NCBI GenBank assembly: GCA_951406725.2
Contig: OX597842.1
Span: forward strand, 620,001 to 684,000
Source: Octopus vulgaris
Lineage: Eukaryota
Direction of reading: 5' to 3'
Length of the DNA stretch: 64,000 bases
A model generated the notes under the pieces. That model was not told the origin of the DNA, did no database searches, and worked only from the letters and a program-made list of their open reading frames with translations. The position numbers and the translations under genes are program-made. Below, piece after piece: positions 1 to 64,000 of the stretch (its first letter is position 1; each line of letters begins with the position of its first letter).

Positions 1-694
1 GTATGGATGTTTCTATGTATGTGTGTGTGTTTGTGTATGCATGTTTGTCTATGTGTGTGTATATGGGTGTATTCGTATGTGTATGTGCTTGGGGGGGAGT
101 GTAGGAGGAAGAAAGAGAGAAGAGAATAGGAATAAGAGAAAGGGGGAGACAGGGAGAAGAGAGAAAGGATGAGAGTGGTGGTATGAGATAGAGAATACAC
201 AAGAGGGAGAAAGAGAGAAAAAGGAGGGAGACAAGAGAGAAAGAGCAAGGAGAAATGGAGAGAGTGTGAAAGAGGGAGGTAATAGAAAAATGGACAGGAT
301 CTAAGAGAGAAAGAGAGAGAGATAGGAAAGGAAGAGCAAAACAAAGGAGAGACAGAGTGAGGAGGGGAAGAGTTGGAAATAGAGGGAGTAGAGAGAGAAA
401 AGGTAGTGTTAGTGAGTAAGAGGGGTGAGAGAGACAGTGATAGAGTGAAACAGACAGAGGGAGTGAAAAAGAGAAGAAGGGGAGAGAGAGAGAGATAGTG
501 AAAGATAGAGAGAGATGTTTGAATATGAGAGTGGTAGTAAGGGTTGGAGGAAAGAAGTAGATGTGGTTAGTAGTTTGTTCCCTAACCACATGGTTCTGGG
601 TTCAGTCCCACTGCATGGCACCTTCAACAAGTGTCTTCTGCTATAGCCTTAGATTGCTTTGTGAGTGAATTTGGTAGCTGGAAACTGAAAGAAA

Positions 695-735
<41 letters not shown>

Positions 736-895
736 TGAAGGGCACAGCTGTGGTTATGTGGTAAGGAGCTTGCTTCCCAACCACATGGTTCCGGATTTAT
801 TCCCACTGGGTGACTCCTTGGACAATTGTTGTCTACTGTAGCTTCAGGCCAACCAAACCCTTGTGTGTGGATCTGGTAGACAGAAACTCAAAAAG

Positions 896-940
<45 letters not shown>

Positions 941-944
<4 letters not shown>

Positions 945-1238
945 CGTGACGCATATTTGCCATTTGAATATGGCTTACCCATAAGGGTGGATGCTACTGT
1001 AGTTTGTAGCCCCAGGAAGATATCTCCTCCAGCTGGTTATAGACACACTATCTGTGTCCTCTCAGTATTTGTGAAGGGGAGTCATCCTCCCCGTCTTCAA
1101 CACATGATACACACGTACCCGAGTTTCAAGGTGTTTACCTTTCATCAGCGTGTGACAATCATGGTTGTCGATGAGAAGTCAAATCCCTTCACAAATACAT
1201 ACTTTTTCCAGTGTCGATTGACACTGATATTGAAAAAG

Positions 1239-1239
<1 letters not shown>
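941..1239 (-). mobile_element. ~300-bp non-autonomous hammerhead-containing element (retrozyme / PLE pLTR-like) inserted in (TA)n
   Basis: Unique sequence flanked on both sides by TA tracts. Contains a canonical hammerhead, a 14-bp inverted repeat (1065-1078 / 1185-1198) and a terminal hairpin near 1200-1240. Confidence 0.75.
1110..1154 (-). ncRNA. Type I minimal hammerhead ribozyme, canonical core
   Basis: Minus strand reads CACACG-CTGATGA-AAGGT-AAAC-ACCTT-GAAA-CTCGGG-TA-CGTGTG: 6-bp stem I, 5-bp stem II, near-palindromic stem III, GUA cleavage triplet. Confidence 0.9.
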
Positions 1240-2501
<1,262 letters not shown>

Positions 2502-2595
2502 GGGTTTTCAAATCAAATCAGTTGTGGGTAGTTTGAACCTTTTTATAGTTTCGTAGTAGTGGGTGAGGAGGAAGTGAGACAGAGAGAAAATATGT

Positions 2596-2657
<62 letters not shown>

Positions 2658-2861
2658 ATTTATATCTGAGAGTGAAGAAGTGTTATTTCCGTTGGTCTGC
2701 TGGACCCCCTGTGGTTTTATAAGAACTTTGGCTGTCCATTTCAATGTCACTGAGTGTGTGTTGTGCATAGGTTGGCCTGGCAAATGTCATTTGGGGTCAC
2801 ACTTTCTATGATCATTCTGTGGAGGTGTGTGTGTGTGTGTGTCTGTGTGTGTCTGTGTGTG

Positions 2862-2909
<48 letters not shown>

Positions 2910-3416
2910 TGTGTGTGTCTGTGTGTTTGGAGAAGGGGAGAGAGACAAAAAGAGAAAAGGGAAAATAAAAATAATAATAATAAAAATAAAAAATTAAAAA
3001 ATAAAAAAAATAAAATAAAAACAAAAAATAAAAAATAAAATAAAAAAATATAAAGAATAAATAAAAATATAAAGAATAAAAAATAAAAAAATAAAAATAA
3101 AAATAAAAATAAAAATAAAAATAAGGGAGGAAGTGGAGAAGAAAAATATTTTTGTGTGTTGATATTTATACCAACACATATATATACACACACACAGACT
3201 TATACATAAAATATTTGAAAAAACCTTTTTATCGGTTCAAAATGAACAACCAAATTATACCATCTTGAAAGTTGTATGTCATAGGAAAGTTAAAATTAAA
3301 GTGACAATTAAAGGGTAAAGATGGAAGTGAATTATAAAGATAATAATATAATATGATGTATATAACAGGCAATACACACACACAGATTTTTCCTTCAATG
3401 TATGTTGAGTAAAGTT

Positions 3417-3790
3417 TCAGCCATTTAATTTGGGGGAGAACTTAGCTATGAAATGTTTTTCCATATTCCTCCTGAAGGGGGTGTCATTCTTCGGACACTT
3501 GTAGAAGGGAAATATCTTAAATTTTCCTTCTCCACATGTAGCTAGGTGTGTGCTTAGTGGTATTTTGCGTAGTTCTTCCTGCCGAATATGTTGTCGGTGG
3601 ATCCTGGCTCGCTGGCACAAAGAATTACCAGTTTCTCCTACGTAATTCTCCTTGCATGTGGGGCAGGTTATGCAGTATATGACGTTCTGCGTCTTGCAGT
3701 TCATATCTGCATTTACTTTGAATATGACACCATTTTTAAATCTTATCTCTCTGTTGCTCTCTATGTATTTGTAGGTGGGGTTGCTGCATT
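3417..3790 (-). CDS. PLE GIY-YIG endonuclease domain, out of frame with the RT by one base near 3790
   Basis: NVIYCITCPTCKENYVGETG...R...H...E...N motif. One added base at TGT GGG AAT would restore a C-x4-C-x2-C linker (CGDGRCGxC) and fuse it to the RT. Confidence 0.88.
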
Positions 3791-5731
3791 CCCACATCTA
3801 CCATCTCCGCACTCTTTTGCAAAGAATTCCGTTTTAGTTTCTGAAGAGAATTTCGCTCTTGTTAGGTGTTTTTTTAGGTTTTTGTCCTGTCGTCTACTGT
3901 TTTTTATGCTATATTTGTTTAATATGTTTTTCATTTTGGGGCTCTGTAAGGCTATTGGTAGGTTTGAATGTATGGTTTGGAAGATGTTGGTAACTCCAGG
4001 GTTGTGTGTGTTTATAAAAGGGATAGTGTTTTCTTTGTTTTTTGTTTTGGGTGTCCTGAGTTGTGTGATGTCTAGTTTTAATGCTCTTGTGATTCCATTT
4101 TCTATTAGTTTAAGGGGGTATTTTTGCTCTAGGAGGAAGCTTTTGAGTTCATCTAGTCTTATTAATCGTATTTGTGAATCAGTTACTATGCTACATATTC
4201 GTCGTGCCATACTATATGGGATGTTTCTTTTTGTGTGGGATGGGTGGCAGGAGTGGAAATTTAAGTATTGATGTGTGTCAGTTTTTTTGTAGTGGATGTC
4301 TGTTGTGACGATGGAGTTGTGTATTTTGATGTTGATGTCTAGGAAGGGAAGTTCGTTGTGGCTGGTATCTATTGTGAAATTGATAGATGGGTGCAGCGTA
4401 TTGAGGATGTTGTGGAATGTTTGTAGGTCCTCTTCTGATCTGTTCCAAAAGATGAAACAGTCATCGAGGTAGCGTTTCCACTTTTTCTTGATGTCTTCTC
4501 TGAAGTCGTGTTCGAAGACTTTCCCTATTTCGTCATATAGTTTTTTCTCCAGGAAGCCCATCACTAGGTTGGCATATGAAGGTGCGAATTTTGTACCCAT
4601 AGCCGTGCCTTTTATCTGTCGGTATGTCTTGTTGTTGAATGAGAATGTGTTTTCTTCTAGTATTAGTTGGGTGGCTTGGGTGATAAAGTTTGTCTTGAAG
4701 CGTTCATCTATAAGTTCTCTGTATTTTTCTATTGATTGTTTTATAGCTTCTAGACCTAGGGTGTGTGGTATGTTTGTGTATAGATTTGTGACATCAAAGC
4801 TTGCAAGTATGGTGTTTTTCGGGACTGTATTTGGAATGTGTGTGAGGAAGTCTATGTCATCCCTTATGTAGCTTGGAATCTGTGGGCATAGAGGTTTGAG
4901 GAGTATATCTATGAAGTGGCTTAGTTGTTGTGTTGGTGCCTGGGGTCCTGCCACTATTGGTCTCATCGTGAGGTCTGCAGGTCTTTGTACTCTTATGTAG
5001 TGGTTCCTCTGTTCCTTTATGGCTCTCTGTATTTCCGAGCTTTTATGAATTTTAGGTAATCCATAAAAGTTGCTTTCTTTGGTTTGTGAGTTGCATAGAT
5101 AATCTTCCTCCTTATCTGTAAAGGAGTCCTGATATTCATTGACTAAAGTTCTAATTTTTCTTATTGTTGTTTTCTCCGGTGGTGTTGGTTCCTCTTTGTA
5201 ATATGTCTGGTTGTTCAGTAACTCTAGTATCTTTTCTTTGTAGTAATCTGTGTCCATAATTACTATTGCTCCACCTTTGTCAGCTTCTTTTATAACGATT
5301 GATTTGTCATTTTTCAGTTTTTGTAGGGCTTGCTTTTCTTCTCTGCGGAGATTCTGTTTGCATTTGTGTGTGTGAAGAGGGAATTTGGATATTGTTTCTA
5401 TGTACGTGTCAAGGTGTTTGTCACTTCCCTTGTAAGGGGTGAAGTGGGATTTTTTTCTTATGATTGAGTTATCTTCTGTTTCTTTATTTTCAAAGAATTC
5501 CATAAGGCGGAGGTAGCGGCTGAAGTTATCTATGTCAGTTTTTAGTTCTATGAGGTTTGGAGTGGGTGTAGGTGTAAATTTGAGGCCTTTTAGTAGTAGG
5601 TTCATTTCATATTCGTCAAGTTCTCTTTTAGATAAGTTTATTATTTTGGGGTCTATGTGTTTTGGGAGTTCATCCGGAATTTTTGGTGTATTGGGTCTGG
5701 AGTATGGTTGAAGTATCCTCTCCCTAAAAAA
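3761..5731 (-). CDS. PLE reverse transcriptase ORF2 (frame open upstream of the annotated ATG at 5605 to the slippery site)
   Basis: IINLSKRELDEYEMNLLLKGLKFTPTP, ADKG, YGLPKIHK, RPIV, SFDVTNLYTNIP, GTAMGTKFAPSYANL, RYLDD, LPFLD and SCHP motifs typical of Penelope RTs. Confidence 0.95.
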   Translation of the reverse strand, partial: FFRERILQPYSRPNTPKIPDELPKHIDPKIINLSKRELDEYEMNLLLKGLKFTPTPTPNLIELKTDIDNFSRYLRLMEFFENKETEDNSIIRKKSHFTPYKGSDKHLDTYIETISKFPLHTHKCKQNLRREEKQALQKLKNDKSIVIKEADKGGAIVIMDTDYYKEKILELLNNQTYYKEEPTPPEKTTIRKIRTLVNEYQDSFTDKEEDYLCNSQTKESNFYGLPKIHKSSEIQRAIKEQRNHYIRVQRPADLTMRPIVAGPQAPTQQLSHFIDILLKPLCPQIPSYIRDDIDFLTHIPNTVPKNTILASFDVTNLYTNIPHTLGLEAIKQSIEKYRELIDERFKTNFITQATQLILEENTFSFNNKTYRQIKGTAMGTKFAPSYANLVMGFLEKKLYDEIGKVFEHDFREDIKKKWKRYLDDCFIFWNRSEEDLQTFHNILNTLHPSINFTIDTSHNELPFLDINIKIHNSIVTTDIHYKKTDTHQYLNFHSCHPSHTKRNIPYSMARRICSIVTDSQIRLIRLDELKSFLLEQKYPLKLIENGITRALKLDITQLRTPKTKNKENTIPFINTHNPGVTNIFQTIHSNLPIALQSPKMKNILNKYSIKNSRRQDKNLKKHLTRAKFSSETKTEFFAKECGDGRCGNAATPPTNT

Positions 5732-7260
5732 TGGGTTGTGTTGTTACGTCTCCAAATTCCATTTTCAGTTCTTAGGTTTTCTTGTAGTTGGGGTGGTCTG
5801 TGTGGTCTGTATGTGTTGTTTTGTCTTTGGTAGTTGTTTTCTTCCCATCTTCTGTGTTGGTTGAGCCAATATTTATTACTGGGGTTCAAGTTTCTTTGTG
5901 GGTAGGTGGATGGTTCATGTATTGTGTTTGTATTGTATTGATAGTGGGAGTTGTTTTTTATCCATCTTGGAAATTTGTGGGGTTGCATGGGGTTGGTGTT
6001 TGTGTGGTTTCGATTTCCTTGATGTTTGTTGTGGGTTATGTGTTGGTTTCTATCCATTTGTATATTGTTCCATGTGTGTGTCCCTTTAGGGTGTCCAGTG
6101 TTATGTGTTGGTGGTTGTTCATATTCTATTTGTTCTCTCCAAGTGTTATAGGTTGTTGGTTGTATGTATTGTGCTCGTCTTGCTGTTGGTGTGTTTGTTT
6201 TTGTGGGGTTTTGGGTTGATGGTTGTCTTTCATATTTTGTGTATCTGTTAATTGGGGGGTTCGGCAGTGTAAGGAGCGGGATTTTGGTTTGTGTTTGGTA
6301 GGGCTTATTTTGATGTCTGGGAGTCCAGTATGTTTGTGGTGTTAGTTTGTTGTATCTATTCATTTGTTTTGGTAGTTTTTTTGTCTTCATAATTGATTCT
6401 TCACCATAGTTCTTTTCATAGTTTAAAAACCACTCATGTTGTTTGGTCCACATAAATCTGGATCTTTCCTCCTCTCGTTCGGTATCCTCTTTCCATAATT
6501 GTTGTAGTTTTTCTTTGTTTTGGTTATTGTTCCTTTCTGTTATCTCGGCCATTATGACGGTATCGATTGTTTTAATCTTATCTTCCTGGTGCGTGCTTCG
6601 TATTTGTAGAAGGGAAATTTCCGTTTCTAGTCGGCAGAGGGCTAGGTTTGCACGTATTGTTGTTTCTTCTAGTGTTTCACCCCTTATTTCTTTGATAAGA
6701 AATTTTCTAGGGAGTATTGGGTTCTTCAAGTCCCGCCAGTTTTGATATATGTTGGCTATGTTCTTACAGCGTATGTTTTTCCAATAAGCATATTTGCGTT
6801 GGTTTAGAAGTTTGTTCCAGTCTTGGGGTTTTGAAGGTTTTTCTTGGTTTGTGTCAGTTTTTGTTTCTTCGTCATTTGTTGTCCTTTGTGATTGGGGTAG
6901 TCCCGCCAGAAGGTTTGTGTTATCAGTTGTGTTTGTTTGATTATTTTTACAGAGAATATTTTGTGTTTGGATTGTATTTATTGTTAAAGCAATGTTTGCA
7001 AAGAGCGTATCAATTTTTGAGAGAAGTGAATTTAACTTACTACAGGTTTCTGTGAGTAGATCTTCCATGCTTCTGGTATTTCCCTGTTGAAGATGTGCTT
7101 CTGTCTTGTTTATTTCAGCATTGCATATTTTGCAGATTTGTGTTAGGTCTTCTGCGTGTTTGGTATAAGCCTGTTTGGGGTCTGGTTCTGTTCCATTCCT
7201 TTCAATATTTTCTGTATTTTTGGTATCTTCTGTTTGTGGATCTGATATTAGTCCATCCAT
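5653..7260 (-). CDS. PLE ORF1: coiled-coil-like N-half and N/Q/T/P/H-rich low-complexity C-half, function unknown
   Basis: Uninterrupted ~540-codon frame inside the element, same strand as the RT. First in-frame ATG at 7260; the track starts at TTG 7281. Confidence 0.8.
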   Translation of the reverse strand: MDGLISDPQTEDTKNTENIERNGTEPDPKQAYTKHAEDLTQICKICNAEINKTEAHLQQGNTRSMEDLLTETCSKLNSLLSKIDTLFANIALTINTIQTQNILCKNNQTNTTDNTNLLAGLPQSQRTTNDEETKTDTNQEKPSKPQDWNKLLNQRKYAYWKNIRCKNIANIYQNWRDLKNPILPRKFLIKEIRGETLEETTIRANLALCRLETEISLLQIRSTHQEDKIKTIDTVIMAEITERNNNQNKEKLQQLWKEDTEREEERSRFMWTKQHEWFLNYEKNYGEESIMKTKKLPKQMNRYNKLTPQTYWTPRHQNKPYQTQTKIPLLTLPNPPINRYTKYERQPSTQNPTKTNTPTARRAQYIQPTTYNTWREQIEYEQPPTHNTGHPKGTHTWNNIQMDRNQHITHNKHQGNRNHTNTNPMQPHKFPRWIKNNSHYQYNTNTIHEPSTYPQRNLNPSNKYWLNQHRRWEENNYQRQNNTYRPHRPPQLQENLRTENGIWRRNNTTHFLGRGYFNHTPDPIHQKFRMNSQNT

Positions 7261-7326
7261 TCTGATGTCATGTACATCCAAATATATGTATCGGAAGGTT
7301 TGGAGATGATGTACAGGTATTATATA

Positions 7327-7950
<624 letters not shown>

Positions 7951-7964
7951 ATATATATGTATGG

Positions 7965-8400
7965 AAAAAATACAAATGGTACAAGAACGCAAAACATCCA
8001 GATAGACGATACAAAAAACATGGACGGGTCATTCGAAGCCTTTAATCTTCAGTCAAGAACCGGATCATCCTCGCAATTTCGGCTGATTAATCTTGAGATT
8101 GCTTCAATTTGGCCAGCCTCAAAGGAAAAACTAAGCTAAGAGCATTAGATTCCTTGGAAAAAGCCATCAAATGTATACGAAACAAGGACGGAAAAATGAA
8201 CAATGTTACACGAATATAAATACAAAAATAATACAAAAAAACAACAATAATAATAATAACAGGACATAACAACAGGCATCTTTTGATTGGAGATGAATTG
8301 AATTCAGCTGGCATGTTGGGAATTAAGCCTTACGGCAGGGGAAAAGTATCGATGTGACAGTGGCTGTGGTCAAACGCAAAAGGGGCTAGCAGTCGGCTTC
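7965..8400. repeat. Unclassified interspersed repeat (family C), second copy at ~36320-36640
   Basis: Shared blocks such as aacatccagatagacgatacaaa and aatttcggctgattaatcttgagattgct; adjoins TA tracts. Confidence 0.7.
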
Positions 8401-9167
8401 ATCATTGCGTCAACTATTGATTATATATATTTTTTCCATTTTGGTCAACCTCCATTTGCATCCCTCAGTACACTGCCATTTTAAAAGTAGTCACCCATCA
8501 GCTTTAAATGCTTATTTGATGAAGTGGTATCCATACACGTTTATATTTAGTCAAAATTTAGAAAAATTTCTTTACCTGTCTGCATCATCTTAAGTGTATG
8601 ACAAACAGTTACATGAAACTCTGAGTAACAGTTTGTGAAAATTTTCTAGCTTTACCAAAACAGTATGTAGGGATGTATGTATATGTGTATACATACATAT
8701 ACTTCTCAAAGTAGATGAAACACATGGAAGGGGGAGACCCAGGAAGAGATGGGATGAAATACTGAAGAATGACCGTGTGTGTGTGTGTGCCTTTCAAGCA
8801 AGATTACAAATGACCAAAGTGCCTGGTACCTGGTTGTACTCAAAGGGACCCATACTCCACAAGAGAAGTCTTAAGACTGGTTCCCCTGGTGGTGAAAAGC
8901 ACTTGTGGGGCTGCCACATAAAAGCACCCAGCACAGTCTGTAAAGTGGGTGGCGTTAGGAAGGGCATCCACCTGTAGAAACCATTCCAAGTCAGACTGGA
9001 GTGTGGTGCAACTCCATAGCTTGCAAGCTCTGGACAAACCCATCCCAGCATGGATAATGGACATTAAATGATAATGATGATAATATATATATCACTGAAA
9101 AGTTTGCAAGACGCAGCGAAAATTTTAGAAACCAGTGAGTGTGTTAAATAATAAAGGCACTAAAAGA

Positions 9168-9373
9168 CAATCTTTTCTACTCAAGGCACTGGGCCCAAAA
9201 CTTTTGGAGAGGGGGACAGTCGATTAGATCGACCCCAGTACACGACTGGTACTTAATTTATCGATCCCGAAAGGATGAAAGGCAAAGTTGATCTTGGAGG
9301 AATTTGAACTCAGAAGATAAAGACAGATGAAATTCTGCAAAGCATTTTGCCTGGCTTGCTAACATTTCTGCCA
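9168..9373 (-). mobile_element. SINE family 2 (tRNA-like head, central cctttcatcctttcgggatcgataaa-type domain)
   Basis: Homologous to 14948-15170. Other copies at ~9985-10137(+), 18635-18850(-), 37285-37445(-), 44800-45502(-, split by a SINE). Confidence 0.75.
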
Positions 9374-10234
9374 GACACAATAATATATATATATAATCCT
9401 CATCATCATAATGTAACATTTATTTGGCATGCTGGCATGGAACCATATTATTACTGAGTGAGAGAGTACTCTATGCCATCGAAGTGACACTGGGGAGCAA
9501 ATATATGAAGCCCAATATACCCGTCTGATAAGGGTACACCAGGCACATGCATCATAACCATATGTGTGCGACATGGTGATCTCATATGAAGATAAACAGC
9601 ACATGACCTTACAGGCGGGGCCCAGTTAGAATTTTCTTAAGGTCAAGTAACTCAAACCGCTCAAAAGGTCCCTGAATAAGGGTTGTTTAAGGATGATGAA
9701 CGAAATACTCATGTTTCCAAAGGTGAGTTATTTAAACCCCAAAGAATCCCTCTCAACACATGGCTATGATGCTCCCCCACTACTTCTGCTCGTGATCAGA
9801 GATGCACATATTGTCAGCTACTAAGGGACATGCTCAACTGGTTAAAGTCAAACAACTGACAAGCAAATCTGTGGTATTGAGCAGAATATTTGCTGTAGCC
9901 CATCTTTTATACCAAGACAAAACAATGTACATGATAACACTTCCAATCAGTTAAGATCAGAAGCCAGGTGGTATGTCGTCTGGATTTACGTTCTGAGTTC
10001 AAATTCTGCCAAGGTCGACTTTGCTTTCATCCTTACAGGGTCAATAAATTAAGTACCAGTTGTGTACTGGAGTCGACCTAATTGACTGGTTCCCCCCTCA
10101 CCCAAAATTTCGGGCCTTGTGCCTAGAGTAGAAAAGATCAGAATCCACGAGAGCCAGTGTCTGGTATTGCATCAGGGCATTTATTATAATTATAATTATT
10201 ATTATTATTATTATTTGGGACACAAAACTCTACT

Positions 10235-10542
10235 TGCGAACACCTGTTGAGGCAAGTGAAATCGAAATCAAAATCGATCAAAATCAATGGAAATTGTAGT
10301 TGTGATACCAGTGCCGGTGACACGTAAGAGAACCATCTGAACATGGCCATTGACAGCCTTGTGTAGCACGTAAAAAGCACACACTATACTCACGGAGTGG
10401 TTGGCGTTAGGAAGGGCATCCAGCCGTAGAAACACTGCCAGATCAGACTGGGCCTGCTGCAGCCTCCTGGTTTCCCAGACTCCAGTTGAACAGTCCAACA
10501 CATGCTAGCATGGAAAGCGGATGCTAAACGATGATGATGATG

Positions 10543-10545
<3 letters not shown>
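10235..10545 (+). mobile_element. 3' UTR fragment of RTE LINE with (GAT)n tail
   Basis: Matches the 3' UTR of the RTE at 51087-52058 (gagtggttggcgttaggaagggcatccagc...aaacgatgatgatg). Confidence 0.75.
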
Positions 10546-10577
<32 letters not shown>

Positions 10578-10743
10578 TGAGATTCTATGTAGATATTTGA
10601 TGTAGATTGACTTTGCTTTTCATTCTTTTGTTTTAGTAAGTACCAGTTGACTACTGGGGTCGATCTCATTGACTTACTCCATCTCCCGACCTTGCTGGAC
10701 TTGTGCCAAAACTTAGAACCACTATTACTATAATCATTACTAC

Positions 10744-10774
<31 letters not shown>

Positions 10775-11126
10775 AATATTTATGTATATAGCAAAACTAA
10801 AACAAACCAGCTAATAATTGAATGATTTATTTCATGTGTCCGACCTGAACACATTTTGTATGTTTAGACGAATAAACATTACATATTATTTTTGTTTCAA
10901 TGTTGACAGAGAAGACAAGGTTTGGGGTAGTGGTGGGCATGGAAATTTAATGGAAGAGAAAATTGGAATATTATTCAATTAAATATACATTTATTTGAGC
11001 ACACACCTATATATTGACGCACGCATGAGTTTGCGTAATATGAATATATATATGTACACACACACACACACATATAAGCATATATTTATATGATACATAC
11101 ATATACATGCACATACATATATAAAC

Positions 11127-11181
<55 letters not shown>

Positions 11182-11192
11182 GAACATGTGAG

Positions 11193-11226
<34 letters not shown>

Positions 11227-11460
11227 ACATATATATATACATGAACATGTGTGTATATATATATATATATATACACACATATATACATATACACACACAT
11301 ATAATTTGTGTATGTATAATCACACATACACATAAATACAAATATATACACATAAGTATACACACAGACAGACAGACACATATATATACATACACACACA
11401 CACACATATATAGAAATTGATACATACGTGTATGTGAGTGTGTGTGTGCGTATACATATA

Positions 11461-11506
<46 letters not shown>

Positions 11507-12197
11507 ATACAATATATATGATATATATGTATCATATATGTATGTATATATATATATATATATATATACACGTATTTATACACATACATATGCTCACACA
11601 TACACACACATATATATTCACATGCTACACATATACGTATGTCAGATGCGTGTATTTGTTTAAACAAACACATATACATACACTACAGATAATTGGGTAT
11701 ATATTTTGCAAATATACATATTTTTTATTATTGCTTATTTATTTATTTATTTTTTGCCAAAATGAAATTTGTTAAATTGATAAACTAGTATTTATTGTTT
11801 TCCACACACACACACACGCCTATATACTGACAGGCTTTCATACATTGAAAATTATATAAAGAATAATTACAAGTACTGTTAAACATTGAGAAATATAAAA
11901 TATTCCATTATAAAGTACTATATACAATTTCTATAAATATAAACCAGTCAACAGCCGATATTTCAGTACTATAAATGCCATATTCATAGCTAGTAAAAGA
12001 TCATAGAGATCAGAAACGATGAGATTATAAAGAAAGAGGCTATTAGTTGTTATTCTGTCAACAAGCACTGGTCTTTGTTTTACTGTAGCCTTTCATGACA
12101 TGAAAATTTCTAAACAGGCAGTTGTTCAATAATTGGTCCCAAACTCTTCTAGTTTTCTATGAAGAACATGTCTGGCCATGGGGAAATATTGTTTGTT

Positions 12198-12495
12198 ACT
12201 TCTCAAGCCATACCTGGCTCATAAGGACTGGTTTCCCGGTTTCTTTGGCATATAGGTTCCCCACCTGGACGGGATGCTGGTCCGTCACAGGTGAGCTGCA
12301 AGATGCAGGAGGAAAGAGTGAGAGAAAGTTGTGGCAAAAGAGTCATCAGAAGTTTCGCCATTACCTTCTGCCAAAGCCGCATGGAGCTTAGGTGTTTCAC
12401 TCATAAACACACACATCGCCTGGTCTGAGATTTGAACCCATGATCCCTTGACCGCGAGTCCGCTGCTCTAACCACTAGGCCATGTGCTTCCACAT
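12198..12495 (-). mobile_element. SINE family 3 (tRNA-derived)
   Basis: Minus strand tgtggaagcacatggcctagtggttagagcagcggactcgcggtc...ggttcaaatc with A/B boxes; related to 19829-20130. Confidence 0.75.
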
Positions 12496-13030
12496 GTGAA
12501 AATATTACCTTTCTTAAAATATGTGAGGTTTGGTGACATATATATGTATATATACACGACAGTCTTCTTTCAGTTCCGTTTAACAAATCCACTCAAGGCT
12601 TTGGTCAGCCTGAAGCTATAATAAAAGACACTTGCATAAGGTGCCATGCAGTGGGACTGAACCTGGAACCACGTAGTTTGGAAGCAAGCTTCTTACCACG
12701 CAGCCACTTCTTTAGAATATATATATATTTTAAAGCAATATCAGTACAAAGCAGTGTTTAGGCATCAACAAACTTCAGGTCAGTTAAAATATATTTCTGA
12801 CATATTTCAACTGCTAAAGGCAAATTCATTGAAGTTATACATATACAACAGGCTTCTTTCAGTTTCCGTCTACCAAATCCACTTCCAAGGCTTTCGTCAG
12901 CCTGAGGCTATAATAGATGACACTTGCACAAGGTGCCATGCAGTGAGACTGAACCAGGAACTATGTGGTTGGGAAGTGAGCTTCTTACCACAGAGCCATA
13001 CCTTCACCTACATATAAGTATATATGTATA

Positions 13031-13765
13031 TATTACCTCTGCCTTCGCTAAGGCAGAGGTATTCTTTTCAGTCGCATTTGTTTGTCTCTCTGTGGACAGG
13101 ATATCTCAAGAACTGAAGGATGGATTCAGATGAAACTTTCAGGGAAATTTGGCCTCAAGACTGGCACGAATTAATTAGATTTTGGGATCAATCAGATATT
13201 GGGCAAGGATTCTGCATTATTTTTGTTTCCGATTTTACTTACTTTTGAGAGCAGTCAGGTTCATTTTTAGTATTCTCTTTTGTGAGAGCAGTTGAGTTTA
13301 TTTCAGATATTCTCATTTCAAAAATCATCTCTGGCTAATCATTGAGAGGACGTTGGTGTTGCCTTGGCAGAGGTTTGCACCCTTCAAGTGCTCTTGTTAT
13401 ATATTATTATTACCTCCGCCTTAGTGAAGGCAGAGGTATTGTTTTCAGCTGTGTTTGTTGGTCTGTCCATGGACAAGATATCTCAAGAACCGCTGGATGG
13501 ATTTGGATGAAATTTTTAGGGATGTTTGGGCTCATGACAGGCATAAAGTGATTAGATTTTGGGATTGAGCTGTTACCAAAGGATAATTTCCTATATTTTT
13601 TACTTAATTTTTGAGAGTAGTGACATTCAGTTTTAGTATTCTCGTTTGTGAGAGCAATCAAGTTTATTTCAGATATTCTCATTTTAAAAATCATCTCTGG
13701 TTAATCATTGAGGGGGGCTTTAGTGTTGCCTTGGTGGAGGTTTGCACTCTCTGAGTGTTCTTGTT
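13031..13765 (+). mobile_element. Tandem dimer of Helentron-associated (HINE/DINE-1-like) non-autonomous elements
   Basis: Two ~360-bp units. Each starts tattacctc(c/t)gccttN...aaggcagaggt and ends with subterminal inverted ggc/tggaggt plus a short gcac...gtg hairpin in T-rich context. Confidence 0.65.
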
Positions 13766-14192
13766 TTATTATTTTACTTTTGATTTATAGCCTTACTGTT
13801 TTATTCTTTTACAGTCATTTGATTGCGACCATGCTGGAGCACTGCCTCGAAGGGTTTTAGTTAAACAAATCGATTATTTCTTAAGCCTAGTACTTATTTT
13901 ATCAGTGGCTTTTGCTGAACCACTAATTTACAGGGGCATAAACACAGCAACATGGTTGTCAAGTGATGATGGGGGGGGGGACAAACAAAGACACAAATAC
14001 ACACATGAAGATATATACATATATATATAAACAAGAAGCCTTTTTCAGTTTCCATCTACCAAATCCCCCCACAAGGCCTTGATTGGCCCAAGGCGAGAGT
14101 AGAATACACTTGTCCAAGATGCCATGCAGTGGGACTGAAACCTAGAACCATGTGGTTGAGAAGCAAGCTTCTTACCACACAGACATGCTTAT

Positions 14193-14244
<52 letters not shown>

Positions 14245-14912
14245 CAGGCTTCTTTTCAGTTTCCAGCAAACATTAGCCTGAGGTGTCAATCAGTGGAACT
14301 GAACCTGGGACCATGTGGTTGGGTAGCAAACTTCTTATTTTTTTACTAACCCCAAGGGGCTAAACAAGGACAGACAAAGGGACTAAGTCGATTAGATCGA
14401 CCCCAGTGCATAACTGGTACTTAATTTATCTTTTGCCGAACCGTTAAGTAACGGGAACATAAACACACCAGCATTGGTTGTCAAGCAATGCTAGGGGGAC
14501 AAACACAAACACACAAACATATATATATATATATACATATATATACGACGGGCTTCTTTCAGTTTCCGTCTACCAAATCCACTTACAAGGCTTTGGTTGG
14601 CTCGAGGCTATACTAGAAGACACTTGCCCAAGGTCCCACGCAGTGGGACTGAACCCGGAACCATGTGGTTCTTAAGCAAGCTACTTACCACACAGTCACT
14701 CCTAGGGAGACAAACACGAAAGGATGAAAGGCAAAGTCGACTTCGGCCAAAGTAGAACTCAGAACGTAACGGCAGACGAAATACCCCTAAGCATTTCGCC
14801 TGGTGTACTAACAATTCTGCCAGCTCGCCGCGGGAAGGAAACTTCTTACAACACAACCATGCCTGTGGTTTATATATATTTGTATGAGTGTATGTTTTTG
14901 TGTGTCTATCTA

Positions 14913-14947
<35 letters not shown>

Positions 14948-14950
<3 letters not shown>

Positions 14951-15164
14951 CGAGCTGGCAGAAACGTTAGCGCGCCGGGCGAAATGCATAGCCGTATTTC
15001 GTCTGTCGTTACGCTGTGAGTTCAAATTCCACCGAGGTTGACTTTGCCTTTCATCCTCTCGGGGTCGATAAATAAAGTACCAGTTATGCACTGGGTCGAT
15101 GTAATCGACTCAATCCCTTTGTCTGTCCTTGTTTGTCCCCTCTATGTTTAGCCCCTTGTGGGCA

Positions 15165-15170
<6 letters not shown>
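14948..15170 (+). mobile_element. SINE family 2, complete copy
   Basis: ggcgagctggcagaaacgttagc...gagttcaaattcc (B box)...gcctttcatcctctcggggtcgataaataaagtaccag...gcaataaa. The central domain resembles the Meta/MESC-type SINE core (from memory, unverified). Confidence 0.8.
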
Positions 15171-15220
<50 letters not shown>

Positions 15221-15384
15221 TCACAGACACACACACATGAATATGCATGCACGCACACAGGCATAGGCACATGTATATGTACATATTATGCAAGACTATC
15301 TCCCTTTCTCTCTCTCTCTCTCTTTCAATCAATCTATCAAGCGATCACTGAGTGAGGGAATGAATCACTCAATAAATCGAAATG

Positions 15385-15475
15385 GATGGATGGGCAGATA
15401 TACAGACAGGCAGATAGATGAATAGACAAATAGACAAATAGATAGCTAGATACATAGGCAGACAGGTAGATAGAT

Positions 15476-15512
<37 letters not shown>

Positions 15513-15606
15513 TAGGTAGATAGATAGATAGACGGATATAGATAGATAGATAGATAGATAGATAGATGGATAGGTAGATAGATAGATAGATAGATAGACG
15601 GATAGG

Positions 15607-15650
<44 letters not shown>

Positions 15651-15670
15651 CAGGCAAATAGATAAATAGG

Positions 15671-15731
<61 letters not shown>

Positions 15732-15840
15732 GAATAGACCAGTAGATAAATGGATAGCTAGAAAGACAGACAGACACAAATAGTTAAATAGCTAGATAGA
15801 TAGGCAGACAGGTAAATAAGAAAATATTTAGACAGATAGT
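15385..15840. repeat. (GATA)n-type tetranucleotide microsatellite
   Basis: Seen directly; complementary (CTAT)n tract at ~40200-40700. Confidence 0.95.
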
Positions 15841-16391
15841 TACCTATGAAGTTCTCTTTCTCTCTCTCTCCATGTATATATAAAAAAACAAATGTGTGTT
15901 TATATACACATGGTTGTTATATACATATACACATATAATATGCGTGTATTTATTTACCTATATGTATTTGCATGTATAAGAGACATACATGCATGATTGC
16001 ACACATATACACACACACATATAAACACAGATTTACATATTATTTTCTTCTTTTATTCTTTTACTTGTTTCAGTCATTTGACTGTGGCCATGCTGGAGTA
16101 CCGCCTTTACTCGAGCAAATCAATCCCAGGACTTATTCTTTGTAAGCCTAGTACACACCAGCATCAGATGTCAAGTGATATTGGGAGGACAAACACACAC
16201 ACACACACACAAACATACATATATATATAAACGAAAGGCTTCTTTCAGTTTCTGTCTACCAAATTCACTCACAAGGCTTTGGTCAGCCTGAGGCTATAGT
16301 AGAAGACATTTGCCTAAGGAACCTGGAACCATGTGGTTGGTAAGCAAGCTTCTTACCACACAGCCATACATACGCCTATACACAAATGCTT

Positions 16392-16422
<31 letters not shown>

Positions 16423-16425
<3 letters not shown>

Positions 16426-16570
16426 CGGGAAGGTTTACGAAAATAAACAAAAGACGAAGGCAGGTGGAATACAAACAAACAAATATATTAGTATAGCACT
16501 CAGGAATAGAAATAGAAAAAGTATTTTACGTTTCGAGCCTACGCTCTTCGACAGAAAGATACACAGAAAA
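16423..16570 (-). mobile_element. Hammerhead-like TA-embedded element, family B
   Basis: Minus strand tttCTGTCGA-AGAGC-GTAG-GCTC-GAAA-CG-TA-aaa. Copies at 23868-24450, 29400-29545, 40710-40890 and 54127-54332. Confidence 0.7.
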
Positions 16571-16598
16571 ATATATATATATGTATGTATGTATACAT

Positions 16599-17010
16599 AG
16601 GCGCAGGAGTGGCTGTGTGGTAAGTGGCTTATTTACAAACCACATGGTTCCGGATTCAGTCCCACTGCGTGGCACCTTGGGCAAGTGTTTTCTACTATAG
16701 CCTCGGGCCAACCAATGCCTTGTGAGTGGATTTGGTAGATGGAAACTGAAAGAAGCCTGTCGTATATATATATATATATATGCGTGTGTGTGTTTGTGTG
16801 TCTGTGTTTGTCCCCCTAGCATTGCTTGACAACCAATGCTGGTGTGTTTATGTTCCCGTTACTTAGCGGTTTGGCAAAAGAGATCGATAGAATAAGTACT
16901 AGGCTTACAAAAGAATAAGTCCCAGGGTCGAGTTGCTCGATTAAAGGCGGTGCTCCAGCATGGCAGCAGTCAAATGACTGAAAGGAGTAAAAGAGTAAAA
17001 AAGAGAGAGT
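16599..17010 (+). mobile_element. SINE family 1 (dominant tRNA-derived SINE, ~400 bp with internal TA/TG tract)
   Basis: aggcgcaggagtggctgtgtggtaag (A box)...ttcagtccc (B box)...gcagtcaaatgactgaaa-(gagtaaaa)n tail. About 30 full or partial copies in the window. Confidence 0.9.
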
Positions 17011-19055
17011 ATACATAAAATTTATTTGTCAGTCCATGAATATGCACAGTCATATAGACAAACACACACACACACACACACTCACATTAATTTTTTTGTT
17101 GCACCAGAAATACATGCACAGAACGAGTGAGAGAGATACACACACACACATATATATATACACACACATACATTAATGTGTTTGTTAAACCACATATACA
17201 CATACACACAGCCACATACACACATATATAAATACATGGATATATTTATACGTAAACATATTTGCTAAACCATAAATACATATCCCAAAATATAGACACA
17301 AACATGGATGGATATTTATATATAAGTGTGTGTGTGTGTGTGTGTGTATAAATAGATAGATACATACATTCATAAATATATTTATTAAACTGTAAATACA
17401 TAAAATCATATGTACAGAAAGACTCATATACTCATAAATATATATAAATATATATATACACACAGACATATTTATACACACTCACGCATGCACACACACA
17501 CAGACATATATATATACACACATATATACATATACACACGCACACATATATATATATACATATATATCCACACACACATATATACACATTTATACATATA
17601 TACATACATATATATATATATACACACACACATATCTATACATACATATGTATGTATGTACACATGTATTTGTGTGTCTTTATACATATACATCGGTACA
17701 TACAGATATATTTATTTATAGATATACACATACCTATATACATCTATATCCATATACATCCACATAGTCATACATATACCTACACACACATATACACACA
17801 TGTACACATATATAGATAGATATTTTTACTATACCAAAAATATGTCTCTAAAAAATGGTTATAATTTAATTTACACTATTACCAATTCCATTTCATTCCA
17901 ATTCCCTGGATGTGTGTTTTTGCTTTTCCTTAGAATCATAGAAGCTAACTTCTTTGCACTCTAAGAATGGTTCTTTCAATTATATCCACCATATTCTTGC
18001 TTGTTTGATTTCTTTCGTGCATTTTTTTTTCCGTAATTCTTTTTATATTTCCATCTTCAAACTCACTTAAACTGACATAATTTCTTTTCTAACAACACTC
18101 GATCACCTTTAATAGACAAAGAATTTTCTTCTTGGAGAATATAAAGAGTTTATCATTTGGTATTCACACACATCTTATCTCAGCGTTAACAAGATTATTT
18201 CTCGTACACTATTACATTACAACGACATGACATTACGCTAGCAAATTCTTCTCTTCTCAATATTGCATTGATATGTTTTTGTACATTTTAATAGTTTAAT
18301 ATTTCAATAATTGTAAAATGCTCTTGAATATTTTATTGTATTTTAGTTAATTCCAAAATGGATAAATATGTTAATAATGTGATAACTCTGTGTCCTTCAA
18401 ATTTGTATTTTCTCACTAAACTACGTTACCTAATTACTTATCTCTCTGACGATCATTTTTCTGCCACCAACAGAGCTCTCTTCTTAATTTTAATCCATAA
18501 GATTTTAACATCACTATGTATTATTTCGATGTATTGTACAATTTTAATGCTGTTGGCTATAGTAGCTAATCTTTAGCCTCAAGTCAAGCCTCACCCAGTA
18601 GATCTATGATCAAAGATGTTTCAGACCATTGCACCTATTTCTTTACTGCCCACAAGGGGCTAAACACAGAGAGGACAAACAAGGACAAACGGATTAAGTC
18701 AATTATATCGACCCCAGTGTGCAACTGGTACTTATTTAATCGACCCCGAAAGGATGAAAGTCAAAGTCGACCTCAGCGGAATTTGAACTCAGAACGTAGC
18801 AGCAGACGAAATATGGTTAAGCATTTCGTCTGGCATGCTAACGTTTCTGCCATCTCTTCAGACAGTATGTATCTGAGACTACATTATTTAATATTTAGTA
18901 CTAGAGTACTTCTTGTATGCTATCACATAAAATAACATGTTTGTAAATTTTTCTTGGCTGAATATTCGATTGATATGCTTACAAATATTTAGATAATTGT
19001 GAAATACACTTGAATATTTTATCGCATTTTATTTTATTCCAAAATGCATAAATAT

Positions 19056-19452
19056 ACTCTTTTACTTGTTTCAGTCATTTGACTGCGGCCATGCTGGAGC
19101 ACCGCCTTTAGTCGAGCAAATCAACCCCGGGACTTATTCTTTGTAAGCCCAGTACTTATTCTATCGGTCTCTTTTGCCGAACCGCTAAGCGACGGGGACG
19201 TAAACACACCAGCATCAGCTGTCAAGCAATGCTAGCGGGACAAACACAGACACACAAACACACACATATATATACATATACATATATACGACAGGCTTCT
19301 TTCAGTTTCCGTCTACCAAATCCACTCACAAGGCATTGGTCGGCCCGGGGCTATAGCAGAAGACACTTGCCCAAGATGCCACGCAGTGGGACTGAACCCG
19401 GAACCATGTGGTTGGTTAGCAAGCTACTTACCACACAGCCACTCCTGCGCCT
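19056..19452 (-). mobile_element. SINE family 1, complete young copy
   Basis: Reverse complement of the family 1 consensus with CpGs retained. Confidence 0.9.
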
Positions 19453-19828
19453 ATATGTTAATAATGTGATAACTCTGTGTCCTTCCAATTTGTATTTTCT
19501 CACTAAACTATGTTACCTGATTACTTATCTCTCTGACGATCATTTTTCTGCCACCAACAGAGCTCTCTTCTTAATTTTAAGCCATAAGATTTTAACATCA
19601 CTATATATTATTTTGATGTATTGTACAATTTTTAATGCTGTTGGCTATAGTAGCTGTTCTTTAACCTCAAGTCACTCCTAACCCAGCAGACCTATGATCA
19701 AAGATGTTTCAATTCAGACCATGATACCATCTCTTCAGACATTATGTATCTGAGACTATGTTATTTAATATCTAGTACAAGAGTATTTCTTGTATGCTAT
19801 TACATTACATTTCTTGTATGCTATTACA

Positions 19829-20130
19829 TGTGGAGACGCAATGGCCCAGTGGTTAAGGCAGCGGACTCACGGTCGTAGGATCGCAGTTTCGATTCCCAGA
19901 CCGGGCGTTGTGAGTGTTTATTGAGCGAAAACACCTAAAGCTCCACGAGGCTCCGACAGGGGGTGGCGGCGACCCCTGCTATACTCTTTCACCGCAAATT
20001 TCTCTCACTCTTTCTTCTGTTGGCCTGCTCGCTTAGCCAGCGGGGTGGCGTCATCTGAAGGTTAAAAAATGTTAAGCGCATTGTGACCAGCGATGTGTAA
20101 CAACATCTGATAGCCTGGTCGGTCATGTGA
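19829..20130 (+). mobile_element. SINE family 3
   Basis: tgtggagacgcaatggcccagtggttaagg...gtttcgattccc with A/B boxes. Relatives at ~25130-25430, 34130-34420, 36870-37195 and 38395-38646 (all minus). Confidence 0.8.
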
Positions 20131-20293
20131 TTACATTACATAACCTGTTTGCAAATTTTTCTTGGCTGAATATTCCATTGATATGCTTACAAATATTTAG
20201 ATAATTGTGAAATACACTTGAATATTTTATAGTATTATATTATATTCCAAAAAGCATAAATATATTAATAACTTGATAACTCTCAGTCCTTTA

Positions 20294-20872
20294 TACTCTT
20301 TTACTTGTTTCAGTCATGTGACTGTGGCCATGCTGGAGCACCGCCTTTAGTCGATCAAATTGACCCTAGGACTTATTCTTTGTAAGCCTAGTACTTATTC
20401 TATCGATCTCTTTTGCCGAACCGATAAGTTACGGGGATGTAAACACACCAGCATCGGTTGTCAAGCGATGTTGGGGGCGGGGGAGACAAACACAGACACA
20501 CAAACATACATATTGTTGTCGTGTTATTGTGACCTCCTTCAGTCATGCACCTATAAAGTTACCCTCCGAGACACAAGTCTGGGCAAGGTTGTTTATGGAA
20601 GACCAGCAGTCGCCCATGAATACGAACCTACCCTCTCCACACCACCCAACAAGTAATGTTGGGGGGGACAGACACAGACGCACAAACATATATATACACA
20701 CACACATACATACATATATATATACATATATACGATGGGCTTCTTTCAGTTTCTGTCTACCAAATCCACTCTATAGTAGCAGACACTTGCCCAAGGTGCC
20801 ACACAGTGGGACTGAACCCGGAAGTATGTGGTTCGTAAGCAAGCTACTTACCACACAGCCACTCCTATGCCT
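20294..20872 (-). mobile_element. SINE family 1 with an internal insertion and partial duplication
   Basis: Family 1 halves separated by ~20515-20650, which matches part of 36880-37005. Confidence 0.8.
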
Positions 20873-21277
20873 ATATACTCGTATTTTCTCACTAAACTAC
20901 CTAATCTGATCCCCTATCCTCTTACACAGTCATTTTCCTGCCACCAACAGAGCTCTCTTGATCTTAATTTCAAGCACTAAGATTTAATGCTACTCTACAC
21001 AATGTTTGATGTATTTTACATTCGTTAATGTTATTAACAATAGTTGTTGCTCTTTAATCTTAGGTCACTCTTGATCCAACAGACCAATGATCAAAGATGT
21101 TCCTGCTGTGACCTTCCCATCTTATATTCAGACATGGTGTATCTAGGACTACATGATCTAATGTATAATATAATAGTTGGTATTTGTGACTATAGCCATT
21201 ATTGCTGGTTTTAGCTGAAAGTCAATCCGGATTCAGACAGACCTGTGATCAAAGATGCGACCATCCCAGCGGACATA

Positions 21278-21668
21278 GGTGCTGGAGTGGCTGTGTGGTA
21301 AGTAGTTTGCTTACCAACCACATGGTCCTGGGTTCAGTCCCACTGTGTGGCACCTTGGGCAAGTGTCTTCTGCTATAGCCTCGGGCTTACCAAAGCCTTG
21401 TGAGTGGATTTGGTAGATGAAAACTGAAAGAAGCCCATCATTATATATATATATGTGCATATTTTTGTGTGTCTGCGTTTGTCACCTACCTTCACTTCAC
21501 AACCAATGTTGGTATGTTTACATCCCTGTAACTTAGCGGTTCGGCAAAAGTGGCCAATAGAATAAGTACCAGGCTTACAAAGAATAAGTCCTGGGTTCGA
21601 TTTGTTCGACTAAAGGTGGTGCTCCAGCATGGCCACAGTCAAATGACTGAAACAAATAAAAGAAAGAA
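21278..21668 (+). mobile_element. SINE family 1
   Basis: Matches the family 1 consensus. Confidence 0.85.
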
Positions 21669-21684
21669 TTAAAAAATGCTGTAG

Positions 21685-22315
21685 CTGGGGCTACATTATC
21701 TAATGTGTAGCACAGTATTTAGAGGTTATAGGTGTTGTTGTTGTTTAACCCCAGGTCAGTCCTGATCCAGCAGAGGTATAATCAAGGTTGCTCCAGCTTT
21801 GACCACCCCTCCTTCTATTCATTATCTGATGTATAGTATAGCAAGAATTACTGGCTATAGTTGCTGTCATTGTTTTTAGCTGAACCACACATAAACCTAT
21901 GATCAAATCTGTTCCAGATGTGACCATCCATCCCATCTTTTATTCACACAGTCTATCTAGGAATACATTAGCCAAAATATAGCATAGCAGTTAGTATTGT
22001 TGTTGTTGTTGTTTAGCCACAGGTCAGTCCCAATCTAGCAGGCTTATGATCAAATATGTTCCATATGTGACCATCCAACCTTTTATTCAGACATAGTGTA
22101 TCTAGGACTACATGATCTAATGTATAGTAGTGTTGTGAGGATTAATGGCTATAGTTGCTGTTGTTTAGCCCCAGGTCAGTCCTGATCAAGTAGACGGATG
22201 ATCAAAGATGTTCCAGCTGTGACCATCCCATCTTTTATACAGACATAGTGTATCTAGGACTACATTACATAATGTATACTACAATAGTTAGTATTAGCAG
22301 CTGTAGCTGTTCTTT
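21685..22315. repeat. Tandem array of ~140-150-bp units (ttagccccaggtcagtcctgatc...tatctaggactacatt)
   Basis: About 4 units. The same unit forms arrays at 27735-28435, 45590-46280 and 46855-47775. Confidence 0.9.
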
Positions 22316-22323
22316 ACACTGCA

Positions 22324-22485
22324 GGGACAGGAGTGGCTGTGTGGTAAGTAGCTTGCTTACGAACCACATGGTCCTGGGTTCAGTCCCACTGTGTGGTACC
22401 TTGGGCAAGTGTCTTCTACTATAGCCTCTGGCGGACCAATGCCTTATGAGTGGATTTGGTAGCTGGAAACTGAAAGAAGCCCATC

Positions 22486-22547
<62 letters not shown>

Positions 22548-22764
22548 GTGTGTGTATATGTTTGTGTGTCTGTGTCTGTCCCCCCAACATCGCTGGACAA
22601 CCGATGCTGGTGTATTTACGTCCCTGTAACTTAGCAGTTCAGCAAAAGAGACCGATAACATAAGTACAAGGCTTACAAAGAATAAGTCCTGTGGTCAATT
22701 TGCTCGACTAAAGGTGGTGCTCCAGCATGGCCAGAGTCAAATGACTGAAACAAGTAAAAGAGAG
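22324..22764 (+). mobile_element. SINE family 1
   Basis: Matches the family 1 consensus. Confidence 0.85.
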
Positions 22765-23171
22765 TATATATATGTAGAAGGTTGACTAAGATGGAATATT
22801 TTTTCCTTTTGGCAAATATTTCCAGCAAGCAGACATGTGAAAAATCCATAATTTGTAAGTAACGGAATTTTCAGAATTCTTTCACACAAATCTAGACATG
22901 ATTTAATTTCCATTTCACGGACACCATATTTCACTACAAATCTTGTCAAATATAGAAACATTTCCGGAGTTTTCTATTTAAGATATGGACAAACAATAAC
23001 TGATTTGTAAAGAGGAAAAAAAGGAAATATAAGTGAAACCATAGGCACATGGTTAACAAACTCGTTTTGCTATCAGCTGGTTATAGGTTCAACTCCAGTC
23101 TGTGGCACCTCGGGCAAGTATTTTGTCAGTGTATTTGGTAGATAAAAACTGAAATTGTGTGGACCCTATTA

Positions 23172-23591
23172 TATTCTTTTATTCTCTTATCTGTTTCACT
23201 CATTTGATTGTGGCCATGCTGGAGCATCACTGCAAAGGTTTTTTTTTTTTTGTTGAAGAAATTGAACCCAGGACTTATTCTTTGTAAGCCTAGTACTTAT
23301 TCTATCGGTCTATTTTGCTGAACCGCTAAGTGACGGGGACGTAAACACACCAGCATTGGTTGTCAAGCAATGCTAGGGGAACAAACACAGACACACAAAC
23401 ACGTACACACACATATATACACATATACGACAGGCTTCTTTCAGTTTCCGTCTACCAAATCCACTCACAAGGCATTGGTCAGCCCGGGGCTATAGCAGAA
23501 GACACTTGCCCAAGATGCCATGCAGTGGGACTGAACCCGGAACCATGTGGTTGGTTAGCAAGCTACTTACCACACAGCCACTCCTGCGCCT
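23172..23591 (-). mobile_element. SINE family 1
   Basis: Matches the family 1 consensus. Confidence 0.85.
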
Positions 23592-23646
23592 ATATATATA
23601 TATATAAATATAGATACACTTGTATATCTATAAATATATAAATAAG

Positions 23647-23704
<58 letters not shown>

Positions 23705-23867
23705 TGTAGGAGTGGCTGAGTGGTAAGATGCTTGCTTCCCAACCACATAGTTCTGGCTTCAGTCCCAATCCATGGCACCTTGGGCCCGACCAAAGCTTTG
23801 TGAGGGGATTTAGTAGATGGAAACTAAAAGAAGCCTGTTGTACATACATACATATATACATATATAT

Positions 23868-24450
23868 AATGGGAAGGTTTATGAAAATAAACAAAAGACA
23901 AAAACAGGTGGAGTACAAACAAACTAATGTATTAGTATGGCGCTCAGGAATAGAAATAAAACAAGTCTTTTATGTTTCGAGCCTACGCTCTTCGACAGAA
24001 AGATACACAGAAAAAAACAAGGAGAGAAAAAAAATGTGTGTAGGAGCTAACGATCTATCATGGCGTTCTGACTTCGGGCAGAGGTCAGACGCTAGAAGGA
24101 CAGTAGGGGAGATAACAGGGTCAAGTGACTTCCAAAACGAAGGTGTCCCCAACACAAAGGTGCGTGTGTGTATAAGAGAGTATGTATGTGCATGTGAAAG
24201 AAAGCTGGTGGTCTGGACGTGTGTATGTATGTATGTGTGGGTGTGTAGATATGGGGATGGGTGTGTGGGTGGTGTGTTGTGATGTGATATGTGTATGTAT
24301 GTGTAAGTGTAAAGATGTGGGTATGGGTGTGTGGGCGGTGTGTTGTCATGTGATGTGTAATGTTGTATGGTGTAGTGTAGTGTGGTGTGATGTTGTGGAG
24401 AGATGGGGGGGCGAGAGTGGGGAAAGCCCAGGTTGGGTGTGGGTTCGGCT
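23868..24450 (-). mobile_element. Family B hammerhead-like element, longest copy, nested in the TA tract of a SINE (23701-24700)
   Basis: SINE 5' half ends ~23840 and 3' half resumes ~24500; hammerhead-like motif at ~23966-24003. Confidence 0.7.
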
Positions 24451-24723
24451 GATATATATGTATGTATGTATGTATGCATGTATGTATATATGACTATGTA
24501 TCTCTGTTTGTCCCTCACCCCACCATTGCTTGACAACCGATGTTGGTGCATTTACATCCCTGTAACTTAGCAATTTGGCAAAACAGACTGACAAAATAAG
24601 TACTAAGCCTACAAAGAAAAAGTCCTGGGGTCAATTTGTTCGATTAAAGGCTGTGCTCCAGCATGGCCACAGTCAAATAACTGAAACCAGTAAAAGAATA
24701 TATATATAATTTTCTTTTTTTCT

Positions 24724-25123
24724 TCTACTTGTTTCAGTCATTTGACTGTGGCCATGCTGGGGCACTGCCTTTAGTCGAGCAAATCGACCCCAGGACTTAT
24801 TCTTTGTAAGTCCATTACTTATTCTATCGGTCTCTTTTTGCCGAACTGCTAAGTGACGGGGACGTAAACACACAAGCATCGGTTGTCAAGCAATGGTAGG
24901 AGGACAAACACAGACACACAAACATATACACACACACTTATATATATATATACATATATACGACTGGCTTCTTTTAGTTTCCGTCTACCAAATCCACTCA
25001 CAAGGCTTTGGTCGGCCCGAGGCTATAGTAGAAGACACTTGACCAAGATGCCACACAGTGGGACTGAACCCGGAACCATGTGGTTGGTTAGCAAGCTACT
25101 TACCACACAGCCACTCCTACGCC
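24724..25123 (-). mobile_element. SINE family 1
   Basis: Matches the consensus; tail-to-tail with the copy ending ~24700. Confidence 0.85.
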
Positions 25124-25432
25124 TGTATCACATGACCATATGATTCACCAGACTATTGGCTGCTGTTATGGCTTGCTGGTCACAATGCACTTTGTATTGT
25201 TTGGGCTTTTGAATGATGCGACTCCACTGGCCAGGTGAGCAGGCCAATATCCACCCCCACCCTGATAGGAAGGTTAACGCATTTAGTCACCTATTTACAG
25301 GTGAGTGGACTGGAACAAATGTAAAATGAAATGCTTTCCTGAAGAACAAAACACAATGGTTGGTCTGGGAATTGAACCTGACACTGCTAGATCGTGTGTG
25401 CAGCAGACTAGCTACTAAGCCATGTGCCTAAT

Positions 25433-25856
25433 AGGTGTAGGAGTGGCTGTGTGGTAAGTAGCTTGCTTACCAACCACATGGTTCCGGGTTCAGTCCCACT
25501 GCGGGACACCTTGGGCAAGTGTCTTCTACTATAGCCTTGGGCCGACCAAAACCTTGTGAGTGGATTTGGTAGACGGAAACTAAAAGAAGCCTGTCGTATA
25601 TATGTATATATATGTATTATGTATGTGTGTGTGCGTGTCTGTGTGTTTGTGTGTCTGTGTTTGTCCCCATCAACATCGCTTGACAACTGATGCTGGTGTG
25701 TTTACGTCCACGTCACCCAGCAGTTCGGCAAAAGAGACCAATAGAATAAGTACTCGGCTTACAAAGAATAAGTCCTGGGGTCGATTTGATTGACTAAAGG
25801 TGGTGCTCCAGCATGGCCACAGTTACATGACTGAAACAAGTAAAAGAGTAAAAGAC
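25433..25856 (+). mobile_element. SINE family 1
   Basis: Matches the family 1 consensus. Confidence 0.85.
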
Positions 25857-25952
25857 TATATATATATATATAGATATATATATATATATATATATACACA
25901 AATATATATATATATATACACACACACACATATATATAATGAGAGAGAGAGA

Positions 25953-25986
<34 letters not shown>

Positions 25987-27734
25987 TATGTGTGTATGTA
26001 TGTTTATATACAAACATATTCATATATGCAAACATATATATAAATATATATGAATATGTGTATTTGTATATAAATATGTCCAGAGGTGTAGAAATGTGTG
26101 TGAATTTATAATCTCACACTCACACACACACATGAATATACATATATTCTCACACATATATGTACATGTGTACATGTGCACATACATACACACACACAAA
26201 CACACACTCACACATGCATATACATATATTCCCACACATATATGTACAGGTGCACATGCATACACACACACAGACAAACACACGTGCAACACATGTATAT
26301 ACCCATTTAAAACAGCCAATGTACCGTGTGCCTTGCAATGGCACCAAATGTTGCTATCCAAATATCGGAATACTGTATTAAATATTCCGGCATTTTGGTA
26401 TTTAGACTCATTGAGAATATTTTATCAATACGATTTGTGAAAGAAAGAAATTTCATTGCGAAATTTGAAGAAGTTGTCGGCAATTGATATTGTATTCAGA
26501 CTTACATTAGAGCTTATTGAAAAATTAAGCATTGAAAGTTCCATGTGCATCTAAATATATTTTATTGATATTTAATTACCATTTCTAAACAGAGATGGGT
26601 TATTTAGATGATTGAGAGGAAGAGCAGAGTTGTGTGAGAAGTTGCAGCAGAGTTGAAGGAGTGGTCGGGGAGGAAATATTATTGAAAAATGATAGAGAAG
26701 AATAATGCAAGAAGAGAAATTTTAAAATATATTTGTAGAAAAATGTGGATTGGAAAGATGGGAAAATAAATAAATATGTAAAAGAAAGGATTTTTAATGA
26801 ATTATTCTGAATTCACAGCGAAAATTAAAGAAATATTGGAGATATTTTGAATGAAAGCGAAAATAATTTTACAAAACGGACAGAATATTAAAGGAAGCAA
26901 AAAGAAGAAGAAAATCGTATAACAAACAAAATGGAATAAAATAATTTTTCTCTCCTGAAAAAGGATAAAAAATAAATAACGAATATTCTAGAAAGTAGAA
27001 AAATGTCGAGAAGAATCAGAGAGCTTTTATAACCTTAATCATTATATTTCAAAAGTTCATTTTGAAGAACGTATTTTGAAGAATGGTTTTCCAGGAAATT
27101 TTATTCATTTTTCAAACACGATTCTCATCGTAGAGTTTGTCATTATTAAATCTATTAACAAATTTATAAGCGTAAAAGCCAGCCAACAACAGTTCGTTGT
27201 TCAGTTTTTCTTTTTGAGTTTTCTTTCCAGTGAAAACGACAGCAGACGACACACGCAAGAGACAAGAGAAAGAAGGAGAGAGAGAGAGAGAGACGTAGAG
27301 ATAAACGTAGAAATAACAGCAGATGATGGAGAAAGGCGGGCCAACAATACGATTTTAAAAATGGAGGGAAATGAGAATTGAGAAAGAAAAATGAAGAAAA
27401 GCCTTTTAAAAATGAATGAAGATGAAACTTAGAAGGGAAAAAAAGAAATTTTAATGAGAATTTTTTTGTTAATTATTAAAAAAGGTGTAAAATTTAAGGC
27501 GTTTTTGTGAAATTAATCCATCATGTGGCTGTTGCTGTTGTAATGCTTATTATTGTAATTGTATAGGTTGTAGTGACAGTTGTCTTTATCGCTGCTGTGG
27601 TGGTGGTTGTAGTTTGTGCTATAGTGGTAGTGGTTGTTGATGTTTTTGTTATAGTTGTATCTGTTGCCTCTAATGAGGGTGTCTTTACCATTGCAATGGT
27701 GGTGGTGGTTGTGGAGGCAGGGTTTAACAGACGA

Positions 27735-28435
27735 TATTAGTGGCTATAGCTGTTGTTGTTTAGCCCTAGGCTAGTCCTGGTCTAGCAAACCTATGATCAA
27801 AGATGTTGCAGCTGAGATCATTGCATCTTTTATTTAAACACAGTGTATCTAGGGCTACATTATCTCATGTACAGTATATTAGTGGCTTTAGTTGTTGAAG
27901 TTGTTAAGCCCCAGGTGAGTTCTGATCCAGCTTACCTTTAATCAAAAATGTTCCAGTTGTGACCATCCCATCTTTTATTCAGGCATAGTGTATCTAGGAC
28001 TACATTATCTAATGTATAATATTGTAGATAGTATTACTGGCTGTTGTTGTTGTTTAGCCCCAGGTCAGTCCAGATCCAACAGATGTATGATCATAGATAT
28101 TTTGCTTGTGACCACACCATCTTTTATTCAGACATAGTGTATCTAGGACTACATTATGTAATGTATAACATAATAATTCATATTACTAATTATAGTTATT
28201 GTTGTTTAGTACCCAAGTCAGTCCTAACCCAGCAGGCCATACGATCAAAGACATTCCAGCTGTGACCATCCCATCTTTTATTCAGGCATAGTATATCTAG
28301 GACTACATTATCTAATGTATAGTACAGTAGTTAGTATTAGCGGCTATAGCTGTTGTTGTTTTGTTGTTGTTTAGGGCTCAAGTCAGTCTCAATCCAGTGG
28401 GTCTTATGATCAAAGATATTCCAGCTGTGACCATC
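27735..28435. repeat. Tandem array of ~140-160-bp units
   Basis: About 5 units of the same repeat as 21685-22315. Confidence 0.9.
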
Positions 28436-28828
28436 TCTTTTACTCTTTTACTTGTTTCAGTCATTTGACTGTGGCCATGCTGTAGCACCGCCTTTAGTAG
28501 AGCAAATCGACCCTAGGACTTATTCTTTGTAAGCCTAGTACTTATTCTATTGGTCTCTTTTGCCGACCCGCTAAGTTACAGGGACATAAACACACCAGCA
28601 TTGGTTATCAAGCAATGTTGGGGGGACAAACCCAGACACGCACACACACATATATATGTATACATATATACGACAGGCTTCTTTCAGTTTCCGTCTGCAA
28701 AATCCACTCACAAGGCTTGGTCGGCCCGAGGCTATAGTAGAAAACACTTGCCCAAGGTGCCACGCAGTGGGACTGAACCCGGAACCATGTGGTTGGTAGA
28801 CAAGCTACTTACCACACAGCCACTCCTG
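28435..28828 (-). mobile_element. SINE family 1
   Basis: Matches the family 1 consensus. Confidence 0.85.
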
Positions 28829-28932
28829 TATATATATATATATCTATGTCTATCTGTCTGTCTGTCTGTTTGCCTATCTATTTCTAGCTGTCTGTCAGTA
28901 TGTATGTATGATGTATCTATCTATCTATATAC

Positions 28933-28969
<37 letters not shown>

Positions 28970-29579
28970 ATATAAACACACATACACACACAACACAAAC
29001 ACACATTCATACACATACACAAGAATATTGCATCATCATCATCATTTATTGTTTTTTTTCCATGCTGGCATGGGTTGGATGGTTTGCCAGGAGTTGGAAA
29101 GGCTGTGGGCTGCACCAGACTCCATTGTCTATTCTAGCATGCTTTCTATGGCTGGATGCCCTTCCTAATGCCAACCACCTTAAAGGGTTACTGGGTGTAT
29201 TTCAAACAGCACCAGCACCCGTGCTTTTTATGTGGCACCAGCACAGGTGTCGCTTCTGCTATGGTGGGTGGATCATCTTGAGTAAAGTAATGTGCCATAT
29301 ATCTTGGTCCTTCGTCAGGACCAAAATATACAGAAAGAAGGATGGATGGATACAGATATATGTATACATATATATACACACACATATATATACACCTCCA
29401 TAATTTCCCTTTTAACCCTTTCTATCGAAGAGCATAGGCTCAAAATGTCAAAGACTTTTTCTATTCTTCCCAAGCATTAAACTGATAAACCTGCTTGTTG
29501 TTCCTACTCCTGTCTTTGTCCTTTGTTTTTTGTAAATTTGAACTATATATATATGTATATTATATATACATATATATCT

Positions 29580-29986
29580 GTATGATGTGGAAAATATTCC
29601 ATCAGCACTGTCCAAATGATGTTGGCATCACCTTCAAAATACATCCAAGGCTTGGACCATGTGCCATCCGTCCACAACAAAAAATCTAAATCGCATCTCG
29701 TAACGACAATACGGCACAATTATTTCACATCAATTGGACCCGCTCTCTTCAACATTACACCAGGACACATCAAAACAGAAACTGACCACACAAAATTCAA
29801 GAAATCTTCGGACAAATTCCTTCAAACAATCCCGGACAACCACCCACACCTGGATATGACTCCACAAACAATAACTCTCTGCTTGAATGGGCCTTGATGC
29901 CCAAATCCTGAATTGAAAGACTTCGCCAGGTAGTGCTATTAAGTTAGACATGGCCTGGGCCGATACTGGCCAAAACCTTATTCTAA

Positions 29987-29990
<4 letters not shown>
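29580..29990 (+). pseudogene. 3' fragment of a CR1-group LINE ORF2 (frameshifted relic)
   Basis: HPRLG...TIRHNYFTSIGPALFNITPGHIK...FKKSSDKFLQTIPD...PGY...NNNSL resembles CR1/L2-group C-termini. Confidence 0.65.
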
Positions 29991-30016
<26 letters not shown>

Positions 30017-30017
<1 letters not shown>

Positions 30018-30436
30018 GTAAAGAAACTGTCTGGAACAGGTTGGGTCTTTTGCACTGTTTGGAACAAGAAAGCAACCTTAAAAAATATGACCCTTTATTT
30101 CGTTATTTACATAAAGAAGGCACGTTGGTAGATTGGTAACCACTTTGTGTAGGTACAGCAAGACTGAAGTTAAACATTTGTAAAGATAAACCTCACAACA
30201 ACTCCAGCAGCAACAGAGCCGGTCAAATCCCAAGTGTCTGGGACAGGAGCATAGGCTGATAACACGTTAAACACGTCTTCTCTCTTCAATAGCCGTGTCT
30301 CAAGTCACTGACGCTAACAAGGAACACGATAGAATTTTTTCCCCAGTTTTTAGCGCATATGCATGAGGGAAGTTCCTTAGGCTTTTCCAGAAGGTTCCAA
30401 CCCCGCACACGCACACTGAAGAATGATGTCACTACA
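30017..30436 (-). mobile_element. Probable solo LTR (420 bp)
   Basis: TGTA...TACA termini between TA tracts; AATAAA on the minus strand at ~30094-30099. No internal domain and an imperfect TSD. Confidence 0.5.
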
Positions 30437-30449
30437 TACATATATATAT

Positions 30450-30800
30450 AGGTGCAGGAGTGGCTGTGTCATAAGTAGCTTGCTTACCAACCACATGGTT
30501 TTGGGTTCAGTCCCACTGCATGGCACCTTAGGCAAGTGTCTTCTACTATAGCCTTGGGCCAACCAAAGTCTTGTGAGTGGATTTGCTTGATGAAAACTGA
30601 AAGAAGCCCTTCATACATATACATATATTTGTGTGTGTGAGTCTGTGTTTGTCCTCCCACCATCAGTCGACAACCGATGTTGGTGTGTTTACGTCTCAGC
30701 AAAAGAGACTGATAGAATAAGTCCTGGGTTTGATTTGTTCAACTAAAAGCAGTGCTCCAGCATGGCCACAGTGAAATTACTGAAACAAGTAAAAGAATAA
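30450..30800 (+). mobile_element. SINE family 1 (diverged)
   Basis: Matches the consensus with deletions. Confidence 0.8.
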
Positions 30801-31477
30801 AATACATATTTATATATAAATGTATATGTATGTATATATACACTAATAATACATATCCATTATTACATGATCACACAAAAAATGTCACGTGACCTTATAT
30901 GGAATTAACTTAATATGCAAGTGAATTTAAAATAAAATGAAAACCTTCAGCATAACAAAAGTCATAAAGTTACGAAATAAGATTGCGCAGACAGCTCTCA
31001 GGCAACATTTCAATCCAATTTAAATGATTTAAGTGAAAATCTAGTTGAGATGGTTTTGAGAAATTTTTCTCTTCACTCCATTATCACAGAATCACATACA
31101 ATATTGTAGTAATTGATAGCTAAACAGTAGTTTTGTTATTAATAACATATATATATATATATATATATATATTGCAGACATACAAAAATGAAATTTGTTT
31201 TCCTTAATATTACATCCTCTGAGGTTCAGCTTGCTATGAAACATATGAAGCCCAGATCTTACCTACTCCATTCCTTAACTCTTGTGTTCTTCAATTCTAT
31301 ATTTAAGAGATGAGGAATTATGTACATTATTTACATTTGACGGATATTTGTCCTCATCTCCTTTGTTGTTAACATGTTTTGGCTGATATACCCTCCAGCC
31401 TTCTTCAGGTGTCTTGGGGAAATTTCGAACCTTGGTTCTCATTCCCAAGGTAATTTTTGATGTTTTTATTATTATTA

Positions 31478-32183
31478 TTGGGTTGTCTGGAAAGTTTGTG
31501 CCAATTTATAGTAGCTTACATTTTGACTTATTTTAGAACATGGTTGAGTCCATAAAATAGGATTTTACTACACCTCCATTTAGAGCACAGTTTAAGCTAT
31601 CTTTTCGTGGAAGAAGGTTTATGTTCCTATAACCTGTGTTAATTCTGTAACCCTTCAAAATGGAAGATAAGAAAGTTGGTTTTCACCATTTGATGCTTTG
31701 GGAATCAGAGAAAAATTGCTGCAGCTCGGCTGGGATGTGTTACCCCACCCTCCATATTCACCAGATATTGCTCCTTCGGATTTCCACTTATTCAGGTCTC
31801 TGCAGAATAGTCTTAATGGTAAAAATTTCAATTCCTTGGATGATGTAAAAAGATACCTTGATGAATTCTTTGCCATAAAACCACCTCAATTCTGGGAAGA
31901 GGGTATTTTCAAGTTAAAGGAAAGATGGAGACGCATTGTGCAACAAAATGGTTCATATTTGGTTGATTAAAAATGTAATGGCAAGTATTTATTGACCTTG
32001 ATGAATTCTTTGCCATGAAACCACCTCAATTCTGGGAAGAGGGTATTTTCAAGTTAAAGGAAAGATGGAGACGCATTGTGCAACAAAATGGTTCATATTT
32101 GGTTGATTAAAAATGTAATGGCAAGTATTTATTGACCTTTTTCTTTCCTTTTAAAATCGGCATGAACTTTCCAGAAAACCCAA
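31478..32183 (+). mobile_element. Internally deleted mariner (DD34D) transposon
   Basis: ~30-bp imperfect TIRs (ttgggttgtctggaaagtt / aactttccagaaaacccaa), TA TSD, LGWDVLPHPPYSPDIAPSDFHLF motif. Confidence 0.92.
31660..31970 (+). pseudogene. Mariner transposase remnant: start codon region joined out of frame to the C-terminal catalytic end
   Basis: MEDKKVGFHHLML followed by IREKLLQLGWDVLPHPPYSPDIAPSD...W.EGIFKL.ERW. Confidence 0.88.
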
Positions 32184-32585
32184 TATTATTATTATTATTG
32201 CTATTGTTCAGGTAACAGCTTGGAATCGAACTTGGAATCTTGGGGTTAGTAGCCTGCACTCTTAACCATTACGCCATATGCCCGTGGGCATATGTGTTAA
32301 CAACAAACAACATGAGGACAAATATCGTCAAATGTAAATAATGTAAATAATGTCTTGTATTCTTATTCCCATACCTGGCAACCCTGGTTGCCTGCCATGA
32401 AATGTAAAAAGAAATTTTTTCAGCTTATCATACTTTGATGTAAAAGAATCCACCACCTTCCATCTCAATAAACTACTAATGTTCTTGAAAGTGTTTTTTT
32501 ATATTTACTACAGATTGATTGAAGCTAACTTTCTTCCTACACCTCGATCCTAGAATTTTATTTTTATATGCAAACATTCATACAT

Positions 32586-32990
32586 ACTCTTACTCTTTTA
32601 CTTGTTTCAGTCATTTGACTGCGGCCATGCTGGAGCACCGCCTTTAATCGAGCAACTCGACCCCGGGACTTATTCTTTTTGTAAGCCCAGTACTTATTCA
32701 ATCGGTCTCTTTTTGCCGAACCGCTAAGTGACGGAGACGTAAACACACCAGCATCGGTTGTCAAGCAATGCTAGGGGAACAAACAGAGACACACAAACAC
32801 ACACATACATATATATATATACGACAGGCTTCTTTCAGTTTCCGTCTAGCAAATCCACTCATGATGCATTGGTCGGCCCGGGGCTATAGTAGAAGACACT
32901 TGCCCACGATACCACGCAGTGGGACTGAACCTGGAACCATGTGATGTGGCTGGTTAGCGAGCTACTTACCACACAGCCACTCCTGCGCCT
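32586..32990 (-). mobile_element. SINE family 1
   Basis: Matches the family 1 consensus. Confidence 0.88.
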
Positions 32991-33255
32991 GTAAATAAAT
33001 GGAGTTTAACGCAGCTATAAATAAAATACTTTTACTTTCAACACGTGTTTCGAAGATTTCACTGACATTATTCAAAAGAATAAATGGTACAAAACAATGC
33101 AATCTTCTCTTCAGGGAAGTGAAAAAACGAAACTCGTCAATAAGACATTTTAGCAAAAAATGATGGATATGTATAGTGATTTTCCTAGTAAAGATGAAGT
33201 TTCTACCTTTAAAAACAAGGAGTTACAACTTGTGTGATTTTTTGCTACCCTGGTA

Positions 33256-33490
33256 ACTCTTTCACTCTTTCACTTGTTTCAGTCATTTGACTGCGGCCAT
33301 GCTGGAGCACCGCCTTTTTTTTTTTAGTCGAGCAAATCGACCCCGGGACTTATTCTTTGTAAGCCCAGTACTTATTCTATCGGTTTCTCTTTTGCCGAAC
33401 CGCTAAGTGACGGGGACGTAAACACACCAGCATCGGTTGTCAAGCAATGCTAGGGGAACAAACACAGACACACAAACATATGTATATATG

Positions 33491-33558
<68 letters not shown>

Positions 33559-34021
33559 TATATATATATGGTGACGTACCGTAAAAGAGGGAATACAAAG
33601 GAGTGACAGAGAGAGAGAGAGGAGAAATGGAAAGAAAAGAAGAGACGTCAACAAGAGACTATGGCACTACAACCAGCCAGGAACAGTCTTCGCTACATTT
33701 GCAGTAACTGCCAGAGGGAGTGTTTGTCCAGGATAGGACTACACAGCCACAGCAGGAAATGTATCAGGACATGAAATATAAAAGCCGGACTAGACTACTT
33801 TATGCGCAACTCCATTGTCTCCCGAGACAGAAAGGATGCCAACAGTATACATATACATATATATATATATATATACGACGGGCTTCTTTCAGTTTCTGTC
33901 TACCAAATCCACTCACAAGGCTTTGGTCGGCCCAAGGCTATAGTGGAAGACACTCTCGCCCAAGGTGGTACACAGTGAGACTGAACCCGAAACCATGTGG
34001 TTGGTAAGCAAGCTTTTTACC
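33256..34021 (-). mobile_element. SINE family 1 split by an RTE 3' end in its TA tract
   Basis: SINE halves at 33256-33480 and 33875-34021. Confidence 0.85.
33568..33846 (+). mobile_element. 3' end of an RTE/BovB-like LINE
   Basis: Translates YICSNCQRECLSRIGLHSHSRKC, the C-terminal zinc knuckle typical of RTE-clade ORFs, followed by a short 3' UTR. Confidence 0.75.
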
Positions 34022-35133
34022 ACACAGTCACTCCTGCGCCTATTTATTTAGATTTTAATTATTTCTGTGCAAGGTTTAGGAATGTAACCCCCACGAAAGC
34101 CAAGGGATTACTGTAAACAATTAAGTATGCAACTGACCAGACTATGAGATGCCATCGTACATCACTGGTCACAATGTGCTTTGCATTGTTTTACCTTTTA
34201 AATGATGCTACCCAACTGGCTGGGTGAGCAGGCCAACATTACCCCTGACCGGAAGGTTAGTCCATTGCAGTGTGACCTATTTACAGGTGAGTGGACTGGA
34301 GTAAATGTGAAATGAAACATTTTGTTTCAAAACACAAAATGCCACTTGGTCCAGGAATTGAACCCATGATCTGGTGATCCTGAGTGCAACACCCTAACCA
34401 CTGGGCTACATCCCTCCACAAATATATATATATAGATATACATAGAGATAGATATATGAACATATCTCCAAATAGACACACTCACTGATAGGTTTATACC
34501 TGCACACATATGCACACACATACATATATATATAAATATTCATACACACAAACACACACACACACACGAACAAATTTATTCATATATATGCACACATACA
34601 CCTATATATTTATACATACACATATATTCATATAAACACAAACACATATTTATTTATACACACACATTCACATAATCACCCCCACACACATAATCACACA
34701 CACACATATATATTCATACACACACATACAAATGTTTTCATATATTCACACACATGTATATATTTATACACACACACACACTCACATAATCCCCCCCACA
34801 CACATATATTTATATACAGACATATTTATTTATATATACACACACAAATATATATTTATTGATACACACACATACACACACACACTCACATAATCCCCTC
34901 CCACACATATATATATTCATATACACACACACACACACAAATTTATTCATATAGACACACACATATATTTATTCACATACACACACACAAACATATATTT
35001 ATTTATACACGCACATAATCACCCCCACATAATCACCCCCACACATATATATATTCAGACACACACACACATATATTTATATACACACACATATTTATTC
35101 ACATATACACACAAACACAAACATATATTTATT

Positions 35134-35169
<36 letters not shown>

Positions 35170-35860
35170 TAATCCCACACACATTCAACATACATTATAT
35201 TATTATATATGTGTTTAACTAAAGTGCAACAAAGAGAAACCGGTTTCAGAAAATAGATTTCCAAATGTGAACATCCTGTGGGAATGAGAGACTTACAAAT
35301 TCTTCATTTCGCATAACCTTTTCTCTTTTCTTCTAATACAATCATTTTAAATATGTATTCTTCAATTCGGCATTTTAATCCCAGAATTAATCTTCAAACC
35401 ACACTTAATCCCCAAATTAAATTTAAATTTGAACAGAGAGAGAAAGAGAGAGAGATAGAGAGAGATAGAGAGAGTGAGAAAGAGAGAGACAAAAAAATTT
35501 TCACGGGGAAGAAAATATAATAAATAAACAATTTGAATTTTATTTTTAATTTAATTTAATTTAATTCAATTTAAGATATTTACTCAACATGTTTTGTGTA
35601 TTTGTTTCGTTTTAATTGTGTTTTTGTTAATTGATATTATTGTTCTCGTTGTTATTCTTGTTGTTGCTTGCTTACAGTTTAGTTTGTATATTTGTGGATA
35701 AATTCGGCTTTAGCTGCAGTATTCATTCTCAAGTACTTGCTGCAGCATACGTAGTCTTAAAAACAGCTTTTTTTTGTATCTGTTGCTACACATATAATTG
35801 TGCACGCATAAACAGAACTATATACATACATTCATTTTATACAAATACATATACATATGT

Positions 35861-35951
<91 letters not shown>

Positions 35952-37739
35952 AACATATATATGTACTTAAACATTCATATATATGCATATACATATAAAT
36001 ATACATACATACATACACATCTATATACATATATTAATGTACATGTATGCACATACATAAATTCTTATACACATATAGATAGACACACATGCACATATAT
36101 ATATGATCACAAATACCAAACCACAAGTGCGTATCCTTAATACTTGTTTACAAATGTATGCTATTTAATACTGATATTACAAGAAAAATTAGCAGTGTGT
36201 GTGTTTATGTGTGTCTTTGTGCATGCATAAACATATACGCATATATGTACATACATACATATATATTTAAACACATACAGATACACACATATATATATAT
36301 ACTTATACATATATATATGTAAAATACAAAATGGGACAAGAATGCAAAACATCTGGACAACTAGGTGATACAAAAAGGGACAACACAACATCCAGATAGA
36401 CGATACAAAGAAGACAAGGATGGGTCATTCGAAGTTTTCTTTCCTCAGTCAAATACCAGATTATCCTCACAATTTCGGCTGATTAATCTTGAGATTGCTC
36501 CAATCTGGCCAGCCCCAAGGAAAAACTAATCTAAGAGCTTTAGATTCCTTGGAAGACAGCATCGAATGTATACGAAAGCAAGGACAGAAAAACGGACGAT
36601 GTTACACGAATAAGAATACAAAAATACAATAAAAATAACAATACATACATGTATATCATCATTATCCTTTAATGTCCACTTGTCTATGCTTCTATGGGTG
36701 AGACTGAATTTGGTGAGGCAGGTTTTCAACAGTTGGATGCCCTTCCTGTCACTCACCCTCACCTATTTCCCAGTACTGTTTACCCATGGCCAGACATATT
36801 TTACATGGAGTATTGGAAAGAATCAACATCACTTGTATGATGATGATGATGGTCATTTGCAACCATCAGCTGAGACCCCCTTCAGTCACGACACTGACCA
36901 TGGGATTGCACCTAGAAAGTTACCATCCCAGGCACAAGTCTGGGCAAGGTTGTTTATGGAAGACCAGCAGTCGCCCATGCATACCGGCCTCCCTTCTCCA
37001 TGCCACCAGTGTTATCCAAGGGAAAGGCAAAGGGGCCGATACAATTTGGCACCAGTGACAGCGCAACTCATTTCTACAGCTGAGTGAACTGGAGCAATGT
37101 GAAATAAAGTGTCTTTCTCAAGAACACAACACACAGCCCAGTCCAGGAATTGAACTCATTACCTCATGATTGAGAGCCTAAAATTCTAACCACCCTCACA
37201 TGCATATATACATGCATACACACACATACATATACTTGCACATATTTTAAAGAATGTAGTTGTGCCACAAGGGCAGCTTGGGGGAAGGGATTAAGTCAAT
37301 TATATTGACCCCAGTGCATAACTGGTATCATTTAATTGACCCCGAAAGGATGAAAGGCAAAGTCGACCTCAGCAGAATTTGAACTCCGAACGTAGCTGCA
37401 GTTGAAATAGTGCTAAGAATTTCACCCAGTGTGCTAACAATTCACAAGGTTAGAAATTGGCTCCTTTTCTATTAGCAAGAAATCTTGAAATAAAACTGAA
37501 AAATGACAAGCATACATACATATATACACAGACCTGCAGGAAGTAAATAGACACCTTTAATTTTCAAAATTTCTGATCTAAGCGTCTTAATATGTTTTCA
37601 GCAGTGTAGAATGTAATTATTGTTTTTCATTCCAGGTGCCATTATATTAAACATCTGCAAAGAGTAACCATGCCATGCACAAAAAAAATTCAGCATAACT
37701 GTCAGATTTTCAAAGAGAGTGTAGGCTGTCAGACCCTCA

Positions 37740-37920
37740 AACAACAGTTTATTTTTTGCTAAATGCTTCTCCTGTAGTTGCTTTATAAAGCAGTTAGCAT
37801 CAGTAGAGCTTATTCCAGGGGCAAAAAAACCTAACTGCTTCTTATCTATGTTAATGCTTATCCTAACTGAGAGCAAGTTGCGCTGTGACCCTTTCTGTAA
37901 TTTTCAGCACTTGGTCCAGC
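37740..37920 (-). pseudogene. Degenerate RTE reverse transcriptase fragment
   Basis: IDKKQLGFFAPGISSTDANCFIKQLQEKHLAKNK resembles QFGFxPGRSTTDAIFxxRQLQEK. Confidence 0.65.
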
Positions 37921-37974
37921 AAATATATACATACACACAAACACACGTGTATGTATGGGTGTATTTGAGAAAAT

Positions 37975-38190
37975 CTGTGAAACAAGTGAGTTGTGAGATA
38001 AGAATTTCATGGTAAAGCAACGATTTGCATTTTGAAGTGTTGTCACTGGGAAAGTTCCATTCCCAGAATAGTCCATGATTTTAAGGAAGGTGATCCAGAT
38101 AAGGGAGTGGAGTTTTCCGACTGCTACTTGGAAAGATGTGTAGAAAATGCAGACGATCTAATAAAGATTGTTTGGAGGGATGAAGGCACT
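37975..38190 (+). pseudogene. Tc1/mariner-superfamily transposase relic
   Basis: Hand translation ILKCCHWESSIPRIVHDFKEGDPDKGVEFSDCYLERCVENADDLIKIVWRDEG resembles the segment ending at the first catalytic Asp (WSDE). Confidence 0.55.
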
Positions 38191-38330
38191 TGATGTAGGA
38201 TTTTTAAAAGCTTAGTATTTATTCTATCAGTCTCTTTTACTAAACTGTTAAGTTATAGGGATGTAAACACACCAACACCAGTTGTCAAGCAGTAGTGATG
38301 ACAAACACAAACACACACACACATAGATAA

Positions 38331-38382
<52 letters not shown>

Positions 38383-39520
38383 GTAATAAATAAAAATAAA
38401 TGCGCCCTTTTAAAGCCTAGCCAGGCTCATGGGACCAGTTTCCCAGATTCAATGGTGTATGTGTTCCCCAGCTGGACAAACACCAGTCCATCGTAGCATT
38501 ACTCATTTTTGCCAGCTGAGTGGACTGGAGCAATGTGAAATGAAGTGTTTTGCTCAAGAACACAATGCGTCACATGGTCCAGGAATTGAAACCACAATCT
38601 TACGATCATGATGCTGACACCCTAACCACTAAGCCATGCGCCTCCAAACACACTATATATATATATGTATGTATGTATAGTTATATATGATGGATTTCTT
38701 TCAGTTTCTGTCTACCAAATCCACTCACAAGTCTTTGGTCGGCCTGAGGCTATAGTAGAAGACACTTGCCCAAGGTGCCACGCAGTGGGACTGAACCAGG
38801 AATCATGTGGTTGGGAAGCGAGCTTCTTACCACACAGCCACGCCTGCACCTATACACACACACGAGAAAGATGTGGGGTGTTGCAGAAAGGGACAGAGAA
38901 GAAAGCCATACAAAAAAAGGAGAGGGAAAATTTGTGTGCGTATGTATGTATATATGTATGCATGTAAGTGTTTGTGTATATATGTATATATGTATGTAAC
39001 GAATAAGGGAATTAGAGACGAATGAACATAAGTGTGTATACATACATGCCTATATTGTTTCAAATTGAAACAGAGAACTGACATGATATATATCTGTGTA
39101 TGCACATGTACACACACATATATATATATACACACACATACATTTATACATATATATACATGCATATATATATATGGGAATATACATATATATATATTAG
39201 TATATATATAAATGTATACATACATGCTTATATATATATATGCACACACACACACAAATATATATACATACATGTAATGGAGAGTGTATACAGTGCTATA
39301 CACGAAGTTCTAAATTCATTTACCTGTTCAAAAGACTATTTAATCTACCTTCAATCATAGACAAATGCCTACTTAATCTTCAGGCATCTATACACCCACC
39401 CATCCACCCACCCACCTATCCACCTATGCTTCCATCCACCAATCTATTCATACACACCTGCATACACACACACACATATATAGACACATTCTTATTTATA
39501 CACATGCACATATATGTGTG

Positions 39521-39560
<40 letters not shown>

Positions 39561-39707
39561 CATATACTTTTACATATATATATCTATATATAATTATATA
39601 CATACATACATATATATATACATATACATACACACACATATATATACATATACATACACACACATATATATACATATACATACACACATATATATACACA
39701 TATATAT

Positions 39708-39738
<31 letters not shown>

Positions 39739-39743
39739 GATAT

Positions 39744-39776
<33 letters not shown>

Positions 39777-39813
39777 CACACATATATATACACATATATA
39801 CACACACATATAT

Positions 39814-39844
<31 letters not shown>

Positions 39845-40548
39845 CACATATATATATATATACACACACACACATATATATATATACGCACGCACACACA
39901 TATATATACATATATATATATATATCTATGTGTACACACACACAAACACACACATATGTAGTAAGGGGGAGAACACATTTCCAGCAAATTTGTCTAAGTG
40001 TTGAGTCTTCAGAAGTTCTAATTACTAATAACATAGTCGAAGACTTTCTAATTACAAATGAAATAGACAAGGGCTTTAATTAAGTTAGTCCGCTCACATT
40101 CTCCCCCCCCTCTCTCTCACACACCCACCTCTGACTTCCTACTTATATGTGTCTTGGTGTGTCCTCCTACTCTTCATCGCCTACTTTTCTATCTCTCTTT
40201 CTAACTATTTATTTCTACATATGTACCTGTCTGTCTGTCTATCTATCTTTTATTCTATCTATCTATCCATCCATCCATCCACCTATATCTATCCATCCAC
40301 TTATATCTATCTATCTATCTATCTATCGATCTATCTATCTTTCATTCTATCTATCTATCCATCCATCCACCCACTTATATCTATCAGTCTATCTATCTGT
40401 CTGTCTATCTATCTTTCATTATATCTAGCCACCCATCCACCCACCTATATCTACCACTCTATCTTTCTTTCATTCTATATATCCATCCATTCATCCACCT
40501 ATATCTATCTATCTATCTATCTATACATTTATCTACCTATCTATCCAT

Positions 40549-40582
<34 letters not shown>

Positions 40583-40584
40583 GC

Positions 40585-40657
<73 letters not shown>

Positions 40658-40709
40658 CATCTAACTATCTATCTATCTATCTATCTATCTATCCACCTAT
40701 ATATATATA

Positions 40710-40887
40710 TCGCTAGCCATTACACATTCTTTGTTTTCTCTCCTTGTTTCTTTCTGTGTTTCTTTCTATGGAAGAGCGTAGGCTTGAAACATTAAAAACT
40801 TTTTCACTTCCCTAGCATTATATTAATACATCTGTTTGTTGTCTACACCACCTGTCTTCGTCAGTTGTTTTTTTTTTTGTGAATTCT

Positions 40888-40918
<31 letters not shown>

Positions 40919-41122
40919 ATCAAAATAAGCAACAAGGATATATATATATATATATGTGACCGCATGTGTACCGTTGGCGATTTTTTCCTCTGTCTTCCCT
41001 TCTCTGAATCTTTCCTTCTCCTATGTTTCCGACAAAGAGCTCCACTCGAAATGTTAAACCCTCTTTCTTCCTTTCTTTCCTGAGCATCCAATAATACTAT
41101 ATTTGTTCCACATCCTCGCATT
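40710..41122 (+). mobile_element. Adjacent family B (40710-40890) and family A (40955-41122) hammerhead-like elements separated by TA tracts
   Basis: gaagagcgtaggcttgaaac and ccgacaaagagctccactcgaaatg motifs, both degenerate. Confidence 0.65.
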
Positions 41123-41808
41123 GTATCTCATAGTCTGTATACATACATACATATATGTATGCATATACATACATACACACGAGTATAAACGAAAAATTGT
41201 CGAAACCGGTTTGATATTCAAATAAGTTTGTAACAGAATTTAAAAATGACTACATATTTTGTAATTTAGGGTCATTTTCAAACCCCAAAACCAATTCTCA
41301 TATTTATCATTCGTCTTTCTGTTGGTCTTTTCCTCTCTGTCTCTCTTCTTTGCTTCTTTATCTTTCTCTCTTTTTAATTTACTCTGTCTGTCTGTCTGTC
41401 TGTCTCTCTCACTCTCTCAGTCTAGCTCTCTTTATCCACCTATCTTTGGCAGGATGCCTGATATGTCTACAGAATATGTGAGTTCAAGTCCACAGGCAGC
41501 TTTTGATTGTGTTTGCTATCCTCAAGGATCTTAAACCCCAATATTTTTATGCTGTTAATTATAGCTTTATGCGTGTGGTTTGAGGTCCAGAGTTCCAATA
41601 TAAGATTCTTTCTTGTTATCTCGAGAATCTCTAAAACTCCTATGGCATCAACATGTAGCTGGGTTATAAGAAACTTGCTTCCCAAACACGTGTGTCCAGG
41701 TTCAGTCCCACTATACAGCACTTTGGGCAAATGCATTCTCCTACTGCCTTAGGCTGATCAAAGCTTTCTGAGTAGATTTGGCAGATGGAAACTGAAAGAA
41801 GCCCATTG

Positions 41809-41846
<38 letters not shown>

Positions 41847-41870
41847 CAATGGGTTTCTTATACACACACT

Positions 41871-41918
<48 letters not shown>

Positions 41919-41921
41919 CAT

Positions 41922-42330
41922 AGGCATAGGAGTGACTGTGTGTTAAGTAGCTTGCTTACCAACTACATGGTTCTCGGTCCATTCCCACTGCTTGGTACCT
42001 TGGCCAAGTGTCTTCTACTATAGCTTCAGTCTGACAAAAGTCTAGTGAGTGGATTTGGTAGACGGAAACTAAAAGAAACCCGTCATATATATGTATGTGT
42101 GTGTATATGTATATATATATATATATATGCGTGTGTGTTTGTGTTTGTCCCCCTAGCATTGCTTGAGAACTGATGCCGGTGTGTTTACATCCACATAACT
42201 TAGCAGTCCGGCAAAAGAGACCTATAGAATAAGTACTAGGCTTACAAAGAATAAGTCCTGGGGTCGATTTGCTCGACTAAAGACAGAGCTCCAACATGGC
42301 CACAGTCAAATGACTGAAACAAGTAAAAGG
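41922..42330 (+). mobile_element. SINE family 1
   Basis: Matches the family 1 consensus. Confidence 0.85.
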
Positions 42331-42440
42331 GTATATATATATATATATATATATATAACAAAGTGAAGTTGTAAGGTACCATACGAGTGTAAATATATAT
42401 GAAAAAAGGTTTGAAAATGCAATTTTAAAGATGATTATAA

Positions 42441-42482
42441 ACTTGAGCAGTTTCACTTTTTTAGAAAAAGATTGTCAAAAGT
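42441..42482 (-). ncRNA. Hammerhead-like motif with U3/A8 variant core
   Basis: Minus strand ACTT-TTGACAA-T-CTTTTT-CT-AAAAAAG-T-GAAA-CTGC-TC-AAGT inside a ~300-bp segment between TA tracts; stem III is weak. Confidence 0.45.
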
Positions 42483-42689
42483 AAAATGTATAAGCTTTGT
42501 TGTGTTAAGTACTAGTTGACACAAAAGTATTAAAATACATATATACATTCTTTGATACTAATAAGAAAATGTTAAAAATAGTTTACAAGAAAGTATTTAA
42601 GAATATATTCAAGAAAAAGTATTAGGAGTTCAATAAAAATCATGTTTGTTTGGTAGTATATATATACACAGAAGGAGATATATCTCATA

Positions 42690-42830
42690 ATACTTTTTTT
42701 GCCCATGACACTACATCGACCCTAAGTAAGGCATGTGTAAAATTTGAATGAAATAAGTTGTGTAGTTCTCAAGATTTAGGGATTCACACAGAGACAAATA
42801 AACACACATTCTCAGTTTTATATATATAGA
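42690..42830 (-). mobile_element. Helitron-like 5' end fragment
   Basis: Minus strand starts TCTATATATATAAAACTGAGAATGTGTG, a typical non-autonomous Helitron start; no 3' end seen. Confidence 0.45.
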
Positions 42831-43912
42831 TAACACAAAGAAATAGCAATTTGGATCCAACCAGGTACCTAATTAGCTTTCTGATATAATCCAGATGTGG
42901 CTAACCACCTCAAATGATAGGGAACACACAGAATTGTTATTTCGACAAACGATTTCCGTTTTTCACTCAACAGGCTAATCCTGAGTTCCCTTCAATGGAT
43001 TTTGTACAGCATAAGAAAGCGTATAATTGAGAAATCATAAAGGAGAATGGAGAATTATAACCCCATACGTAAAACCTTGAAAAAGGCTCCATAGGAATGT
43101 CTACCTTGTAGGAATATGTATTGCAACTGAATTAAAGAAATATGAATTCTACATCAAAGGACACAGGAGATTTAGGCAGCAGAAACACATGGAATTTAAG
43201 GAGAATAATACTGCAATAAACAAATTTTGAAGATGTATAATTTTCCATTCTTCTTTATGATGTCTCTCACAATATATTCCACCTTTGAACTTTTCTGCAT
43301 TATGATCTGAATGTAAGGTCTTCTCCACCCTGATGACAAACGCTCACTTTATCAATTATTGATTGATTTCATTACGATGCATATTATGATGAACTATATC
43401 TGCTAAAATTATGATGGATCTCCGAGCCCCTAGAAATAACTTTCTTCATCCCGTTCAATTTTCTCTATCATTTGTACTCTGTGCAAGTTGGATCTATTAA
43501 TATAAATATCTATATATTTTTTATAGCCTTGTATTGGATATATAATATAACGAAGCAGGGGGAAAAGCAAGTATATACACGACACACTACTATTAATATT
43601 ACATGAAACTCAACACTCAATCGCAGCTCACAGTGAACTGCTTCCCAATCTGAACTGACAATTGCTCACAGTTCTTTACTTTATAACAATGAGACGGTCC
43701 ACTTTTCTAATAATAATAATAATAATAATAATATATATTGAAATTATTGTATACAGTGCTCAGGTGCACCACAACTTGTCAAAAGTGTGTATAAAGTATA
43801 TGCAGTAATGTACAAATGTCTGGAAAGCGAACTGTGTATGAGTCAGATACATGCTTTCACGTGAATGGAGGGGGAGAAAATTAGTCACTTGGTAGGGGTA
43901 GATGGTCGGAAT

Positions 43913-44760
43913 CAGGGCTGGATTAAGACCCATCGAGGCCCTAAGCACATAAAAGATTTTGGTACCCCCATAAAAAATTATGTAATTCAAAATATAAACA
44001 ATAACAAATTATAAAATAAATTTTTATTTTTGAAAATGAAGCGAAACATTAAAATGAAAAAATAATGTTTATTTTTGTATACAGTTCTATATTTAAGGGA
44101 TGAGAAATTATGTACATTATTTACATTCGCCAGATATTTGTTAATAACAAACAAGATGAGGACAAATATCCGTCGAATGTAAATAGTGTAAATAATGTAT
44201 TTTTGTATATTTCCACTTTACTCTTTTACTTGTTTCAATCCTTTGACTGCGACCATGCTGGAGCACCGCCTTTAGTCCAGCAAATCGACCCTGGGACTTA
44301 TTCTTTGTAAGCCCAGTACTTATTCTATCGGTCTCTTTTGCCGAACCGCTAAGTGACGGCGACGTAAACACACCAGCATCGGTTGTCAAGCAATGCTAGG
44401 AGAACAAACACAGACACACAAACATGAACACACACATATATATATATACATATATACGACAGGCTTCTTTCAGTTTCCGTCTACCAAATCCACTCACAAG
44501 GCTTTGGTCAGCCCGAGGCTATAGTAGAAGACACTAGTCCAAGATGCCACGCAGTGGGACTGAACCTGGAACAATATGGCTGGTAAGCAAGCTACTTACC
44601 ACACAGCCACTCCTGCGCCTATATTTATATTTGGGAAGTTTCCTCCTACTTCTTTGAATTGCAAAGTCTTTGATCAGATCCTCATCATTAATCTTAGGTA
44701 ACACATCTGCATCTATACTTAGTAGAGATAAAGGCATCCCAGATATTATTTTAGCTATTT
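43913..44760 (-). mobile_element. hAT transposon relic with nested insertions
   Basis: cagggctggattaag terminus at 43913. 44635-44745(-) gives LSLLSIDADVLPKINDEDLIKDFAIQRSRRKL, like the hAT C-terminal dimerisation region. Confidence 0.6.
44217..44620 (-). mobile_element. SINE family 1
   Basis: Matches the family 1 consensus. Confidence 0.88.
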
Positions 44761-45005
44761 TAAAGTGATTTCTTTTGTGCCATAAACCATTTACCATTTC
44801 TTATTTGTTTATTGCCCACAAGGGGCTAAACATAGAGAGGACAAACAAGGACAGACAAAGGGATTAACTTGATTACATCGAGCCCAGTGTGTAACTGGTA
44901 CTTAATTTATCGACCCCGAAAGGGATGAAAGGCAAAATTGACCTCGGCGAAATTTGAACTCAGAAGGTAAAGACAGACGAAATACTGCTAAGCATTTTGC
45001 CCGGC

Positions 45006-45478
45006 TTACTCTTTTACTCGTTTCAGTCATTTGACTGCGGCCATGCTGGAGCACCGCCTTTTTTTAGTCAAGCAAATCGACCCTGGGACTTATTCTTTGT
45101 AAGCCTAGTACTTATTCTATCGGTCACTTTTGCCGAACCGCTAAGTGACGGCGACGTAAACACACCAGCATCGGTTGTCAAGCAATGCTAGGGAGACAAA
45201 CACAGACACACAAACATACACGCACACACAAATATATATGTATATATATATACAACGGCGGTGCATCAGCATGGCCGCAGCTCTGAGCTGAAACTAGAAA
45301 AAAAAAAAAATACACGACAGGCTTCTTTCAGTTTCCGTCTACCAAATCCACTCACAAGGCATTAGTCGGCCCGAGGCTATAGCAGAAGACACTTGCCCAA
45401 GGTGCCACGCAGTGGGACTGAACCCGGGACCATGTGGTTGGTAGGCAAGCTACTTACCACACAACCACTCCTGCACCT
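45006..45478 (-). mobile_element. SINE family 1 nested in a family 2 SINE
   Basis: Family 2 sequence stops at ~45005 and resumes at ~45479. Confidence 0.85.
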
Positions 45479-45589
45479 AACATTTCTGTCAGCTTGCCGC
45501 CTTATACCATTTACCATTTCTGTGGTGCCCCCTCTTATACTTAGCAGAGAGAGAGGGCACTAGACAATGTACTTATAGATCCACTATGT

Positions 45590-46280
45590 CCAAATAAAAG
45601 ATAGGATGGTCACAGATGGAACATCTTTGATCATAGCTCTACTATATCAAGACCCACCTGGGATTAAACAACAGTAACTACAACATTAACTATAGCCATT
45701 AATACTAACTGCTATGCTAACTACTCCACTGTACATTAGATCATGTAGTCCAAGATACACTATGCCTGAATAAAAGATGGGATGGTCACAGATGGAACAT
45801 CTTTGATCATAGATCTATTGGACCTGGACTGACCTGGGGCTAAACAACAAGAACTAATACTAACTGCTATACATTAGATCATGTAGTCCTAGATACAATA
45901 TATCAGAATGAAAGATGGGATGGTCACAGTTGGAACATCTTTGATCATAGGTCTGCTGGATCAGGACTAACCTGGGCCTGAACATTAACAACAACTAAAG
46001 CCATTAATTCTAACTGCTACACATTCAGTGATGTAGTCCTAGATACACTGTCAGAATAAAAGACAGGATGGCCACATCTGGAACATCTTTGATCATAGGT
46101 ACATTGGATCAGGACTGACCATGGGCTAAACAACAACATATGAATACTAACTATTATACTGTACATTAGATAATGTAGTCCTAGATACACTAAGACTTAA
46201 TTACAGATGGGATGGTCACAGCTGGAACGTCTCTGATTATAGATTTGCTCCATCAGGACTGACCTAGGGTTAAACAACAC
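45590..46280. repeat. Tandem array of the ~140-160-bp unit in opposite orientation
   Basis: About 5 units (aatgtagtcctagatacac...gacctggggctaaacaac). Confidence 0.9.
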
Positions 46281-46854
46281 AAGGTAAGTAGTTCTCTATA
46301 TGGTCGAATCTTTTACTAGAAATAGCAGCCAAATCTCCCAGAAATTCACTGCCAACTGTCGATGTGCGATTACTCATATGGTTGACATCAACAGGCAATA
46401 ATCTCCAAGAATTTACGACCATGCCCTCCCCTCCTGCACATTTCTGCCTCAGTAGCTCTGCCCCTACTCCCTGTCAGTCCTGCGGAGTCCCTCCTCTATA
46501 AAACACACTGACCCCAACTAATAGCTGAACTCTCCGACATTGGCGGTAATAAAATACAGTGATCCAGTTGACAGGTGCAGTCTGGGAAACTGGAAGGGAT
46601 CTCACCGCCCATATAAAGGGGTCATCGCAGAATCTGAATATAACTTTGTCAGGGATACATGTAATAAAACTTAAAAATGTATTTATGGCTTCAGGAATGA
46701 ATGAGGGAGCCCCAAGGTGGTTGCCCAGTTTGACTAGAAATAGCAACTAAATACCCTGTCTATGACTGGAAATGTGAAGGATATATGAATAGCAAGGAAA
46801 TATGATTCAATGGTTAGAGCTGGAACATCTTTTGATTAATATTCTACCAGATCA

Positions 46855-47775
46855 GGTGTGTCTAGATCCAGGTAGGCTTATGATCAAAGACGTTCCAGTT
46901 GTGACCATCCCATCTTTTATTCAGACATAGTATATCTAGGACTCCATTATCTAATGTTCAGTATAGTAGTTAGTATCAGACGTTCCAGTTGTGACCATCC
47001 CATCTATTATTCAGACATAGTGTATCTAGGACTCCATTATCTAATGTTCAGTATAGTAGTTAGTATCAGACGTTCCAGCTGTGACCATCCCATCTTTTAT
47101 TCAGACATAGTATATCTAGGACTCCATTATCTAATGTTCAGTATAGTAGTTAGTATTAGTGGTGTGTCTAGATCTAGATAAGTTTATGATCAAAGACGTT
47201 CCAGTCGTGACCATCCCAGCCTTTATTCAGACATTGTATACCTAGGACTACATTGTCTAATGTATAGTATGTAGTTTGTATTAGGGGCTATAGTTGATGT
47301 TGCTGTTTAGCCCTAGGTCAGTCCTGATGTAGATCAGTTTATGATCAAAGATGTTCCAGCTGTGACCATTTATTCAGGCATAGTGTATCTAAGACTACAT
47401 TATTTAATGTATAGTATAAATAGTTAGTGTTAGTATCTATAGTCATTTAGCCCTAGGTCAGTCCTGATCCAGCAAGCCAATGATGAAAGGTATTCCAAAT
47501 GTGACCATCTCATCTTTTATTCAGACATAGTATATCTAGGACTACATTATCCAATGTATAGTATGGAGTTAGTATTAGGGGCTATTGTTGCTGTTTAACC
47601 CTAGGTCAGTCTGGGTCTGGTAAACATTTAATCAAAGATGTTATAGCTGTGACCATCCCATCTTTTAATCAGTCACAGTATATCTAGGACTACATTATCT
47701 AATGTACAGTATAGAAGTATTAGAGGCTTTTGTTGTTGGTGTTTGGCTACAGTTCGGTTCTGATCCAGACAGACC
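46855..47775. repeat. Tandem array of the ~150-bp unit including a near-perfect 90-bp triplication
   Basis: 90-bp period at 46889, 46979 and 47069. Confidence 0.9.
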
Positions 47776-48320
47776 TATGCAAAGTTGTGGAAAGTGTATG
47801 GAGAGGAGTGTATGAGCCACACACAAGTGTAAGAAGGATTCAGATGTTTCCAAGATGACCGAAAAAATGTCAATGTGCACAAGTGTTCTGGGAGACCCTC
47901 AACCAGCAGAACTGAGAAAAACATTGCAGATGTGTGTGCAGCTGTGAGGGGAAATCATTGAATCACCAATTATGAGTTATCAGAGGTTGTGCAGATTAAT
48001 GACAGTTCAGTTCAGTCCGTTATTACTGAAGATTTGGGTATGAGACACATGTCTACCAAGTTTGAGCCAAAACTGTTTTCAGCTGACCAAAAGAACACTC
48101 GGGTTTCAGTTGTACAAGATCTCCTTGATTGCGTCGAGAACGATGAAAACTTTTCGAAAACTTTGCATAGGCCTCTGAGCAGGTATCATGAAGCTTTTGG
48201 CAAAATTTGATGAAGATTCTCTGCTCAACTTTCTCTGTGATAGTCAATGCGATGATCACATGCTACACGCGTTCCTTCCAAGCACTGCTGTAAACAGCAG
48301 AAGGGAGCTACAACATTAAA
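47775..48320. mobile_element. Rearranged mariner relic with two transposase 5' parts in inverted orientation
   Basis: Plus: KVYGEECMS...SGRPSTSRT...EDLGMRHMSTKFEPKL (WVPxxL equivalent). Minus 48158-48259: EQRIFIKFCQKLHDTCSEAYAK. Confidence 0.75.
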
Positions 48321-48964
48321 ACTTAGTCTACATGGCGTAAGAGTGGCTGTGTGGTAAGTAGCTTGCTTACAAACCTCATGGTTCCAGGTTCATTCCCACT
48401 GGATGGCACCTTGGGCAAAGCCTTGTGAGTGGATTTGGTAGACAGAAACTGAAAGAAGCCCGTTGTGTATATGTATATATGTGTGTGTGTGTGTGTGTGT
48501 GTATGTGTGTGTGTGTCTGTGTTTCTCCCCCCAACATCACTTGACAACTGATGCTGGTGTGTCTACATGTAGTTTTTTAACATCAAATGGCTATAGGTGT
48601 CCACCAGAATAAAATAGTAATCAAAGGGGTCCATAGATTAAAAAATGGTTGAGAATCCATGATACAAACAGTACAGACACCTTAGCAATAAATGTCATTT
48701 GACAATTATATCCACTACTGTTAGCAACATATCATTACTACAGGACACATGTGTAGATTAAATTTTTAACACTGACACACAGATAACGATGATGATGATG
48801 ATGTTGATGGTATATTTTTTTATTTGTTTCGGTCAGAGACTGTTGCCATACAACTCAAATCAATATGATCTTTGCATAAGGATGAGAACTGTTTAAAACT
48901 TTCAATGTAATCTGTTGCTAAAGAGAGTTGTTATAACTCTGAGTAGCATTGTTGCTAAGGTGCA

Positions 48965-49835
48965 TGATTACACCTGTCTACACCATTTGGTGCTAATGAA
49001 AATTACTGTTCATAACTGCCTATACCACTTGTTGCTAATGGAAAATATTGGATATAGCTGTCTATTCCACTTGTTGCTAATGGAAAGTATTGGTTATAAC
49101 TGCCCATGTCCTTTGTTGCTAATGAAAATTACTGGTTACAACTGCCTATGCCATTTGTTGCTAATGGAAAATATTGGGCATAGCTGTCTATTCCACTTGT
49201 TGCTAATGGAAAGTATTGATTATAACTGCCTCTGTCATTTGTTGCTAATGAAAATTACTAGTTACAACTGCCTGTGCCATTTGTTGCTAATGGAAAATAT
49301 TGGGCATATGTCTATTCCACTTGTTGCTAATGAAAAATATTGATTATAAATGCCTATGTCCTTTGTTGCTAATGAAAATTACTGGTTACAACTGTCTATT
49401 CCACTTGTTGCTAATGGAAAGTATTGATTAACACTTCCTATGTCATTTGTTGCTAATGAAAATTACTGGTTGCAACTGCCTGTTCCATTTGTTGCTAATG
49501 GAAAATATTGGGCATATGTCTATTCCACTTGTTGCTAATGAAAAATATTGATTATATATACCTGTGTCATTTGTTGCTAATGAAAATTACTGGTTACAAC
49601 TGCTTATGCCATTTGTTGCTATTGGAAAAATATCGGGCATAATTGTCAATTCCACTTGTTGCTAATGGAAAGTATTGATTAAAACTTCCTATGTCATTTG
49701 TTGCTAATGAAAATTACTGGTTTCAACTGCCTATGCCATTTGTTGCTAATGGAAAAATATTGGGCATAACTGTCTATTCCACTTGTTGCTAATGGAACAT
49801 ATTGATTATATATACCTGTGTCATTTGTTGCTAAG
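48965..49835. repeat. 42-bp minisatellite, ~20 units, with 3-unit (126-bp) higher-order structure
   Basis: ttgttgctaatg recurs at 49029, 49071, 49113 and onward; variants cycle gaaaattact / ggaaaatattgg / ggaaagtattg. Confidence 0.95.
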
Positions 49836-50487
49836 AATCTTAAGTTGAATGACCCAACCGCAGAGCTTAATTGTTTGGTACATATTCTATCAGATACAAA
49901 GACATACAAACACATCCACCCCCATATATCACCATCATTTAATGTCCATTTTCCCTACTGGCAGGAGTTGGATGGTTGGATGGTGTGACCGACAGCTGGT
50001 AAGGCTAGAGGTCATACCAGGCTCCACTGTCGGTTCAGACTTGGTTTTCGTGGCTGGATGTCCTTCCTAATGCCAACCACTTTACAGTGTGTATTGGGTG
50101 CTTTTAACATGGCACCTTCATGGGTGCTTCTTATGTGCCACCAGCCCCAGTGCCTTTAACATGACACTGGCACAAGTGCTTTGTATGTGGCACCAACATT
50201 TGTATCAATTCTGTTGTGGTGGACGAGTCTTCTAGAGTACAGCAAAACGCCAGATATCTTGACCCTTTGTCATCTCCTTTGTAAGGCTCAACAAGATGGG
50301 CTTCTTTTGGTTCATGTGTACCAAATGGCTTTGGTCAGCCTGAGGCTATAGTAGAAGACACTTGCCCAAGGTTCCATGCAGTGGGACTGAACCTGGGACC
50401 ATGTGGTTGAGAAGCAAGCTTCTTACCACACAGCCATGTCTACACCTAAATGAAAAGGAACCACAAACATATACACATATATATATA

Positions 50488-50681
50488 TCGGGATCTTTCC
50501 TTCCCCTATGTTTCCGACGAAGAGCTCCGCTCAAAACTTTAAACCCTCCTTCATCCCTTCTTTCCTGAGCGTCCAATAATACTATACTTGTTCCACATCC
50601 TCGCGTTGTGTTTTTTTGTGTTTTCTTTTTTCTTTTTTGTTTTTTGTGTTTTCTTGTTTGGATTAACTTTATATATATATG

Positions 50682-50760
<79 letters not shown>

Positions 50761-51003
50761 GTATGTATGTATATATATGTATGTATATACATATATATGT
50801 AGTTAATCCAAACAAGAAAGCACAAAAAAACACAACGCGAGGACGTGGAACAAATATAGTATTATTGGACGCTCAGGAAAGAAGGGAAGAAGGAGGGTTT
50901 AACGTTTCGAGCGGAGCTCTTCGTCGGAAACATAGGAGAAGGAAAGATCCAAAGAAGGGAAGACAGAGGAAAAAAAATCGCCAATGGTACACATGAGGTC
51001 ACA
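50488..51003. mobile_element. Inverted pair of family A hammerhead elements around a TA tract
   Basis: 50488-50670(+) and 50800-51003(-) are reverse complements over ~150 bp. Confidence 0.8.
50897..50931 (-). ncRNA. Minimal type I hammerhead (U4C variant), best-preserved family A copy
   Basis: GTTT-CCGACGA-A-GAGC-TCC-GCTC-GAAA-CG-TT-AAAC. Confidence 0.65.
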
Positions 51004-51086
51004 CACACATATATATATATATATATACATGCTAACTACTTGATAAATTCTTATAAAGATTTTATCCTATATTTAAATTATATATA

Positions 51087-52058
51087 TCATCATCATCATC
51101 ATCGTTTAACGTCCGCTTTCCATGCTAGCATGGGTTGGACGGTTCAACTGGGGTCTGGGAAGCCAGACGGCTGCACCAGGCCAGTCAGATGTGGCAGTGT
51201 TTCTACAGCTGGATGCCCTTCCTAACGCCAACCACTCCGAGAGTGTAGTGGGTGATTTTATGTGCTACCGACACAGGTGCCAGACGAGGCTGGCAGACGG
51301 CCACGCTCGGATGGTGTTTTTTATGTGTCACCGACACAGGTGCCAGACGAGGCTGGCGGACGGCCACGCTCAGATGGTGTTTGTTACGTGCCCTCAGCAC
51401 GGAGGCCAGTCATTGCGGTACTGGCTACGGTCACGTTCGGATGGTTTTCTTATGTGCCACCGGCACTGGTACCACAAGGATACAAATTCCATTGATGTTC
51501 ATCTATTTTGATTTGGTTCGATTTGATTCGATACGATTCGATTCTCACTTGCCTCAACAGGTCTTCACGAGTGTCACAAGAAGGAAGGTATGCACAGGTG
51601 GACTGACTACGTCCCAGGTAGGGGCCACGGATTATGGCTTCACTAGTCTTGCCGGGTCTTCTCACGCACAGCATACTTCCATAGGTCTCGGTCTCTAGTC
51701 ATTTCCATGGTGAGACCTAACGTCCGAAGGTCGTGCTTCACCACCTCGTCCCAGGTTTTCCTGGGTCTACCTCTTCCACGGGTTCCCTCAACTGCTAGGG
51801 ATTGGCACTTTCTCACACACCTATCTTCATCCATTCTCGCCACATGACCATACCAGCGCAATCGTCTCTCTTGCACACAACAACTGATGCTTCTTAGGTA
51901 CAACATTTCTCTCAAGGTACTAACGCTCTGTCGAGTAAGTACACTGACATTACACATCCATCGGAGCATACTGGCTTCGTTCCTCACGAGCTTACGCATG
52001 TCCTCAGCAGTCACGGCCCATGTTTCACTGCCATGTAGCATAGCTGTTCGTACATGCA
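51087..52058 (-). mobile_element. 5'-truncated RTE-clade LINE with 3' UTR and (GAT)n tail
   Basis: 51643-52058 encodes AMLHGSETW...RRLRWYGHVARM...RGRGRPRKTW...DRDLW, a typical RTE C-terminus. Confidence 0.92.
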
Positions 52059-52258
52059 GATGACAGGCTTCTTTCAGTTTCTGCTTGCCAAATCCACTCA
52101 CAAGGCTTTGGTTAGCCCAAGGCTGTAGGAGAAGATACTTGCACAAGGTGCCATGCGGAGGGACTGAACCTGGAACCATGTGGTTGGTAAGCAAGCTACT
52201 TACCACACATACATAAAATGTAAATGTTTAACCAAATAAAACTGCACTTCATGTCTGG

Positions 52259-52340
52259 AGCTCTGATGAAGCTATAGGGTGATACTCAAGAACGCAGCTA
52301 TCAGTGCATTGTATGTTATAGGTAGAAACAGCTGTAAGCT
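52259..52340 (+). ncRNA. Type I hammerhead ribozyme with canonical core and long loop II
   Basis: AGCT-CTGATGA-AGCTATAG...TTATAGGT-A-GAAA-CAGCTG-TA-AGCT; palindromic stem III, GUA site at 52334-52336. Confidence 0.8.
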
Positions 52341-52421
52341 AAGGAAGTTTGTGATAATTTATAATTTCTTTATATTTCTCAGCCTCATATGTGTGTGTGT
52401 GTGTGTGCATGCATATATGTA

Positions 52422-52485
<64 letters not shown>

Positions 52486-52488
<3 letters not shown>

Positions 52489-53548
52489 AACCAAATCAAA
52501 ATAGATGAACATCAATGGAATTTGTATCTTTGTGGTAAAATTAGTGCCGGTGGCACATAAGAAAACCATCCGAACGTGGCCGTAGCCAGTACCGCATCGA
52601 CTGGGCTCCATGCTGTGGGCATGTAACAAACACCATCCGATCATGGCCGTTTGCCAGCCTCGTCTGGCACCTGTGTCGGTGGCACATAAAAAACACCATC
52701 CGAGCATGGCTGTCTGCCAGCCTCATCTGGCACCTGTGTCGGTGGCACATAAAAAACACCATCCGAGCGTGGCCGTCTGCGCAGCCTCGTCTGGCACCTG
52801 TGTTGGTGGCACATAAAAACACCATCGGAGCGTGGCCGTCTGCCAGCCTTGTCTGGCACCTGTGTCGGTGGCACATAAAAACACCGTCCGAGCGTGGCCG
52901 TCTGCCAGCCTCGTCTGGCACCTGTGTCGGTGGCACGTAAAAACACCATCCAAGCGTGGCTGTCTGCCAGCCTTGTCTGGCACCTGTGTTGATGGCACAT
53001 AAAAAACACCATCCAAGCGTGGCTGTCTGCCAGCCTCGTCTGGCACCTGTGTTGGTGGCACATAAAAAACACCATCGGAGCATGGCCGTCTGCCAGCCTC
53101 TTCTGGCACCTGTGTTGGTGGCACATAAAAAACACCATCCGAGCGTGGCCGTTCGCCAGCCTCTTCTGCCACCTGTGTTGGTGGCACATAAAAAACACCA
53201 TCCGAGCGTGGCCGTCTGCCAGCCTCGTCTGGCACCTGTGTTGGTGGCACATAAAAAACACCATCCGAGTGTGGCCGTCTGCCAGCCTCGTCTGGCACCT
53301 GTGTTGGTGGCACATAAAAAACACCATCCGAGCGTGGCCGTTTGCCAGCCTCGTCTGGCACCTGTGTCGGTGGCACATAAAATCACCCACTACACTCTCG
53401 GAGTGGTTGGCGTTAGGAAGGGCATCCAGCTGTAGAAACACTGACAGATCTGACTGGCCTGGTGCAGCTTTCGGGCTCCCCAGACCCCAGTTGAACCGTC
53501 CAACCCATGCTAGCATGGAAAGCGGACGTTAAAGGATGATGATGATGA
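52486..53548 (+). mobile_element. RTE 3' UTR copy with expanded 63-bp VNTR
   Basis: Reverse complement of 51087-51520, but with 12 units of ~63 bp (52618-53371) instead of 2. Confidence 0.9.
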
Positions 53549-53649
53549 TATATATATATATATATATATACATACATACACAGACACACATGAGAGGCGT
53601 CTTTCAATTCTCCAGTTATCATGTGTGTGTGTGTGTGCATGCATGCATC

Positions 53650-54067
53650 TCTTTTACTCTTTTACTTGTTTCAGTCATTTGACTGTGGCCATGCTGGGGC
53701 ACCACCTTTAGTCAACAATATCGACCCAGGACTTATTCTTTGTAAGCCTAGTACTTATTATATCGATCCCTTTTGCCGAACTGCTAAGTTACGGGGACGT
53801 AAACACACCAGTATCAGTGGTCAAGCGATGTTGGGGGGACAAACACAGACACACAAACATATACACACGTATATATATATATATATACATATATACATAT
53901 ATACGACAGGCTTCCTTCAGTTTCCGACTACCAAATCCACTCACAAGGCTTTGGTTGGCACAAAGCTATAGTAGAAGACACTTGCCGAAGGTATCACGCA
54001 GTGGGACTGAACACAGAATCATGTGTCTGGTAAGCAAGCTACTTACCACACAGCCACTCCTGCACCT
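53650..54067 (-). mobile_element. SINE family 1
   Basis: Matches the family 1 consensus. Confidence 0.85.
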
Positions 54068-54126
54068 ATGTATGTATATATATATACATATACATATATA
54101 TATGCATGTATGTAGGTATATATATA

Positions 54127-54332
54127 ACGGGAAGCTTTATGAAAATAGACAAAAGACGAAGGCAGGTGGAAAACAAACGAACAATTGTATTAGTATGGCG
54201 CTCAGGAAATATAAATAAAACAAGTCTTTAACGTTTCGAGCCTACGCTCTTCAACAGAAAGATACACAGAGAGAAAAAAAACACAGAAAGAAGGAGAGAA
54301 AAAAAATGCGTGCAGTAACTAACAAATCAACA
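54127..54332 (-). mobile_element. Family B hammerhead-like element
   Basis: TCTTT-CTGTTGA-A-GAGC-GTAG-GCTC-GAAA-CG-TT-AAAGA on the minus strand. Confidence 0.7.
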
Positions 54333-55259
54333 TGTATATAAATACACACACACACACACACACACACACATATGCACATGAGAGGCTTGTTTCAAGTTTC
54401 CATTTATCAAATTCATTCATAAGGCTTTTGCCAGCCTGTGGCTATAGAAGAAAACACCTACAGTGCCATGCAGTAGGATTGAACCTAAATCCACGTGGTT
54501 CGGTGCAGGCTTTTAAACCCACCCCCCCCCAGTCACACCAGCACCTATATCTATGTGAAGACAAATAGCTTTTCGGCTAAGATTCAACCTAACAATGTCA
54601 GCAAAAAGAGAAGACAACTGCCATAGTGTCTTGGAGTGAATATACATTCACGTCTATACAGACGCACTTGCACAAAACCATGTGACTAACTCACAGACAT
54701 AAATTTCATTCATGTGAATGTGTGTGTACGTACATATGTACTTATGTGTGTGCATATATATATATATATACATACATATATATAGACACATATATACATA
54801 TACATGTATATATATATATATACACATATATATATATACATATACATGTATATATATATATATGTACACATATATATATACATATATACATATATATGTA
54901 TATATATTCATATATATATATACATATACATGTATATATATACACATATATATACATATATATGTATATATATTCATATATATATACATATACATATATA
55001 TATACATATATACATATACATGTATATATAATCATATATATATACATATATACATATACATGTATATATATATATAACATATATATATATATATATATAT
55101 ACATACATATACATATACATGTATATATAATCATATATATATACATATGGACATATATATATACATAGTTGCAATATGCACATATGTGTGCATGTGTGTG
55201 TGTACATGTATAAATATATATGTAACATATATTCTCATGCACACACATATACATACACA

Positions 55260-55309
<50 letters not shown>

Positions 55310-55688
55310 AATGTATGTATACATCTACATATACAGATACATACAACACATATAAAGACACACATGTACTCACCGCACAAACACATTCTTAACACACCCT
55401 GACATATCCACACATGCCACACACACACCTATATACATATATACGCCGGCATTAAACAAGATCTTAAAATAAATCTCGAAATCTAGTTAAGGGTTCCAGA
55501 GAGAATTTGACCGTTTTGATTTGCAAATGTCTTTGGTTGTTAAAGGATTCTGTTAGTTTTTATTTTGTAGTGAGGAATATGGTTTGGTAAGTCTTCTAAT
55601 TGGAAAGCGTTGTGCAGGTGAATGGTGGTTGTCGGATGGATTTGTGGTGGGTGGATGGGTATGCAGGTATGTAGATACACACACACAC

Positions 55689-55719
<31 letters not shown>

Positions 55720-55860
55720 CATGTTTACTTGTGTGTATTTACATACATATAGTATGCATATATATATATATACATACACATCTATATAAAAATTGCATAT
55801 ATACATATGTATGTATACACATGCATATATATACATAAGCATATATTCACACATGTATAT

Positions 55861-55899
<39 letters not shown>

Positions 55900-56141
55900 C
55901 TACATATATATAATATATATTATCACATGTACATACATTCACATAGATACATACTTATGCACACATATACATTTATATCTTTACATACACATGCACACAT
56001 ACATATGTGTGTGTATAAGTGCACATACCTACTATGTACACACACATACACAGATATATGAGCATTTATGTATATATGTATGTGTTTTGTGTGTGTATGT
56101 GCGTGTGTTTGTGAGTGTCCATATGTATAATTTATACTGAA

Positions 56142-56174
<33 letters not shown>

Positions 56175-56327
56175 CATTGTGTGTTTGAATAATAAAGGAA
56201 TGTATATATGTTTATATACTTTCTACAATACATGAATATATATATACTATTCATGCATAAATTGTATGCATGTGTGTTGTGCGGTGTATATATATATCAT
56301 CATCATCACCATCATTGTTTAACGATG

Positions 56328-56378
<51 letters not shown>

Positions 56379-56452
56379 TCTTCATATATACATATCCCCA
56401 ACAATATATTTGCATTTATACATATATTGTTGATAAAGTTGATTGTTGAGAA

Positions 56453-56505
<53 letters not shown>

Positions 56506-56911
56506 ACAATTTACACGCTATATCAACAATATACAGACCCAAATACATATATACATTTAACAACATTAACAAACACTACCTACATTAAATACACATGTAT
56601 ATACACTCACATCGACCTTTCATACACTACCAACAGTACATAGTCAAAAATAAACATACACTGCAACTTATATATATATATATGTGTACCATAAGCACAG
56701 ACATTTCTACCAAAGGCTGTGTGGTTAAGAAACACACTTTGCAGCCACATGGTTTCAGGTTCAGTCCTAGTCTGCAGCACCTTTGTCAAGTATCTTTTAC
56801 AATAGCTCTGGGCCAACCTGTGCTGTGTGGGTGAATTTGATAGGCAGAAACTGTATTGAAGCCCATCGATTTTATCTATTTACATGTCTGTTTGTCTATC
56901 TATTTATCAGG

Positions 56912-57312
56912 CAGGGGTTGTCAATAATTACTCAGGGTAGACAGTTGGTGTAGTTTATGTTGTAAAACACACAAAAATAAGCGAAACACAGGTGTGCGAC
57001 TGAGTTGAAGGCAGATTTACTTTTGCCTTTATAGCACATAAAGAAAACATTGTTGTAGGAGTGTATGCAGCATGTGTACTACAGCAGTTCTATGCATAGC
57101 TTTAATACTGAGATTGAAAAGCAGGGGTGAATTATGCCTACCTAATCTACAAAAACATAAAATATTTTGCATTTTATGCAGAGTAATCAGAGTAACCTTC
57201 ATAATTTTATTGAATTAGGTGCATATTTTGCCATAAAAGGAAAATGTTGCTATTGATCTATTTCATTCAGGGTAGGCACTGCCTACCTTGCTACCTAGGC
57301 AGCACGTCCCTG
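56912..57312. mobile_element. Possible hAT-type MITE relic
   Basis: cagggg... start and ...cacgtccctg end, with subterminal ggtaggca/tgcctacc palindromic motifs. Confidence 0.4.
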
Positions 57313-57344
57313 ATATTTAGCTATCTATCTAATCCCTCTTTCTC

Positions 57345-57531
57345 TCTATGTGTCTCTCTCTCTGTCTATCTATCAATCTATCTATGTGTCAATCTAACCT
57401 GTCTGCCTGTCCCTAATGTCTCTCTCTCTCTCTTTCTCTATCCATCTATCTATCTATCTATCTATCTATCTATGTGTCAATCTAATCTGTCTGCCTGTCC
57501 CTAATGTCTCTCTCTCTCTCTTTCTCTATCC

Positions 57532-57565
<34 letters not shown>

Positions 57566-57635
57566 GTGTCAATCTAACCTGTCTGCCCGTCCCTAATGTC
57601 TCTCTCTCTTTTATCTATCTATCTGTCTGTCTATC
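57345..57635. repeat. ~90-bp compound tandem repeat, 3 copies (CT, CTAT and a short unique core)
   Basis: atgtgtcaatctaa.ctgtctgcc.gtccctaatgtc occurs three times. Confidence 0.9.
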
Positions 57636-58194
57636 TGAGGTCCTGGTAGGGGACAAAAACAAGGCATTTCCAACGTAGCACTCACTCTGAGACTTAGGCA
57701 GTCTACACTGTCGGATTGCTGATCCACATCAAAACGTTTCTGGTGTAGAAAATCCAGGTTCCACAACAATAAAACTATTGTGTGAGTTAATTTTTTTTTC
57801 TCTCTCTGGTTGAGTAACCATGTACCTCCTCTGCAGCGAGACACATGTTTCTGTCTCACTCTCTCCCTGTCACACTCTAACCTTTCATCATCTGACACAA
57901 AACCACCACCTCCAATGCCCCCTTCTCTCTCTCAAAGGGTCTTGGTTTTGCAAGTTACCTGGTGACCCTGTCCAGTATTGGTGCCACATAAAAAGCTCTC
58001 AGTCCACTCTGCTGGGTGGTTGGCATTTGGAAGGGCACCCAGCTGTAAAAGCCTTGCCAAAAATGACCTCACCTGTGCTGGTGCCAGATAAAAGGCATTC
58101 AGTCCACTCTGCTGGGTGGTTGGCATTTGGAAGGGCACCTAGCTGTAAAAAACCATGCCGTAACAGACACAGAAACCTGGTGCAGTAGCTAGAG

Positions 58195-58570
58195 CCTGTT
58201 AGAAATAGCAGCCAAATCTCCCTCAAATCACACCCTACTGTCTTATATATGTAGATATGTATGTATGAGCCAATGAGGGAGACCACTACATGGTAGCTAG
58301 ACCTGGTAGAAATAGAAACCAAGTCTGTCAAATAACATGCGGATTTCTGAAACTATGAAGGTCAGACTGGATAATGTGATGTCTCATAGCTGGATATGTC
58401 TGAATACTTCTACAACAACAACTGTAACCATTAAAACTAACTTCTATACTATACATTAAATAATGTAGTCCTAGATACACTATGCCTGAATAAAAGATGG
58501 GATGGTCACAGCTGGAACATCTTTGGTTATAGGTCTGCTGGATCAGGACTGACCTTGGGTTAAACAGCAA
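58195..58570 (+). mobile_element. Dispersed repeat whose 3' end equals the ~150-bp satellite unit
   Basis: agaaatagcagccaaatctccc upstream (also at ~46318), then one satellite unit ending ggg.taaaca.caac. Confidence 0.55.
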
Positions 58571-58983
58571 CTCCACAACCCAGCACTCACGACAGGAAAG
58601 CAACACAAACAGCTAAACACATACATGCAAACACACACACACACAAAATGACTCCACCCACTAAACACTACATTTGTAGGCCACACCCCCTCTCACCTTG
58701 GAGTTTGTCCCTGATTGGCTGAACAAACCTAGCCCCTCAAATTTATCTTGTCTAACTCCACCCATTTATCCTCTATATGAGTCTGTGTCAGCAAATGTGT
58801 GTGTGTGTGTGTATACTTGTGTTTGTGTGTGTGTAAACTTGTATCATTGGGCTTATTTATGTTTGTGTATGTATGCATGTATATATGAATGTGTGTATAT
58901 ATACATGTGTATGTCTAAGCAGAAACACATGTTGAATATGTGTGTATATATGTATGTTTGTATAAAATATGTACTTATATTTA

Positions 58984-59037
<54 letters not shown>

Positions 59038-59346
59038 CATGGGTATGTATTTGTATGTATATGTGTGAATGTAAATATGTATGTATATGTATGTGTGTGT
59101 ATGTGTTTATACATATATATGTATATATATATCTAAATATGTGTATAAGTGTGTGTGTGAATGTAAGTAAATATGTATGTATATGCAATGTGTGTGTGTA
59201 TGTGTTTATACATACATATATATATGTGTATGTATATATCTAAATATGTGCATAAATGTGTATGTGTATATGAATGCATGTATGTGTGTGTGAGTGTGTA
59301 TTTGTATTATATGGTTGTAGGTGTATGTACTTATGTGTGCACATGA

Positions 59347-59385
<39 letters not shown>

Positions 59386-59779
59386 TATGCATGTGTGTAT
59401 GTATATATGAATGTATGTATGCATATATGCATGTATGTGTGCATATATGTATGTGTGTGTGAGTACTGCTAAGTTACAGGGACATAAACACACTGACGTC
59501 GGTTGCCACGAGATGGTGGGTGGGTGTGTGGGACAAACACAGACACACAAACACATAAATACATACATACATACACACATACATATATATACATATACGA
59601 CGGGCTTCTTTCAGTTTCCGTCTACCAAATCCACTCACAAGGCTTTGGTCAGCCTGAGGCTATGGTAGAAGAAACTTGCCCAAGGTGCCATGCAGTGGGA
59701 CTGAACCCGGAACCGTGCGGTTGGGAAGCAAGCTTCTGACCACACAGCCACATCTGTGCCTACATGTATATATATATAT

Positions 59780-59955
59780 ACCGGAGTAAACAGATAAATG
59801 TGAAACAAGGTGGAAAAAAGAGTACTCAAATACCAGTGGTAGAGTAATATGCTTTATTTAAAGCAGCAGAAAATTCAACAAAACCTGTTACTCTGAGTTT
59901 CACGTTGCCATTCAGAGTAACAGGTTTTGTTGAATTTTCTGCTGCTTTAAATAAA
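59780..59955. mobile_element. PLE-like inverted pLTR remnant in a TA tract, with a perfect 44-bp hairpin
   Basis: 59853-59896 is the exact reverse complement of 59912-59955; 15-nt loop. Confidence 0.75.
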
Positions 59956-60229
59956 ATATATATATATCTATATATATTAGTCAAATAATGCAGGCATCTT
60001 TCATAAGACCTAAATAAGGATTGAAAATCTATTCATTTTACGAGCAGTGCCCCAGCATGGCCAGAGCCCTTGGACAAAAATGCATAAAAGAATAAAAGGA
60101 TGTGTGTGTATGTGAACCTATGAAAGAAACCCCTACAGGTTATCTGACTCTGCAAGACATAACAGCCAGGTACCCAGATGTACTACAAATCTTAGTGTAT
60201 TGTCATGAGGTCAGCCAAAGTAGAGCAGC

Positions 60230-61172
60230 AGCAACAACAACAATACCACCAGTACTACTACCACCACCACTACAATGTTACTACAGTGCAACCACAACAA
60301 GAATACTATGTTGCTATAGCATTATCTTATCTGCACCATCACCACTGTGAGTACCACTACCTGTACTGTTATCATCACTGTACTCTAGAATAACATTGCA
60401 CCACTGTCACTACCACCAATACCATAATCATGATTATCATCACTACCACTGCTGCCACCACCACTACCATCTCTATCACCATCACCACCACAAACACCAC
60501 TACCAACTACACCACCACCATCACCACTACCATTTTTATCACCACCATCATCATCACCACTAACACCACTAGAACCATCGCCATCATTCCACCCCCATCA
60601 CCACCAACAATACCATCATTACCACCACCACCATCACCACTACCATCTCTATCACCATCACCACCACCAACACCATACCACCATCACCACCAACAATACC
60701 ATCATTACCACCACCACCATCACCACTACCATCTCTATCACCATCACCACCACCAACACCATCACCACCATCACCACCAACAATACCATCATTACCACCA
60801 CCACCATCACCACTACCATCTCTATCACCATCACCACCACCAACACCATCACCACCATCACCACCAACAATACCATCATTACCACCACCACCATCACCAC
60901 TACCATCTCTATCACCATCACCACCACCAACACCATCACCATCATCACCACTAACACCACTTGCACCATCGCCAACATTACCACCACCATCACCACCAAG
61001 AACACCATCATCACCATCACCACCACTACCATTTTTATCACCATCACCACCACCATCACCACTATCATCTCTATCACCACCACCACCATCACCACCACTA
61101 CCATTTTTATCACCATCACTACTACCACCACCAAAAACACTACCATCTCTATCACCATCACCACCACCATCT
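60230..61172. repeat. (CAC/CAT)n low-complexity tract with ~87-bp higher-order repeat (4 copies)
   Basis: ccaccaacaataccatcattacc recurs at 60601, 60687, 60774 and 60861. Confidence 0.92.
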
Positions 61173-61993
61173 CTTCAATCAACCTGCCCCCCACTGATGA
61201 CATTCCCACCCCCACATGCAGCAGGTGCTTGAAGAGAATGCTAACTTATCATTTTAGCTGACTTCGCAGTTGTGTGTGTATGTGTGTGTGTGAAAGTGTG
61301 TCTACATGTGTAACAGTGTGTGTGTGTGTATGTCTGTATGTGTGAATGTATGTGCGTATCTGTATGTATGTGTGTATGCATGTGTGGATATGTGCATGTA
61401 TATATGCATGTATGTGTGTATGTTTTTGTATGTATGTGTGTATGCATGTGTGGATATGTGTATGTATATATGTATATATGCATGTATGTGTGTATGTATG
61501 TATAATTGTATCTGTGTGTGTATGTATAGATGTATATGCATGTGTATGTATAATTGTATGTGCGTATATGTATGCATATGTGTGTGTATGTATGTATAAT
61601 TGTATGTGTGTATGAGTGTATGCATGTATGTATGTGTATATGAGTGAGAGAAAGTGTGTTTGTGTAATGTGTGAGAAAATATAACAGTATATGTGTGTGT
61701 ATGCATGTATGTGCGTTTGTGTATGTATATACTGTATTACAGAGAAAGCATACACATGTACTGATGTGTGAAGGTGTATATATGTAAGGAGAAGGCAAGA
61801 GTGTGTGTATGCGTGAGTGCATATGTGTATGGGTGTGTGTGTGAATGTGCATGTGTTTGTATGTATGTAGTTTGTGTGCTGCGTGTATATATATTGTGTG
61901 TGCATCTGTGTATATGCAGTGTGCTAGATAATGTGAATTAGTAGTGTGTGTGTGTATATATACATATATATATATGCACCGAGATGTGTATAC

Positions 61994-62042
<49 letters not shown>

Positions 62043-62189
62043 GAATATATATATATATACACACACATGCATACACACACACACACTCTGTTCCTTAACT
62101 CTTGTATATATATATGTACACGCACACAAACACACAAAGATAAGTAGACAAACACATACATACACACATCTACCCACGCATATGCGCTA

Positions 62190-63074
62190 TTAAAGCAACG
62201 AGCCATGATAAACGATGGCAAGAAAAACCCCTTCATGGTAAATACTGCACTAAACTAAACGCAAAAGAAATAGACAAAGAAAAATCCCAGCAATGGTTGA
62301 GAAGCTCAGGACTCAAAGCAGAAGCAGAGGGATTTTTAATTGCAGCACAAGACCAAAGCCTCCCCACCAGAAATTACCAAAGACATGTAATGAAAAGAAA
62401 TATTACAAGTAACTGCAGAATATGTGGAGATGGACAAGAAACAATAAATCATATTATCTCTAGCTGCCCAGTCTTGGCTAAGAAGGAATATATTCACAGA
62501 CATGACAGAGTTGGAACCTACATACATTGGAAGCTATGCCAACATTATGGAATAACAACAGAAAAAAGATGGTATAGGCACACACCAGAAAAGGTCACAG
62601 AAAACGAGAAAGCAACCATACTCTGGGATATGCCGATACACACAGATAGAGAAATTAAGGCCAACAGACCAGATATAGTTGTCAGAGATCATGAAGAAAA
62701 AAATGCTTTCTAATTGATGTATCAATACCAGCAGATGACAACGTGTCTCTAAAAGAAATGGAGAAACTCTCAAAATACAAAGACCTGGAAATAGAGGTAA
62801 CTAGAATGTGGAATCTGAAAACAGAAACAATTCCTACCATAGTAGGTGCATTAGGCATGATAAAAAAATATTCAGATAAATACATAACAAAAACACCAGG
62901 ACTTACAAACACATATAACATACAGAAAATTGCACTACTAGGCACTGCACACATCCTACGCAGAACACTTTCCATACAATAACCATCAGAGCATCACAAC
63001 AAATCACAGCACATACCCAAGGCACACAGAGCTGCGCTCGGTAGTGAAGTGAAAGCACGCTATAAAAATAACTA

Positions 63075-63105
<31 letters not shown>

Positions 63106-63107
63106 TA

Positions 63108-63140
<33 letters not shown>
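62190..63140 (+). mobile_element. 5'-truncated R4/Dong-clade non-LTR retrotransposon with (TAA)n tail
   Basis: AAQDQSL, CCHC knuckle CRICGDGQETINHIISSC, RHD, RPDIVV...LIDVSIP...EKLSKY restriction-like endonuclease; one frameshift in the A-run at ~62700; stop at 62982. Confidence 0.92.
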
Positions 63141-63145
<5 letters not shown>

Positions 63146-63315
63146 TGGTGATGGTGGTGAAGATGATAGTAATAACAATAATAACTGACAGATCCCGTCT
63201 TTTTCCCTTTCTTTTCGTTTCCTTCTCCGTATTTTATTCTCATTATTTCGAACTAATACAGACACAGTAAGCCTTGAAGAAAGGAAGAGGAGGAAAAAAA
63301 AAAAAAAAAAAAAAA

Positions 63316-64000
63316 ATGTCCGTAGATAAAACTATCAACAAAAAAAATACAGACGAATATAGATCTGCTAGTCTTAAGAAGCGGCGCTATGAGCAATGCT
63401 TACATGTAGTGAACCCTAAACTGACAGATCCATCTCCTAATATAAGAATGGATGCTCGTCATGCTTCAAGGTCAACAAATCAAACAATAAACCGCATTGG
63501 TCATTGCGCGGATTACAAAAGACCACGTACCCGAAAATTGAACCAAATCCTGATTGAAAAATCAGTTACTGGATCAAATCTTCCCAACACACAAGAGCTG
63601 GACGAACCCCACAACCGGAATATTCCAACAGATGGCCATCCATGCTCATCACCAAATAATCAAAAGAAAAAGAAGGAAAAATGGTCTAGGGAAGATAATA
63701 AAGAAGTTCTTGAGGCCTTCTACCATGCCATATATTTCCCCACAGATAAGTCTAGCACTGTACAAGCATACTTAAACTGGAGACAGAAACACCCTGAAGT
63801 AAGACCCTACATAGACAGTAACAAGCTTGCCAATGTTAGAAGAAACATTATAAAAAAGAAATTACTGACTGAAGTAGAGATTGATCAGGTTAGACAAGCA
63901 ATATCGGATAAAATGAACGAAGCTGCAGCTAGAGAAGATAATACAGAGGAAATGATTATAGACCAGCCCAGGGCGGATAAAAACGAAGAGAGGATCGAAA
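63316..64000 (+). CDS. N-terminus of an R4/Dong-type retrotransposon polyprotein (open to window end)
   Basis: Hand translation from ATG 63316 has no stop in 228 codons and includes KWSREDNKEVLEAFY...WRQKHP...KLANVRRNIIKKKLLTEVEI, a Myb-like segment typical of R4/Dong N-termini. It follows a (TAA)n tract. Confidence 0.75.
   Translation, partial: MSVDKTINKKNTDEYRSASLKKRRYEQCLHVVNPKLTDPSPNIRMDARHASRSTNQTINRIGHCADYKRPRTRKLNQILIEKSVTGSNLPNTQELDEPHNRNIPTDGHPCSSPNNQKKKKEKWSREDNKEVLEAFYHAIYFPTDKSSTVQAYLNWRQKHPEVRPYIDSNKLANVRRNIIKKKLLTEVEIDQVRQAISDKMNEAAAREDNTEEMIIDQPRADKNEERIE

Follow-up and report, generated by a model that had tools for sequence, protein, structure and literature searches.

A candidate −1 frameshift between ORF1 and the reverse transcriptase of a Neptune-like Penelope-like element in Octopus vulgaris

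The 64,000-nucleotide stretch of Octopus vulgaris DNA analysed here (the window; contig OX597842.1) carries, on its minus strand, a Penelope-like element (PLE) that very probably makes use of a programmed −1 ribosomal frameshift, judging from sequence comparison. PLEs are the sisters of telomerase reverse transcriptase (RT), and those with an endonuclease (EN+ PLEs) are usually drawn as a single ORF. In this Neptune-like EN+ element, ORF1 and the RT are one base apart across a slippery heptamer of the HIV type, and the same arrangement in seven related families suggests that ribosomes likely slip by −1 at this site.

Structure of the element and its ORF1

The features of the element, all on the minus strand, are as follows.

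7321..7442 (−): pseudo-LTR remnant on the 5' side, next to a (TA)n tract and directly repeating 122 nt of the 3' end
5653..7260 (−): ORF1, with 535 aa when counted from its first ATG (presumed start), within a 557-codon stop-to-stop frame
5725..5731 (−): putative slippery heptamer U_UUU_UUA, −1 phase; in phase in 32/38 sister copies
5722..5724 (−): GGG codon immediately 3' of the heptamer, HIV-1-like; Gly follows Phe-Leu in 25/63 homologous ORF1 ends
5653..5743 (−): ORF1/ORF2 overlap, the −1 frame being open past a TAA at 5746-5744
3761..5743 (−): ORF2, −1 frame, with IINLS (5644), GLKF, DKG, the RT core and the start of the Cys linker
3417..3797 (−): GIY-YIG endonuclease (Pfam GIY-YIG, E 5.4e-07), preceded by the remaining part of the Cys linker
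2380..3416 (−): 3' UTR containing internal microsatellites, together with the 3' pseudo-LTR, which terminates in (TA)n; from the sequence and the sister-copy alignment

ORF2 encodes an RT of the PLE type, in which GLKF, DKG, YGLPKIHK, GTAMG and YLDD were all located (Pfam RVT_1, E 2.9e-10), and its omega, estimated from shared substitutions, is 0.16. In the window copy a single base is missing near 3788, a private loss that severs the endonuclease from the RT; the extra base is present in all 35 copies whose main alignment spans the site, and likewise in short-read contigs. The RT and the endonuclease form one continuous ORF of 775 codons in copies L031, L039 and L041, and a GIY-YIG domain lies at the C-terminal end of the intact ORF of L039 (Pfam E 9e-06). 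The Cys pair and His residues of the endonuclease CCHH motif were recognised by eye, and the Cys linker (CX2-5CxxC with a long spacer) is of the Neptune/Naiad rather than the Nematis type, as judged by eye against the rows of Fig. S2 in PMC8557442. The 122-nt repeat (7321-7442 = 2380-2501) lies between (TA)n tracts, as expected of a Neptune pseudo-LTR and its (TA)n target; its 5' remnant is longer in copy L039, and loose ends at 7442 run on into 3' UTR sequence.

Neptune is described as a group of PLEs with a C-terminal endonuclease (Craig et al., 2021; PMC8557442). The RT motifs, the GIY-YIG domain with CCHH, the long-spacer Cys linker, the pseudo-LTR and the (TA)n tracts of the window element all fit a Neptune-like assignment by sequence features. 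In the window family no canonical hammerhead core was found by pattern search or Rfam, which returned microsatellite noise only; hammerhead cores are present in the relatives L169, L171 and L172.

ORF1 has a conserved, helical core at about aa 130-290 and a tail of low complexity rich in N, Q, T and H. Its front part is under purifying selection, with an omega (shared substitutions) of 0.27 for aa 1-130 and 0.54 for aa 131-290, against 1.3 for the tail. Homologues are numerous (1214 cluster representatives at E<=0.001), and Pfam has no family for ORF1. An AlphaFold model predicts long helices (pLDDT 78.6). No fold can be assigned to the protein, because Foldseek found nothing for this model at E<=0.001 and the best VIA matches (Z 9.4) are to generic helical bundles; the best Atlas score, 0.78, is a lead only.

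The junction in the window copy and in its family

The junction reads CAT TTT TTA GGG AGA (HFLGR) in the ORF1 frame, and the heptamer T_TTT_TTA obeys the X_XXY_YYZ phase inside the ORF overlap (T6 at 5731-5726, A at 5725), as a preliminary description of the window had proposed. The other features that it named are also in place: the −1 frame has a stop (TAA, 5746-5744) four sense codons (QHNP) upstream of FFRERILQ...IINLSKRELDEYEMNLLLKGLKFTPTP, from which it is open into the RT, and the conserved IINLS motif, beginning at 5644, precedes the first in-frame ATG of this frame (5605) by 13 codons. The ORF1 stop (TAG, 5655-5653) lies 23 codons past the Leu codon of the heptamer. TTTTTT[A/G] occurs once in the 3.6-kb coding strand of an intact copy, and this one occurrence is at the ORF1/RT junction, so the placement of the heptamer is more than chance. 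The heptamer and the next base also read as a splice acceptor (T6AG).

The T6 run is in phase in 32 of the 38 other copies of the family; three of the remaining copies are without a G just past the heptamer, three have a mutated run, and neither T7 nor a fused junction occurs in any of the 38. Copy L022 likewise has T6, as do near-identical young copies and short-read contigs from several organisms. Contigs from seven of eight runs (eight studies) span the heptamer without a gap, and no splice joint or indel was seen at the heptamer in the contigs of the eight runs, which are assembled sequences of guessed RNA status from which rare variants are dropped. Thus, neither T7 copies nor a spliced transcript, named beforehand as grounds for abandoning the slip site, came to light. 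T6 with the −1 offset is the family form and not an error, and two overlapping ORFs replace the single ORF of the canonical EN+ PLE. The warning in the preliminary description about single-base losses holds near 3788 but does not apply to the heptamer, since that loss is private to the window copy and the junction is common to the family. Homopolymer indels are frequent among the sister copies.

The heptamer followed by GGG is the HIV-1 gag-pol slip site (PMC4373837). As at gag-pol, tRNA(Phe) and tRNA(Leu) would slip in tandem. A minority of ribosomes would likely move back one base at U_UUU_UUA and produce an ORF1-RT-endonuclease fusion (about 1280 aa where the copy is intact), and most would terminate 23 codons past the heptamer to yield ORF1 alone, the surplus of which is likely a structural, RNA-binding partner. 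The element resembles HIV-1 in its U_UUU_UUA with a GGG glycine codon and in having a putative structural ORF in the 0 frame and the RT in the −1 frame. Unlike HIV-1, it is non-viral and has neither a downstream stem-loop nor a protease, and its ORF1 shows no kinship with Gag in Pfam and fold searches. No relative was found in the viral contigs searched.

Conservation in relatives and competing explanations

The heptamer and its phase are conserved across deep divergence, far past the reach of flanking similarity. The in-phase T6 site is kept by seven further families of the same genome, with an RT identity to the window family of 44-57% (over 275-500 aa, in the five families measured), unlike flanks and differing T6-to-IINLS spacings (66, 75 and 87 nt). 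Metagenome relatives also keep the site. Upstream DNA was sufficient at 53 non-host loci: 11 of these have an in-phase T6 behind an ORF of 100 or more codons and two others behind a broken ORF. All seven non-host rows of the RT clade of the window element have it, versus 0/24 PLE rows of the clade without the Cys linker. In more distant relatives, 63 of the 86 ORF1 proteins that represent clusters at 50% identity carry Phe-Leu (FL) within their last 45 aa, against about 3% expected; the counts for other dipeptides in the same 86 ends are YL 0, FV 1, FI 5, LF 6 and FF 8. FL is absent from 23 of these tails, as judged on protein only, some being truncated or broken. Three junctions (L169, L182 and L250) have G in the Z position, an unusual slip site, and L206 has U_UUA_AAC at the equivalent position. 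No RT motif occurs in the best 150 ORF1 matches, and a database search found no long fused ORF1-RT protein, weak evidence by the search tool's own note. Counting against the slip reading, four copies of a sister family, family H, carry one fused frame of 1199-1214 codons. The conservation of heptamer and phase, together with the lack of T7 copies and splice joints, supports the earlier proposal of ORF1 plus a minor candidate ORF1-RT-endonuclease fusion.

If the RT were instead produced in the style of L1 ORF2, from the ATG 47 nt past the ORF1 stop through reinitiation or internal initiation, the overlap would be incidental. The proximity of this ATG (5605) to the stop and the absence of a stimulatory RNA structure at the junction are in keeping with such a start, but it would remove the conserved IINLS segment, upstream of which an in-frame ATG is absent from 12 of 15 junctions. 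The first ATG is, moreover, not conserved (3 to 112 codons past IINLS in ten close junctions), and the FL of 63/86 ORF1 ends would be left unexplained, making this reading very unlikely. Similarly improbable is a stutter of RNA polymerase, which would insert an extra U at the T run and thereby fuse the frames in a minority of transcripts. A homopolymer is indeed the conserved feature, with no RNA stimulator seen; stutter, however, would be indifferent to codon phase, which is in fact fixed (FL 63, FF 8 of 86), reverse-transcribed U7 RNAs should have seeded T7 copies (0/38), and L206 has U_UUA_AAC in place of the run.

Use of T6AG as a 3' splice site, with an intron linking the front part of ORF1 to the RT, would agree with the pyrimidine run and AG of the window family and most others, and with the existence of PLEs with conserved introns (PMC8557442). 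Nevertheless, the three consensus-like donors of ORF1 are all in phase 1, whereas joining to the RT needs phase 2, and its five phase-2 GTs are poor donors. AG is absent after the run in family H, L169, L191, L200 and L250 and impossible in 20 of 63 proteins, as judged by the residue after FL, and the eight runs show no joint at the heptamer; splicing is, thus, most improbable. That the junction is a mis-assembly or a decayed single-ORF element, as the private loss near 3788 and the common homopolymer indels might suggest, is refuted by the sister-copy alignment and the short-read contigs, with T6 in near-identical young copies and contigs from several organisms and an identical offset shared by seven other families and by elements of other hosts.

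Stimulator of slippage and comparison with known systems

Programmed −1 frameshifting, the preferred reading, is commonly assisted by a hairpin or pseudoknot 5-9 nt downstream, and none was found there. The fold of the downstream 80 nt is no better than shuffles (z −0.47), as is that beyond the spacer (z +0.05 in the window family), in agreement with the absence of a strong hairpin reported initially. Folds in four other families are no better than shuffles, and z is below −2 at just one of 16 junctions. A search for simple H-type pseudoknots gave candidates at five of 16 junctions, none convincingly above shuffles (best 0.05). The sole long-range helix was rejected as a stimulator: its start falls within the footprint of the ribosome, and its pairing is disrupted in 15 copies. 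In the window family, the favoured reading is that the slippery site and its GGG context would suffice with little help, at low efficiency.

In the 63 FL-bearing distant proteins, the distance from Phe-Leu to the end of ORF1 is never below 10 residues and is exactly 10 in 20 of them, with weaker clusters near 20-23 and 29-32; this periodicity is a hint only, because the bins were picked post hoc and kin share distances. The 10-codon floor hints at collision-stimulated slippage, though the window family has its stop at 23 codons, which does not fit a single queued ribosome. In relatives with the stop 10 codons on, the stimulator would likely be a ribosome queued behind the terminating one. It is possible, if rather doubtful, that a large EN+ PLE clade uses structure-free −1 frameshifting stimulated by such a queue at the ORF1 stop, with the window family as a two-ribosome case. 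The stop would be held one 80S length, or 10 codons, beyond the slip site, and the clusters near 20-23 and 29-32 would correspond to two and three ribosome lengths. Collision-stimulated −1 frameshifting has been described in E. coli reporters, with a peak at nine codons from the slip-site A-site to the stop (Smith et al., 2019; PMC6815119). The PLE group shares with these reporters a slippery heptamer without RNA structure and has its floor and mode at 10 codons; unlike the synthetic, bacterial reporters, the PLE case is natural, eukaryotic and a candidate, with the window family at 23 codons.

Rotifer Athena/Terminon elements have their ORF1 set apart by a frameshift, together with a pseudoknot. 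The window element resembles frameshift-split PLEs in its coiled-coil-like ORF1 upstream of the RT, joined to it by a putative frameshift. It differs from Athena/Terminon, which lack a fused endonuclease and attach to telomeres, in that its endonuclease is fused to the RT, it is interstitial (copies are scattered within many contigs) and it shows no pseudoknot. Canonical EN+ PLEs are given a single ORF (PMC8557442), as the preliminary description stated; the window family differs from these in its conserved ORF1, split off by a −1 offset. The legend of Fig. 1 in the same review, however, already allows for a PLE ORF1 "separated by a frameshift", with a pseudoknot ("often separated" in the bioRxiv version), and Neptune may be among the clades so marked in the figure, which makes the finding less surprising than it first seemed. 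The account of killifish Neptune gives two non-overlapping ORFs and, in its part on these ORFs, mentions no frameshift (PMC12602865). A literature search on PLE frameshift sites, with incomplete coverage of rotifer PLEs, found no description of this site.

The candidate frameshift offers a concrete, testable answer to the question of the way in which many EN+ PLEs express their enzyme, namely by a two-protein strategy resembling that of gag-pol, and brings out an ORF1 family that has been overlooked although it comprises more than a thousand clusters. It would imply that annotated RT ORFs of this clade lack their genuine N-terminus and that gene models span the heptamer artificially, as in Mytilus proteins. 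Hundreds of natural structure-free slip sites with a sharp stop-distance floor provide a panel on which to ask whether colliding ribosomes can program frameshifting in eukaryotes; if the queue reading is true, this would be a natural case of such frameshifting, with RT output tied to ribosome load.

The ORF1-reverse transcriptase junction

The junction between ORF1 and the reverse transcriptase (RT) of this endonuclease-bearing (EN+) Penelope-like element (PLE) is very probably a site of programmed -1 ribosomal frameshifting that, judging by the sequences, is real, family-wide and deeply conserved. The anatomy of the element is Neptune-like, and the nearest named match to ORF1 is an Octopus sinensis protein (92% identity). 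Its features are as follows.

7260 to 5655-5653, minus strand: ORF1, from a putative start ATG to TAG (frame reading)
5734-5719, minus strand: junction CAT TTT TTA GGG AGA in the ORF1 frame (sequence)
5731-5725, minus strand: heptamer T_TTT_TTA, in -1 phase (sequence)
from 5746-5744 (TAA), minus strand: -1 frame, open for 660 codons through the RT (frame reading and domain search)
from 5644, minus strand: segment with IINLS, the conserved RT N-terminal motif, 13 codons upstream of the first in-frame ATG (5605)
3797-3417, minus strand: GIY-YIG domain, in another frame than the RT
7442-7321 and 2501-2380, minus strand: 122-nt direct repeat bounding the unit, which is inserted in (TA)n

The preliminary description had placed the heptamer in X_XXY_YYZ phase, with a -1 frame opening just upstream and running into the RT, and had considered the first RT ATG an unlikely start; the features bear this out on each point. 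The (CA)n and T-rich microsatellites of the 3' UTR (2500-3200) belong to the mobile unit, and in older copies the 3' region is longer and partly duplicated. No canonical hammerhead core was found in the pseudo-LTR of the window family (2380-3416; loci L039, L041 and L151); the core is present in the relatives L169, L171 and L172.

For substitutions common to at least three copies, omega, estimated from small counts by a simple counting method, was 0.27 (residues 1-130), 0.54 (131-290) and 1.3 (tail) in ORF1, 0.16 in the RT and 0.28 in the linker and endonuclease; singleton substitutions were near neutral. ORF1 is a real gene. Its core is predicted to fold into long helices, and Pfam and structure searches gave no specific match for it. 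The ORF1 proteins of other retroelements bind RNA and oligomerise, and this one may, by analogy, do the same.

Sister copies and competing explanations

The own-genome search scored 40 of 148 candidate copies; leaving aside the window copy, 7 kb was examined for 38 of the remaining 39. The heptamer is in phase in 32 of these 38, one G directly after it has gone in three, and the run is mutated in three; T7 or a fused junction occurs in none, and the 39th copy (L022) also has T6. Eight of 24 listed sequencing runs, their RNA status guessed, were aligned as contigs, which drop rare variants and are evidence of presence, not expression. Single contigs from seven runs span the junction gap-free, and the eighth yielded short pieces only, with no indel at the T run. 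T6 is the consensus, and the T7 copies or reads named beforehand as refuting evidence were found in neither source. Sequencing or assembly error, or decay, at the junction is excluded by T6 in sister copies and run contigs. The earlier caveat about other single-base losses holds near 3788, not at the junction: a loss at 3788-3789 splits the endonuclease from the RT and is private to the window copy, one more base being present in all 35 copies with the main alignment across it, and whether it is a mutation or an assembly error cannot be told. The RT-endonuclease ORF is unbroken (775 codons) in L031, L039 and L041. Four copies (L037, L040, L043 and L044) are 5'-truncated and contain inverted 5' segments, a structure typical of PLE insertions.

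Polymerase stutter adding a base to the T run does not explain the junction, as it leaves unexplained both the fixed codon phase and the absence of T7 copies. Splicing at T6AG, which would join ORF1 to the RT, fails: the donor phase is wrong, several lineages have no AG, and the contigs of the eight runs contain no joint crossing the slip site, such as had been named as refuting evidence. Reinitiation at ATG 5605 is rejected, since IINLS would be lost and this ATG is not conserved.

Slip sites in other families and other DNA

An in-phase T6 site is the majority form in seven further PLE families (B-H) of the same genome.

Slip site and ORF1 stop in families B-H (site to IINLS; stop after the Leu of the Phe-Leu pair, FL, encoded by the heptamer)
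B: T6, 66 nt; 20 codons
C (old, decayed): T6, 87 nt; 23 codons
D: T6, 75 nt; 10 codons
E: T6, 66 nt; 10 codons
F: T6, 66 nt; 11 codons
G: T6, 75 nt; 10 codons
H: U_UUU_UUU then ACG, 87 nt; 23 codons

Families B, D, F, G and H have RTs 44-57% identical to that of the window family (E was measured over 32 aa only, and C stood outside this comparison), and the sequences flanking the slip site are unlike between families. Counting against frameshifting, four of 102 family H matches (L356-L359) have a single ORF1-RT-EN frame of 1199-1214 codons. Each has one extra A in an A run beside the slip site, with the T run unchanged, and the three with an identical insertion have no substitution in common. 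Independent slips or errors of assembly seem to account for them, rather than the spread of a fused lineage; if they are real, fusions arise without taking over. An A7 run just upstream of U_UUU_UUU in family H (L360:2120-2145) is possibly a second slippery spot.

Metagenome and genome contig scans gave 127 loci, 53 of them with the N-terminal motif, an RT match and 330 nt upstream; those in metagenome contigs would be host DNA within microbial assemblies. PLE RTs also occur in records labelled bacterial genomes or symbiont proteins (L249-L295; protein records P0009, P0015, P0036 and P0109), likely with the same origin. T6 is in phase behind an ORF of at least 100 codons at 11 of the 53 loci and behind a broken ORF at two more. 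On a FastTree RT tree, T6 is found in 7/7 non-host rows of the window element's clade (support 98) and in three of four rows of a second Cys-linker clade, the fourth having U_UUA_AAC; a slip site is found in none of the 24 rows of the linker-less clade. Mytilus gene models bear the same traces (HFLG in ORF1, PFFRT in the RT frame). The check proposed in the preliminary description finds heptamer and phase kept in relatives. A profile built from nine ORF1 cores matched 1214 cluster representatives. Requiring a full core and at least 50 aa of tail kept 86 of the best 150 and dropped 64; FL lies within the last 45 residues in 63 of the 86, where the remainder of the tails predicts about 3%. An RT motif is in none of these best 150 matches, and the best 120 RT homologues are all shorter than 900 aa, with up to 1357 permitted, partly an effect of query selection.

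Variants were also seen. L206 (3640-3660) has a 775-codon ORF1 with a coronavirus-type U_UUA_AAC in phase, and L169, L182 and L250 have an in-phase U_UUU_UUG. In a second, distant clade (L191, L200 and L218; about 31% RT identity), the same T6 site lies 10-14 codons from the stop of long ORF1s (643-844 codons where complete) that do not match the ORF1 profile.

Possible stimulation of slippage and known systems

The RNA 3' of the heptamer folds no better than shuffles in the window family (z -0.47, the 80-nt fold check, and +0.05), in agreement with the earlier impression that a strong hairpin is lacking, and the same holds for 15 of the 16 junctions. The one long helix starts with the base directly 3' of the heptamer, and in 15 copies it is broken. 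GGG follows the heptamer as it does at the HIV-1 site, where it supports efficiency (PMC4373837).

The distance from FL to the C-terminus is never below 10 residues in the 63 proteins and is exactly 10 in 20 of them. Chance is an unlikely source of this floor: shuffling predicts a stop inside 10 codons for 25% of junctions (more if the rate of 7.6% per codon observed farther along is applied), and on a quick tree the stop-distance labels require 21 changes or more. The 10-codon class clusters on the tree (18 of 26 rows in one clade), and the window family lies in the other part, among rows with stop distances of 14 to 28. In E. coli reporters, -1 slippage of trailing ribosomes peaks when 9 codons separate a slippery heptad from a stop (PMC6815119); a 10-codon spacing would suit the larger 80S ribosome. 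SARS-CoV-2 frameshifting is also tuned by stop position, via another route (PMC8168617). A ribosome queue fits the group as a whole, families D, E, F and G among them, and does not plainly fit the window family, with its stop at 23 codons. Alternatively, a basic, functional C-terminal tail may set the floor, and in L206 the ORF1 stop comes directly after the heptamer. Stimulation by collision seems rather doubtful.

Among PLEs, a known case of frameshifting with a pseudoknot is that of rotifer Athena/Terminon. Canonical EN+ PLEs are described as having a single ORF in PMC8557442, but its Figure 1 legend, like the preprint, allows for an ORF1 set apart by a frameshift that is accompanied by a pseudoknot; Neptune may also be marked with a frameshift in that figure, and the portion of the supplement covered has no entry on an ORF1 frameshift. 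A literature search directed at PLEs found, among the papers it reached, no description of a slippery heptamer in EN+ PLEs. The combination seen here is an EN+ PLE with an HIV-type slip site and no RNA stimulator found.
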